Assembly (NCBI GenBank): GCA_025594325.1 | Contig: JANHCV010000004.1 | Location: 1,364,001-1,428,000 of the forward strand | DNA length: 64,000 nucleotides | Source of the DNA: Blastocladiella emersonii ATCC 22665 | Lineage: Eukaryota > Fungi > Blastocladiomycota | Direction of reading: 5' to 3' | Part shown: in pieces, positions 1 through 64,000 of the stretch | How positions within the stretch are numbered: the stretch's first letter is position 1 | Layout of the letters: each line of letters opens with the position of its first letter | Position numbers and translations under genes: made by a program | The notes under the pieces: model-generated | Database searches by the model: none | What the model was told of the DNA's origin: nothing | What the model saw: only the letters and a program-made list of their open reading frames with translations

Positions 1-720
1 TGGTCCTGCGGTCCGCTGCCCTTGTTTCTTGAGTCTTCTCTTTTGTGTTTCAGTTCGTGATACCTATCATCTAAACCGAAATCTCTGCTGTTTGCCTGCT
101 TCGCGTGTAATTTGATCTCGGCTTGTTCTCATTCATTCTCGATGGTCTTTCGACTTTGACTTGGTGATGCGGTCCATGAATCGAATGTGAGTAACATGTA
201 CCGGTGAGCTTTGATCATGTCATTACTGCAGCATGCTGTCGAGCCGGTGACCATGTGAAAAGCGTCGCGTTGTTCACGTCGCGGCTGCGCCACCCAGGGC
301 TAAGCCACCACCACCGACACTCGGTCGCCCGCCGCCGCTTTCTGCTTCCACGGCTTCCCTTCCGTTTGCATCTCGTCTTCTCAGGTCGCCGTTGACAACG
401 GGCTGTGCACCGGATTCAGGGAGGATCCGCAGCGGACGCTGACCGCACCTGCAGCTTTCCGCCGGAACGGAACTACGGCGCGCTGCGGCGCCGCCCCCGC
501 GTCGTTGGACCACGCGCCGTGGAAGTCACCGCCATGCCTAGGATCCAGCGTGGGACTCTTCTCCCATGAAGACTCAACGACTATTGACTCAATGGCTCAG
601 ACGTGGCGCTGATGATACGACGGCACAAGCAGAATGCACATCCTATAACTATGAGCAAACACCGCGTGTGATCGAGAGCTCACGAAGCAGGACGAGCGGA
701 GGGCAGCGAGCGCGCGTGCT

Positions 721-1254
721 TCTCCATTCACCCGCGCCCTGAGCCCCCAAGGGGACCGAGCCAGAAGCGCAAGGGAGAAGACACGCGACGGCACACACGT
801 TTCGTCTCCATTCACCCGCGTCCCGAGCCTCCATGGAGACCGAGCCGGACGACGCGGGGGAGAGTCCTCTGCGGCGGCCACGGCTTGACGGCGGCCTCGC
901 GTCACGATCGCACTTTCGTCTCCATTTACCCGCGTCCCGAGCCTCCATGGAGACCTAGCCGGGCGACGCGGGGGAGAGTACTCGGGGGCCTCGCACACGT
1001 CCCGGGCCACTCCGTTCACCCGCGCCTCGAGCCCCCATGGGGGCCTAGCCGAGAACGCGGGGGAGAGCCCGTTTGCGACCACCTCTCGCGCGCGTTCGTC
1101 TCCATTTACCCACGTCCCGAGCCCCCAAGGGGACCGAGCCGGTGACGCAGGGGAGAGTACTAGGCGGCAGAGTTAGCGCCTCGTGTGCGCTTTCGTCTCC
1201 ATATACCCGCGCCCCGAACCCCCATGGGGGTCTAGCCGGGAGCGCGGGGGAGAG
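721..1254 (-). repeat. Array of six ~60-nt imperfect hairpin units separated by 24-54 nt diverged linkers
   Basis: Units at about 721-780, 805-864, 919-978, 1009-1067, 1099-1157 and 1196-1254. Minus-strand unit (919-978) CTCTCC-CCCGCGT-CG-CCCG-GCTA-GGTCTCC-AT-GGAGGCT-CGGG-ACGCGGG-TAAAT-GGAGA folds into nested stems. Compensatory changes between units are visible. Confidence 0.9.
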
Positions 1255-1269
1255 TACTCGGCGGCGGAA

Positions 1270-1990
1270 TCGCGCGGGAGGAACGACCGACTGCTCGTGG
1301 TGCTGCCACTCTTCTTGATCTGCGACGCGGTACCGCGCACGACTGCTGCGACACGATCGAGTCGCGCCGGACAGTTGAGGCCGGGCGGAGGACCGAGTTC
1401 TTGACGATGATGGTCTTGAGGTCTCAGCAGTCGCGGACACGTCGAGGCTGATGATGAAACACGACGCGCGACAGCGACCGCGACCGCGGCGGATCGAGTT
1501 GAACGAGCGTGCGCCTTGGCCAGGCCTTGCCGCCGAGCTTGGTCACGGTGCCCAGTACTTGGTGTCGAGGTAGTTGTGGTGGTCGGACGTCGATACACTA
1601 CACGGCGAGGGTTATGAGTTAGAGATCAGAGAGACCGGTTTGGGTGCGCATCATGATCATACCTGTCGCGATGCACCACCAAGAACCGAGACTGGAGCTT
1701 GGGCAGGGCAACGAGACTCTCAGCCAGCTCGACGTGAACTCGATGCCGAGCACGCCTTGGCCGTGATCCAGATCATGTCGACGGGTCAAGAGGGGGCGGG
1801 CGGAACTTGAGCACCGTCGTGGCCGTCATGTTGCGACGGGTGCAGCAGGTCCTTGAGGCGTCGCCGAGCCGTGGTCGTTGATGATCATGTGGCCGACTCG
1901 GACGAGGAGGAGGGAGGCCGATCGAGTTGATATCATGGTGGACGGTGAAGACTTGATGAGGCCGAGAGGCAGCAGGAGCGACGGGAGCTC
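1270..1990 (-). pseudogene. Degenerate, frameshifted spliced coding relic of unknown family
   Basis: Canonical intron at 1598-1662 (GTATGA...CTAAC...TAG) joins ...VELAESLVALPKLQSRFLVVHRD|SVSTSDHHNYLDTKYW. GC3-rich codon-like tracts are broken by stops and frameshifts. Confidence 0.4.
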
Positions 1991-3692
1991 GAGTATTTGT
2001 ACGGCTCCGGGGTGTGTCCGTCCATCCGCACACTGTAAGGTATTGTGGCTGTCCTAGCGAGAAACTTTGTGCAAAACCAGCCGCTGTTGCACAAAACCCC
2101 GCATAACCGGAAAATGGCACAGTATTGTCTCGCACTACGACGGGCGAGCATCGCTGTTCCGTCGGAGCGGCTCGAGGCGGGTGCACCTGCCATCGCGCCG
2201 CGGCGAGGAAATCCTCGATCGATGCCGCTCGCGACGCGACAAGTGCGAGACGACACCAAGAACGCGAGCTGGTTGGTAGCAAGTGGGTCACGATGAGTCG
2301 CGGCGCGAGGGGAGACGCGGCGCGAGAGACGTGGCGCGACGCGTCCGACCGTCAGGTGACTTTCACGTGCACGATGCGAGACACTTTTGCAACCACGCGT
2401 TTGCGAGACAATACTTCGTGCACTCAAACGAAGTCATGGTCTTAACTTGTTGCACGCGTTTGCTCGGTGATGTTTCCGTTCGACGAAGCGTCGCGTCGCG
2501 TCTTGCCGCGTTGTCTCGACTTGGGCCCGCGCTGCCTCAATGACACGACGCGGACTGCCCAGTGTAGTTTGACGACACAATTAAGTCAACACTGCTTCTA
2601 TTTGCTACAGGGAGCGTTGTAAGAGTCTACTGCCCGTCCGACCCTGAGGTCCTTACTCTCGCTTGACAACTCGCCACGCGGTGGGGAAGCCTGACTCTAC
2701 GATACCGTTTCCCTGAAAATTCCAGCGATGATGTGCGCGAAAAAGCTATATTGTTGTATCGCGCACGGTCCACTCATCCTTCCCACCAGCAACACCGTTG
2801 ACGGCAGCGGCGTGCCCACGAACAGCCGCCCGCGGTGCTGTACAAAGGGAACCACCCGCACGAGCGACGCGGCCTTTTCACGGCACCCGTGCGAGCGATT
2901 CCCCAGCGGCGAGAGGCAGGGCGTCCTTGGGACCTCGGATTGGGTCGACAAGCATGAGTGCGTCGGGACCGTTTGAGTGGTGATGCGACTTGAGCGAACA
3001 TCTGTTACGGAACGAGCAAGTGGGCATACCGCCGCGGTGATGCTGTTGTTTGGTGGAGCACGGACGGCGGTAGTGGACGCGAACACATGCGCTGCACACT
3101 CTCGAGATATTCCATTGGTTTTGTGGAATCAGAATCAGAACCAGGCTCGATTGGACGTGTAGTCAAGCCGGCCGCGGAGGGCATGATCGCCAAGTGAACC
3201 GTGGTTATCCCGCCGAGCCGCGGCCAGTGAGTCGCTGTGAAAGATGTTCCGCGGTTGAAGAAGCTGCAACGCATCGAGCTGCAAAGAGCGGTTGGAGACG
3301 ACCGTTCTGGGCTCCATCAAGACCTCATTCCTTGCTTCGGACGGCGCGACTGGCTTCAGGGTGCTGTTCGGGACTCCAACACTGCTACCACGTAAGACTT
3401 GACCGAAGAAAATCCAATGCAGCAAGTTTCATTCGTTTCGTCTAAGAATCAGCGATATGGGAGCAGAGAGCGGGTGGGCAGCACGCTACGCGTCGCTCCG
3501 CCCGCGGTCGGGAGTCACTGGCCGCTCGCTCGCATGAACGACGCGTCCACGCCGCGACCCATGGCCGTCGCTGCAGTCCGCGGTCTCCGCGCTGCTTTCT
3601 CCGTCGCCTCATTCAACAATGTGGTGAGCAGCGTTCAAGCCTTGCTAATGCGGTATATATATACAAAGCGACTCTCCCACCCGCCTCCTCCC

Positions 3693-5397
3693 TCACGCCG
3701 AGACGGTGGCCGGCATCCACGCGAGCCCCTGGCCCGAGTTCTCGGCGGGGTGGATCCCGAGCGCGGCGCAGAGGAGACCGTAGACCTCGACGTTCGGGAA
3801 CGCGGGGACGGCGCGGTCCGGGTGCGTGCTGGCGAGGGAGACGGCCGACGAAAAGGACGGCCCGCGCGCGAGGAAGATGGCGTTCATGTCGGTGGTCGTG
3901 GACGGCACGTACCCGTGCATGCCCGTTGGGAGAGGCTCGCCGGGGATGTCCTCGAATTGGAAGCCCTGTATTTGGGGTGGAGGTTAGCTCAAGAGTCGTG
4001 CGGGAGAGCGGGTTCAAGCGTACATTGTCGGGCACGACGACAATCGGCGGGATCCGCGCGTTGCGGCCAAAATGCAGGTCGTCGGGCAGGTCGTCGCGCG
4101 CGTACGCCGTGTAGTTGACAGGGCTCGCCTGCAGCTGCGCGAGGATCGCGGGCGCGTCGTCCATGCGCACCGGGTCGATCATGACGATCGGCCAGCGGTC
4201 GCGGACGACGACCACGTCGTGGAACTTGCCGAGCGCGCGGCGCAGCGAGAGGCGGTGGCGGTCGGCCTCGGCAGTCGACGAGGGGTCCGCGGCCTCGGCC
4301 ATGCCGTGGTCCGAGACGACGACGACGTTGGTCGAGTCCCACATGCCGGCGGCGCGGAGGAGCGCGAACAGGTCGCCGAGCGCGGAGTCGACGCGGGCGA
4401 GGGCGTCGTTGACCTCGGCGGAGTCGGGCCCCGCGGCGTGGCCGGCCTGGTCGACGTCGGGAATGTACATGGCGAGCAGGTCCGGGACCGCGGGCGTGGC
4501 GGCGGGTGGCGGGTAGCGCGGCCACTGGGCGCGTTTCCGGCCGGGCAGGCCGGGCCAGTCGTCGTGGTCCGCGTCGGGCACGTTGCGCACGAGCCCCGTG
4601 GCATTGCGCGGGTCGAGCCAGGTCATGGCGACGCCGACGCGCTCGGCGGGGGTCCAGTGGTGGTAGTGGACCCAGTACCGCGGGCGGGCGCCGCGGAACG
4701 GGGCCTCGGACCCGGGCCAGCTGCTGACGGCGGCGGTGCGGCCCTGGCGCTCGACGGCGGTCCACAGCGGCTCGGCGGCGGCCCAGAAGCGCGGGTCGGC
4801 GTTGGTGGCGGGTTCCGTGTAGGTGAAGGTGGCGTTGAGGGCCGGGTCGAAGAAGACGTTGCTGACGATGCCGTGCTCGGACGGGTACCGGCCCGTGACG
4901 AGCGTGTAGTGGTTCGGGAAGGTGATGGACGGGAACGACGGGATCAGGTGCGCGGCGCGGAACCCGTCGTGGCTCGCAGTGAAGAGCGAGGCGAGGTGCG
5001 GGGTCCGGTTGCGCGACAGGTACTCGGCGCGGAAGCCGTCGATCGAGATGAGCAAGGTGCGGGTGCCGGCACTGGCGGCGGTGCCGGGGGTGGCGGGAGC
5101 GAGAAGGCGGTCGAGCGCAAAGAGACCGAGCAGGCCGAGCAGCGTCAGGCCGACCGCGAAGCCGAGCCGGCGGACGTGGTGGTGGTGCCGCGGCGACGCC
5201 CGCTTCGACGAGCCAGCGTTGAGCGGCACATCTTCATTCTCGGCGCCGTAGTCGAGGTCGACGGTCGCAGAGTCCTCGATCAAGCGAGCCTTGGCGTCGG
5301 CCGTGACGAGCCAGGCGGCGGCGGCGGCCGCGTCGGAGCGCGCAGCGAAGGCGGGCGACGCGGTGCGGCGCGTGGCCGTGGCGACCTTGTTGTACAT
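3693..5397 (-). CDS. NPP1: Ectonucleotide pyrophosphatase/phosphodiesterase (type I phosphodiesterase, type II membrane protein)
   Basis: Motifs LLISIDGFR, FPSITFPNHYTLVTG, DVDQAGHAAGP, VVSDHGM and GMHGY...MNAIFLARGP. N-terminal TM helix. Intron 3966-4023 (GTACGC..CTAAC..CAG). Confidence 0.93.
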
Positions 5398-5930
5398 TTC
5401 GGCCGGGGTGGCGCAGCAGCGAGTGGCAATGGACCGAGCCGGCGTGATCGGTGGGCTGATGGGGCGGTTGGGGACGCCGCGGGCTCGGAACCGGTAGCGC
5501 TTCGGCGAGGCTCTAGCGCGACAGGATGAAGTTGGCGGGGAGAGCGAGACCAGAGACGGCGAGTGCAGCGACTCGCGACGGCAAGAATTACATGGAAGGG
5601 TGGCTAGTCGTGGAGTCAAGGCAGGGAGGGAGTGGGAGCGGCGATGATGGCGCGATGAGCGCGCGGCCGAGGAGGCTTGTGCGGGCGGGACGCGTTTTGG
5701 TCACGCGGCGCCCCAAAACCGCGGTTTTCGCGCGCGGCGGGGCAACACGTTCTGTTCCGCGCAGATCCTCGTGTGTTGGTCGGCCGGCCCGCCCCCCTGC
5801 CTGCCGTGCCGGCCGCGCGCGCAGTCCCCTCTCCCCCTCCCTCCCACAAAGCATCGCCGCGAGACTGAATCGGACAGCAGCAACGCATCAGCCGCTCCGC
5901 ACCACCACGCACCAACACCCCGCCACCACC

Positions 5931-7020
5931 ATGCCCCCGATTGTGTTCTCCGACATTGGCAAGGCCGCCTCGGACCTGCTCGGCAAGGACTTCCCCGTCG
6001 GCTCCATCAAGCTCGAGGCCAAGACCACCGCGTCCAACGGCGTCGTACGTGTCTCTGCGCCGGCGGCGGGCGCGCCGTGTTGCGGCTGCTGCTGCTGCTG
6101 CCCCTGTGCGGGACGAGCGGGAGGGATGTCGGCGAATCCCGGGTGCCCCGCGCGAGACGGACGACGTTGCATATGTCTCGCGCGGATCTCGCACACGCAC
6201 AACAGCAGCAGCAGCAGCCGAGACACGGCCGCCACCATCACCTCAACAGCACAACTGACCTCGAGCCCCCGCCCGCCCGCAGAATTTCACCGTGACCGGC
6301 GCCAAGGACAACAAGACCGGCGGCATCGCCGGCGACCTCAAGACCAAGTACGCCGACAAGTCCAAGGGCCTCACGCTCACCGAGACGTGGACCACGTCCA
6401 ACGTGCTGTCGGCCGAGGTGGAGCTCGCCGACGCGCTGACCAAGGGCCTCAAGCTCAACCTGCTCGGCTCGCTGCTGCCGCACATTGGCCAGAAGAACGC
6501 CAAGTTCTCGGCCGAGTACAAGCAGGACGCGGTCGCGACCCGCTCGTCGATTGACCTGTTCAAGGGCCCCATCGCCACGGCCGACATTGCCTTCAACCAC
6601 GACGGCTTCCTCGCCGGCGCCGAGACCGCCTACGACCTGGCCACGGGCCACGTCTCCAAGTACAACGTGGCCTTCGGCTACGCCACGCGCGAGTACTCGG
6701 TCGCCCTGACCGGCGCCAATAAGTTCGACACCTTCGCCGGGTCCTACTACCACAAGGTCAACAAGGACCTCGAGGCCGGCGGCCGCGCCACCTGGGACCG
6801 CAAGGCGGGCGCCAACGTCAACCTCGAGCTCGCCGCCAAGTTCGCCCTCGACAAGGACGCCTTTGTCAAGGCCAAGATCGACAACGCCGGCAAGCTCGGC
6901 CTCGGCTACACCCAGGTCCTCCGCCCCGGCGTCAAGATGTCGCTCGGCGGTATCTTCGACACGACCCGCCTCGGCGACAACGTCCACAAGGTCGGTCTCT
7001 CGATCGTCCTCGACGCCTAA
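5931..7020 (+). CDS. POR1: Mitochondrial porin VDAC
   Basis: MPPIVFSDIGKAASDLLGKDF, TLTETWTTSNVL, VKAKIDNAGKLGLGYTQVLRPGVKMSL. Exons 5931-6044 and 6283-7020; 238-nt intron. Confidence 0.96.
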
Positions 7021-7367
7021 GCGGTCTCGGGCGGGTCGCTAGTAGAACAGTTTTCTCCCCTGTCAACATCATCCCTCCTTTTGTCTGCCATTCCCGATGC
7101 AATCAAGTGTTTATTTTATTCACCTGCTCTGCTCGCTTACCGCTGCTTGTGCGCGGTCGGTCGTGGTCGCCGTGGCCGCGATGACCAGGGCCACGCCGCT
7201 GAGGTCGGCCACCTCGCCCGCGTCGCTCACGCCGTCGCCATGGCCACGAGTCTAACTCGACGACCACGCCCTCACGCCCGCGATCAGCGATGAAGAAAAA
7301 CTTGTATGCACATGATATTCACAGACGGCGGCCATCGCGCCGCCACCACCAACCTCCGTCGCTCAGC

Positions 7368-10264
7368 TTACAGCTTGGACGTGATCCGCGCGCCGCCCGG
7401 CGCGCCTCCCTCGGCCCCGGCCCCGCCGCCGTTCGTCGCGGGCCGCGCGTCGAGCGTCAGCGTCGCGGGACTGTCGAGGGCGGCGCGGAGGACCTGCGCG
7501 AGGTGGTCGCACAGGACGATCTCGAGGTCCGCGCGGACGTCGGCGGGGATCTCGGCGACATCCTTGCCGTTCTTGGCGGGGAGGACGAGGGTGCGGACGC
7601 CCGCGGCGTGCGCGGCGAGAGCCTTCTCCTTGATCCCGCCGACGGGCAGGACGTCGCCGCGGAGTGTGATCTCGCCCGTCATGGCGAGCGCGGGGCGGAC
7701 GGGGCATCCCATGGCGAGCGACGTGAGCGCGGTCGCGAGCGCGACCCCCGCACTCGGCCCGTCCTTGGGCACCGCGCCCGCGGGCAGGTGGATGTGCACG
7801 TCGCGCGTTGCCCACAGGAGGTCCGACGGCGAGTGCACGAGCCCGAGTGCGTGCGCGTGCGCGCGGAGCCACGTCATGGCGAGCTGCGCCGACTCCTTGA
7901 GCACGCTGCCGAGCTGCCCCGTCAGCTGCACGGCGCCCTTGCCCGGGTACACGCTGGCCTCGACCACGAGCACCGCGCCCGTGCCCATGCCCGTCCACGC
8001 GAGCCCCTGCACGAGCCCGGGGACCATGGTCCGCACGCCCGCGTCGCGCTCGTACTTGGCGGGACCCAGCGTCGCGGCCACGTCCGCGGGCGTGAGGGTG
8101 CGCGGGCTCGTGACGCCCATGGCGGCTCCCGCGGATCCCGCGGACGGCTTCTCCTGCGCCGTCACGTACTCGACGGCGACGGTGCGGCACAGCGCGGCGA
8201 TGGCGCGCTCGAGCCCGCGGACGCCCGCCTCGCGCGTGTACTGGGTGATGAGCGAGTCGAGGACCGCGTCGGGGACGTGGACCGCGTCGCTCGCTAGCCC
8301 GTGCTGCGCGAGCTGCTTGGGGACGAGCTTGGCGCGGGCGATGGCGCGCTTCTCGGCGGGCGCGTACCCGTGCAGCTCCAGCACCTCCATGCGGTCGAGC
8401 AGCGGGCGCTGGATCGAGTCGAGCGAGTTGGCCGTGGCGATGAAGAGGACCTGCGACAGGTCGAGCGGGACCTGCACGTAGTGGTCGACGAAGTGCGCAT
8501 TCTGCTCCGGGTCCAGCAGCTCGAGCAGCGCGCCCGACGGGTCGCCGCGCATCGGGTCGCGCCCGAGCTTGTCGACCTCGTCCAGCAGGATCACCGGGTT
8601 GCGCGACCCGCACCGGCGCAGCGCCTGCGCGATCACGCCCGGCATCGCGCCCACGTACGTCCGCCGGTGGCCGCGGATCTCGGACTCGTCGCGCACTCCG
8701 CCGAGCGCGATCCGCTCGAACTTGCGGCCCATGGAGTCGGCGATACTCTTCGCAATGCTCGTCTTGCCCACGCCCGGCGGGCCGTACAGGCACAGGATCG
8801 GGCCCTTGAGCGAGTCGCGCAGCTTGCGGACGGCCAGGTACTCAATGATCCGCTGCTTGACCTTGTCGAGTCCCTGGTGGTCGGCGTCGAGCTGGCGCTG
8901 TGCGGCGGCGAGGTCGAGGCGGTCCTCGGTCGCGGTCGTCCACGGCAGCGCGAGCGCCGTCTCGCAGTAGTTGAGCAGCGTGTGGTACTCGGCCATGTTA
9001 CTGCTCATCCCCTGCAGCCGCTTGAGGTCGCGCGCGACCTGAGTGACGACGGCGTCCGGGTAGCTGCCACCCTCGAGCTTCTGGCGCAGCGCCTGCACCT
9101 CGTCGACCTGCGCCGGGTCGTCGCCGAGCTCGCGCTTGATTGCCTCGAGCTGCTGGCGCAGGATCAGCTCGCGCTGCTTCTTGGCGAGATCGTCGCCCAC
9201 CTGCGTGCGGATCTTGTCCGACAGCGTCAGCACGTCGAGCTGCCGCTGCAGCGCCGGCACGAGCCGCGCGAGCCGGTCCGCCGTGTCGAGCGACAGCATC
9301 GCCACGCGGTCGGCCTGGCTCAGGTTCGACAAACCGACCAGCACGTACGTCAGCTGCGCGACCGTCGACGACTCGACGAGCCGGCGAAGCTCGCGCGCCA
9401 CGTCCGCGGCCATGGTCGTCGCCGTGTACGCCACGAGCTCAGCGGCCTGACGGCGCAGCGCTGTCGCGAGCGACTCGTGCTCCTGGTCCTCGGGGAGGTC
9501 TGTGAAAGGGTGGGCGTGAGTGGTCTCACTCGATGAGACAAGGGGTTCAGCGTACCCGAGTCCTCGAGCGCGGCAGTCGCAGCGAGCAGCTGGCGGTCGC
9601 GCGGGATCAGCTCGTCGATGCGCAGGCGGGTGAGACCCTGGACGAGCAGCACGGCGCCGCGCATCGGGCCGAGGAACGAGCGCTTGGCCTTGACGACGCG
9701 CCCGAGACAGCCAAACTCGGCGAGCTGGTCGGCGCGGACCGCGGGCCCGCCCTGGTTCGTCGCCGCCGCCGCCGCCGTGCCCGACTGCTGAGACTGCTGA
9801 GTGGACGAGGGCGAGAAAGCACGGCGCGTCACAACCGCCGTCGACTTGGTCTCAGCTTCGCTCGGCGCACCGGGTCCCGGAATGTGCGTGACGGGGACAC
9901 ACGCGACGAGCGATCCCTCCTCGGGGACGGCGCCGTCGTCGCGCAGCGCGAGCCGCAGCACGATGCCCGGGAACAGGATGCGTGCACCGAACAGCGGGAC
10001 GACCGGGAGCAGCTGGCGTGTGTCATCGGCGGCCCAGTCGCGCGTCGGCGCGCGCGATGGCGAGCTCGGCACCGGCGAGTGCGGGGACGTCGAGCTGCCG
10101 GGCGTGATGGCCGATGAGCGGCCCGCCGAGCGCAGGTTCGAGGAGGACGCTGGAAGCGACGCGGCGCCCGTGACGGTCGCCGAGACGTAGGTCGGCCCGC
10201 CGGCGCCGGCGATGGGGGTGGCGGAGGTCGGCTCGGCGGTGCGGGGTTTCGCGGGGGCGCCCAT
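7368..10264 (-). CDS. LONP2: Peroxisomal Lon protease (LON_N, AAA+, S16 protease)
   Basis: Walker A GPPGVGKT, RGHRRTYVGAMPG, catalytic KDGPSAG and GGIKEK, C-terminal PTS1 -SKL. Intron 9500-9555. Confidence 0.93.
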
Positions 10265-10788
10265 GGGTGGTCGGTGGTGGTTACTTGGTGGTGAGGGTGA
10301 TGGCAGCAAGAAGGTCGGTTACGATTACATGCCCCAGAGAGGGAGACTGATGGGGGGAGAGAGAGGAGGGGCGCGGCGAGGTGCCGATGGCGATGGACCA
10401 CCGGTCTCAGGCGAAGGCCGCGTTCCGCCACGCGCCGTGACGTCAAAGGCGGCGCCGGGCCGGGACTTGCCGATCCTTTGGGACAAGGCATCGTGGTTCA
10501 CACGCATTGAATTTGAGGGGCCTTCTTCTCGAACATGAACTTTTAGCATGACTGGTTGATATTCCAGCGTATTACTGGCGCGTGAATAATACAACGAAGG
10601 GATCTGCAGCCCATCGCGATGCGCGGGTTAGCGTCAGGTGACGCTATTGTGCCACCACTCCCCTCTCCCCTTCTAACGCAAATCCGCGGACTGGTCGCTG
10701 ATCCCAACCGGCTTCCATGCAGCACTAGGACGAATCACAACGTAACAACCTCGTAACTCGGCGCATCGGACCACCCCCGCACGCCGCC

Positions 10789-11251
10789 ATGTCGCTCCCC
10801 ATCCCCAAGTTCAAGAACGGCCTCGGCATGTTCGTGCCGCAGGTCAAGCGCATCGTCTTCAACTACTGCGAGCGCTCGGGCTCTTCCAAGGGCATCATTG
10901 AGTTCCTGCAGCGCGACCTCAACGCCTTCGCCGCCGCCCACAACCACGTCGAGATCGTCGTGGTCCCGCGCCCCGCCAAGCACCCATTGGTCAAGGGCAC
11001 CTTCAGTACGGCGGAACGCTCTCCGTTGTGATTGCGAGCGGCATCAGGCACTGACCAACCGCGCGCAACCTGTAGTGAGCGGCCGCGAAAAGTCGCTGTG
11101 CGTCAAGAACATGACGCCCGCCGAGATCAAGAAGCACATCCGCCTGCTGACCGACGCGGCCGACGCCGGCAGCAAGACCCCCGTCAAGGGCGGCGTCATC
11201 AGCACCAACCCCGCCGTGCGCGGCATCTGGACGCCGTTCAAGCAGCTCTAA
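10789..11251 (+). CDS. MRPL51: Mitochondrial ribosomal protein mL43 (L51/S25/CI-B8 domain)
   Basis: NGLGMFVPQVKRIVFNYCERSGSSKGI...GREKSLCVKNM. Intron 11006-11075. Confidence 0.88.
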
Positions 11252-11423
11252 GCTTGACCCGTTCCGCTCCGCTCATCGTCTTTCTTGTACCTACCTGTCG
11301 CTATATAGTTCCACCTTCATTCGTCACTACTGCTCTCTCTCGCGCATCAGAGACGGGATCAGTATGAACAAACAACTGGCGTGTCAGATTACACATGTCG
11401 AATCAAGCAAAACTCTTCTCAGC

Positions 11424-14400
11424 TCAGGCCATGCGCGCCGCGGCCTCCTTCTTGGCCCACCCGACGACCTGCTCGCCGACGCGCTCGCGCCACACGGCGT
11501 GCTCGCGGGCGCGCGTGAGCCCCGTGTCAAGGGCGACCTTGGTGTTGGGCGGGACCGCGCGCTTGGTGGCATCGAAGAGCGCCGCGACGCGGGCCATCTC
11601 GGCCTCGTTGTGGGCCGACTCGGCGAGCACGCCGATCAGCTCGGTCGCCGACGAGAAAGCGCCGCCGCCGCCGAGCTGCTCGAGGAACGTGGCCCAGTGC
11701 GCGTCCAGATAATCGGCGACGAGCGCGGGCGCCGTGGGCGCCGACCGCACGATCCACGACATGAACCGCACCTTGTCCTGGCCGCGCACCGCCGACGACA
11801 GCGCCAGCGCCACGTTGCGCACGATCAGGTGCGGCGCCGTCGCCTGCGCGAGCGCGTGCAGGTACACGGCCTCGTCGTTGGTCAGCGTCGCCGAACGCAG
11901 GCGCTGCTCGACCACGGCGTACTCGCGGTCGCCGCCCGCGCGCACCGCTGTGTCGAGGACCACCGGGACCAGCGCCACGGGCACCGCGGGACGGCGCGGC
12001 GGCTTGTGCTTGCTGCGCGCAATCGACGCCAGCTCGACCTCGTCGGCCAGCAGCTCGAACAGCTCCTGCGCCTTGCGCACCGTCGGCGCGTGCCCGATCG
12101 ACGCGGCAAACGACAGGATCTCGGTGCGCAGCAGCGCGCGGACGTGGCGCGACTGCGACTCGCCGCCCTTGGCCTCGACCTCGAACTCGTCCGTCTCCTC
12201 GTCCCACCCAATGTTCTTGACGACCTTCTCGACGAGCCCGTTGAGCACCGACGAGACGGCGGCGTAGTCGGGGTGCAGCTCGAGCAGGCGGCGGATCGAC
12301 GCGAGGCGGTCCATGGCGACGCCCCACACCGTGTACGTCTGCTCGCGGTACAGGCCGCGCAGGAGGCCGAGCGCCGCGTCGACGTCGGCGTCGCCCGCCA
12401 TCAGGCGGTCGAGCGCGTCCTCGAGCACGCCCGCGCGGTCGAGCGGCGTCCACAGCTGCGGGTTGGCCGTCCACCACTCGGCGACCGTGTGCAGCATCGG
12501 GCTCGGGATCACGAACCGGTAGAACCCGTGCTGGCCGACGTTGGGCTTGATGACCCAGTGCTCGTCGAACACGGGCAGGTCGCGCGCGGGCGGCGTCGTG
12601 AGCTGGATCGCGCCCTTGGCCGCGTCGAACACGGTCGACTGCGCGGCGCCCGTCGCCACGGGCACGCCCGTGCGGTTCGTGTACACGGCCCACGTCAGCG
12701 GGATCTGCCACACGGTGCCGAGCGGGTTGGTCGGCTCCGACGCGTTGACGCGGATCCCCGAGTTGCGCGTCTGCTCGACGGCGAGCGACGCGGGGACCGG
12801 ACCGCGGCCGGGGACCACGGGCTTGCCAGCGGAGGTCGATTCGGGCAGCGAGAAGGTCACGCGCGGGTAGCCCGGCGTCTGGATCCACTCCTGGACGATG
12901 CGCGTGACGTTGAGGTCGGGGAAGCTGAGCGCGTCCCACAGGTCGCGCGACTCGGCGTTGTTGTAGGCGTGGGCCTCGAGGTAGTTGTGCACGCCGCCAA
13001 AGAAACTGCGCCCGCGGGCCTCGAGGAAGTGCTGGATCATGTGCAGGATCGACCCGCCCTTGGAGTACGAGATGGCGTCGAACAGGCCCTCGATCTCGAC
13101 CGGGTCGTTGACCGTGGCGTGGATCGCGCGGCTGTGCGGCGACGCGTCGGCCAGCATCGCCTTGACCTGGTCCATGCGGTAGAACTGCTCGGGCATGCCA
13201 AACGACGGCTCGGCGGCGGCGGTGCCGAGGAACTCGGAGAAGGTCGCGAAGCCCTCGTTGAGGTACAGGTCGTCCCACCACTTCATCGTCACCAAATCAC
13301 CGAACCACTGGTGCGCGAGCTCGTGGGCAATGACGGTGGCGACGCGCTGGCGATTTACGGGCGTAGAACGCGGGGAAACGAGCAGGGCTGTATCCCTGAA
13401 AGTACAGACCGCCCAGTTCTCCATTGCGCCCGCTGCGAAGTCCGGAACGCTCACGAGCGCCAGGAAACGCATAGGGAACGGAATTCCGAGGAGAATCTCG
13501 TAGTAGTCGAGAACTGCGGCCCCAACGCGCGCCGCGTACTCGCCCATTGACGTGATCCCGGGCTGCGTCCACACCGAGACCGTCACGCCGCCCTTGGAGG
13601 TCGCCGAGGTGCTCTCGAAATCGGAGACAATGAAGGCAACGAGGTACGAAGACATGCGGGGGGTGGGCGCAAACTTGTACGTCTTGGTCAGGGCGTACTT
13701 GTCGGCGACTGCGACGCCGTTCGGGATGGCGATGTCGCGCGACACGACGTGCATATTGGAGAGGGCATGGAGGTGCGACTGCGTGGACATGGTGATCTCG
13801 AAGGTAGCCTAGATGAAGAAAGTAAAAGTGCAAGGGTGAGCGGGAGGTCGCGACGCGAGGAACCCACTGCTCGCCCGATCGTGCTGGCAGGCAAACGAGC
13901 GCGAAACAAGGCAGCGTACCTTCATGGCGGGCTCGTCGAGGCAGGGGAACGCACGGCGAGCGTCGGTCGCCTCGAACTGCGTCGTGGCGATCCAGTTGGG
14001 CGCGCCCGTCTCCGTGTCAATGTACTTGGCGAGGTAGTAGCCGCGCAGCGAGCGGTCGATCTTGCCGGCATAGTGAATGCGCAGCGTGGCGACGGTCGAG
14101 ACGGCGCGGTCAAAGACGAAGACGTGGTACTGGCGCGCCGTGTTCACCTCGTGGCGGACGGGCACGAGCGTCGTGTTGGCGTCGACGGCAAGGGCGACGT
14201 TGGTCAGGTTGAGCCCGACAGCGTGAACCGCGACAAAGTTGGACGGCTTGGTGAAGTTGAGGCGGATGGCGGCGTCGCCGGCAAAGGTCGAGTTGAACTC
14301 GCCGTCGACGATGGTGCCGAAGTTGAGGTCGTATTGGATGGGCACAATGTGCGAGGGCAGGCGGATCGCGTTCCAGGTGCCGGACTCGCCACCGGGCGGG

Positions 14401-14755
14401 ATCAGGACGGGCGAGCCGCCGTTGCCGCCGCCGATGGGCGCGGTGCCCTTGGGCCGCACGATGAGCAGGATGCTGAGGAGCACGACGATGCCGACCGAGA
14501 TGAAGACGAGGATCGGGATGAAGAGGCGGCGGAAGTACGCCGTGACCACGTCGCGCGACTTTTCCCAGAAGGTCGGCTCGATGTCGACGTCGTCGTGGTC
14601 GGCCGCCGCGTGGTCGTTGCCAGGCACGGGCCGGTACTGACCGCGGCTACACGGACGTGCAGGGTGCCGTTAGCAAGCCGTTACTGCCTTGTTCGTGCAC
14701 TGGCCGGGACGGACCTCGGGCTGGCCGGCGCGGCCGGTGCGCGTGTCGAGCTCAT
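11424..14755 (-). CDS. M1 family zinc aminopeptidase (aminopeptidase N/ERAP-like) with N-terminal TM anchor
   Basis: TQFEATDARRAFPCLDEP, GAMENW, HELAHQWFG...NEGFA. Intron 13809-13919. A probable short first exon starts at ATG 14755 with an intron ending CTAAC..TAG near 14650; the ORF-track start at 14627 is a GTG inside exon 2. Confidence 0.93.
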
Positions 14756-15327
14756 GGTCGGTCGATTCGTGTTTCGTGTGCGTTACAGAGCAAAGAGGGG
14801 CGAACTCGAGAGCAGAGAGGGAGGGTCACGCGGGGGAGTAGGGGGTTCTTATAGCGGGGTTCGTGGAGCACGCGCTTCCCACGATGGCCGACGCGGTGCG
14901 GGTGGTTCTGATATGAATGAAAGGCCGCGGCAGCAGTCGATGACGCGGGCAGTCGTCGCGGGCCGACCAACGGCTCGTGAAGTGAAAAGCGACCGTGTGA
15001 CCAACTTTCGAGGCTTGAGAGACATCACATGTTTTCTCGACGCGTCCGACGCGACTCGCGACTCGCCGTCGCGGTTAGCCCTATATTCCGTGCCACGGCC
15101 TTTCAAATGCGCCCATGTACATTTTGAACCAAATTCGCGATGAGACTCACTGATCCGGGCCACATGCCTCGACGTGACCGAGTGGTCGACGCGCGGCCGC
15201 GGTGATTCCCGCCGCCGTTTGGCTCCGCGCTCGCGCCGCCGGTGCTCCCTCCCCCCACACATGATAATCGCATGAATTAAATTTTAGCGGCATAGACTAC
15301 CTGCAACCGAGTTATTGGCCCCTCCGC

Positions 15328-16280
15328 TTGCACGGCCAGCGTCTCACTCTCAAGCTGCGCCAGAACCCGCGTCAGAACGCGGTCGAGGAAACGGCTCTTT
15401 GCATCCGACTCAATGCACCCGAATGCATTGGCTCAGGCTGCGCAGTGTTCGTGATCGACAAAGCCTTTCGCTCTGATCCGCTCACGAAGTCGAGTACCCG
15501 AGGGAGTCGAAAGCATCCAGCGATACTACCTCGCCTGAGCGGCGACGACCTGAACACGATCGCTTGCCGGCTCCGCAATTGGAAACTTACCGGACCCGTC
15601 CCCGTTCACGACGTGCGCACAATCACCACTGATGTGCCGAGTCACGGTTACATCAGCCTCGTCGCGAAATCAATCACCGCGGCCAAGGTTACCGTTCTCG
15701 CTCGCTCTCGACCAACCGTCACGGCCGCTGCCAATGCTTGTGTTCACAATACTTCACCAAGACCTCAACACTCATCAGTGTTGATTACGAGGTACCGTGC
15801 GAGCCAACGAGGTCGCACAAATCGTCCAGGCACGTTTGGCTCAACGTCCTCTTTCGGAGTGGCAGCTTTTCCGTCGCTGCGAACATATCAATCAAACTCG
15901 ATGCACCAGCGTGCCTGGCGAATCCCAATTCCACGAGTTTCATGAGCCGAAGCTACGGCACGACTCCAGGTGTCGACGAGCCCGATCCATCACCCCACAC
16001 ACCCGACGGCCTGCTCTCGCCCCTTGCACTCTTGCTACGCCGAACCAGCATCGACGCCGCTCCTCTCTCTCCATCCCTCGTGCAGCGGGCCACGATTCGC
16101 GTTTCGTGCTCGCGCACGACGAGTGGGGGATCGCGTTCCCTCCTCCCGCTGCACCCGTGGTTGGGCGAGGGAAGCGTTGCGGTGGAAAGCGTGCCAAGCG
16201 AGATCGGCCACTGGGCGCGTGTGTGGGATGGTGGATCCTCTCGAAGATACCGGCGAATCCATGCGAGCGTGGCAGAGTAG
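15328..16280 (+). pseudogene. Possible frameshifted orphan coding region in a lower-GC island
   Basis: Two overlapping plus-strand ORFs (15328-15945, 15738-16280) with protein-like composition. No family recognised. Confidence 0.2.
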
Positions 16281-16803
16281 TCGGCGTGTGAGCTTCTGGT
16301 TGTACGAGGCGGCGAAATAGACGACACAGCAGTTGCGTCCGGTGCTGGAGCGTGAGCGGTGCGATTTTGAGAGCGCAGCGCGCGGATCTAGCTCGCAGCC
16401 TCACTCGCTACAGCTTGATCCGAATCCTAGCAGTTCGGAAAGGACACAAGGCCACGTCTTTGTTCAACCCGGACGAGATCATGCGCTTCCGCCGCGGAGA
16501 CGGCAACTCGGCACCGACTCGGCCGCGCAGGCCAGCCAGGACGCCACGCTCGCGCCAGCTGATCGACACAGCTCAATTGCCGGTTGTTAAGATGATGTCC
16601 ATTCGCTTCTTGGGCCGCAGTCGACTAAACGGGAGAGCGTGAGGCGGGCGCAAAGGCCGGCCTCGCAACACTGCGCCGGGAGCATCACGTGGGCTGATCG
16701 GCCGCGCTTCGTCCCACGGGCCGTCGGCTGCCGTCGTCGACTTGGCCGCTCCCTCTCCCGCCTTCGAACTGCGCACCTTGCACTACACAGACCCTGTTCC
16801 ACC

Positions 16804-19776
16804 ATGGTAAGCACCCGCAATGTAACCTCGGCACCATGGATCCGCCGCTGACCGCTGCCGCCGCCGCATGCCACGCCCGTGCAGTCTTCCGCCCCCAAGC
16901 GCGCGCGCGCCCCGGCGTCGGGCGCCTCGGACGACGAGGACGACCGCATGCTCATCCCGACGTCGCCCGGCCGCACGTCGCTCCCGCCCAGCAGCCCCGT
17001 CCCGTTCCAGGGCAGCTTCGACGACGACGAGGACCTGATCGCGCGCGACATTGACGACGACATGGCCGAGGACGACGACACCCACGACGCCGTCGACCTG
17101 TTCGGTGACGACATGGAGCAGTACGTTTGCGGCTGGCGATCGGAACCCCCCACGAGTCGCTGACAACCGAATGCGACGCATCGTGCAGGGACTACCGCTA
17201 CAACCCGGAGCTCGACCGCTACGACGAGCGGGACATTGACGAGACCGAATACGAGAACATGGACGCCGCGCAGCGTGCTGCCGTCGACCGCGAGCTCCGC
17301 CGCCGCGACGTGCTCGAGGGCCGCATGCCCGCTCCGTTCTACGACCCGGCTGGTGCGGCTCGCCTTCTCACTCCCACCCTTTCTCGGCGGGCTGTCAACT
17401 GACGCACGCGCATGCACGTCGCACGCACGTGTAGAGGAGATGGAGGGTCTCGAGCTGCAGACGCGCCGCCGCCGGCGGCAAGCCAACGAGGACGAGACCA
17501 TGGAGGAGGCCGAGGCCCCGATCACGCACGACGCGCTGCTCGATGCGCTGCGCGACCCGAGCAGCGGTGGGTCGATCATCGAGAAGCTCGCCATGGACCT
17601 GCCGCGCAAGGCGGTCAAGCACGAGTTCAAGCAGTTTCTCCTCACCTTCGTGAACGAGAACAGCGAGTCCGTGTACGGCCCGCGCATCAAGCTCATGTGC
17701 GAGGAGAACGGCGAGTCGCTCGAGGTGTCGTACGCGGACCTCGAGAGCGCCAACCCGATGCTCGCCATGCTCGTGGCCAACCACCCGACGCAGATGCTCG
17801 AGATCCTCGACGAGGCCGCCATGGAGGTGGTGCTCATCAGCTTCGACGCGTACAAGCGCATCCACCAGGAGATCCACGTGCGCATCAACGGCCTCCCGAC
17901 CATGAAGACGATCCGCGACCTGCGCGAGGGCGACCTCAACTCGCTCGTGCGCATCTCGGGCGTCGTGACCCGCCGCACCGGCGTGTTCCCGCAGCTCAAG
18001 TACGTCAAGTACGACTGCGTCAAGTGCGGCAGCATCATCGGCCCGATCCACCAGGACTCGACCACCGAGGCGCGCGTGCGGTCGTGCCCGAACTGCATGT
18101 CCAAGGGCCCCTTCAACATCAACTCGGAGCAGACCGTGTACCGCAACTTCCAGAAGCTCACGCTGCAGGAGACCCCCGGCACGGTGCCGCCCGGCCGCCT
18201 GCCGCGCCACCGCGAGGTGATCCTGCTGTGGGACCTCATCGACTCGGCGCGCCCCGGCGAGGAGATCGAGATCACGGGCATCTACCGCCACAACTTTGAC
18301 ATGTCGCTCAACAACAAGAACGGGTTCCCCGTGTTCTCGACCGTCATCGAGGCCAACCACATTGCCAAGCGCGAGGACGAGTTTGCCGCGCTGCGCCTGA
18401 CCCAGGACGATATTGCCGACATCAAGAAGCTCGCGAGCGACCCCAAGATCGGCCGCCGCCTCATCAAGTCGATTGCCCCCTCCATCTACGGCCACGAGAC
18501 CATCAAGACGGCCATCTGCCTCGCCCTGTTCGGCGGCGTGCCCAAGAACGTCAAGAACAAGCACCGGATCCGCGGCGACATCAACGTGCTGCTGCTCGGT
18601 GACCCGGGTACGGCCAAGTCGCAGTTCCTCAAGTACGTCGAGAAGACGAGCCACCGCGCCGTGTACACGACGGGCCAGGGCGCGTCGGCGGTCGGTCTGA
18701 CGGCGTCGGTGCGCAAGGACCCCGTGTCCAAGGAGTGGACGCTCGAGGGCGGCGCGCTCGTGCTCGCCGACAAGGGCGTGTGCCTCATCGACGAGTTTGA
18801 CAAGATGAACGACGCCGACCGCACCAGTATCCACGAGGCCATGGAGCAGCAGTCCATCTCCATCTCCAAGGCGGGGATCGTGACCTCGCTGCACGCGCGG
18901 TGCGCCATCATCGCGGCGGCCAACCCGCTGCGCGGGCGGTACAACACCCAGATCCCCTTCTCGCAGAACGTGGACCTCACGGAGCCGATCCTGTCGCGGT
19001 TCGACGTACTGTGCGTGGTCAAGGACCGCGTCGACCCGGAGCTCGACGACATGCTCGCCGAGTTTGTCGTGTCGAGCCACATGCGCAGCCACCCGGACGT
19101 GACGCCCGAGGAACTCGCCGGGATCACGACGCGCACCGACGACGCGACGATCATCCCGCAGGACCTGCTCAAGAAGTACATCATGTACGCCAAGGAGAAG
19201 GTGACGCCGCAGCTGTCGCAGATGGACGAGGACAAGATTGGCCGGCTGTACGGCGAGCTGCGCCGCGAGTCGCTGCAGACGGGGTCGATCCCCATCACGG
19301 TGCGCCATCTCGAGTCGATGCTGCGCATGGCCGAGGCCAACGCGCGCATGCACCTGCGCGACCACGTGCGGTCCGACGACGTCGACATGGCCATCTCGGT
19401 CATGCTCGACTCGTTCATCTCGGCCCAGAAGTACACGGTGATGCGCCAGCTGCGCCGCACCTTCGCCAAGTACATCCGGTACCACCGCGACAACGACGAG
19501 CTGCTCCTGTTCCAGCTCAACGACCTGGTCCGCGAGGCCGCCCGCGTCTACCACCTCGCGCACCGCGGCCCGCTCGCGCCCAGCGGTGGCGCGGCGGCCC
19601 CGGGCCTCACCCACGTCACTGTTCACGTCGAGGAACTCGTGCTGCGCGCCCGCGACCTCAACATCCACGACATTGAGCCGTTCCTCGACTCGGCGCTGTT
19701 CCAGGCCAACGGGTTCTCGGTCCGCGTCGAGGGCACGCGCCGCCGGATCCTCAAGGCGATGCCGAACGCGTTGTAA
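16804..19776 (+). CDS. MCM2: DNA replication licensing factor MCM2
   Basis: Zn finger CVKC..CPNC, GDPGTAKSQ, IDEFDKM, SRFD arginine finger. ATG-only first exon 16804-16806; introns 16807-16884, 17121-17188, 17353-17434. Confidence 0.97.
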
Positions 19777-20077
19777 GGGAGGAGGAGGCGGTTCGATGGT
19801 TGCTCCAGTTGCATATACGATACACACACATTCTGAACGGCTCGGACTCGAAGTCGAGGTCGGCTCGTGCGCGTCGTCGAAGCTCCGAGACCTGAGACGC
19901 AACATGGACACAAAGATGAATGCAACTAATGAACCTGCTGCAAAGCGTACACCTCGTCCATGCCGCCGTGTGGTTGTGATGCGAGACTGATCCGCTCTGG
20001 CGATAGGTCGGCGTACGGGCGACGAGAACGTCGCGGTGGTGGTCGCGACCTCGACCACGGCTGCTGCCCCCGACGCC

Positions 20078-20980
20078 ATGGACCAGGACCCCACCGCGCC
20101 GCCATCTGCGCCCGCGACCGCATGGGACATCTTCCCGGTTGCGAAAAAGTACATTGACACGCAGTGGGAGCGGCGCGAGGGGATCCTCAAGCGGTCGCGC
20201 GAGGTGACGCGCGAGGCCAAGAAGATGATTGTCGCGCTGCAGCGGTCCATACTCTCCCACTTCCTTCACTGATCCCGGCTGACAAACAGCTCAACATAGC
20301 TTCGACATCCACGACCCAACGCGCCACATCCGCGCGGCGCACGCGTCGCGGCAGCGGATCCAGGGGATGCTGCGCGAGACGGCGGCGGCGCTGCAGGGCG
20401 CGCCCGAGTTCTTCCGTTTCGCGCGCAACATCAGTCCAGGGCTGCAGGAGTTCCTCGAGGCCGCGTCGTTTCTCGAGTTCCTCGAGCACAAGCGGCTGCT
20501 GTCGTACGCCGCCGCCAAGGCGCTGGTCGAGGACGCGGGCCTGCTGCTCACGGCCGAGGATTACCTGCTCGGCGTCGGCGACCTCACGGGCGAGATCATG
20601 CGGCTCGCGACGAGCTACGCGTCCAAGCGCGAGTACGATATGGTCTTCGGGTGCTGCCGATTCATGCAGGAGTTTTACCACGGTACGCGCTGGTTCCGCG
20701 GGATTCTGGTGGGTGCGGCGGGCTGATACGGAACCGAGGTGTAGAGTTCATGTCGCTGTGGCCGTCGGGCGAGGTGCGCGACTTCAACAAGAAGGTCGAG
20801 GTGATGCGCGCGAGCGTCGTCAAGGTCGAGACGCGTACGATATCTACACGTGCTGGGCACCGCCCTCAACTCACCTCGTGCGAGCCTGTAGTCTGCTACG
20901 CGCTCGTCGTGCACCAGGGCGAGCACTTTTCGACCGACACGGCGCTCGGTCTCGGGAGCGAGCCGATCACCGCCGAATGA
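20078..20980 (+). CDS. TSNAX: Translin-associated factor X (TRAX, C3PO subunit)
   Basis: ERREGILKRSREVT, QEFLEAASF, DYLLGVGDLTGEIMR, KKVEVMRASVVKVE. Three short introns, the first at 20245-20299. Confidence 0.85.
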
Positions 20981-21014
20981 GTGAACGCACGCACGCAATA
21001 CATCTCTCTATTCT

Positions 21015-21790
21015 CTACATTCGCCGCATCCGGAGGTAGATCCCCATGGACACGAGCCCGAGCATGCCCCACGCGAGCGCCGCGAACATGTTGATCGTCG
21101 CGACGCCCGGGTGTCCCATGGAGAAATGGGCCTCCCACCAGATCGCGCCGGCCGACCCGGATCCGGGCACGCCCACCGCCATGTACACGGCGTACAGGGC
21201 GTGCAGCGAGTGCAGCAGCAGGTACGTGTGCGCGTCGAACCGGTTGGACGCGAACACGCCGCCCGCTGCGGCGATGTTGAGGCCCGGCTTGTACCAGCCG
21301 ATGTACGCGAGCGGGACGGCGAGGAGGTGCATCGTTCTTCAAGTACACACGACGGGGCGGTCAGAGAATGCCTTGAAATGAGCGGAGACGGCGCGACGTA
21401 CGCTCTGAGGAACGCGCGCGCGTCCATGCCGAACCCGGGCACTCGCGTCCACCACATGCACGCGAACGCGACCGTGTTGACGGCGGCGGCGAGTCCGGCG
21501 AGGTAGAAGTTGATGCGCAGCATGACGGGCAGCGTGCCCGAGGGCAGGCACAGCTGGAACAGGTCGGCGAGCGTCGGGAACCGCGACGCGCCGGGCTTGT
21601 TCAAGCTGTCGGTGCTCCCCATGCCGGGAGCGGGTCGCATCGAGCCCATGGGCGGCTGCCCTCCGCCGGTGCCGCGCGGCTGTTGCGGGAAGGCGGCGGG
21701 TGCGAACTGGGCGTTGAAGCCTGTCGGGACCGGCTCGAAGAAATTGTGCCCCGCGCTCGGCGCTCCGGGTGTCGATGGTAGTGAGTTCAT
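21015..21790 (-). CDS. SCAMP: SCAMP family secretory carrier membrane protein
   Basis: Four TM helices with the SCAMP-like signatures LAYIGWYKP and MAVGVPGSGSAGAI. Intron 21337-21401. Confidence 0.72.
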
Positions 21791-22394
21791 TGCAGTAACT
21801 GTGCGCCGGACAGCTTGGCCGGTTCGAAGAGTGGAGGGGAGAGAGAGCGAGGGAGCTCCGATGGCACTCGAGGGGCCGCTGCAGCGATGCTGTGGCGCCA
21901 GCTGTGGCGCAGCGCCTGGTTGTCCTGCAACTCGCGCCCCTGCTCATGGCTCGGAGTCGGACGCGCTGCCAACTTGACAGCAACAAAGAGGAGAGAGACA
22001 ATGTCCAGAACGCTCATCACAGCTACCGTTCTCAATGCCCGACATTGAGCTCTGCGCGCGGTTGCGATGTCCGGCGTGGACCTTCAGGCGAGCGAGCGAG
22101 ACATTCAGGCACTGCCGAGGTGCATCCAAGTCCACTGTTCACCCACGAATGCGTCGAGGAACTGCAACCGAGTGAGGGGAAATCTGCGAGCCTGAAGGCG
22201 GTGAGGAGTCACTGATCGATCCCGTGCGCATGAGCGACGCGTCGCGCGGCTTCGTCCCCTGTTCGCACACTCTCCTGCAACCACTTATGCGCGAGCGCCA
22301 GTCCATGCCCCAGTATCCAAGTTTGCACCGTGAAAAACCCGCTGCCTAGAGAGCATGTGGTACGGCCATCATTGTATTTGATCAGGCAGACGCG

Positions 22395-23363
22395 TTAACA
22401 ATCGTCAGGCTTGAGCCCAGACCCTGCCCAGCACTGCAGTACTTCCGTTCTCCGCTTCGTATTGCTATTGAGCGATGAGAATTCGAAAGACCGCTCCGTA
22501 AACTTGACTGGAAGCCCCGAGGCAAACCAAAGCTTGAGAACCTCAACGTGGCCAAGCCGAGAGGTCTCATCGACGGCCGCCGCCGTGTACTTTGGCGGGA
22601 GTTCCGACTCGTAGAGCCACCATCGTACTGTTTCGGTACGACCGTGCTTGCTGGCCCAGTCGAGTGCGTACTCCGAGTAGATGAACCTGTTCGGAAAGAA
22701 GGTGTACCACCACTTGAGGTCGAGGCGGCCCTGCGAACTCGCCGAATCAGCGACAAACGGGAGGATGAGCGGGAGCACGCGCGCGGAATGAGCCTTGAAC
22801 CGCTTGAGGATGACCTGGCCGTTCGCAGTGAAGCATTTCGGGAGTTGATGGCGCAACCACATCTCGAGCAAATCGATGCGACCGTACCTGTTAGCATGGT
22901 GAAACATCATGATGGTGCACAGCCAGGATTGAGGGTTGCGAATCAAGTAGTTCAAGATGGCCGAGCGCCCAGGGACGAAGAAGAGGGAAATCAAGTTGTA
23001 GGACGAGATCAGTTCCAATTCGGCGCTGACGTTGCGGACCTTGGAAAGCATGAGAAACCGGTCAATGCGGTCCTCGGCAAGGATGTGGAAGAGCGACATG
23101 CCGGGCAAGTAGCGGCACGCGAGGCGACGCAAGCGACCGTGAGCCCCGTCCACGTTGAGCAGGTTGAGAGTCAAGCGGTTGAGTTCTGGCGTGCAGTACG
23201 GAGCGCAGCGTTGTCCGAATACTACAAGTTCGTGCGGCTCAAAACGGCCCATGAAGCGAGTACACTTGCAGGACTACTGGGACAGGTAATGTGATCGACT
23301 GAAGTCTTTCAAGGCAAGGACGATGATGTCCTCGACGATATCTTGAGGCAGGGCGGGCGGCAT
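22395..23363 (-). pseudogene. F-box-like plus ankyrin-like repeat gene interrupted by an in-frame TAG
   Basis: ATG 23363 gives MPPALPQDIVEDIIVLAL; TAG at 23274-23276 is in frame with the 285-aa ORF. That ORF carries repeats ALDWASKHGRTETVRWW and AVDETSRLGHVEVLKLW. Lower GC than neighbours. Confidence 0.65.
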
Positions 23364-23677
23364 TCCAGGACTCGAAGTAGTCTCTGGCAGAGGTTGACCG
23401 ACGACAAGCACTTGTTGGATAACAGCTTGAGGAAAGCCCGAGTATTGGACGGGTGTAGGGGGCTGAGAACTGAAAATTGATGGGTCAGCTCAGCAGAGGT
23501 AGTGCAAGTGGGAGATGATGCTGGAGCAAGGCAAGATTTGTTGGGCAACTGCTCGAGCGGAAGTGTATGCGTCCTTGAGGAATGCGATGGGAGGGACATG
23601 TGGCAGCGCCCTGTCGCAAGCCAAGGAACTCGGTTCGTTGTGTGCGTTGAGAAGTGAAAAAGGTATATACATTAGAT

Positions 23678-24625
23678 CTAGTCATAGTTGTCACTCTCTT
23701 CGGCGTCCGTGTCCGACGCAGGACTTGACACAGACGAGAGGGGACAGTCGTCGCCGCCATCGCCGTGTCCCGACGCGAGCTCTGGGGTATCCGAGCGCGT
23801 CGGCGGCGTCAGCGTCCCCGCGTCCGAGTCGAGCTCGCCCGGTGAAGACGAAGTCGGGAATGGCGTCTCGACGCGGCCTTCTCGCTCGGTGGAAGCGTCG
23901 TTGGGAAGCGGGCCGAGAAGCGGGAGGGCGAGGATGTAGGCGCTGCTCGGGTTGAGCTGGATGTAGTAGGTCGGGAGCAGGGCGCGGCGGATAAAGCCGA
24001 AGCGGTCGTAGAACTCGAGCGCACCCGTGTTGGCCGTGTGCACGTGCAGGAAGACTTCCTCGCAATCAGGGTCATCGCGTGCGCGTTCGACAATGGTGCG
24101 CAGGAGGCGGCTCGCTACACGACGCGATCGGGCGAGAGTGAGCGCACTATCAACGTGTACGGTTCACGAGAAAGAACGCTTACCGATGCCCAAGCGGCGG
24201 AACGGCGACAGGACGCCGAGCGTCATAACGTAGAGGCGGTAGCTGAGCCCGTCGGTCGCGTACTCGCAGCGGCAGCAGATGGCACCGACGAGCCGCTCGT
24301 GGACGAGCGCGGCCCACGCGTAGTGGCGGTTGCGCAGCACGTCACGGTAGAAGTGGTCGTTGTACGAGACCGGGTACAGCGCGGCGTTGAGGTAGCGCAG
24401 GGCCGGGATCAGGGACTCGTCGATCTCGCGGAACTCGGGCTCGCGCGGTTTCCGAGGTGAGGGCAGCGGGGACAGCGACGGTGACGGAGACGGCGAGAAG
24501 GAGGGCGTCGCGCGTGGCAGGGACGCGCTGCCCTCGCGCACACCGTCGTCACTGACGCCGATCGGCGGTTCTGGCGGGCGCAGCGGGGGCACGGGCGAGA
24601 GGGGCGGGTGCGACTCGGCCAGCAT
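23678..24625 (-). CDS. NAA50: GNAT N-terminal acetyltransferase NAA50-like
   Basis: LNAALYPVSYNDHFY, LYVMTLGVLSPFRRLGI|ASRLL, FLHVHTANTGALEFYDRFGF. Intron 24115-24183. Confidence 0.82.
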
Positions 24626-25146
24626 GTTGTTCCGACGGCGCCGCTTGGCGGGCGGAGGGTGCTCGCGGGGATCCAGGGTCTTGCTCGAGAGAGGGTCGGT
24701 GCGTCGATCGAGGTGCGGCTCGGCAGCCTTTGCGTCAAGTCGCTCAATCCATGTGTGTTGCCTTGCGGCTCTCGAGGGAGAGGTCGGCGGTGCTGGTGGC
24801 GCACGCCCAACTCAACGCAAGGGAAGAAACGCGTGGCGTCGCAGGGTCGCGATGAAACTGATGGATGTGACAGCCGCTCCACGCCACCGCCTCCTGCGTC
24901 AGAGGTCACGCGGCTTGCGGCGGCCTGACACACGCCCCGGCGCTCGGCCAATCAAATAAATCGTCACACGACCATTTTAGCGCGGAAGGGGAGGAAGGGG
25001 AGGAGAAGGAAGGGAGCCAACGCCGCCTCTGCCTGGCCCCGCGACTACAAGTACGGCGGCCGCCCCCTCCTCTCCCCGATCTCTCGCCAGACTCGCCCCA
25101 GACCCGCTTGCTTGCATCAGTTGCATCCGCCCCCTCTCACCCTGCC

Positions 25147-26342
25147 ATGAACTTCCTCGACCAGAACGAGAAGCTGTCGCTCGACAAGCTCCGCAACGTG
25201 CTCGTCCGGTACGCTGCCTGCCCGCTCCGCGATGGCACACCGCATGGAGCTGACGCGCAGCCGCTACGCTCCGCCACGGACACGCAGACTAGAGGACACG
25301 ATCATCTTCGGGCTCATCGAGCGCGCGCAGTTCTCGCGCAACGACCAGATCTACGTCCAAGGCGCCTTCAAGTTCGACGGCGCGCCAGAGTACGCTGGCT
25401 CGTTCCTCGACTGGTTCCTGCACGAGACCGAGAAGATCCACGGTACGCGATTCCTTCCTGCTGCGCCACCCCATCCTGTCCCGTCCTCCTGCTTCCCTCC
25501 CCATCGCGCGGACTCGACCGTCCACTCACACTGGCCTGCCCGTGCACAGCGCGAGTTCGCCGCTACACGTCGCCTGACGAGTACCCCTTCACCGGTATGC
25601 CCGCCGTCTCCCTCCTCCATCATATTGCCCGCAACACTCGCTCACCCGCGCTCCCACATCCCTCGTAGACAATCTCCCGGCGCCCATCCTGCCCGTGCTC
25701 GACGTCAAGTCGCACCTCGTGCCCAACAAGATCAACGTCAACGAGCACATCAAGTCCATGTACCTGCTCAACATCGTGCCGTCGCTGTGCCGCGCGGGCG
25801 ACGACGGCAACTACGGCTCGGCGGCCACGCGCGACGTCGAGTGCCTGCAGGCGCTGTCGAAGCGCATCCACTACGGCAAGTTCATTGCCGAGGCCAAGTT
25901 CCAGGCCGACCCCGACGGCTACACGGCGCTGATCCGCGCCCGCGACACCGAGGGCCTCATGCGCCGCCTCACCAACGAGGCCGTCGAGCTCAAGCTGCTC
26001 AAGCGCCTGCGCCGCAAGGCCGAGCTGTACGGCCAGGAGCTCGACGACGAGGATATCGACGCGCCGGCTGCTGCTGACGCGGGCGCCGAGTCGGACGACA
26101 GCGGCATCGTCGCGCCACCGGCGGGCGCGACGGCGCCGGCGGCCTCGGCCGAGGCAACGCACGAGCGGCGATGGTCTGGCTCGTCCGACTCGGTCTCGCT
26201 CGCCTCGGACGCGTCGTCGGCCGCGGCCCGCCGCGCACGCAAGTCGCGCCTCGACCTCGACATGGTCGTCAGCCTGTACCGCGATTTTGTCATCCCCATC
26301 ACCAAGCTCGTCGAGGTCCAGTACCTCCTCGTGCGTGTATAA
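25147..26342 (+). CDS. ARO7: Chorismate mutase (eukaryotic AroQ-gamma)
   Basis: [12 protein letters not shown]|[76 protein letters not shown]. Three introns. Confidence 0.95.
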
Positions 26343-26502
26343 CAATCAAAACACCGTTTTGTCTCCCACTCCCCCAAGTGTCTCCCGCGCCGCGGTCCTG
26401 AGCCTTGAGCCGAGCCAAGGAAGCTGGAACGCGACGCGTCGTTTCGCCTCGCGCACCGGCTTGATATCGGCAGCTCTCTCTCCTCTTCGACCACACACTC
26501 GA

Positions 26503-28263
26503 ATGAACGGACGAATGACCGTCACCGGCGACGACTCGCTCCTCTCGTGGGAGGACCGCGACGGCTGGGACCCGCACGACTACGACCCGGGCACGGCCCT
26601 CGCCATCAACATCGTTGGCATGGCGCAGATGCTCATCACGATCCTGCTCAACGGTACCATCGCGTTCGCGGCGATCCGCGCCCAGCTCGGCTACAACGCG
26701 GCCAACATGCTGTCCATCTCGCTCTGCGTCACCTACGTCTTCTACGGCACGTTCGTCCTCACGTCAAAGACGGCCATGGTGATCCAGGGCGAGTGGACGC
26801 TGCTCAACTGCCGCATCGACGCCAACCTCAACGTCTTCTTCCTCAGCGCGATCCTCGGCATCATGCTCGCCACAGCCATCGAGCGGTACCTCAGCATCGT
26901 CCCCATGAAGAAGCTTGACAGCATCCACGTCTACCAGGCCCTCGGCCTCGCGTACGGCGTCGGCGTCGTCAACAGCAGCGTGCACGCGGCCGCGCTCCCG
27001 CGGCCCGTCATCTCGACCAGCGGCGCGTTCTGCTTTCCCAATTTCGGGTCGCAGCGGCCGCTCGCCAGCTGGCTTAGCTTGTTCAACGTGCTCGCCGCGA
27101 CGTGTTACGTGATCGTCATCATAGGTACGCGTTGTCGTCTACCGCGCTCGCAGCCGTCGAGCTGACCTACTCCCGCCCCTGCCCCAAGAGGCGTCTACTC
27201 CTCCATCATCCGGTATCTGCGCACGACCTTCCGCATCCTGCAGACGCGCTCGTCGCTCAAGCTGTTCGGGTCGCAGGCCACGCCGCTGCGGTCGGCCGGC
27301 ATGGGCAAGTCGAACGGGTCCACGCTGAGCGACACGGCGTCTGGCGAGCCCGCCTCCGCCACGGCCATGATCGCGCCGCTCCCGCCCCCACCACCGGTGC
27401 CCAATGACGCGGTTCAAGTCCAGGTCACAGCGCCGCGACGAGCCTCGGCATCCCCGCCCGCATCGCCCGTCGACGAGGAGTCGGCGTCGCACCACGAGCG
27501 GCGCACCGTCAGCGACGCGCACCGGCTCAAGACTGAGCCCGCCGCGGCCACCGTGGCACCCTCGTCGCGCCGCCTCTCCCGCGTCATCGCCGCCGGCGTC
27601 CCGCGACCCATCTCCGGCCGCTTCGCCCCGCTCGCGCGCGGGCTGCCGAGCGCCGCGTCGTCGCAGTCGACGTCGCCCACGGCCACCGTCTTACCGCCAC
27701 CACCGACGCTGCCACGGCGCGAGGCGCGCATCTTCCGGTACCTCCCGCTCGCGCTGCGCGCGCTCGACTCGGAGGGGCTCGGCGGGTCGCATTCCGTGTC
27801 GATGACGGCCTCGGCGTCGACGCGGCGGCAGAGCCACGGTGCCGGCGCGGGCGGTGGCGCTGAGCCGTCGGTGCTCGGCGACGGGAGCGAGGAGGTGACG
27901 ATCGGCTCGTCGGTCGAGGTGTCGACCTTTGCCGACGCGCGGAAACGGTCAAGCGGCGCCGGGATCACCAAGCAGAAGGAGTCGCTCAAGGCGCTGCGCG
28001 TAGAGGCGCACCTGCTGCGCCGCGGGCTCGCCGTGTTCCTGTCGTTTATCCTGACATGGGTCCTGTTCGTGCTCAAGGTGGTGCTCACATACGCGACCAA
28101 GCGGCGGCTCGGGATCGCGTTTGACGCCGCGACGAGTGTCGCGCTCCTGACGTGCCCGATCATCGACCCGCTGCTGTTCCTGCTCCTCGACCGCGGGTTT
28201 CGCAAGGCGTTTGTCAAGGAGATCCCGTGGCCACGGTTGCTGTGGCGGCGCAGGAGCAAATAG
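26503..28263 (+). CDS. Class A (rhodopsin/opsin-like) 7TM GPCR with a long ICL3
   Basis: TM3 Cys (LNCRI), AIERY (DRY-like), EL2 SGAFCFP, TM7 CPIIDPLLF (NPxxY-like). Intron 27125-27190. Confidence 0.85.
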
Positions 28264-28536
28264 AAGAGGGTCTGTACATATCTTGCGCAGACGTCACGAG
28301 AGGCACGGTTGAGAGCTTGAGCGGTGGCCATGACGGCGGCCTCAGTTATCGCACGACGTGTTGGGCAGCGCATCGGATGGCTGTGGCTGAAGCGCGAGAC
28401 CACGTGCAGATGAGCGGCGCGAGATGAGGACCCTGAAGTGAGATCCACAGTTCTGGTATCGCGATCCACTGCACGTCACTACATAAATATCTGGACCAGC
28501 TGTTGGAACAGTGGTGATCTGCTGCATGTACCCGTC

Positions 28537-29502
28537 ATGCAGCGCGCCTCTCCGGCACCGACCCCTGCTCCCGCCCAAAACGCGCATCGTGGTCGCTATA
28601 CGCTAAGCGACGTGCGCCGGTTTTCGCACGATCGTCCGCCGCCTGATCGGCCACCAGCTCAGTCTGCAGCACCTGCTCCTAAAGCCGGCAAGAACGCGCA
28701 TCGTGGGCGCTACACGCTCACCAATGTACGTCGTATGTCGTCCGAGCGCAAGCCCTCGCCCGCAGCAGTCGCCGTTGCAGCTGCAGCGACCGCGGCAATG
28801 GCCCCCGGCGGCCGTGGTGACGCCGCAGGGCCGCCGCGCCGGACCTCGCTGTCCATGGTCGCGGGCCAGGTCGCCGCGCTTCCGCGGCGCATCTCGGGCC
28901 GCATCGGTCCCATGGTCCGTGGATTTTCGATGCGGGGCCCGCTACCCAAGTCGCCCGTGGCCCCGCCGCGCCGCGAAGCGGCCATCTTTCGACACCTGCC
29001 GCAGGCGATGCGCGCGCTGGACGCCGAGGGCCTCGGCGGGTCACACGCGGTCTCGCTTGGGGACATGGCGCGGCGGGACAGCCGCGGCGCCGATGCGTCG
29101 GTGCCCGGCCAGGATGTGACGATCGGATCGGCGGCCGGCGCGGAGCTGTCGGTCGTGGAAGAGTCGCCGTCGCCGTCGCCGTCGCTGAAGCGGATCAGCG
29201 CGATTGGGACGCTGCGCCGCAAGGACAAGATCAAGGCGCTCCGCGTCGAGACGCACCTCCTCGCGCGCGGGCTCGCCGTGTTCCTGTCGCTCTTTCTCAC
29301 GTGGATCCTGTTCGTGTCCAAGATCCTCGTGACGTTCGTGACCAAGCGCCAGCTCGCGATCACGTTCGACGCGGTGACGAGCATCGGGCTGCTGACGTGC
29401 CCGATCATCGACCCGCTGCAGTTCCTGTTCCTCGACCGCGGGTTCCGCTCCGCATTCGTCGAGGGGGTGACGCAGCTGTCGTGGCGCCGGAGCAAAATGT
29501 AG
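28537..29502 (+). CDS. Truncated GPCR paralog: ICL3-TM6-TM7 only
   Basis: Open ORF homologous to the C-terminal half of the upstream GPCR (PRREAAIFRHLP, ALRVETHLLARGLAVFL, LTCPIIDPLQFLFLDRGFR). No TM1-5 coding sequence found between 28264 and 28537. Confidence 0.7.
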   Translation: MQRASPAPTPAPAQNAHRGRYTLSDVRRFSHDRPPPDRPPAQSAAPAPKAGKNAHRGRYTLTNVRRMSSERKPSPAAVAVAAAATAAMAPGGRGDAAGPPRRTSLSMVAGQVAALPRRISGRIGPMVRGFSMRGPLPKSPVAPPRREAAIFRHLPQAMRALDAEGLGGSHAVSLGDMARRDSRGADASVPGQDVTIGSAAGAELSVVEESPSPSPSLKRISAIGTLRRKDKIKALRVETHLLARGLAVFLSLFLTWILFVSKILVTFVTKRQLAITFDAVTSIGLLTCPIIDPLQFLFLDRGFRSAFVEGVTQLSWRRSKM

Positions 29503-29758
29503 TGCGGGTGGTAGCTGCGGCGCATCGCGTCCCGACAGGAATGGCGGCTCCATCGCGTGCCCCGCTCACTGCGGAGATCCGCATCTTTTCGGCGCGCTGC
29601 GCTCGCCCCCTTGTTTCCTCCTCCCTCACTCGGCTCACAACGAGGCTGTTAGTGTATGCAACGCGCTATGTAACCTCATGCAATCATGAATTTTGTCGGT
29701 TCACCCGGCCCTCGCGTGTTCCTCCAGACCTCAAGTCAAACACCCTGATCCCACCACG

Positions 29759-30311
29759 ATGGCGTTGCCGCCGGCCCCGACTTCTACTCTCGACGCGATT
29801 CTGGAGGCGAACCACGCCGCCATGGATGGTGTCCGGGCCATGGCTGCGGAGCTCGCTCAGGTCAAGTCGGCCATCACCCAGCTGAGCGAGGAGAACGCCG
29901 CCCTGGCTAAGAAGAACGCCGTCCTGGCCAAGGAGGTTGAGGAGTCGAGGAAAAAGATCGAGGTCCTCGAGGAGGCTAATCGTGAGCTTACGGCCACGGA
30001 CGCTCGGCGCGAAAGGGAGTTGGCCGCCCTCCAGGCCCAGGTCCAGAAGCTAGAAAACCAGTGGAATGCCGACCGCGAGCACCGCCGCGACACGTACGCC
30101 AAGTCAAAGCTCCTCTCCGACAGCGCCACGGCCGTCCTCGACCGCATGGAGCGCGACTACAAGCAGGGCCGCGAGTGGGCTACGTCGGCCGAGGGCTTTG
30201 CCAACGATCACAAGAAAGTGTACGGCTGCCGGTTTCCGCATCGCATTCGGGGGCTCCTAACGATATTGTCGGGCCTGTAGGAAACAGGAAAATGCGCTGA
30301 ACGCCGAGTAG
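29759..30311 (+). CDS. Small coiled-coil protein of unknown function
   Basis: Heptad-rich ORF (LAQVKSAITQLSEENAALAKKNAVLAKEVEES). Probable intron ending CTAAC..TAG at 30280, then KQENALNAE*. Confidence 0.6.
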
Positions 30312-30438
30312 AGTAGGTGCTTCCGCCCGTCCCTGTTCAGCTTCCTGCCGTTCGCACACTCGATTGCATCCTCCCTCCCCTCCCCACTGCACTGACATAT
30401 CAACCATCCCTTGCACCTATCTCGAAACCCATTGCTCA

Positions 30439-30474
30439 CACCATCACCATCACCATCACCATCACCATCACCAT
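30439..30474. repeat. (CACCAT)6 microsatellite
   Basis: Directly read from the sequence. Confidence 0.9.
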
Positions 30475-30479
30475 GTCCC

Positions 30480-30995
30480 TCCTGCTCCGCGTGAGCCTCC
30501 CCTTGCACCTCTCGTCGCTCCATCCGTCCCTTTTGCGCGCTGATTGGCCTTGCTCCTCCCGCCGCGCAATGTACCGCCGCATACCTTCCATCATATCGTC
30601 TCTGCCGCGTGCACGGCTCAGCGGAACCGCCATGGTGACAGTTCATTGGTGCCCGGTCAGGACACGACCGTCGGGCTGACGGCCTACAGCGCAACGAGCG
30701 GACCAGCACGATCCTGACGGTGTCCCGCGACAAGGAGATCAGGAACTTTCGTGCCGCGATGCGCGACTTGGTGCGCAACCCGCCGTGCCCGAGATCCTTA
30801 TGACCTCGTTCTTGACTGAGCGCCGGCTCACCACCACGCTTGACGCGGCGACGAGTGTGAGCTGTTGACGGTCGGCCCGCTGCTGCTGCTCCTGCGCCGC
30901 GGGCTTCTCACCGCGTTCATTGATGAGGGGAAATGGCTGCCGCGGCAACAGACCAACCTGAACCGATGGCGAGAACAAGTAATTGAACGCTAGGA
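30480..30995 (+). pseudogene. Third, frameshifted relic of the GPCR ICL3-TM7 half
   Basis: Segments AMYRRIPSIISSL, VPGQDTTVG, EILMTSFLTERRLTTTLDAATSV and GPLLLLLRRGLLTAF align with GPCR copies 1 and 2. Most of TM6 is deleted and there are frameshifts. Confidence 0.7.
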
Positions 30996-31070
30996 GGTGT
31001 ATATGACGTGATGGACACGGGCGGAGTCGCGCGAGCAATGCGCGTGGCCAGCAAAACTGCTCGTTGACGA

Positions 31071-33554
31071 CTACATGCCGTACTTTTTCCGGGCAAACGC
31101 CTCGGGCAGGGCGGCGACAAAGTCGGCCCACGGCCGCTCGACGACCATCATGGCCCTTGGCCCGAGCACCTCGAGGTGCATGAGGCGCTGGTACCGGGAC
31201 AGGAGCGCGTACCCGTTGGTGACGAGGTCGACGTTCGTCTTCGCCGCGTTCGGGATCGGCGCGGCCTTGCGGAGCGCCGCGTCCTCGTCGTCGGCGGCGG
31301 CCTTGCGCTTGGCGAGCGGCGCCAGGTCGCGCGCCAGGTCCACGACCAGGAACCAGTTGGACGTCCACAGCAGCAGGCGCGACTTGGGCAGCGCGTAGGC
31401 GCCGCGGAAGTAGTCGGACCGCTCGCGGAAGTCGGCGCCGAGCCGCGACAGGTTGGTCCGCGTCCACCGGTGCTGCTCGAACGTCGGCGCCGTGAACAGG
31501 TAGAAGTCGTTGCTCGACAGCGTCAGCACCAGGTACTCGGCGGCGGCGGCAGCGGGACCCGCCGTCGGCGGCGACGTGAACGACAGCGACGTGATCGAGT
31601 GCGGCGCGTACTGCGGCAGCGCCTTCTTCTCGAACAGCGCCTCGGCGACGAGGTCCGAGTCGTCGGCGACCACGGCGTCGGCGGCCGCGGCGCTCCACAG
31701 ATCGACAATGTACGCGCGCGTCGTGGCGTCCGACGACGCGAGGTACCGGCCGGACTGCGACAGCGCGACGTGCACGACGTGGGCGGGCGCGTGGTGCTCG
31801 AACTTGGCGACGAGGCGTGGGCGCCACGGCGCGGCGGTCGCGGACGCCGGCGCGAGCGGGAGGTGGTACACGAGCACGTGGTTGTTGCCGTCGACGCCGG
31901 CGAGGAGGTGGCCGCCGAGCAGGTTATCGTCGGTGCCCGAGCTGGCGGCGCCGCCAAAGATGGCGGCGGCCGCGCGCTGCTGGACGCCGGCGACGTCGTC
32001 GATCTTGAGCGCGGCAAAGGAGAGGTGGCGCATGGCGGGCAGCTTGGCCTTGACGCGGTGCACCTGGACCTCGTCGTCGTCGTTGATAGCGGCCACGTGC
32101 CACAGCTTGAGGGCGTCGGCGTGCGAGGCGGCGATCCACGCGCCGTCGTCGCTGAGGACGGCGTGCTCGATGTTGCGGATGGCGTTGAGGCGGATCTCGG
32201 CGAGGACGCACGGCAGGTCCTTGACGGTCAGGCGCTCGAGGAAGCGCGACTTGTCGAGCTGGGCGGGCGAGGTCCCGGTGCCGCCGAGGCGGTACAGGCG
32301 CATCGTGTTCTCGAAGCGGGCGAGGAACCACTTCTTCTCGGGGGCGGCCGAGATGCGCGGGACCTGGAACTCGTCCCTGCGGCGCTGCGGCGAGGTGGTG
32401 AACCCGCCGTTGGCGAGCTCGACCGTGATGACCTCGGCGTCGATGCCGCCCGAGACGAGCGCGTGCACGCCCTTGCGGTCGACAACGCACACGGCCTTGA
32501 CGTCGTTGGAGTGGTACCGGCGCATGTGGGCCTTGGTCCACTGCGAGTGCTTCTTGGCGCCGGCGAGGCGGATCTGGACCACGCCGCGGTCGACGGACCC
32601 CGAGTACACGGTCTTGCCGTCGCGCGCCACGTCGAGGGCGAGCACGTCGGCTTCGTGCGCGGTCACGGACTGGATGAGCGTCGCGGTGCGCCAGTCCCAG
32701 AACTCGACGCGGCCGAGCGAGTTGCCCGACACGATGGTGCCGTCGCCCAGCACGCGCACGCACCACACGACCGTGTGCTTGCGGTCGACGCGGTCGAGCG
32801 TGGCGCGGTCGCGCGGCGTGCCCGTCTTCACGTCCCACTGGCGCAGGTCGCTGGCGTCGGACCCGGACACGACGTAGTCGCCCGACGGGTGCCACGCGAG
32901 GCACAGGACGCGGCCCTTCTGCTTGTTGAAGGTGCGCAGCAGCACAAACTCGTCGTCGGCAATGTCGAACAGCCGGATGCACCCGTCCTCGCAACCCGCA
33001 GCGAGCAGCGTGCCGCTCGGGTTCACGGCAAGGCTCCACACACCGCCGCCTGTCGCGTCAACCGATTTCTACATTCGCGGGGGTACGCGATCAGCGTGGG
33101 CGGGTGGGATCGCGCCGTGTCGGAGATGAGCGTACAATCTCCTGCAGTGTGTCAATGTTCCACTCGGTGATGTAGCCGTTGAGCGACGAGGTGAAGAGGC
33201 GGATGCGCTTGCTCATTTGGCGCTTGAGGGCGAAGCTGCGCTCCTGGTCGTCGTCGTAGAAGTCAGGGTCGGTGAGCACGCTCTGGTGTGCCCAAGCGAT
33301 CGATGACACGGTGCGGTTTTCGCCGCCAACGATGACCTAATGGGGATTTGGAAGTCAGGATCAGACCGTGGTCGGGATCCCGGAGGGGGCGGGCGTACGC
33401 GCTCGACTTGCCACGAGTTGGCGGGGAGACGGATCTCAATATCGCCGTTCTCGCGCGCGACGGCGAGCATGGGCCGCGCCGTGTCGGGCGTCAGCGCCAT
33501 GTGCCCGATAGCGGACGGGACGTGGTCCACGAAGCGGACGACGTGGCTCTCCAT
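31071..33554 (-). CDS. UTP4: U3 snoRNA-associated WD40 protein UTP4
   Basis: HVVRFVDHVPSAI, LAVARENGDIEI, GGGVWSLAVNP...GCEDG, HEADVLAL, C-terminal VVERPW...KKYG. Two introns near the 5' end. Confidence 0.9.
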
Positions 33555-33877
33555 GGCGGGTGCGTATGCGTATGCGTTGCGTTGGGTCGGTGCCGGTCGT
33601 GGTACGCCCTCGTCGTCTCGCGTCAGGTCTCGATGGTGACGGCGGTGCGGCGCGTGCGGGGAGCGACGTCGAGGTGGAGTTGATTTCGGTCCAGTGGCGT
33701 CACGGGAACGGGTGCCATGGCGGATTTGAGCTGGGCGCGTTTTTTCGGTCACTCGCGACCGCTCGGCTCGCGCTCCACCGGCAACCCATGTAACGCACGA
33801 GCGACGAATCGGCGCACCACGCAACTTGCTGCATTTTACATTCGATTGAGACCTGAACCGAGCGACGACGAGCCACC

Positions 33878-34916
33878 ATGACGACTGCTGCTCGCCCGAC
33901 GTACGGCGTCGGGAGCACAACCAGCGGGCCCGCTCGAGACTCACGCGGCTGGATGCACGTAGATTCAACCCGGCCATGGGCGGGCACACGGGGCGCGATC
34001 TCGGGTTCAAGTCGCGCATCATCTCAAACAAGGAGCAGGCGGGGTACACCAAGATCAAGTACCGGTACGCACGCTCACCGCAGTCACTTCCCTCATCGCG
34101 CGACTCACTCACCTGTTTGTGCACGAATCTAGTCAACGCGGGCAGAACTCGCAGGCCGAGATCCGCGAGCGCAACCTGCAGGAGCAGCTGCAAAAGGCGG
34201 AGCGCGCGTTCGCGGCCAAGAAGCGGAAGCTGCTCGGCACCGCGGGGCCCGAGGACGAGGAGGCGATTGCCGCCTACGACGCCGAGCGGTTCCCGGTGAG
34301 CCCGCGCGGGCCCAAGACGCGCGACGACGGCGAGGGCAACGGGTACGGCGAGGGCGCGGACCTCGACCCGTCGGACCGCAGCCCGAAGCGCGCGCGCAAG
34401 TCAGCGGCGAGCCCGTCACGCGGCGGGCGGGGACGGCGGCCAAGCGCGGCGGCGGCGGGCGACGATCCAGACGCGGATATGGTGATATCCGACAGCGAGG
34501 CGGGGAGCGACGCGGACAAGGCGTCGTCGGACGAGGAGGAGGAGGAGGACGCGTCGAGCAGCGACGACGACGACGACGATTCCGAGGACGAGACCGAGGC
34601 GCTGATGCGCGAGCTCGAGAAGATCAAGCGCGAGCGGGCCGAGGAGCGCGAGCGGCAGGAGCAGGCGCGGCGGGACAAGGAGGACGCGGAGCGCGAGGAG
34701 GCGCTGCTCACGAGCAACCCGCTGCTGCAGCTCGGCGGCGCCGGTCCAGGGGGTGCGGGCAAGGCCAAGCCCGACTTCAGCATCAAGAAGCGGTGGGACG
34801 ACGATGTGGTGTTCAAGAACCAGGCGCGCGTCGAGGACAAGCCGCAGAAGCGGTTCATCAACGACACGATCCGCAGCGACTTTCATCGCCGGTTCTTGTC
34901 CAAGTACGTGCAGTGA
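33878..34916 (+). CDS. CWC15: Pre-mRNA splicing factor CWC15
   Basis: MTTAARPT|FNPAMGG, YTKIKYR, LMRELEKIKRER, RWDDDVVFKNQAR, FINDTIRSDFHRRFL. Two introns. Confidence 0.93.
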
Positions 34917-35738
34917 TGGCCTCGATTTATACGTGCAGTTGTTGACGATTGGTGGTGGTGGGAGGCGAGGCGGGTGAGGTTTTGGCTGCGAGCGCTGCAC
35001 AAGTTTCTCTCGCCATCGGCATCGGCCTGGAGCGGCTCACACGCGGGCCTGTGATGATCAGGGCGAGAAGCCACCAGCACGGGCGCGGCGGCGGCCGACG
35101 CGTGAGACGTTTGCCGAGCCCCGCCGGGCGGCGCCGACGCAGGGCCGCCAAACGCGAAAGGGAGGGACGCGCGAACCACGCGAGCTCGTGCGTCAGAGTG
35201 ACGCGCCGAAGCAAGCGGGGGAAGCGGCCGAGTGGCGGAACGCGTGGGAACTCACCCGCACGTGCCGCGGATAAGCGCGTTCGGCGGGCCCACCGCGTCT
35301 CATTTCGCGTATCGCAGCTTCCCTTTGCGCGGAGCCTGAGCGGTGCCGATCCCTCGTCGCCCGCCGCCCCAACAGCGCGCCCGCCCGCCCGCCCGTCCCC
35401 TCTCCCCCCGCTCCCGCATCCAGCCCGCCCTCCTCCCGGTAGACCGTGCCGCGTCGTGTACCAGTGATCAGTCGCTCCCCTCTCCTCTCTGCTCCTCTCG
35501 CCGATCGTCGCTCGCACCCGACCCGGCTCGCGTCACTCTTTGCTTGCACCACCACCCATCGCGACGGCACCTCCCCGTGCCATCCCGTCCCTGAGACCAC
35601 ACCCGCTGTCGCCTGCCACCGACACCGGCCCGAGTACGTTCGCTCGCGCGGTGATGGGCCGCTTGATGTTCTGGGCGCTCACTCTCGCTCCTCGCGGCCC
35701 TCCAGGGATCCACAAGCCCCATCACCATCGCCGCCGCC

Positions 35739-38435
35739 ATGTCCAACTTCGCGTACGCGACCCTCGTCACGTCCGACTCGTACGTGGTCGGGGCGTCGGT
35801 GCTGGCCCAGTCGCTGCGCGCGTCGGGCACCCCGCACCGCCTCGTGGTGCTGCACTGGCCCGAGCTGACGCCCGAGTCGGTCGATCTGCTGCGCGCGACC
35901 TTCGACGACGTGGTGCCCATCGCGCCGCTGCGGTCCACGGACCACGCCAACCTGCAGCTGCTCGGCCGCCCCGAGCTCGACGTGACCTACTCGAAGCTGC
36001 ACGTCTGGAACCTGGTCCAGTTCGCCAAGATCGTCTTCATTGACGCCGACGCGTTCGTCCTGACCAACGTCGACGAGCTCTTTGACCGCGACGAGCTGTC
36101 GGCCGCGCCTGACTGCGGCTGGCCCGATACCGTACGTGCTCACTCTCACGGTCCGATGTCGTGTCGACCCACCACGCTGACCACCACCGATCCCCACCCA
36201 GTTCAACTCGGGCGTCTTTGTCCTGCAGCCCAACAAGGAGACCTTCGACCGCCTCGTGGCCTTTGCCGCCTCGCACGGCAGCTGGGATGGTACATTGTTC
36301 TCACCACGCGCGCCCTCCATCCGATCCCACGCTCACCCGCCCCCATCGTACTAGGTGGCGACCAGGGCCTGCTCAACGACTTCTTCTCCGACTGGAACAC
36401 GGCGCCCGGCCGCCGCCTGCCCTTCACCTACAACGTGACGCCCTCGGCCGCCTACACGAGCTCGCCCGCCTTCCAGCGCTTCGAGAACGACATCAAGGTC
36501 GTCCACTTTGCCGGCTCCGACAAGCCGTGGACCTACGCCCGCAACACGGACGGCTCGGCCATCGGCAAGGGCGCCGCGGCCACGGGCAGCACCCTGCTGC
36601 AGCTCGTCAACCGCTGGTGGGCCGTGTACACGGACTTTGCCGCCAAGTACGGCCACCTGCTCAACCCGTTCACGCGCACCGCGCGCAGCGCCAGCGGCGC
36701 GGCCGGCGCGCACTCGGCCGCGGGCCACGGCGGCGCGCACCACCACCACGTCGGCGGTCAGCCCGGCGCGCAGTTCGGCCTCGGCGGCGGCAACCCGTTC
36801 GCCGACATGAACTCGAGCCGGTACGCGTGGCCCGAGGACGAGATGGACGCCAACGAGATCGAGGTGTGGAAGCGCGCCATGACGGGCTCGGGCCGCCGCC
36901 GCGAGTCGTTCCGCCGCCGCCGCAGCTTCGTGGCCGCGACCACCGCGCCCACCACGCCGACGTCGTCCACCATCGTCACCGACACCAAGGCGCTCCTCGC
37001 CACGCCCACCAGCCCCATCTCGCCCACGTACACGAACCTTGCCGGCAACTTCAGCTCGCGGCCCGTGTCGCCCGCGACCAGTTTGCCGCCGGCGTCGCCG
37101 CTGCCCGTTGGCGCGTCGCCCATCCACTTTGGCCACAGCGCCTCGTTCGCCGACGAGATGGCCTCGGTCCCCGTCACCGAGATTGCGCCGCTCGAGTCGC
37201 CCATGTCGTTTGCCGACAGCGCCCTGTTCGGCGCGCAGGAGGTGACCAAGGTGACCACGTCCGCGGTGACATCCGCATCGGCGACGGCGACCGCCACGTC
37301 CAAGTGGGCCACGGCCAGTTCTGCGAGTACGACGACGGCGACCGCGACGGCCGCTGCGCCAGCACCCGTGGCGAGCCGGGCTGTGCCGATTAAGGGTATT
37401 TGATCCTCCCGTCCCTCTCCTCCCTCATCCCTCCTGTTAGCTCTCTACCCTCCCGCCCCTCTCTCATCTCTCGCATCGCACCTCACCCCCCACCGTCACC
37501 CCCCTTGCGCATTCCCCCACCACCCCCACCCACATCGTCGTCTATATACTGACGTCTTTTTGCTTGACAAACGTGTCTCCTCCCCGCGAGTAGACGACGC
37601 TGCTGTCGCTGATGAGCTCCCCGAGATCAAGACCACCGCCGCCATCGAGACCACCACGCACAGCGACGACGACGAGGAGACCGAGCCCGTGTGGTACTCG
37701 CGCCAGCCGTCGGAGCACGTCATCTCGGCCGAGCCCATCACCACCGTGACCGTGACCGTGACGGCCACCGCCGTGCCCGCCCCGCGCACGCCGCGGTGCG
37801 ACTCGGCGTCGCCCGTGCCGTCCACGCCGCTCACGCCCGAGGGCGTCAAGTGCACCGCCGGCGCCGCTACGGTCATTGCCGAGGAAGCGGGCGACAACGA
37901 GTTTGTCGCGGCCGAGTCCGAGGTGGCCGCCAGCAGCGAGTCGGAGCACGGCACCGCGGCGGCCACGGACACGGAGCCCGCAGACGCATCGGACGCTGAC
38001 GATGACGTGATCTCGGACGACGGCCTCGACGAGACCATGGTCGCCAAGCCGCTCCTGCTCGACGAGACCATGAAGGCCGCGCCGGTGCCGGTGTCGCGGT
38101 CCGTCCCCGCACCCGCGCCCGCGCCCGCTGTCGCCGTCGAGGAGGAGGAGCAGAAGCCGTTCGCCGCCATGCTCGCCAGCACCCCGGCCCCGCGGGCCGC
38201 GTCGCCCGTGTTCGAGAAGCCCGCGCCTCGGTCCGTCTCGCCCGTGTCCGAGTCGCCGGCCGTTCCGCGGTCCGTCTCGCCCGTATTCGACTCGCCCGCC
38301 GTGTCCCGGTCCGCATCACCGACAAAGACGGCGGCACCACCCGCGCCGGCGGCGGCCATGGCGTTCACCAAGGTGATCCCGCCCGTCATCGCGGCCGCGG
38401 CTATCACGGTCGGGTACTTTGTCCTGTACGGGTGA
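35739..38435 (+). CDS. GLG: Glycogenin (GT8) with a long disordered tail and a probable spliced C-terminal TM anchor
   Basis: YATLVTSDSY, YSKLHVWNL, FIDADA, PDCGWPD|FNSGVF, GDQGLLN, LPFTYNV, KVVHFAG. Two short introns. A phase-1 intron at 37396-37593 joins the 37560-38435 ORF; without it the protein stops at 37403. Confidence 0.8.
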
Positions 38436-38578
38436 TCCGAGTGGACCGTGACGGTGTGAGAGTGTGTGGGCGAGGTGAAGCGCGCATTGCATCTGTTTGG
38501 CACAGCAACAACAAAAAAATGGCACGTTCTATTGCAAAAACAAGAGTCTCTCGAGTGGGGGAAGGGGGTAGGGTATGT

Positions 38579-40120
38579 TCAGAGGTGGTGCTCGTCGTCG
38601 TCGCGAGCGTTGAGGAACAGCAGCGCGGGTTCAGGCACGGGCGTGGGCGGGACCACGGCGATATCAGGCGGCGGTGGATGCCACGCGTCCAGCGGGCTCG
38701 GTCGCGGGAGCGGGCCGAGCGAGCGTGCGGGCGAAGGCGGCGAAGGCGGGTCGACCGTGGCCGAGTCGGTATCCGACCCGCGCCTCCGCGCAGCTGCCGT
38801 GGGCGCAGGCACCGCGATCTCGTCGCACCTCAGCGGGACCGGCGGAGCCCCGTCAAACGGCGGCGCGACCTCGACGTAGCTCGGCGCGGGCGTCGACTGC
38901 AGCGACGGGTGCGGCGAGTAGGCGGGGAGAAGCGGGTCGATAATGGCAGCGGCGGTGGCGCGGCTACGAGATGACACGGCCATGGCGGGCGCGGAGATGG
39001 ACATGGAGCTGGGCGGATCAAACAACGCGCCGCGCCACTCGGCGACGCGCGACTTGCGCGACTGGACGCGGCGGTCGTGCAGGACGGCGGCGACGCCGAG
39101 CGCGATGAAGAGGAAGGGCGCGGCGAAGATGGCGACGGTGGTCCACGGGTTGGGCGACGCGATTCCGGTGGAGGTGGCGGCGGTCGGGACTGGGACGAAG
39201 GGTGATGCGGACGTGTCGGGTATCGCTGCGGCGGCGGCAGCGGGGAGGTCGGCGACGGGGACAAACTCGGAGGTGCGCAGGTCGGCGCGACACACGGACT
39301 GCCGGCACGCGCCGAGGCGACAGTCGAGGTGGCGCGCACAGGGTGCGCCGAGTGGCGCGGCTGACGCGACGGTGCCCGAGTCGGGCGAGCAGAGCGACGG
39401 CGAGTAGAAGTTGGCGGGGAACGCGAGGTCCTGGCGCCGCGTGCCGGGTACGCCCGCGACTTTCGGGACGACGAGCGTGTCGCGGAACGCGAAGGCGGTC
39501 AGATTGGCGCCGCTCTGGCCCGCGGCGATCCCGGCGCCCAGCGCGGCGGGCGTCACCAGCCCCGACGCCGAGTTCATGGCGGATGCCGACGCGTCGCACG
39601 CGGTGCCGAGCGGGAGCGAGACGGCGCAGATCCCGAGACTCGCGTCGAGCACTCCCGAAGCCTTGGCCGCGATGATCGCGTTCTGCAGCTGGGTCGGAAC
39701 AATGGGCGGGTCCCATCCCGCAATGAGCCACGGCCTCGCGCTCTCGAGTCCCCGGTGCGCAAGCGGGACACAGACGCGGGCGTGGGCGCGCGCGTACTCG
39801 TCGGGGCACGCGGCCATGGCGCACTCCCCGAGGGCCTCGGCGCGCGCAACGAGGTCGCGGACGACGAGCGCGGTCGAGGCGGTTGCGGCGGCCGTGTACT
39901 CGGCGAGCTGGGCGCGGCACTGTGCGGCGCGGCAGGTCCGGTACGCGTCGGTGAGGGATGGTGGCGAGGGCGAGGCGGCAGAGCTGGCTTGGGCGAGCAT
40001 GTCGTCGACGGCGGCGCAGCTCAGGGACGCCGGGTCGGCTAGCGAGCACGGGAGCGCGGAGGACAGGACCGCGTTGCGCATCGGCGCGGCGAACAGGGCG
40101 GGGGTCGCGGGGATCTCCAT
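38579..40120 (-). CDS. Cys-rich single-pass membrane protein of unknown function
   Basis: Long GC3-biased ORF with CRAAQC, CAMAAC and CARHLDCRLGACRQSVC, a TM segment VAIFAAPFLFIALGVAAVL, and a Pro-rich tail. Confidence 0.6.
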   Translation of the reverse strand: MEIPATPALFAAPMRNAVLSSALPCSLADPASLSCAAVDDMLAQASSAASPSPPSLTDAYRTCRAAQCRAQLAEYTAAATASTALVVRDLVARAEALGECAMAACPDEYARAHARVCVPLAHRGLESARPWLIAGWDPPIVPTQLQNAIIAAKASGVLDASLGICAVSLPLGTACDASASAMNSASGLVTPAALGAGIAAGQSGANLTAFAFRDTLVVPKVAGVPGTRRQDLAFPANFYSPSLCSPDSGTVASAAPLGAPCARHLDCRLGACRQSVCRADLRTSEFVPVADLPAAAAAAIPDTSASPFVPVPTAATSTGIASPNPWTTVAIFAAPFLFIALGVAAVLHDRRVQSRKSRVAEWRGALFDPPSSMSISAPAMAVSSRSRATAAAIIDPLLPAYSPHPSLQSTPAPSYVEVAPPFDGAPPVPLRCDEIAVPAPTAAARRRGSDTDSATVDPPSPPSPARSLGPLPRPSPLDAWHPPPPDIAVVPPTPVPEPALLFLNARDDDEHHL

Positions 40121-40717
40121 TACTGCTTCATTGCGATGAGGTTGCTGTGAGAGAGCGGGAGAGAGAGGGAGCGAGGGCAGGCGGGCAGTGAGAGCGCGAT
40201 GGGCGGTCACCCGACCCGCTCACTTGCCTGCCCGCTGCTGCCGCCGCGTGGGCGTCGCCCGCTGCGAAATGAGGCCCACATTTCGGGTGCAAGCAGGGTT
40301 GCTGAGAGAGATGAGCCCCAAACGACTCGAATGGACAGCGAAAACGTGGGCGATCCGGTTGCAGTCGGTGGTCGCGGTGAAGCGACTCGGTGGAGCGCGC
40401 GAGAGGGAGGCCCGCTGGACGAGGAGAAGGCGACCCGCGCCACCCAGCGAACGAGCGGCGTGCTGCGCCATCCGGGAGACACGCGGATCGCGAACCACCG
40501 CGGAGATTGTGGGGAAGGCGCGGCCTGGGAAGTCGGCGACGTGGCATCTTCGTCGTGCGGCGCGTCGCGTCGCAAAACGTGCGGCTGCAGCCGGCCGGCG
40601 CCACCCACGTGCGCTCCGTCAGCCGCCGTTCCCTCGCTCGCCGCTGTGCTCGCCGTTTGCTTCTCCTCCCCGCTCGCCCTCTGCTGCCCTCCCAGGAAGC
40701 AAACCACACTCGCTGCA

Positions 40718-42088
40718 ATGTCACTCGCCACCGCCGCCGCCACCGACGACGCGAGCCTCGACCTGACCGGCCAGTCGCCCGCCGCGCTCTTCTTCGCGGC
40801 CACCGCGGTCCTGCTGCGCCCCGACGCGGATCCGGCGGCGATCCGCGGCGCGCACGACCGCCTCGACCGGTGCTCGCAGTTGGTCCACGACGCCCGCGTC
40901 TTCTCGCCCAACGAGGAGTGGGACGACATCAACACCGCCGACCTGCCGCTGCTGCTCGTCGACGCCTACCTCGCCGACGCCGTTGGCCGCCTGCGCACCG
41001 CCTCGCCCGCACAACGCCTCATTGCGCTCGGCCGTATCCGCACCCTGTTTGCGCGCTTCCTAAACCAGTGCCACCGTCTCGGCCTCGCGTCCGCGTGGGA
41101 GGTGGCTGCCGCCGACTCGAACGGTGGGAGCCGGCCCGCCATGTCCGCTGATACAAAGCGTACCGAAAAGATTGCCCGGTTCAAGGCCGCGCGCGACCGT
41201 GAGCGCGCGCTCGCCGAGCTCCACGACCAGCTCGCTGCGGCCACCACCCGCACGTCTGCGGCGAACCGCAGGCCAACTCTGCCACCCGCCTTCCTCGCCT
41301 CTGTCTCGTCTGCTTTCGGTCCCTCCTCCGCGTCATCTTCCGCCTCGGCGCCGCGCAGCAATACTCTGGGCGAGCGCGACGAGATCGACGACTTGCTCGA
41401 CGAGGACGACGACGAGGTGCTGTCGCGCGACTTTGTCAAGCTGCTCGTGACCCACTGGGTCGCCAAGGCCGTCGACGAGCTCGCCGCCGTCAACGACGAG
41501 CTGCCGCACCTCGAGCGCATGCTGCGCGACACGCGCGAGTCCGCTCCCGCGCAGGGCGACCCGCACGACGCCGAGCGCCGCGACCGCCGCACCGAGGCCG
41601 AGCTCGCCGCGCGCCTCGACGGCGTCCAGCTCGCCGGCCGCACCGGCCCGCTCCTCGACAAGAACGGCCGCCCGATGCGCCCCTTCACCATCGTCTCGCA
41701 GCGCGCCGTCGAGCAGGGAAAAGTGTTCCGGCCCGGGCACCGGCTGCCGACCATGTCCATTGAAGAGTACCTCGATGCCGAGATGGCGCGCGGCGGGATT
41801 CTGCCTGCGTACGTTCTGCTCTTCGTGCCGTGACCAGCGCACCGTGCGCTGACTTCGCGTGGAACCTGTAGCCAGGACCCGAACGCGGCGAAAAAGGAGG
41901 ACGAGGACTCGGACGACGAAGAAGTCTCGCTGCGCAAGACCTACAAGGCTCGCGAGTGGGATGCCTTCACCGACGGTACGCCTCCCCCACGGCGACCACT
42001 GGCCATCGCGCTCAACTGACCACCGTGCTCCCCGCGCCGTGTAGACAACCCGCGCGGGTGGGGCAACCGCGGCGGCAACCGCGGATAA
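40718..42088 (+). CDS. TAP42: PP2A regulatory protein TAP42/alpha4
   Basis: FSPNEEWDDINTADLPLLLV, RTEKIARFK, RPFTI...VFRPGHRLPTMSIEEYL, spliced end KAREWDAFTD|DNPRGWGN. Confidence 0.92.
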
Positions 42089-42347
42089 CGCACTTCCCCG
42101 GTGCACCTACTGAATAGAAACCCTGTTTAATCCCATCGCCTTCGCCGTCGCGAGAAGCGCGTGCTGGAGTGGCCTGGCAACGCTGTCACCCGGCGCCGCG
42201 TGATCCTGAAACGTGAATCTCGACTGTGCCTCACCATCGGGCCCGCTGCCCGTGTCCTCCGCGACCATCGTCCCGCGCCGTTCACCTCGCCGCCCGCCGT
42301 CTACACGAACTTCCGCCACACCCCTCGTCGGCGATGCAACAGATGCA

Positions 42348-45300
42348 ATGCACGCGGCACTCCCGGCCGCTGTCGACTTTGGCCGGCTTGTAGACGCCGC
42401 GCTCGGGAAGCCCCCTGCTTCTTCCTCGCACTCCAACAACAACAACAACAACAAGGACACTACCAACAACAACAGCTCGCTGTCGTGGCGCTTTGCTGGC
42501 CACACGCTCGGCCTCGGCGCCGACCGCGAGGGCATCGCGCACGATGCGGACCAAGGTTCGCTGCACCCTCCTTGTCCGCCGTCGTCGCGAGCGGGTGGCT
42601 GACGCCCCGATCCCGCCCCGTCTAGTCACTCTGCGCTACCCACAGCCCGGCCCACCACCCCTGCACGTCCTCGTCCCGCCACTGCGCGCCTTCACGCCGC
42701 CGGGCGCCGACACGGTGGTCCTGCGCAAGGAGCTCGCCGACCGCGCCGCCGCCCTGCACCGCGACCACGCCGATCTCGCCGCCGTCCCGCTGTCGCTGCT
42801 CGTCGATCTCGCGCAAGAGGACGCGCTCGCGCAGAGACAGCCCGGGTTCATGCTCGATGGCATGGGCAACTGCCTCGCCGTCGCGCCCTCGGCTGTGTGT
42901 CCCGGCCGCTCGTACGCGGTCATGGCTGTCGCTAACGCCGTGTACGCTGCATCGTGGACCGTCAACGGCGGCGGGGCGGAGATGGCGCTCGCGCTCGATG
43001 CCGCGCCCGTGCTCCTCCACGCGTTCGACGGGCCGGACCTCCTCGAGGTCTCCGTGTCGCTCGTCCAGTTCGTCCGGTCCCCCACCGCGACGGCGACGAC
43101 GGCAGTCGAGCAGGACCACGCCATCATCGTTGTCCGGTCGCACGCCGCCGTCCACTTCCTCCACACGATCCTCGGCCCGGCCAGCCCCTCGGCCGCCGTC
43201 ATCGATACCATCGAGTGCGACGACCCCGTCACGTCCGTCGCCGCATCGCCCTTCTCGCTCAGCGAGGTCCTGATCTCCACCAACCGCCAGGTGCTCCTGT
43301 GGCGCCATACCCCTGGCGCGGGGAATGGGAGGGGAGCGCGCGCGCGGGTGCAGGTCGTGCACTCGTTTGTCCCGAAGCCGGCGGTGACGCCGCCAGAAGT
43401 CCCAGCGCCCACTGTGCGGGCCGACGGCGAGGTCGAGGAGGAGACTGAGGCCGAGGTTGCCGACGAGACCACCGCCGCTACGCAACCGGCATCGCCACCA
43501 GAACCACCAACAGCAACGACTCCATCCGCACCCTCCGAACCACCAGAACCCCCACTCCTCCCGTCACACACCTCGGCCGTGTGGTCCTCGTCCCCGCGCT
43601 GGATCTTCGCGCACGCGGACGCCGCCGCCCTCTTCATCGACCTGCGCGCGCGCACCCCGGCCCGCGAGTTCTGGCGCTCGCCCGCGCACACGCCGATCCG
43701 CCGCCTCGCCGTCGCCGGCGCGCTCCTCTCCGTGCTCACGTCGTCGGACGTCGTCTGGTTCGCGGCGCGCGACCCCGCCGTCCCGCTGCTTCGGTCCGCG
43801 CACCACGCCGTGCGCGATCGCGGACAGTGCCCGCTACTCGTGACGGCGGCGGTGCCCGGTAAGGCCGAGATGCCTGGTGTGGCCGATATCAAGTTCGACC
43901 CCGTCATCTGCGCCGTCGCCGCGCCCGTATCCGGCGACGTCAACCTCGCGCTCGCGCACCCACTCGCCGCGTGGACGCCCGGTCTTCCGACGGGGCTCGA
44001 GCATCTCGCGCACGCGCCCGCTGCTGTCATCCAACCGGACCCGTGGCTCGCGGCCGCGGCCGCGCACACGCGCGCCCCGCTCGTCAACCCGCCCGGTACA
44101 GGGTTCCTCAACACGGCCCGCGGACTTGTCGAGCTCCGCCACGCACCGCTCACGGGCACCGCGCTCGTGCAAGCTGCCGACGGTGGCGCCGTGTGGGTCG
44201 CCAAGCTCTTGGCCGATGGCGAGCTTTCGGTCGCGGCGATCGCGGTGGGTCCCCGGCCGAGCGCCGATGATATCGAGGAGGCGGCCGTACCCGTCCGCGT
44301 GTCCGGCGCGGTCCCGCAGACGACGGCCGACGTGATCGCCGCCAACAACATGTTCCTCGACCTCGCGCCGGCGCCCGTCGTCCCGCGCCGCGGGCGTGGT
44401 CGGCGGCGAGTCGTTGCCACGCCGGCACCTGCCTCGGACGTGTCCCCGTTCGACGCGCATCTCCGCCGCCTCGCTGCCCCGCCTGCGCCGCCGGCCAAGC
44501 CGCAGACGCGCGCGCGGACCGCCGCTGCTGCCGCGGCTGCTGCCAAGCCCATGGGCCCTCCGAACCTCGCCGACTTTGCGTCCCGCACCGCGCTCACGGA
44601 CGCGCAGCTCGGGCCCGGTCGCGGGCGGCTCCTGTTCGGTGCGCACTCCAACGGCGAGTCGTCGCCGACTGAGGCTGTTGCAGGTGGGTGGGATCTGTGC
44701 CGCATCATGAAGCTCGGCGACGAGGATGACGACGAGGACGAGGCTACCGTGGAGCAGATTGCCGCCGACCTGCGCACGTACTGCGCGTTCCACGCTCCTT
44801 CGACGTCGTTCCCGGCCGACTCGCCGCTCGCGTCGTCGGTCCTTGCTGCCGCGTGCCGCACCGACGCGGCGCGCGATGAGCTCGGTTCGCGTGTGTGGGG
44901 GACGGGCGTGGCGGCGCTCGCAAAGAAGTGGACGCTCGCGTCGTCCCCGGCCGCGGCCGCTGCTGCGGCTGCCGCTGCATCAGCGCGGCTCCCGCACTCC
45001 CGCGTGCCCGCCGTCAAACCCGCGGCAGCGCCGCCCGTCGTCAAGTCGCACAGCCAGGCGCCGCCCGTCATCGCGGTGTCACGCAGTCAGGCGCCGCCCG
45101 TTATTGTCTCGCGCAGCCAAGGCCCGCCCGCCATCGCCCCCGCCGCCGCCGCCACCGCAGCTCCCGCCTCTCAGCCACCCTCGTCGCAGCCGGCGCCCTC
45201 CGCATCCGCGTCCGCGCGTACGGACCTGATGGCGCGCCGCCGCGAAGAGATCATGGCCAAGGCGCGCGGCTCGCAGGAGGCCGCCGCGTTCGGGTTCGCG

Positions 45301-45849
45301 TCGGCCAAGATCGGCCCGACTCCGTCCGCACCGCGCATGCCTCCCGTCATGCCGGCGTCGCAGCCTCCTCCGCGGATCGCCCCCGCGGCATCGAGCGAGA
45401 TCGGCCGCGGGCCGATCGTCGTCGCCTCCGCTTCCGCGGCAGCGCAGCGCATGGGGTTCGCCGCTCCGAGCGCGTCCCAGCCGCGCGCGGTCCGCCAGTC
45501 CACCGGCTTCGGCTTCGCGGCTCCCACAGCGCCGCCGCCGGCGCCGCCGCCGGCGCCCCGCGCTGGGAACGGGTTCGCGTCCCTGTCCCAATCAGCGGCT
45601 GGGTTCGCGGGACTCCCGCCCCCGCCGACGTTCCTCCCCGGCGGCGGGAGCGCCGCCGCTCCGGTGCGCACCGGTATCTCGCTCTCGCAGCCCATGCCCG
45701 GATCCGCGGGGATGCCACGGATTGGGGTCGGGATCGGGCTTGCGCGCCCTGCGTCCGTCGCGTTCCCGCCCAGCAGTGGGCTCGCGGGCGCGGTCGCGGG
45801 CGAGCCGCCGGTCAAGAAGAAGAAGGTGGCGCGGGTGCCCGGGTTCTGA
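42348..45849 (+). CDS. RRN6: Large protein, probable RNA Pol I core factor RRN6/TAF1C-like beta-propeller with a disordered C-terminus
   Basis: VTSVAASPFSLSEVLI and WSSSPRWIFAHADAAALFIDLR resemble recalled Rrn6/TAF1C propeller motifs. Ends in KKKKVARVPGF. Phase-1 intron 42556-42625. Similarity is weak and from memory. Confidence 0.45.
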
Positions 45850-46096
45850 GAGTTGGTGATGCAGGTGTAAGGTAGTTATTGTGCAGTGGAATGAATAGAG
45901 ACTTTGGCGTGGTAAACATACAAACAAATTACATGTCGGGTGCGAGACGCGTCGTTCATTCCGGGTGCGAGACGCGTGTCGTGCGCAGCAGCTCAAAGCG
46001 ATGCGTCACCGCTGGCCAGCTCCATCGCCGCCGGTGATCGAGGAGCGTCCGCCCGCGAGCTCTCCTTCGCGTTCACCGATCGTCCATGTATTTGCA

Positions 46097-48732
46097 ATGA
46101 ATCAGACCGCAAGCAGGCCTCCAGCGACAACAACCGCGACGGCCACGGTGACCGAATCCGCCGTCACCCCGCTCCCGCCGCCGCCACGGCGACCCCTCCT
46201 GCGCGCCGGCGACGACGACGACAGCGTGCCCTTACGCCCGTCCCCCTCGGCGACCGCGCCGCCGGACCTGCGCCGCCTGTTCGGTCTCGCGAACGAGTTC
46301 AAGGAGGGCGACGCGGCGATTGGCGTCGCCGCGGGGACCGACGCCGAGCGGACCGCCGCGCGGCTGCAGCTGTCGGTGCTCCGGCTCGGCGACATCCACG
46401 CGCAGCGGTTCACGCCTGACGCGGGGGATCCCGTAAGCCAGGCCATCGAGTCGGGCGTCGACGCGCGGGTCGCGGCGCGGATCACGGCGTGGACGCTCGA
46501 CGACCTGCGCGTGTTCCTGCTCGAGGACTCGGCGGCGCGGATCCGCGAGGTGATGCCCGGGCTCCGGTCCGAGGTGATTGCGGGGGTCGTGAAGCTGATG
46601 AGCAACGAGGAGCTGGTGCAGGTCGCGCGCAAGGTGCATAACCCGGCGGGGCCCGGCGCGACGTTGGGCGCCGAGGGGTACTTTGCGTCGCGCGTCCAGC
46701 CCAACAGCGCGACGGATGATCCTGAGGAGGTGCTCATGAGTATCCTCGAGGGGTTGAGTTACGGGTGCGGCGACGCGATCTTTGGTACGCTCACCTTCAC
46801 CGCGCACGATGCGTCCGCTGACGATTGGGAGAGTGTAGGCATCAACATCGTCGCGTCGGATCTCGAGAACGTGGCCATGCTCGAGGCCACGCTGCTCGAC
46901 GTGATCGAGACGTTCGGCCTGCACGGCGCGACGCGGCACTGCGTGCTGGCGCACATCGAGGAGCAGATGGCCGTGCACGCCGACGCGCACCGCGCGCACA
47001 TGCCCGAGGTCTCGCCCGCCTCGGCCACGCCCGCGAGCGCGACCGCCGCAGCCGTCGCAACCTCGACGCCCGGCCGCGACCTCGTGCGCGTCGCGTTCCA
47101 GTCGATTGGCGGGACGACCGACGTGAACCGCGTGTTCGGCGTCTCGGTCGAGTCCCTGCGCGCGCACGCAAGGCGGATCGCAGTGGGCCCGACCACGGGG
47201 CTGTACTACGAAACGGGCCAGGGGTCGGCGGCGACGAACGGCGCGGCCGCGGGGATCGATATGGTGACGTGCGAGGCGCGGGCGCACGGGCTCGCGCGCG
47301 CGCTGGCGAGGGAGACGGGCCACTGGTGTATCGTCAACACGGTCGCCGGGTTTATTGGGCCCGAGGTGTTCAAGACCCCCGAGCAGCTGCTCCGCGCGTG
47401 TCTCGAGGATCTGTGTATGGGCAAGCTGCACGGGTACGGCCGCGTCTCCCCTCACTCACTCACGCTCATGCCGGATCTAACATCGCTGTAACATGTAGCA
47501 TGACCTTCGGGCTCGACGTTTGCTCGACGCACCACATGGGCGCGACGCTCGACGACATGACGCGGATCCAGGAACACGTGCTGCGCGGCGGGCCCGCCTT
47601 CTACATGGCCGTGGCGGGCCGCAACGACCCGATGCTGTCGTACATCACCACGGGCTTCCGCGACCACCCGCGCCTGCGCGAGCGCCTGGGAGTGCGCGGC
47701 ACCGACGAGATGCGCCCGTTTTTTGTCGGAGAGCTCGGTGTCATGCGCGACGACGGAAGCATGACCGAGCGCGCCGGGGACACCGCGCACGTGTACCTGC
47801 GGTACCGCCGGCGCAAGGGCGACGCACGCGGCGACGAGGAGATCACGGCCGAGGCGCGCGCGATCCTCGCCAAGCTCCAGGCCCGCGGCATGGACCTCGG
47901 GTACGGCCACGACGGCCAGTTTGGCGCGCCGCCCGCCGTCCGCGCACGGCTCCAGGCCATTTACGACGACGCCAAGCGCGCGGTGCGCACCGAGCTCGAC
48001 GCGTCGCGGGTGCTGAGCCAGATGGAGGGGGCGGGCGAGCCCGTGGTGCTCGAGACGGCGGCCGCCGACCGCGACGCGTACCTCGGGCACCCGACGCGCG
48101 GCGAGGTCCTGGCGCCCGAGTCGCTCGCCTTGCTCCGCGCGTGGGGCCGCAGCGTGCCCGCTCTGCTCCCCGAAACTCCGCCGCAGGACGAGGCCGTGAT
48201 CATCATCGGTGACGGCCTCAACGCCGACGCCGTGCACGCGGGCGCCGCCGAGCTCGCCGCCCACCTGCGGGCGCAGTGCTCCCGACGCGGGATCCGCGTG
48301 CATGACCCGCCGCTCCTCGTGCGCAACGCCCGCGTGCGCGTCGGGTACCAGATCGGCCACGAGCTGTTCTCACCGCGCACCGCAGCCGCCGGGCCCGCGC
48401 CGCGCGCCGCCACCGTGTTCCTGATCGTCGGGGAGCGGCCGGGCAACGGGAACAATACCATGAGCGTGTACCAAGTCACGGCGGCGCCCGACCGGTGGGC
48501 CGCGGGCGTCGACCATTGCCACGCGCGCGTCGTGTCGGGGATCTCGGCGACGGCGCTGAGTCCTGAAGAGGCGGCGGGTGCGAGTCTCGAGTTTGTGGAC
48601 CAGGCGGTCGCGGGGATGGGTGGCGCGGTGTTTGTGGAGAAGCGGCGGACGGGGAGCGTGCCGTCGGAGCAGGGTCCGGTCAAGCAGCAGCAGCAGCAGC
48701 TGGAGCGTCGGTCGGGCGGAGTTGGGATGTGA
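46097..48732 (+). CDS. eutBC: Ethanolamine ammonia-lyase EutB-EutC fusion (adenosylcobalamin-dependent)
   Basis: EutB motifs ANEFKEGD, SRVQPN, EGLSYGCGDAIF|GIN, HCVLAH, FQSIGG, YYETGQG, VNTVAGFIGPE, LEDLCMGKLHG|MTFGLDVC, DPMLSY. EutC motifs DRDAYLGHPTRG, IIGDGLNA, NARVRVG, IVGERPG, VSGI. Introns 46785-46838 and 47434-47498. Confidence 0.93.
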
Positions 48733-48991
48733 TTTGGTCGGTGATAGATTGAAGGTGAAATGAGGAACGCGTCGAGGTGCCAAACACGTCGGCGGCGCAG
48801 TGCAAGTCACCCGAGCAGCGCGAGGGATCGGCGCTCGCGTGTTCGCCCGTCGAGCGAGCGCCTCCCCACCAGCGGCGCCGCCCGCCGCTCGCTCGCGTCG
48901 CTCTTCTCCCTCGCCTCCGCCCTCACGTCTGCCAAGATCGACGGCACTGCCACCACCCACTTCCTGCACCGAAGACCAACAACAACCCACC

Positions 48992-50483
48992 ATGACCAGA
49001 CCGCCGCCGGTTGTGATCGACAACGGGACCGGGTAGGGCTCGCCTTGTCTTTGAGTGTGACGCCACGATTGTGGAGGGATGGGAGCACGCGCAGCGCAAT
49101 GAATCCATGTATCAACAACACGAGAACGACGCGTTGTTGTTGCTGTCGTCGTGCCGCGCGCGTGTGCTCGAACCCTCCCGACCGAGTGGCGCGCCACGCC
49201 AAGCACTTCGACCCCAAGCGGCTGATCGTCGCGTCGCACACACCGCGTGTAGGTACACCAAGATGGGGTACGCCGGAAACTCGGACCCGCAGTACATTCT
49301 GCCGACGACGATTGCGACGGCGGCGACGGCGGGCACGACGGGGTCAAAGTACGGCGCGGGCGGCAACCTGGCGTCCAAGCGCGGCATCGAGGACCTCGAC
49401 TTCTTCATTGGCGACGAGGCCCTGGGCAACGCCAAGACCTACAACCTGCAGTACCCGATCCGCCACGGCCAGATCGAGAACTGGGACCTCATGGAGCGGT
49501 ACTGGGAGCAGTCCATCTTCAAGTACCTGCGGTGCGAGCCCGAGGACCACCACTTCCTCCTGACCGAGCCGCCGCTCAACGCGCCCGAGAACCGCGAGTA
49601 CACGGCCGAGATCTTCTTCGAGTCCTTCAACGTGCCCGGCATGTACATTGCCGTGCAGGCGGTGCTCGCCCTCGCGGCGTCGTGGCGTTACAACAAGGAG
49701 AACTCGGGGTCGCTCACGGGCACCGTCATCGACTCGGGCGACGGCGTCACCCACGTCATCCCCGTCGCCGAGGGCTACGTGATCGGGTCGTCCATCAAGC
49801 ACATCCCGATCGCCGGCCGCGACATTACCTATTTCGTGCAGCAGCTCCTCCGCGAGCGCGGCGAGCCGATCCCGCCCGAGGACTCGCTCGAGGTCGCCAA
49901 GCGCATCAAGGAAATGTACTCGTACGTGTGCCCCGACGTGGCCAAGGAGTTCCGCAAGTACGAGGCCGACCCGCTCAAGTTCATCAAGCAGCACCAGTTC
50001 CAGCACTCGGTCAACCGCTCGACGTACACGGTCGACGTCGGCTACGAGCGGTTCCTCGGGCCCGAGGTCTTCTTCAACCCGGAGATCGCCTCGCCCGACT
50101 ACTTTACGCCGCTCCCCGACGTCCTCGACACGTGCATCCAGTCGTGCCCGATCGACACGCGCCGCGGCCTGTACAAGAACATTGTCCTGTCGGGCGGGTC
50201 CACCATGTACAAGGATATGGGCAAGCGGCTGCAGCGCGACCTCAAGAAGCTCGTCGACTCGCGCGTCGCCCTCGCCGAGCAGGTGTCCGGCGGGCACATC
50301 AAGGCCCGCGAGGTTGACGTGAACGTCGTCTCCCACAAGAAGCAGCGGTACGCCGTCTGGTTCGGCGGGTCCCTCCTCGCCGATACCGCCGAGTTCTACC
50401 AGGTCTGCCACACCAAGAAGGACTACGAGGAGTACGGGCCCAGTATCGCGCGCCACAACCGCGTCTTTGGCACCATCTCGTAG
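48992..50483 (+). CDS. ARP3: Actin-related protein 3 (Arp2/3 complex)
   Basis: VVIDNGTG|[61 protein letters not shown]. 220-nt intron 49033-49252. Confidence 0.96.
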
Positions 50484-51426
50484 GTGCGGTGGTCTGTGTG
50501 GTGGGCTCGACCCGGTTTTGTTGCAGTTGTGTCATCTCATCGACGTGTCTCTATATCTTTCCTCCTTTCGTTCAGACGCGTTCGTTGGTCCTTTGTGCAA
50601 GGCAGGGACTCTGCTCGAGGTCGGTGGTCGGTGGTCGGCGTGGTCGCTCAGCCAAGTGGGGCGCCGCCACGCAACGTGACCCATTCGAGGTCACTGCGCC
50701 ACACCTCGACCAACCGCCTGCGAGATTGCCCGCGTGTCGACCAAAGCTGAAGCTCCTCTTTCAGTCTCGAACGGTTGAACCAACAGGTGCGGGCGCCAAT
50801 GTAACTGCGCCCTGCAACCACCAGTCCACCACCGTCGCCACGAACCGCCACCACGAAGCACCATGTATCTGCGCACCGCCGCGCCGCCACCGCTGCCACC
50901 GCCGTGACGGCCCTCGATGACGATGCCGCACGCCGCCGCGACGACGACGACGTTGCGGACCACCCGAGACGACGCTGGCAGGCCGAAACTACGCTCGCCT
51001 GGGTGGAGTTTTGGCCGCTCGAGCTGGTTGCCTCGCGGAGCCATCCGCTCGCTCCACCGTCACGCTGCGGAAACGAACGCTGCTCGTCCGTCGCGAAACT
51101 CTGCCCGACCGCTTCGTCGTTCTACCGACTCGCTGGAGCGCTACTCGGCGGAATCGTTCGGGAGGCGTGGGACACGTCTCCTGTTTGATCTCGGCACCCG
51201 CATCCACGCGGAATCTACGTCGCTCGAGGCCGTCGTCGTCAGCACGGGGGAAACTATCGTCCTGTGCCTTTTCCGTGGTGGCGGTGCTGTGGTGGCGTGC
51301 TGCTCGGTGCTCGGCACTCGCGCGGTCCACTCGCGCGGTCGGACTGGTGGTCTGGGCGCTCCTGACCAACACTGGGCCAAAATCGCTGACTCGCTGCCCT
51401 CCTCTCGCGTCCCCGCTGCAGACACC

Positions 51427-51959
51427 ATGGCTGATATCCAGACCGAGAAGGCTTTCCAGAAGCAGCACATCTTCCTGAACGCCAAGCAGGTTGGCGCCAA
51501 GAAGCGTGCCCAGCGCTGGTACAAGGAGGTCGGTCTCGGCTTCAAGACCCCCAAGGAGGCCATTGAGGTGCGTTTTGCGTCCGTCTGCGTTGTCACGGTG
51601 ACCGAGAGCTAACGGGCCGTCTCGCGCACATCCTGCAGGGCAACTACATCGACAAGAAGTGCCCCTTCACCGGCAACGTCTCGATCCGTGGCCGCATCCT
51701 CACCGGCACCATCGTCTCGACCAAGATGAAGCGCACCATCATCATCCGTCGTGAGTACCTCCACTACGTGAAGAAGTACAACCGTTACGAGAAGCGCCAC
51801 CGCAACCTCGCCGCCCACATGTCGCCCTGCTTCATCGGCGTCGAGAACGGCGACGTTGCCACCGTCGGCCAGTGCCGCCCCCTCTCGAAGACCGTCCGCT
51901 TCAACGTGCTCAAGATCCAGAAGGCTATCTCGGGCTCGAAGCAGTTCAAGAAGTTCTAA
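51427..51959 (+). CDS. RPS11: 40S ribosomal protein uS17/S11
   Basis: [21 protein letters not shown]|[20 protein letters not shown]. Intron 51568-51638. Confidence 0.97.
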
Positions 51960-52328
51960 GGTGGCCGGCTGTGCTGGTGGTGGTCGAGTCCCGGCGCTCC
52001 TCTCCGGAGCCTGTTCCTCCCTCCTTCCTCCCTGCCCCCCTCGTCTTCGCGGATAATTCGATCTTGTCGTTATGCATGCTTTTTTGGAAACCATCCTCGC
52101 TCGCGTCTCCGTCTCCGTCTCCGTCTCCGAGAAGGCCGTGGTCGTGCACGACTGTTGCGAGGCCGGCCATCACCATCGCGAGTGAGCGGCGGTCGCCTTC
52201 GACGACGGCCACCGCGAAGAAGCCCAGTCTGCGTAAGGCCCTCGTCGCCGCCCGCAAGACAAGGTGTACTAGGCTAACTACTGCAGTATATTCAACTCGA
52301 CGACCACGACGCGCGCCGCCGCCGATCT

Positions 52329-53476
52329 CTACTCGCTCTTCTTCTCCTCGCTTGGTGGCTGCTGCTTCTTCTTCATCTCCTCGTCCTGGTGCAGATACCG
52401 GACAGCGTCCTTGGAGTAGACGTAGCTGAGCCCGCTCCACACGGTGGTGGTGGCGACGGCAGCCTGGAGGGGCAGCTCGGCGACGGCCCACGCGGCGGCG
52501 ACGGCGGGAACCGCGCCTGCCAGGGCCGGGGCGCTGAGCGCCGCGCCGACGTACAGGAGCTGCAGCGCCGTGTTGGCCTTGGAGATGAGCGTCGGGCGGA
52601 CCTCGGCGGACGGGAGGGAGAAGTCCCAGAAGCGGGAGATGGTTTTCTACGAGGAGGGATCGGGGGTTAAAGGTGGTGGTGGGGGAGGAAGGCGGGGTTG
52701 AGTGGGCGTACTGGCGGCGGGAGGGACTTGTAGCGGATGAAGAACGACGCGACGACGAGGCCCGCGTCGCGGCCGATGATCAGGGCGGCGAGCGGGACTA
52801 CACAGATTACGAGTCGCGTTAGAATCGGCCCAGCAACAACGCGCCCTCCCCCAAAACACGTACGAGGAATCAGCCCCGCCCAGCCAAGACTCACCGTGAG
52901 CGTGGTCATGAGCGCCTTATCCGCCATGGGGTCGAGGATCGTCCCGAGCACGCTGCGCATGTTCAAGTTGCGGGCAATGAACCCGTCGAGCATGTCGGTG
53001 ACGGCCGACACGGCAAACAGGCCGAGCGCCCAGTCGTACTTGCCCTGCACGATCAGGTACCCGAGCGCGGGCGTGCTCAGCAGCCGCGCAAACGACATGG
53101 CGTTCGGGATCGTGTAGATGTTCTCGTGCACGATATCGAGCTTGCCGAGCGAGCTGGCGCTGGCGCTGACGCTGCCGCGACGGGACGGGGTCGCCGAGGT
53201 GGGATCGGCGGGCGGCGAGGCGAGCGGCGTCGCGGCGCCGGCCTTGGCGGCAGCCGGATCAGCGGGAGCCTGCGTGTTCTGCTGCTGCTGCGAGGTCGGA
53301 GACGACGTCGACATGGCGCGCATGGCCGGGGCAAACGCAGCGATCGGCGCGAAGGTGGCAGCGGCCGCGGGGTGGCGCAGCGGGTGCGCCTGCTTCAAGG
53401 CGGCCGAGACCCGGCACTGGGCCAGGGGACCGCGGAGCGCGGCCAGCGGGCGGCGGCAGCGGGCGAGGGCGAACAT
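52329..53476 (-). CDS. CRD1: Cardiolipin synthase (CDP-alcohol phosphatidyltransferase)
   Basis: Mitochondrial presequence, NIYTIPNAMSFARL, DMLDGFIAR...GTILDPMADK, PTLISKANTALQL. Two introns. Confidence 0.92.
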
Positions 53477-53697
53477 GGCGGCGCTGGTGCGTGTGCGGGC
53501 AGTTACATGCAAGTGCGAGGTTGCGTGCGGTTGTTGATGATCCGGAGAGGGAGGCCGGGTCGGAAGGACCGGAGCGGCGCAGCAGCCGAGCGCGCGGCAA
53601 ACTCCACTCTCGCTTCGCCACGCTCGACGTCACCCCAGCAGTACAGGCACACGTGATCTAGGACTAAATTGTATACACTATAGCGGATGGCGATCGC

Positions 53698-53976
53698 TCA
53701 CGAAGAGCGGGCCGGGCTGATGGACACGTCCTGGCCGCGGAACAGCTTGTGCAGCTCCTTCTCGCCGAGCGTGTTGAGGGCGGCGAGGACCTGGAAGTCG
53801 TGGTGGGCCATGGCGTGCAGCCTTGGCAGGTCGGCGGCGGGCGCGCCGCGGTACAGCTCGAAGGCGTGGCGCACGTTGTAGCGCAGCTTGGGCCGCAGGT
53901 TCGGCACGGGGAACTTGGAGATGGTGCGCAGCGCCTCGCGGTACAGCGCGAGCGACGCGGGCGTGGTGGCGGGCAT
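53698..53976 (-). CDS. LYR-motif (Complex1_LYR) small mitochondrial protein
   Basis: SLALYREALRTISKF...LRYNVRHAF; 92 aa. Confidence 0.75.
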   Translation of the reverse strand: MPATTPASLALYREALRTISKFPVPNLRPKLRYNVRHAFELYRGAPAADLPRLHAMAHHDFQVLAALNTLGEKELHKLFRGQDVSISPARSS

Positions 53977-54295
53977 GGTTGGGGGAGGGGTTGCACCCAG
54001 TCGGTTGGAGGACGGGTTGATGGGGTGGTCGGTGGTTGTGGAGATCGCGGCGAGGAGGGGAGGGGGAGAAGAGGAGAGGAGCTGCAGGCGGCGCGTGGGC
54101 CGGCGTGATGCGGCGGCACCTTCCTCTCCGGGCGCTCCGCGACGTCGCACGTCCGGGTTTCCCAGGCAGCGCGCTCGGTGCGTGCGCCATCGCTTCTCCC
54201 TTTTGCGGGACTGCACTCTAACCACACTGCGTTGAAGGGAGCTCCCACGCACACGAAGCAACCGACCCACCACAACACCCATCACCACCGTCACC

Positions 54296-55165
54296 ATGGC
54301 CGAATCGCGCCAGGAGCTGCTGCACTGGATCAACAACCTGACGGGGCTCGGGCTGGTCAAGATCGAGGAGCTCGGCAAGGGCTACGCGCTGTGCCAGATC
54401 TTCGACTCGGTGTTCCTCGACGTGCCGCTGCGCAAGGTCAAGTTCAACGCCAAGCACGAGTTCGAGTACATCCAGAACTTCAAGGTGCTGCAGTCCGTCT
54501 TCGACAAGCACAAGATCCCAAACCACATCCCCGTCGAGCGCCTCGTCAAGCTCAAGTTCCAGGACAACATTGAGTTCTGCCAGGTGCGTTGCTCCGCGTG
54601 GTCGTGGGGCAAGTAGCGCGGCACCACTGACAACGCGTCGCTTCCCCCAAACCAGTTTGTGAAAAAGTTCTGGGACTCGCACTTCCCCGGCCACTTCTAC
54701 GACGCGGCCGCGCGCCGCGCCGGCGCCGGTGCGCCCGCGGTGGTGGCGTCGGCGGGTCCCGCCAAGGTCAGCGCGCGGGCGACGGCGGGCGGCGCCGCCA
54801 GCATGGGGGCGCGCGTCAAGGCGTCGTCGAGCCCGTCGCTCGCGGGCGGGCTCGCGTCGGCGGGCAGCGCCAGCAACGTGTCGGCGGCGGCGCTGCAGCA
54901 CGCGCAGGTGCAGGTGGCCGAGCTGCAGGGCCAGCTCGACGAGGCGCACGGCGCGCTCGAGTCCATGGCCAAGGAGCGCGACTTCTACTTTGGCAAGCTG
55001 CGCGCCGTCGAGGTGATGATGCAGGCGCTGCAGCAGCAGGGCGAGGCCGCCGTCGAGATCCAGGCCGTCCTCGACACGCTGTACGCGCCCGACGCCCCCG
55101 AGCCCTTCGACGCGGCCGCCAGCGCCGAGCCCATGCCCGACGACGGCATGATCGAGTCGTTCTAA
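54296..55165 (+). CDS. BIM1: Microtubule plus-end binding protein EB1/Bim1
   Basis: CH domain ESRQELLHWIN...QNFKVLQ...KFQDNIEFCQ|FVKKFWD; EBH ERDFYFGKLRAVE. Intron 54584-54655. Confidence 0.95.
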
Positions 55166-55603
55166 GCTTCCAGTGTCGTTCTCGTGTCCCTGTCATTCTT
55201 GTATTGTAAGCTGCATGCGACACCGCCGCCCTCGTCCTCCAACATGTTTTTGATTGATCCCCCCTCCTGTCCCTCTCGCGACGCGTCGCGCGCACACCTC
55301 CGCCCATCCGATCGCGCGACTGCGCCCACGAACGACGGTGGTTCGCTAAGGCTATATCCAGCCACGGGCGCGGCGTCGCCCAGCCGCGAGGCGAGAAGCG
55401 AGCCAAGAGAGAAGCCACCGACAGGCCGGGTCCGGGCCGCCGCCCTGGTCGCCGGCGCAGCAGCGCCTTCCGCTCCCCCAACACGGAAACAGGCAGGATT
55501 CATCTTGATTCACCACCACCACGAGTGCCCGAAACTTGATTGCACAGAACCAGCACACGCACGCCGCCGGCCGGCTCCCCTCTTCCTCCCTCGACTTCGC
55601 ACC

Positions 55604-57661
55604 ATGTCCTACTCCCAAGGCTACGGCGGCGGCGGCGCCAGCAACAACAACGCGCCGCGCCGCCCGCCGCGCCCGACCACCGACAGCGTGTCGGCGGCCG
55701 ACCTCGCTGGGTCCCACGGCGCGCCGCTGTACCAGTCGTCGACGTCGGTGCGCTCGGGTGGCGCCTCGACGACGCAGCAGCAGCGGCAACCGTCGCAGTT
55801 CTTCGAGATGCCCGACTCGACCGAATTCGACTACTCGTCGTCGTACGCCCCGCCGCCGCAGCGCCTGCAGGACCAGGTGTCCCGCATGGCGGCGTCTGCG
55901 GGAACGGGCACGGCGCCGTCGCTCGGGTCGGCGTCGTACCAGAACAACAACAACCAGTACCTCTCGGCCAGCGCCGCGTCCGTCGGGGCCGGCGCCAGCG
56001 CCTACGCCGCCGCGCCGTACCGCCTCGACACGAACCCGGCGCGGCAGAACTCGACTGGCGACGACCGGTACTACACCAATGGATCAGCAGCTGCTGCACA
56101 GGGGCCTGCAGCGTTCAGCGGCCCGCCCGGCGGCAGCAACGGCGCGGCCGGGTGCGCGGCAGTCCCGCGGTACGGCAGCCCGGCGTCGGCCCACGCGGTC
56201 CCGCTGCCGCAGACGTACTCGGCGTCGCCCTCGCACTCGTACGAGGCCCCCGGGCTCGGTGCTGCCGCCGGGACCGCGTACTCGACGGGCGTGAATGCGG
56301 GCTACGGTCAACAGCCGCCGCGCCGCCCGATGCGCAACGGGTCGTCCAACGACGACCTGTACTACGGCCAGCAGCTGCCCGCGGCCGCCGCCGCCGACCC
56401 GTACTACGCCGCACCACCGCAGCCACAGCAGCAGTATTATCAACAGCAACAGCAGCAGCAGCTGTACGGCGCGCCGCTGGGCGCGAGCGGGCCGGGGTAC
56501 GGCGCGCCGCCACCACAACACCACCAGCAGCAGCAGCCCATGGGCTACGGCAGCGTCGCGCCCGTGCCCGCGGCGCCGATGCGTAACAACAGCACCACGA
56601 CGTACAAGATCGTGCCCGAGGCGTCGGTCGCCGCGACGGACCCGGGCGAGATTGGGTACACGGCGTCGAACGCGCCGTTCGCGCACATGGGCGCGTCGAC
56701 GGCGGCGGGCACGACCACGGCGAGCAGTGCGGCGCCCTCGGGCCCCGGGCAGCCCGGGTACCGCCCCGCGGGGCCCAACCGGCTCGGCGGGACCATGGGC
56801 GCCGGGTCGTCGGCGTACCTGGCCGGCGCGTTCAAGGAGGACAAGCGCAAGCGCAAGGTGTGCAACACGCTGTGCTGCGCGTCGCGCGGGCTCGGCGGGT
56901 GCTGCTGCTGCTTCTGCATCGTGGTCATCGTGCTGCTCGCGGCCGCGGCCATCTTCCTGTTCCTCGTCGTCAAGGCGCCGTCCGTGTCGTTTGGCGGCGC
57001 GCAGGCGCCCACGGACCGGTCCGTCATGAGCCTGCAGGGGACGACGGTCATCATCAACTGGGACTTTTTGTTCAAGGTCGAGAACCCCAACTTCTTCGGG
57101 ACCTCGGTGTCGTCGCTCGACATGCGCGGGTTCCCGTCCAAGGCCAAGTCGGGCGCCGCCGACCAGATTGCCAACGGGACCAAGGCCAACACGTACATTG
57201 ACTCCAAGGCCACGACCCAGGTCCTGTACCCGGTCTCCTTCTCGTGGGACGTCAAGTCGCAGTCGCAGACCGAGTTCTTCACGTCGCTCCTCGGCGCGTG
57301 CGGCGCCACCAAGGTCGCCCCCGCCACGGGCAACCAGGTCTCGGTCTACTTCAAGCTCGACATTGGCCTCGCCGTCCTCAAACCCATCGGCTACACGTAC
57401 CCGTACGACAACACGGCTACCTTCCCGTGCCCCGTCAACCTCGGCGCTATCCCGATCATGTCAAACATCCTCAGCCTCGCGGGCATCGCCAACGGCGGTG
57501 GCGGTGGAGCCGCGACGGCCGGGGCCGCCAGGTTGGTCGACACCAACACCACGTCGCCCGCACCGCGGCCCGCTATCGTCGTCCCCGTCGACACGGCCGG
57601 GACCGCGTGGACGGTCACGGACGCGGACGCGGCCAAGGCCACCGCGACCCCCTCGCCGTAG
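55604..57661 (+). CDS. Type II membrane protein with a Q/Y/G/P-rich N-terminus and an LEA_2/WHy-like domain
   Basis: Disordered N-terminus, Cys cluster plus TM (GGCCCCFCIVVIVLLAAAAIFLFL), then VKAPSV...FKVENPNFFG typical of LEA_2. Confidence 0.65.
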   Translation: MSYSQGYGGGGASNNNAPRRPPRPTTDSVSAADLAGSHGAPLYQSSTSVRSGGASTTQQQRQPSQFFEMPDSTEFDYSSSYAPPPQRLQDQVSRMAASAGTGTAPSLGSASYQNNNNQYLSASAASVGAGASAYAAAPYRLDTNPARQNSTGDDRYYTNGSAAAAQGPAAFSGPPGGSNGAAGCAAVPRYGSPASAHAVPLPQTYSASPSHSYEAPGLGAAAGTAYSTGVNAGYGQQPPRRPMRNGSSNDDLYYGQQLPAAAAADPYYAAPPQPQQQYYQQQQQQQLYGAPLGASGPGYGAPPPQHHQQQQPMGYGSVAPVPAAPMRNNSTTTYKIVPEASVAATDPGEIGYTASNAPFAHMGASTAAGTTTASSAAPSGPGQPGYRPAGPNRLGGTMGAGSSAYLAGAFKEDKRKRKVCNTLCCASRGLGGCCCCFCIVVIVLLAAAAIFLFLVVKAPSVSFGGAQAPTDRSVMSLQGTTVIINWDFLFKVENPNFFGTSVSSLDMRGFPSKAKSGAADQIANGTKANTYIDSKATTQVLYPVSFSWDVKSQSQTEFFTSLLGACGATKVAPATGNQVSVYFKLDIGLAVLKPIGYTYPYDNTATFPCPVNLGAIPIMSNILSLAGIANGGGGGAATAGAARLVDTNTTSPAPRPAIVVPVDTAGTAWTVTDADAAKATATPSP

Positions 57662-57877
57662 ACACACCGTCCCTCATCCCTCACTCTGTATCTTGTACCA
57701 TTGCACATCACCACCGCCTCCGCTTCCTCCACCGTCTAAGAATCCCGTGTATAGACCCGCCCGCTGGATATATCACCTACGCCCTGTCTCGCTCCCCCTG
57801 AGCGCTCCACGTGTGCGGCGCGTCGGCCTGCCGCTCTGCCTGCCGCTGGTCGCCGGCGACGTCGTCCCGCCGTATGC

Positions 57878-60800
57878 ATGGCCGTCCATCGCAACGTAAA
57901 GCCAACGAACGAACCTCACTCCATGCATCACGGTCGCGGCGACCGCCCACCACGCCTCGCGCCAGCACCGGCAACCGGGATGCCCTCGTACCCGTCGTCC
58001 AGCTACTCCGAGTCCGTGTACTCGCCCCCGCGGCCGATCCGTACGCACAGCACCTCGCTCCCTGCTGCGCCCTCGCCAACTTCGCTGACGGGTTTCCCAA
58101 TACATCTAGTCGAGGCCACGGCACGCGAGACGGCCGAGAACATCAACCACCTGCTGTACGGCGCGGGCGCCGCGCACTCCATCGACTACGCCGACTTCCG
58201 CCGCCGCCTCGAGGCCGAGGAGTCGCTCGCCCAGTCCCTGTACGGCGATACCGACGACGACGAGGACCTGCGTCCCGCTTCGCCCCTGCCGCGCGTCCCG
58301 CTGGACGACGGCAAGGCGGGTGGCAGTGGCGAGGACACCGTCAAAGCCAGCGCATACCTGCGCCAACCGCGCGACACCGCGCCCGACCTCCTCCCGGACC
58401 GCGGCTCGTCACCCGACGACGACGACGACGACCGCCGCCCGCCGCCGCAGACGATGGCGACGCCGGCGCGGATGCCCGCGGGTCCCTACACCTCTGCGGC
58501 CGTGCCCGCGGACCGCGAACGTGAGCGCGCGCGGGACGCTGAGCGCAAGCTCATGGAGCAGCAGGTGCGCGCCCGCGCGTACACGCGGTCGCCGTCGCCC
58601 GACCGCCGCGAGCGCCGGTTCGATAACCCGCCAAGCGACGGCCCGCTCCCGCCGCCGCCCGAGCCGCTCTACTCCGAGTTCTACATCCCGTCGCCCGATC
58701 TCCGCGCGCGCCGGATGGAGCGCATGGCGAGGCCCGAGGAGCAGGAGGTGGAGGGGAGGGCGGGAGGAGGGGGGCCGCGGTGGATCGCGAGCCCGTCGCA
58801 CCTGCCGGGGAACGGCGGGGTGCCGCTGATCCCGGCCGTCGACCTCGAGCCCGCGTGGAACCCGCACCGCGGCCAGGCTCAGGGCCAGCAGCAGCGGAAG
58901 GGCGCGACGTTCGCGCCGTCGCCCGCGCCCGACTCGTCGACGCCCCTGTCTTCCTCGGCCTCGGCCACGGACGCGACGACCTCCGAGCTGACCACGTCGG
59001 GCACCGCGACCGGCGGCCCGTCAACCACATCCCTCGGCTCGGTCCGCGGCGCGCGCCGCCGCGGGTCCACGACGCACGCGAACCGCGCGTTCCGCGCGCT
59101 GTCCGAGTTCCTCGCGTCGAAAGGGATGCCGCCGCTCCCGCCCAACGTCATGGCGTCGCACCTCCCCGAATCCGTCCAGGTCGCGCTCGACCACGGCGTG
59201 AGCCAGGTCATGGACGAGTTCCACCGCCGCGGCAACCTCATCCAGGAACTCGTCAAGAAGCTCAACCAGCACGAGGACCAGGACGCGGTCGCCGGGCGTG
59301 TGCGCCGGCCGGCCGCTGCTGCTGGTGCGCGGGCGGACGACGCGTCTGAGACGACCGAGGACCTCAAGACGCGGCTCGACCGCGTGCTTGAGCGGCAGCA
59401 GGGCAAGCCGCGGCGGTCGGGCGGCGGCAGCAGTGGTGTCGAGGGCGGTCTCCGCGACGCGGCGCAGGACGCCAACGACCTGCGCATCAAGTACGAGCAG
59501 CTGCGGTCGCGCGCCGAGCGCGAGGAGGCCGAGGCGAGCGTGCTGCGCCAGGAGCTCGCCGCCGTCGCGGCCAAGCTCGCGACGCAGCAGAAACGCGCCG
59601 AGGCGACCGTCGCCAACGTGCGCGCGCAGCACCGGCGGCCCGCGCACGGCGCGCTCGACCCCGTCACCGCCGATATCGTCAACGTGTACGAGAGCAAGGT
59701 CGAGGGCATGAAGAACGAGCTCGACGCGTTGCGCCGCATGGCGCGCAAGGTCAGCCGCGCCGACGAGGTCGGCGGGACCTACGCGCCGTTGCCGCCGCCG
59801 ATCCCCGAGCCCGAGGATCCCATGACGAACCCCGGCTCGGACCAGTTCTTGCGCCTCAAGCACACCATGGAGCAGCAGGTTCTGCTGTTGCAGAAGAAGC
59901 TCGAGCTGCAAGCCGCGGCGACCGCGCGCGCCGAGGAGGAGCGCGACCTCCTGCAGCTCAAGCTCGTCAACGCGACGCGCGCGCCCGTCCCGCCGTCGGT
60001 CGCCGCCGCCAAGGGCCCGAACGGCGAGCCCCGCGCAACGCGCGACCGCAACGCGCCCGTTGGGTCGACCCGCGACCTGATCCGCCGCGACAAGCTCCAC
60101 TACAAGCTCCGGCTGCACATCATCGACGAGCTCCCCGCCGAGTCGGTTCGCGACATCCTCAAGGATATCTGCATCCGCCTCGACATTGACGACGTCCACA
60201 ACGTCGTGCCGTCGCTCGAGCAGTCGGCCATCCTCATCGGCACCGTCCCCAAGATGCGCGAGTTTATCAGCAGCGTCGACGGGATCCTGTGGCAGCGCCC
60301 GTTCGGCGTCGACGAGGGCGCCAAGCAACCCGCACCCTCCTCCGACGACGGGACCGCGCTCCCTGCCTCCGTCGCTGCGGGCAAGGGCCGCAAGCCGCCG
60401 CGCACGATTCAAAAATTCTCCAAGACGCTCAAGGTGCTGCGCGCGTGGTCCGACGAGCTCGCGGTGCTCGAGCACCTGCGGCGGTACGTCGCGCGTGTGT
60501 TCCGTGTACTCGACATCGACCCGGCGCGCTACGGCGGGCTCGGGGTCGCGACCGAGGACACCGAGGCCGAGCTCATGGGCCTCGAGGAGGTCAAGCGGCT
60601 CGTCGCCTTCGAGAAGAACCAGCACCGCGTCGACCGCAAGCAGAAGCAGCTCGCGGGCGACGAGGTCCGCGGGATCTCGGCCGGCGACGCCGAAACGTAC
60701 CGCCAGATCGTCCACCACTTCTGCGCCCTGTTCGAGGTCAAGACCATCGCCGCCGCCATGCCCAAGCTCAACGAGCTCTTCGCCTTCGTCACCGAGACCG

Positions 60801-61654
60801 AGCACGGCGTCAAGCGACTCCGCGACGCCCTCCCCGGACTCGAGAAGGTCAGCACCGCCGCCGTCCTCAACCGCGCCGCCGACGAGCTCACGCTCGCCAC
60901 GTTCGCCGGCGACCGCGCGGACGTCCTCGAGCCGCGCCGCGAGCGCAACGTGTCGCCGATCCAGCTCGTCCCCGAACCCGCGCGCGACGCGACGGGCGCT
61001 ATTGACGGGAACAACAAGCCCGTCGCGTTCGAGATCAACTGGGACCCAGCGCCGACAGGCAACCGGAAAAAGCTCATCAAGCGCGGCGTCCGCGAGATGC
61101 AGCGGCCCATCACCTCGCCGCTCCTCCCGCCGCCGTCGCCGACCTCGTCCGTCGCGTCAACGGTCAAGGTGAGCAGCGCCGCGAGACGGTCCAAGTCGCC
61201 GTCGCCCGCGCCCCGCGTGCCCCTCAACAACAAGGGTAAGGGGAAGGCCAAGGCCAAGGCCAAGCCCGACCCGTTGCCACCTGCGGGCGCCGGCCGGTAC
61301 ACGGCCAAGGTCGAGGACGCGCGCGACGTCGACGACGACGCGGACGCGGACGGGTCCGAGAACACGTTCGCGTGGCTCAAGCGCCGCGGCAGCGCCGACT
61401 CGCTCGCCTTCGACGACTTTGACACGCCGCTGTTCGACCAGGCGCTCCGCGACGTCGGCCACAGGGATCACGGCGGCGATGACCGTGGCGGTGACGGTGA
61501 TGACGGCGACAACATTCTCCGCCACCTCGACCAGGAACTCGAGCGCGTCACGACCGACCCCTCGTTCAGCTCGCGGCTGTTCGCGCCTGACAGCAGGGCC
61601 ACGTCGCCAAGGGCTGGCGCGGCGGGGTCGCCGGGAAGGCCGGCGTGGATGTGA
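57878..61654 (+). CDS. CEP70: Centrosomal coiled-coil protein CEP70-like
   Basis: Coiled coils, then LKDICIRLDIDD and YRQIVHHFCALFEVKTIAAAMPKLNELF, matching the recalled CEP70 C-terminal motif (HFQKLFDV...PRMNEVY). Probable 69-nt in-frame intron 58041-58109. Start may be 57980. Confidence 0.65.
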   Translation: MAVHRNVKPTNEPHSMHHGRGDRPPRLAPAPATGMPSYPSSSYSESVYSPPRPIRTHSTSLPAAPSPTSLTGFPIHLVEATARETAENINHLLYGAGAAHSIDYADFRRRLEAEESLAQSLYGDTDDDEDLRPASPLPRVPLDDGKAGGSGEDTVKASAYLRQPRDTAPDLLPDRGSSPDDDDDDRRPPPQTMATPARMPAGPYTSAAVPADRERERARDAERKLMEQQVRARAYTRSPSPDRRERRFDNPPSDGPLPPPPEPLYSEFYIPSPDLRARRMERMARPEEQEVEGRAGGGGPRWIASPSHLPGNGGVPLIPAVDLEPAWNPHRGQAQGQQQRKGATFAPSPAPDSSTPLSSSASATDATTSELTTSGTATGGPSTTSLGSVRGARRRGSTTHANRAFRALSEFLASKGMPPLPPNVMASHLPESVQVALDHGVSQVMDEFHRRGNLIQELVKKLNQHEDQDAVAGRVRRPAAAAGARADDASETTEDLKTRLDRVLERQQGKPRRSGGGSSGVEGGLRDAAQDANDLRIKYEQLRSRAEREEAEASVLRQELAAVAAKLATQQKRAEATVANVRAQHRRPAHGALDPVTADIVNVYESKVEGMKNELDALRRMARKVSRADEVGGTYAPLPPPIPEPEDPMTNPGSDQFLRLKHTMEQQVLLLQKKLELQAAATARAEEERDLLQLKLVNATRAPVPPSVAAAKGPNGEPRATRDRNAPVGSTRDLIRRDKLHYKLRLHIIDELPAESVRDILKDICIRLDIDDVHNVVPSLEQSAILIGTVPKMREFISSVDGILWQRPFGVDEGAKQPAPSSDDGTALPASVAAGKGRKPPRTIQKFSKTLKVLRAWSDELAVLEHLRRYVARVFRVLDIDPARYGGLGVATEDTEAELMGLEEVKRLVAFEKNQHRVDRKQKQLAGDEVRGISAGDAETYRQIVHHFCALFEVKTIAAAMPKLNELFAFVTETEHGVKRLRDALPGLEKVSTAAVLNRAADELTLATFAGDRADVLEPRRERNVSPIQLVPEPARDATGAIDGNNKPVAFEINWDPAPTGNRKKLIKRGVREMQRPITSPLLPPPSPTSSVASTVKVSSAARRSKSPSPAPRVPLNNKGKGKAKAKAKPDPLPPAGAGRYTAKVEDARDVDDDADADGSENTFAWLKRRGSADSLAFDDFDTPLFDQALRDVGHRDHGGDDRGGDGDDGDNILRHLDQELERVTTDPSFSSRLFAPDSRATSPRAGAAGSPGRPAWM

Positions 61655-61802
61655 CGACTCGAAGACAGGTATACATGACTCGTGTGATTTGCTTGCGTCT
61701 CTTTACCCCTGAAAGCGAAGCCCTGGATGGATCGGCGGTGAAAGGAGGCCAGCGACGGCGCGGAGGGCTCTCGCTCCCCGAACACTTGGACACCTCTTCG
61801 CC

Positions 61803-63028
61803 ATGAAATCAGCCGTCTTTGGACACGGTCTTGCTCGCCGCACGGCGCTCATGTATGTGATCTACCCGCGCAAGCAGTCGCAGGTACATGCCGCTGACCG
61901 AGTGGAGTGGATGCTAGGTTCGGCGTTACGGCGCGGACGACGCTGCGGCCTTTGGCAGCGACGACAATGTTTGGTCGCCGCTACCTGTCGACGGACGAGA
62001 CCGAGGAGACACCGGCCGCGACCTCAGACGCCTTCGCCGTGGCAGATACGGTGCCGACGCCGGCAGCGGCCCCGTCGCCCACGTCGCGCGAGGCCTCGCT
62101 TCTCTCGTGGTACTACTCGCAGTTCCGCCCGACTCGCCTGTACTCGCAGCCTCGCAGCGTGCCGCTCTCCCGCACCCCGGACCTGACGGTGCCCGGCCAC
62201 GGCGCCATCTTCAACATCCGGTCGCTGCCCGAGGCGTGGGACGCCATGAGCGAGATCCTGCACCAGCGCGTCGACTGCGTCGGTGTCGACGCGGACGGGA
62301 CTGAGCGGAACCTGATACTGACCATCGGGTACACGATCCCCGGCTCGCGCGAGGCGCGGTGCTTCGTGTTCGACTTTGAGGGCCTCACGCCGCCCGACAT
62401 CTTCCCGTTCCGCGACTGCATCTCGCTGATCCTCACGCACCCGGGCATCGTCAAGGTGTTCCACAACTGCGCCGGTGATGGTAAGCGGATCCGCAGCGCT
62501 GTCGAGATCGGCGATATATCGCCCGCCGAGGATCTCGGCGAGTGGATCCGGCACTGGGGCTTCGCGACGACGCAGGCGGGGGCTCACTTCAAGAAGTTCA
62601 CGGCCAAGGTCGTGACGCGGACCTCGTTCAAAGTCCCCGGGATCGATGCGGCGGGTAAGAAGATAGATCCGCAGATCCAAACGCTCTTCGCGCCCGGCGT
62701 CATCATGGGCCGCTGCGAGAACGGGACGTACGCTGCGCTCAACGAAGTACTTTCGGCGACGGGATGCCCGCAGAACCAGCGCAAGCCGCTCATCGCCTTA
62801 GCCGGAAACGGTGGTGCCCGCAAGGAGGCGAAGCTACCCGGGCCGTCGTTCGGGCTGTCGGGCATTCCGCGCTCCCCGCAGTGGCTCGAGGAGCGCGGAT
62901 GCGACGCGACCATGCTCGTTCCCGCGCGCAACGCCATTGAGACTCGGGTCCATGCGCTCAGGCGCTGGGCCGTGCAGAGCAGCACGGCCATGACCGTCAA
63001 TTCGGATTATGCTGCCCCGAAGGCATGA
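61803..63028 (+). CDS. DEDDy 3'-5' exonuclease-like protein (EXD1/Egalitarian-like) with a predicted mitochondrial presequence
   Basis: ExoI VGVDAD, ExoII KVFHNCAGD, ALNEVL..G..N..K, and a degenerate ExoIII W..R...MLVPARNA. A spliced N-terminus MKSAVFGHGLARRTALM|FGVTARTTLRPLAATTMFGRRYLS is Arg-rich and acid-free. Confidence 0.65.
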
Positions 63029-63425
63029 GCATTGGTTTCATGAGGTGCATACATGTATTTTATTGGTTCCATGTCGTGTCAACGTTTTCTTTGATTACCG
63101 AGGTCAGGAGGCGGGGTCGCTTCGTGTCTCGCGCGTGATGCGAGACGCGTCGCGAAAACACGTGACCCATGCAAAGGGAGTCCCTGGACGCGTTGGTTGG
63201 TTGGCGCTTGTCAAAGGAAACTTGCTTACCAAAGTCCAGGAGATCAAGCTTCTTTTAAGAGGCATGACGATGGTAAAACAGTGACGCAGAGCACGGGCAG
63301 CTGGCGGAGCTTCAAATAGGCCGCGGAACCAGGATGTTCGTTCATCATACTTGACACTGCAAACATTGATATCATGAAACTAATAGCTGCTAGCCTTGGC
63401 GTTGTTCGCCAGCAATTTTGCGCCC

Positions 63426-64000
63426 ATGCATTGCGTACCGGCGTACTGGGCCAGCTCCGACTGTGTTGTCCATTGACTCGTTCCGCTGCTCAGGCAGCAC
63501 CGCGCTTCTGGGCACGCTCTGCCCGGTCTATGGCATCATTTGCACCAGAGCCGCCTGCTGCGGAGCCGTTTCGCGGTGCTACGCTCTTTCCTTCGCAGAC
63601 CCCACAACTGTCCCTTTCACGCAGCGTGACGCGCGATCCAGACGTGGTCGTCCCCGGTCACGGCGTCGTCTTCAACATCCGCTCGCTGAACGAGGCGTGG
63701 GATGCCGTGGGCGAAATTGTGCACCGTGGCATCAGCAGCATCGGCGTCGACGCGGACGGCACCGAGGAGAACGTCATTCTTACGTTCGGGTACACGGTGC
63801 CCGGGACTCGCGAAGCGCGGTGCTTCACGCTTGATCTCGAGGGCCTCACGCAGGACGAGACCGCGCCGTTCCACGAGTGTGTCTCGCTGATCTTGTCGCA
63901 CCCGAACATCCTCAAGGTTTTCCACAACTGCCACGGCGACGGCCGACGGATCCACAGCTCTATCCCGATTGACATGATCGCGCCGGCCGAGGACCTTGGC
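63426..64000 (+). CDS. Tandem paralog of the DEDDy exonuclease-like gene (truncated by window end)
   Basis: MHC|AAPRFWARSARSMAS (intron 63435-63493), then PGHGVVFNIRSLNEAWDA, IGVDADGTE, HPNILKVFHNCHGDG, closely parallel to the upstream copy. Confidence 0.75.

What the first reader, a model, noticed from the sequence alone, without database searches (positions are those of the whole stretch)
46097..48732. Bacterial-type B12-dependent ethanolamine ammonia-lyase as a single spliced EutB-EutC fusion in a fungal-like genome
Seen: complete EutB and EutC halves in one spliced frame. Residues corresponding to the E. coli EutB substrate site are retained (R and Q in SRVQPN, N in GIN, S in FQS, E in YETGQG, D in GLDVC, Y in MLSY). 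Two canonical spliceosomal introns are present and host genes flank it. Established: EAL is an adenosylcobalamin radical enzyme, usually two subunits in bacterial eut operons; Dikarya generally lack B12 enzymes, while early-diverging fungi retain some. Inference: a domesticated horizontal transfer enabling use of ethanolamine (from phosphatidylethanolamine) as an N/C source. No EutA reactivase or microcompartment gene is in the window, so cofactor supply and reactivation must be solved another way. I cannot check whether this has been described.
Basis: partly seen in the sequence, partly recalled or inferred. Interest (0 to 1): 0.82.

Follow-up and report, generated by a model that had tools for sequence, protein, structure and literature searches.

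The report
Spliced EutB-EutC ethanolamine ammonia-lyase in Blastocladiella
This water mould carries an intact, intron-containing gene for the vitamin-B12-dependent enzyme that splits ethanolamine into acetaldehyde and ammonia; it was inherited within its phylum, and papers on B12 use in eukaryotes do not list this enzyme.

Summary
Window 46097-48732 (+) holds a three-exon gene, with introns of 54 and 65 nt, for an 838-aa EutB-EutC fusion. It is identical to GenBank 'hypothetical protein' H9P43_004243 of Blastocladiella emersonii ATCC 22665.

Evidence that it is a working enzyme gene:
- All E. coli EutB substrate-site residues are kept.
- The predicted fold matches solved EAL structures.

Evidence that it is a resident gene, not contamination:
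- GC3 matches the neighbouring host genes.
- Eukaryotic genes flank it.
- An independent 63.6-kb contig spans the locus.

It is not a recent or private transfer:
- Fused orthologues occur in all eight sampled Blastocladiomycota genomes (six genera), Gonapodya, Cyanophora and unnamed intron-bearing eukaryotic contigs.
- Both window introns sit at positions shared with other genera. The Paraphysoderma intron at the same site as intron 1 is removed in RNA-seq contigs.
- The fusion and its structured linker are bacterial. The eukaryotic clade nests inside fused bacterial EutBC.

Caveats: no B. emersonii RNA was available, and activity, cofactor supply, reactivation and localisation remain untested.

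Most likely this is a working adenosylcobalamin-dependent EAL acquired long ago from bacteria. No paper found describes a eukaryotic EAL. Other first-stage notes of this scan on the same genome report B12-handling and ethanolamine-permease genes; I did not check them.

The parts
46097..46784 (+). Exon 1: residues 1-229 plus the first base of codon G230. It holds a low-complexity N-terminal extension (residues 1-56, 46097-46264) and the first part of the EutB domain, with R199 and Q201.
   Evidence: EutB profile 5-178, E 3.2e-48; low pLDDT for residues 1-56; the extension varies between orthologues and has no signal peptide.
46785..46838 (+). Intron 1: 54 nt, phase 1, GT..AG with a CTGAC branch site. 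It is in frame and has no stop. It splits codon G230, two residues before the substrate-site residue N232, inside predicted strand 228-232.
   Evidence: same position and phase in Catenaria and Paraphysoderma; the Paraphysoderma intron at this site is absent from RNA-seq contig L094; strand 228-232.
46839..47433 (+). Exon 2: residues 230-427 plus two bases of codon G428. It holds the EutB core with N232, F316, S318 and E354, and a low-complexity loop insert specific to the Blastocladiales (about residues 275-312, 46973-47086).
   Evidence: EutB profile up to 344, E 7e-42; the insert is present only in Blastocladiella, Catenaria, Allomyces and Sorochytrium; pLDDT 52-64 over the insert.
47434..47498 (+). 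Intron 2: 65 nt, phase 2, GT..AG with a CTAAC branch site. It contains stops and shifts the frame, so it must be removed.
   Evidence: same position (MGKLH|G) and phase in Allomyces and Sorochytrium.
47499..47772 (+). Exon 3, first part: the end of the EutB domain (residues 428-519) with D434, M464, L474 and Y476.
   Evidence: EutB profile 347-434.
47773..47943 (+). Exon 3: a structured helical linker (about residues 520-576) that joins the EutB and EutC parts. It is conserved between bacterial and eukaryotic fused forms.
   Evidence: nearly invariant Y527, Y530, D536, R538, E546, R557, G558, G564 over 95 fused sequences; helices 523-533 and 540-556, pLDDT 93-98.
47944..48612 (+). Exon 3: the EutC (small-subunit) domain, residues 577-799.
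   Evidence: PF05985, E 2.9e-32; 3any_B, 6e-8; 3abo_B, TM by target 0.74.
48613..48732 (+). Exon 3: a poorly conserved C-terminal tail (residues 800-838, with a QQQQQ run) and the stop codon.
   Evidence: pLDDT below 50 for residues 808-838; tails differ between orthologues.
48993..50483 (+). Downstream host gene of the actin family (ARP3-like), with an intron just after its start codon.
   Evidence: PF00022, E 8e-78; GC3 0.92 against 0.91 for the EAL gene.
54617..55162 (+). EB1 gene, C-terminal part. EB1 is the immediate upstream neighbour of the EAL gene in Allomyces and B. britannica, so the linkage is conserved.

Best explanation
This is the resident nuclear gene of Blastocladiella emersonii for an adenosylcobalamin-dependent ethanolamine ammonia-lyase (EC 4.3.1.7), made as one 838-aa EutB-linker-EutC chain.

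After both introns are removed, the EutB TIM barrel binds ethanolamine with the same residues as the E. coli enzyme. The EutC part covers the cobalamin. Radical chemistry then yields acetaldehyde and ammonia (inferred from homology).

The fused layout was inherited from bacteria. One old transfer, or very few, brought a fused bacterial EutBC into eukaryotes. Since then the gene has passed vertically within Blastocladiomycota, gaining introns, host codon usage and a lineage-specific surface loop.

It works without EutA or a microcompartment, as fused bacterial EutBC appears to. The adenosylcobalamin would come from the cobalamin uptake and adenosylation genes that this phylum retains (inferred). 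The likely role is use of ethanolamine, free or released from phosphatidylethanolamine, as a nitrogen and carbon source.
For: Gene model and domains:
- The spliced model equals the deposited protein exactly.
- The EutB profile is collinear across all three exons, and EutC follows.
- Solved EAL large subunits match at E 1e-77 and 5e-69.
- The AlphaFold model has pLDDT 88.6. It matches 3abo_A at TM 0.89 and rmsd 2.3 A, and 3abo_B at TM 0.74.
- R160, Q162, N193, F245, S247, E287, D362, M392, L402 and Y404 equivalents are identical in every sequence of the eukaryotic clade whose alignment is reliable there. The only departures are gaps in fragments and a poorly aligned stretch of the partial Cyanophora model.

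Resident gene, not an artefact:
- GC3 is 0.91, against 0.92 and 0.85 for the neighbours.
- Eukaryotic genes flank it.
- A 63.6-kb Logan contig spans 45000-50500 with no differences.

Vertical history:
- Orthologues of 805-869 aa occur in B. britannica, Catenaria, three Allomyces species, Sorochytrium and Paraphysoderma.
- Intron sites 229 (phase 1) and 427 (phase 2) are shared between genera.
- EB1 and MCM2 linkage is shared.
- The gene tree follows the species tree, and Blastocladiomycota monophyly is not rejected (p-AU 0.43).

Expression in the phylum: Paraphysoderma RNA-seq contigs lack all five introns.

Bacterial origin of the fusion:
- The eukaryotic clade (support 98/96) nests within fused bacterial EutBC.
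- Linker residues are conserved.

Cofactor context: PMC8085122 reports the complete cobalamin set in Blastocladiomycota.
Against: - No transcript, protein or activity data exist here for B. emersonii itself. No RNA run was listed.
- Intron 1 is in frame and has no stop, so a retained-intron isoform cannot be excluded from the sequence alone.
- EAL inactivates itself during turnover, and I looked for a reactivase only in this window.
- In animals adenosylcobalamin is made in mitochondria (my knowledge). This protein has no convincing mitochondrial presequence or signal peptide, so how it meets its cofactor is open.
- Substrate specificity is inferred only.
- Many bacterial relatives carry export signals. 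Their physiology may therefore differ from classical EAL.
Confidence: 0.75

Rival explanations
1. Recent horizontal transfer into this species, or bacterial contamination or a chimeric assembly.
For: The family is overwhelmingly bacterial. The nearest bacterial relatives are 40-45% identical.
Against: The gene has two spliceosomal introns at sites shared with other fungi. Its GC3 matches the host. Eukaryotic genes lie on both sides. A 63.6-kb contig spans the locus without differences, and separate contigs cross both introns. Orthologues are present in all eight sampled Blastocladiomycota genomes, six genera.
Confidence: 0.02
2. A conserved relic whose function has changed. It might act on another amino alcohol or small amine, or play a non-catalytic or B12-independent role, rather than ethanolamine deamination.
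For: There are no eut partner genes in the window. Blastocladiales carry an insert within the EutB domain region. Many bacterial fused relatives have Tat or Sec signals, which hints at a physiology unlike classical cytoplasmic EAL. Function has not been tested in any fused member that I could find.
Against: Every known substrate-contact residue is unchanged across the clade. The barrel superposes on E. coli EutB at 2.3 A. The insert is a low-confidence stretch in the model rather than a change to the pocket.
Confidence: 0.13
3. The gene is an ancestral eukaryotic gene, lost almost everywhere, rather than a bacterial transfer. Alternatively it spread among eukaryotes by eukaryote-to-eukaryote transfer.
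For: The eukaryotic clade unites fungi of two phyla, the glaucophyte Cyanophora, and unnamed eukaryotic contigs of very different base composition: 27% GC beside a Cullin gene, and 46% GC. Exclusive monophyly of the named fungi is borderline (p-AU 0.065).
Against: When rooted on unfused EutB, the clade nests inside bacterial fused diversity. No other named eukaryote appeared among 5.8 billion clustered proteins. The Cyanophora model is partial and could come from a contaminant.
Confidence: 0.1

Closest known systems
E. coli / Salmonella / Listeria ethanolamine ammonia-lyase EutB + EutC (PDB 3ABO, 2QEZ)
   Same: Both Pfam domains are present. The EutB part is 32-34% identical by structural alignment. 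All substrate-site residues are kept. The TIM-barrel and small-subunit folds match.
   Different: It is one chain instead of two subunits, with a helical linker of about 57 residues. It has spliceosomal introns. No eut operon, EutA reactivase or microcompartment lies nearby. It carries a lineage-specific insert of about 38 residues and an N-terminal extension of 56 residues.
Bacterial single-chain EutBC proteins of about 690-810 aa (Myxococcota, Acidobacteriota, Planctomycetota, Bacteroidota, Geobacteraceae and others)
   Same: Same domain order and conserved linker, at 37-45% identity. They are the sister groups in the tree. They are usually not next to EutA, shell or permease genes.
   Different: Many bacterial members have Tat-like or Sec-like N-terminal signals (at least 60 of 162 by a strict pattern). 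The fungal proteins have none. The bacterial genes have no introns.
The cobalamin-dependent enzymes listed for eukaryotes (MetH, methylmalonyl-CoA mutase, class II ribonucleotide reductase)
   Same: It depends on externally supplied B12. It is retained in early-diverging fungi and absent from Dikarya, as described for the other B12 enzymes (PMC8085122).
   Different: It is a different enzyme family. It is not in the list of eukaryotic B12 enzymes in PMC2667541, and PMC8085122 did not survey it.

Membership tests
Adenosylcobalamin-dependent ethanolamine ammonia-lyase (EutBC, EC 4.3.1.7) | Full-length EutB large-subunit domain (PF06751) | tested here: met
   profile positions 5-434 of 435 are covered collinearly over three exons (165, 144 and 69 bits, cut-off 25); 2qez_A E 1.4e-77, 3abo_A E 4.9e-69.
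Adenosylcobalamin-dependent ethanolamine ammonia-lyase (EutBC, EC 4.3.1.7) | EutC small-subunit domain (PF05985) | tested here: met
   112 bits (cut-off 25.8), profile 30-226 of 235; 3abo_B and 7xrm_B, TM by target 0.73-0.74.
Adenosylcobalamin-dependent ethanolamine ammonia-lyase (EutBC, EC 4.3.1.7) | Substrate-binding and catalytic residues of E. coli EutB (R160, Q162, N193, E287, D362; also F245, S247, M392, Y404). The residue list is from my knowledge of Shibata 2010 and Mori 2014. The role of E287 is cited in PMC4413051 and PMC8473560. | tested here: met
   R199, Q201, N232, E354, D434, F316, S318, M464 and Y476 are all identical. They are invariant in the 18-sequence eukaryotic alignment wherever the alignment is reliable. 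Searches give the role of E287.
Adenosylcobalamin-dependent ethanolamine ammonia-lyase (EutBC, EC 4.3.1.7) | TIM-barrel large subunit with the small subunit packed against it | tested here: met
   pLDDT 88.6, pTM 0.89. 3abo_A gives TM by target 0.89 and rmsd 2.3 A over 480 columns.
Adenosylcobalamin-dependent ethanolamine ammonia-lyase (EutBC, EC 4.3.1.7) | Binds adenosylcobalamin and converts ethanolamine to acetaldehyde and ammonia | not testable with these tools
   Needs a biochemical assay.
Classical eut operon / Eut microcompartment system | EutA reactivase, shell proteins (PF00936) and EutE/EutD/EutG encoded alongside | tested here: not met
   the window's ORFs hit eukaryotic housekeeping families only. 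I did not scan the rest of the genome. The gene is therefore not part of a eut operon, although the enzyme itself qualifies as an EAL.
Bacterial single-chain (fused) EutBC | One chain in the order EutB-linker-EutC, with conserved linker residues | tested here: met
   linker residues Y527, Y530, D536, R538, E546, R557, G558 and G564 are at least 90% conserved across 95 fused sequences, and the linker is modelled as helices.
Bacterial single-chain (fused) EutBC | N-terminal Tat or Sec export signal (common in the family, not universal) | tested here: not met
   0 of 12 eukaryotic sequences have one, against at least 60 of 162 bacterial sequences by a strict pattern.
Gene of bacterial origin transferred to eukaryotes | The eukaryotic sequences nest inside bacterial diversity and are patchily distributed among eukaryotes | tested here: met
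   the eukaryotic clade (98/96) lies inside a fully supported fused radiation that is otherwise bacterial wherever its members are named; the only named eukaryotes are Blastocladiomycota, Gonapodya and Cyanophora.
Gene of bacterial origin transferred to eukaryotes | Recent event: composition unlike the host, no introns, confined to one species | tested here: not met
   GC3 equals the host; shared introns; phylum-wide.

The most novel reading that the evidence does not exclude
Ethanolamine ammonia-lyase is a fourth cobalamin-dependent enzyme family in eukaryotes. It would have been present as a fused, intron-bearing gene since before the radiation of Blastocladiomycota, possibly since the common ancestor of zoosporic fungi. 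It is shared with other, still unidentified eukaryotic lineages. It would work with no reactivase or microcompartment, and it would need adenosylcobalamin outside the methylmalonyl-CoA mutase pathway. That in turn implies a route for delivering this cofactor in eukaryotes that has not been described.
Probability: 0.4. Interest if true: 0.7.

Novelty: new member of a known kind. Interest (0 to 1): 0.55.

Why it matters
Comparative papers list only methionine synthase, methylmalonyl-CoA mutase and class II ribonucleotide reductase as B12 enzymes of eukaryotes (PMC2667541). The survey of B12 use in early fungi did not include EAL (PMC8085122).

A working EAL in zoosporic fungi would add a B12-dependent catabolic route for nitrogen and carbon. 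It would give these fungi one more reason to depend on bacterial B12. It would also raise a concrete question: how is an adenosylcobalamin enzyme loaded, and repaired after self-inactivation, in a eukaryotic cell without EutA?

All of this can be tested with growth assays and a recombinant enzyme. The enzyme family, the fused layout and the automatic annotation of several orthologues are already in public databases. The advance is therefore one of recognition and evolutionary context, not a new kind of system.

Tried and rejected
- RNA evidence for this species. The look-up of sequencing runs listed no RNA run. The four runs found are genomic and from one sample, so they confirm the assembly but say nothing on splicing.
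- A shared intron between Gonapodya and Blastocladiomycota. None was found; Gonapodya has its own intron sites.
- Naming a bacterial donor. The nearest non-fungal group (P0012-P0025) has no relative above 48% identity in 185,579 prokaryotic species genomes. Its contigs give mixed signals: compact, GC-rich, kinases and MsrA in L007; a PF14811 gene that I recall as a eukaryote-restricted family (not checked) in L089. Whether it is bacterial or eukaryotic stays open.
- A mitochondrial or secretory signal on the fungal protein. The N-terminal extensions are variable, partly acidic and not hydrophobic.
- The low-complexity insert as a hidden third intron. I rejected this. It is in frame, its ends are conserved as protein in four genera, and I saw no plausible splice-site pair by eye in the sequence.
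- Literature on eukaryotic or fungal EAL. Ten searches found none. Shibata 2010 (PMC2924083) is not held, so the residue list rests partly on my memory.
- dN/dS among the Allomyces species.
Full report
**What is in the sequence**

The + strand of 46097-48732 holds three exons: 46097-46784, 46839-47433 and 47499-48732. They join into a 2517-nt reading frame for 838 residues.

- Intron 1 is 54 nt, GT..AG, with a CTGAC branch site. It is in frame and has no stop.
- Intron 2 is 65 nt, GT..AG, with a CTAAC branch site. It breaks the frame.

The spliced product is identical to the deposited protein 'hypothetical protein H9P43_004243 [Blastocladiella emersonii ATCC 22665]'. The organism is therefore a zoosporic fungus of the Blastocladiomycota. 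The gene model already exists but is unnamed.

**Domains, residues and fold**

- Pfam EutB runs collinearly through the three exons: profile 5-178 in exon 1, up to 344 in exon 2, and 347-434 in exon 3. EutC follows in exon 3.
- Solved EAL large subunits match at E 1.4e-77 (Listeria 2QEZ) and 4.9e-69 (E. coli 3ABO). The small subunit matches at about 6e-8.
- Counting along the HMMER alignment gives these equivalences: R199=R160, Q201=Q162, N232=N193, F316/S318=F245/S247, E354=E287, D434=D362, M464=M392, Y476=Y404.
- All of these are identical here. They are invariant in every member of the eukaryotic clade whose alignment is reliable there.
- The role of E287 is stated in PMC4413051 and PMC8473560. 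The rest of the residue list is from my memory of Shibata 2010 and Mori 2014.
- An AlphaFold model built from 95 fused sequences has pLDDT 88.6 and pTM 0.89. Its EutB part superposes on 3abo_A (TM by target 0.89, rmsd 2.3 A). Its EutC part superposes on 3abo_B (TM 0.74).
- Low-confidence parts are the N-terminal 56 residues, a loop at about 275-312, and the last 31 residues.

**A resident gene, not an artefact**

- GC3 is 0.91. The ARP3-like gene 260 nt downstream has 0.92 and the upstream ORF 0.85.
- The window otherwise carries eukaryotic housekeeping genes: MCM, VDAC-type porin, Lon, TAP42, Cwc15, EB1 and a glycogenin-like GT8.
- An independently assembled 63.6-kb Logan contig spans 45000-50500 without a difference. 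Smaller contigs from other runs of the same sample cross both introns unspliced. These are genomic data and show no sign of a chimera.

**Splicing**

No RNA run for this organism was listed, so the evidence is comparative.

I mapped exon structures of the orthologues exactly.
- The window's intron 1 site (GDAIF|G, phase 1) recurs in Catenaria and Paraphysoderma.
- Its intron 2 site (MGKLH|G, phase 2) recurs in Allomyces and Sorochytrium.
- Two further sites are shared among other genera.

Paraphysoderma gives direct support. Three RNA-seq-derived Logan contigs encode the protein without interruption. One of them aligns to the genome with five GT..AG gaps of 56-80 nt, including the gap at the intron 1 site.

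Intron 1 splits codon G230 inside predicted strand 228-232, two residues before N232. Retaining it would add 18 residues at the substrate site.

**History**

Fused orthologues of 805-869 aa occur in B. britannica, Catenaria, three Allomyces species, Sorochytrium and Paraphysoderma. A 792-aa orthologue occurs in Gonapodya, a monoblepharid.

Gene linkage is conserved:
- EB1 is the immediate upstream neighbour in Allomyces and B. britannica, and lies 6 kb away here.
- MCM2 is adjacent in Allomyces, and an MCM gene lies in this window.

A careful maximum-likelihood tree shows the following.
- It recovers (Sorochytrium,((Catenaria,(B. emersonii, B. britannica)), Allomyces)).
- It places all named eukaryotes in one clade (support 98/96).
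- That clade also holds Cyanophora paradoxa EP00741_P014436.
- It holds a 27%-GC contig with a Cullin neighbour and an intron between the EutB and EutC parts.
- It holds another intron-bearing contig.
- It holds an mRNA-like contig with long untranslated regions.

Blastocladiomycota monophyly is not rejected (p-AU 0.43). Exclusive monophyly of the named fungi is borderline (p-AU 0.065).

The clade is sister (88/88) to a group of unknown origin. Both lie inside a fully supported radiation of fused EutBC that is otherwise bacterial wherever its members are named. That unknown group has no relative above 48% identity among 185,579 prokaryotic species genomes.

A profile of the eukaryotic clade found no further named eukaryote among 5.8 billion clustered proteins.

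The linker between the two domains is conserved and modelled as helices in bacteria and fungi alike. The fusion therefore predates the move into eukaryotes.

**Partners and cofactor**

No EutA or shell family appears in the window. This is also the norm for the fused bacterial genes. Among 80 neighbouring ORFs from 40 loci, no EutA, shell-protein or amino-acid-permease family was among the recurrent families listed. Only the 25 most frequent families were shown, so single occurrences cannot be excluded.

Orlowska et al. 2021 report that Blastocladiomycota keep the complete set of cobalamin-handling proteins, including the adenosyltransferase. They do not mention EAL (PMC8085122). Zhang et al. 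2009 list only MetH, MCM and RNR II for eukaryotes (PMC2667541).

Unchecked first-stage notes on the same genome report adenosyltransferase, MMADHC/MMAA, ABCD4-like, LMBRD1-like and tandem bacterial-type ethanolamine-permease genes. I could not test these.

The fungal N-terminal extensions are variable and show no signal peptide or clear mitochondrial presequence. Localisation, and the way the enzyme gets adenosylcobalamin, are open.

**Verdict**

It is wrong to see the fusion as a fungal novelty or the transfer as a local event. This is an old, vertically inherited member of the bacterial single-chain EutBC family, and most probably a working B12-dependent EAL (confidence 0.75).

I found no paper that describes a eukaryotic EAL. 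Several orthologues are already auto-annotated as EutB-domain proteins.

I rate it a new member of a known kind, with moderate interest.

Noticed in passing
Proteins P0029-P0120 and P0274-P0354 (bacterial fused EutBC); P0015, P0016, P0020, P0022, P0025: Many bacterial single-chain EutBC proteins start with a twin-arginine (Tat-like) signal: at least 60 of 162 by a strict pattern. Others start with a Sec-like hydrophobic signal, as do several members of the unassigned sister group. A periplasmic or secreted B12-dependent ammonia-lyase would be unusual and may mean this fused family has its own physiology.
   Followed up: partly
window 46973-47086 (residues about 275-312): A low-complexity Ala/Thr/Ser/Pro-rich insert within the EutB domain region. 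It occurs only in Blastocladiella, Catenaria, Allomyces (where it is longer and Ser-rich) and Sorochytrium. Paraphysoderma, Gonapodya and the bacteria lack it. It is modelled with low confidence.
   Followed up: partly
window 52670-53629 (-): A CDP-alcohol phosphatidyltransferase gene (PF01066) lies 4 kb downstream of the EAL gene. A type I phosphodiesterase gene (PF01663) lies at 3616-5700. Both are phospholipid or head-group enzymes. The proximity may well be chance.
   Followed up: no
window 45937-45978: The 16-nt motif CGGGTGCGAGACGCGT occurs twice, 10 nt apart, about 120-160 nt upstream of the EAL start codon.
   Followed up: no
L006 8001-10840; L008 7475-9596: Unidentified eukaryotic metagenome contigs carry fused EutBC genes interrupted by introns. 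One is 27% GC and sits beside a Cullin gene; the other is 47% GC and sits beside LRR genes. Prokaryotic gene callers had split the genes into separate EutB and EutC ORFs.
   Followed up: partly
P0021 (EukProt EP00741 Cyanophora paradoxa P014436): A partial EutB model from the glaucophyte Cyanophora falls in the eukaryotic clade. It could be a true algal gene or could come from a fungal or protist contaminant of the culture.
   Followed up: no
L010, L015, L017, L019, L022, L037, L060 (Geobacteraceae-type loci): A conserved ORF of about 290 aa with no Pfam match lies immediately upstream of the fused EutBC gene, and two conserved ORFs of about 260 aa lie downstream. This may be an uncharacterised operon.
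   Followed up: no
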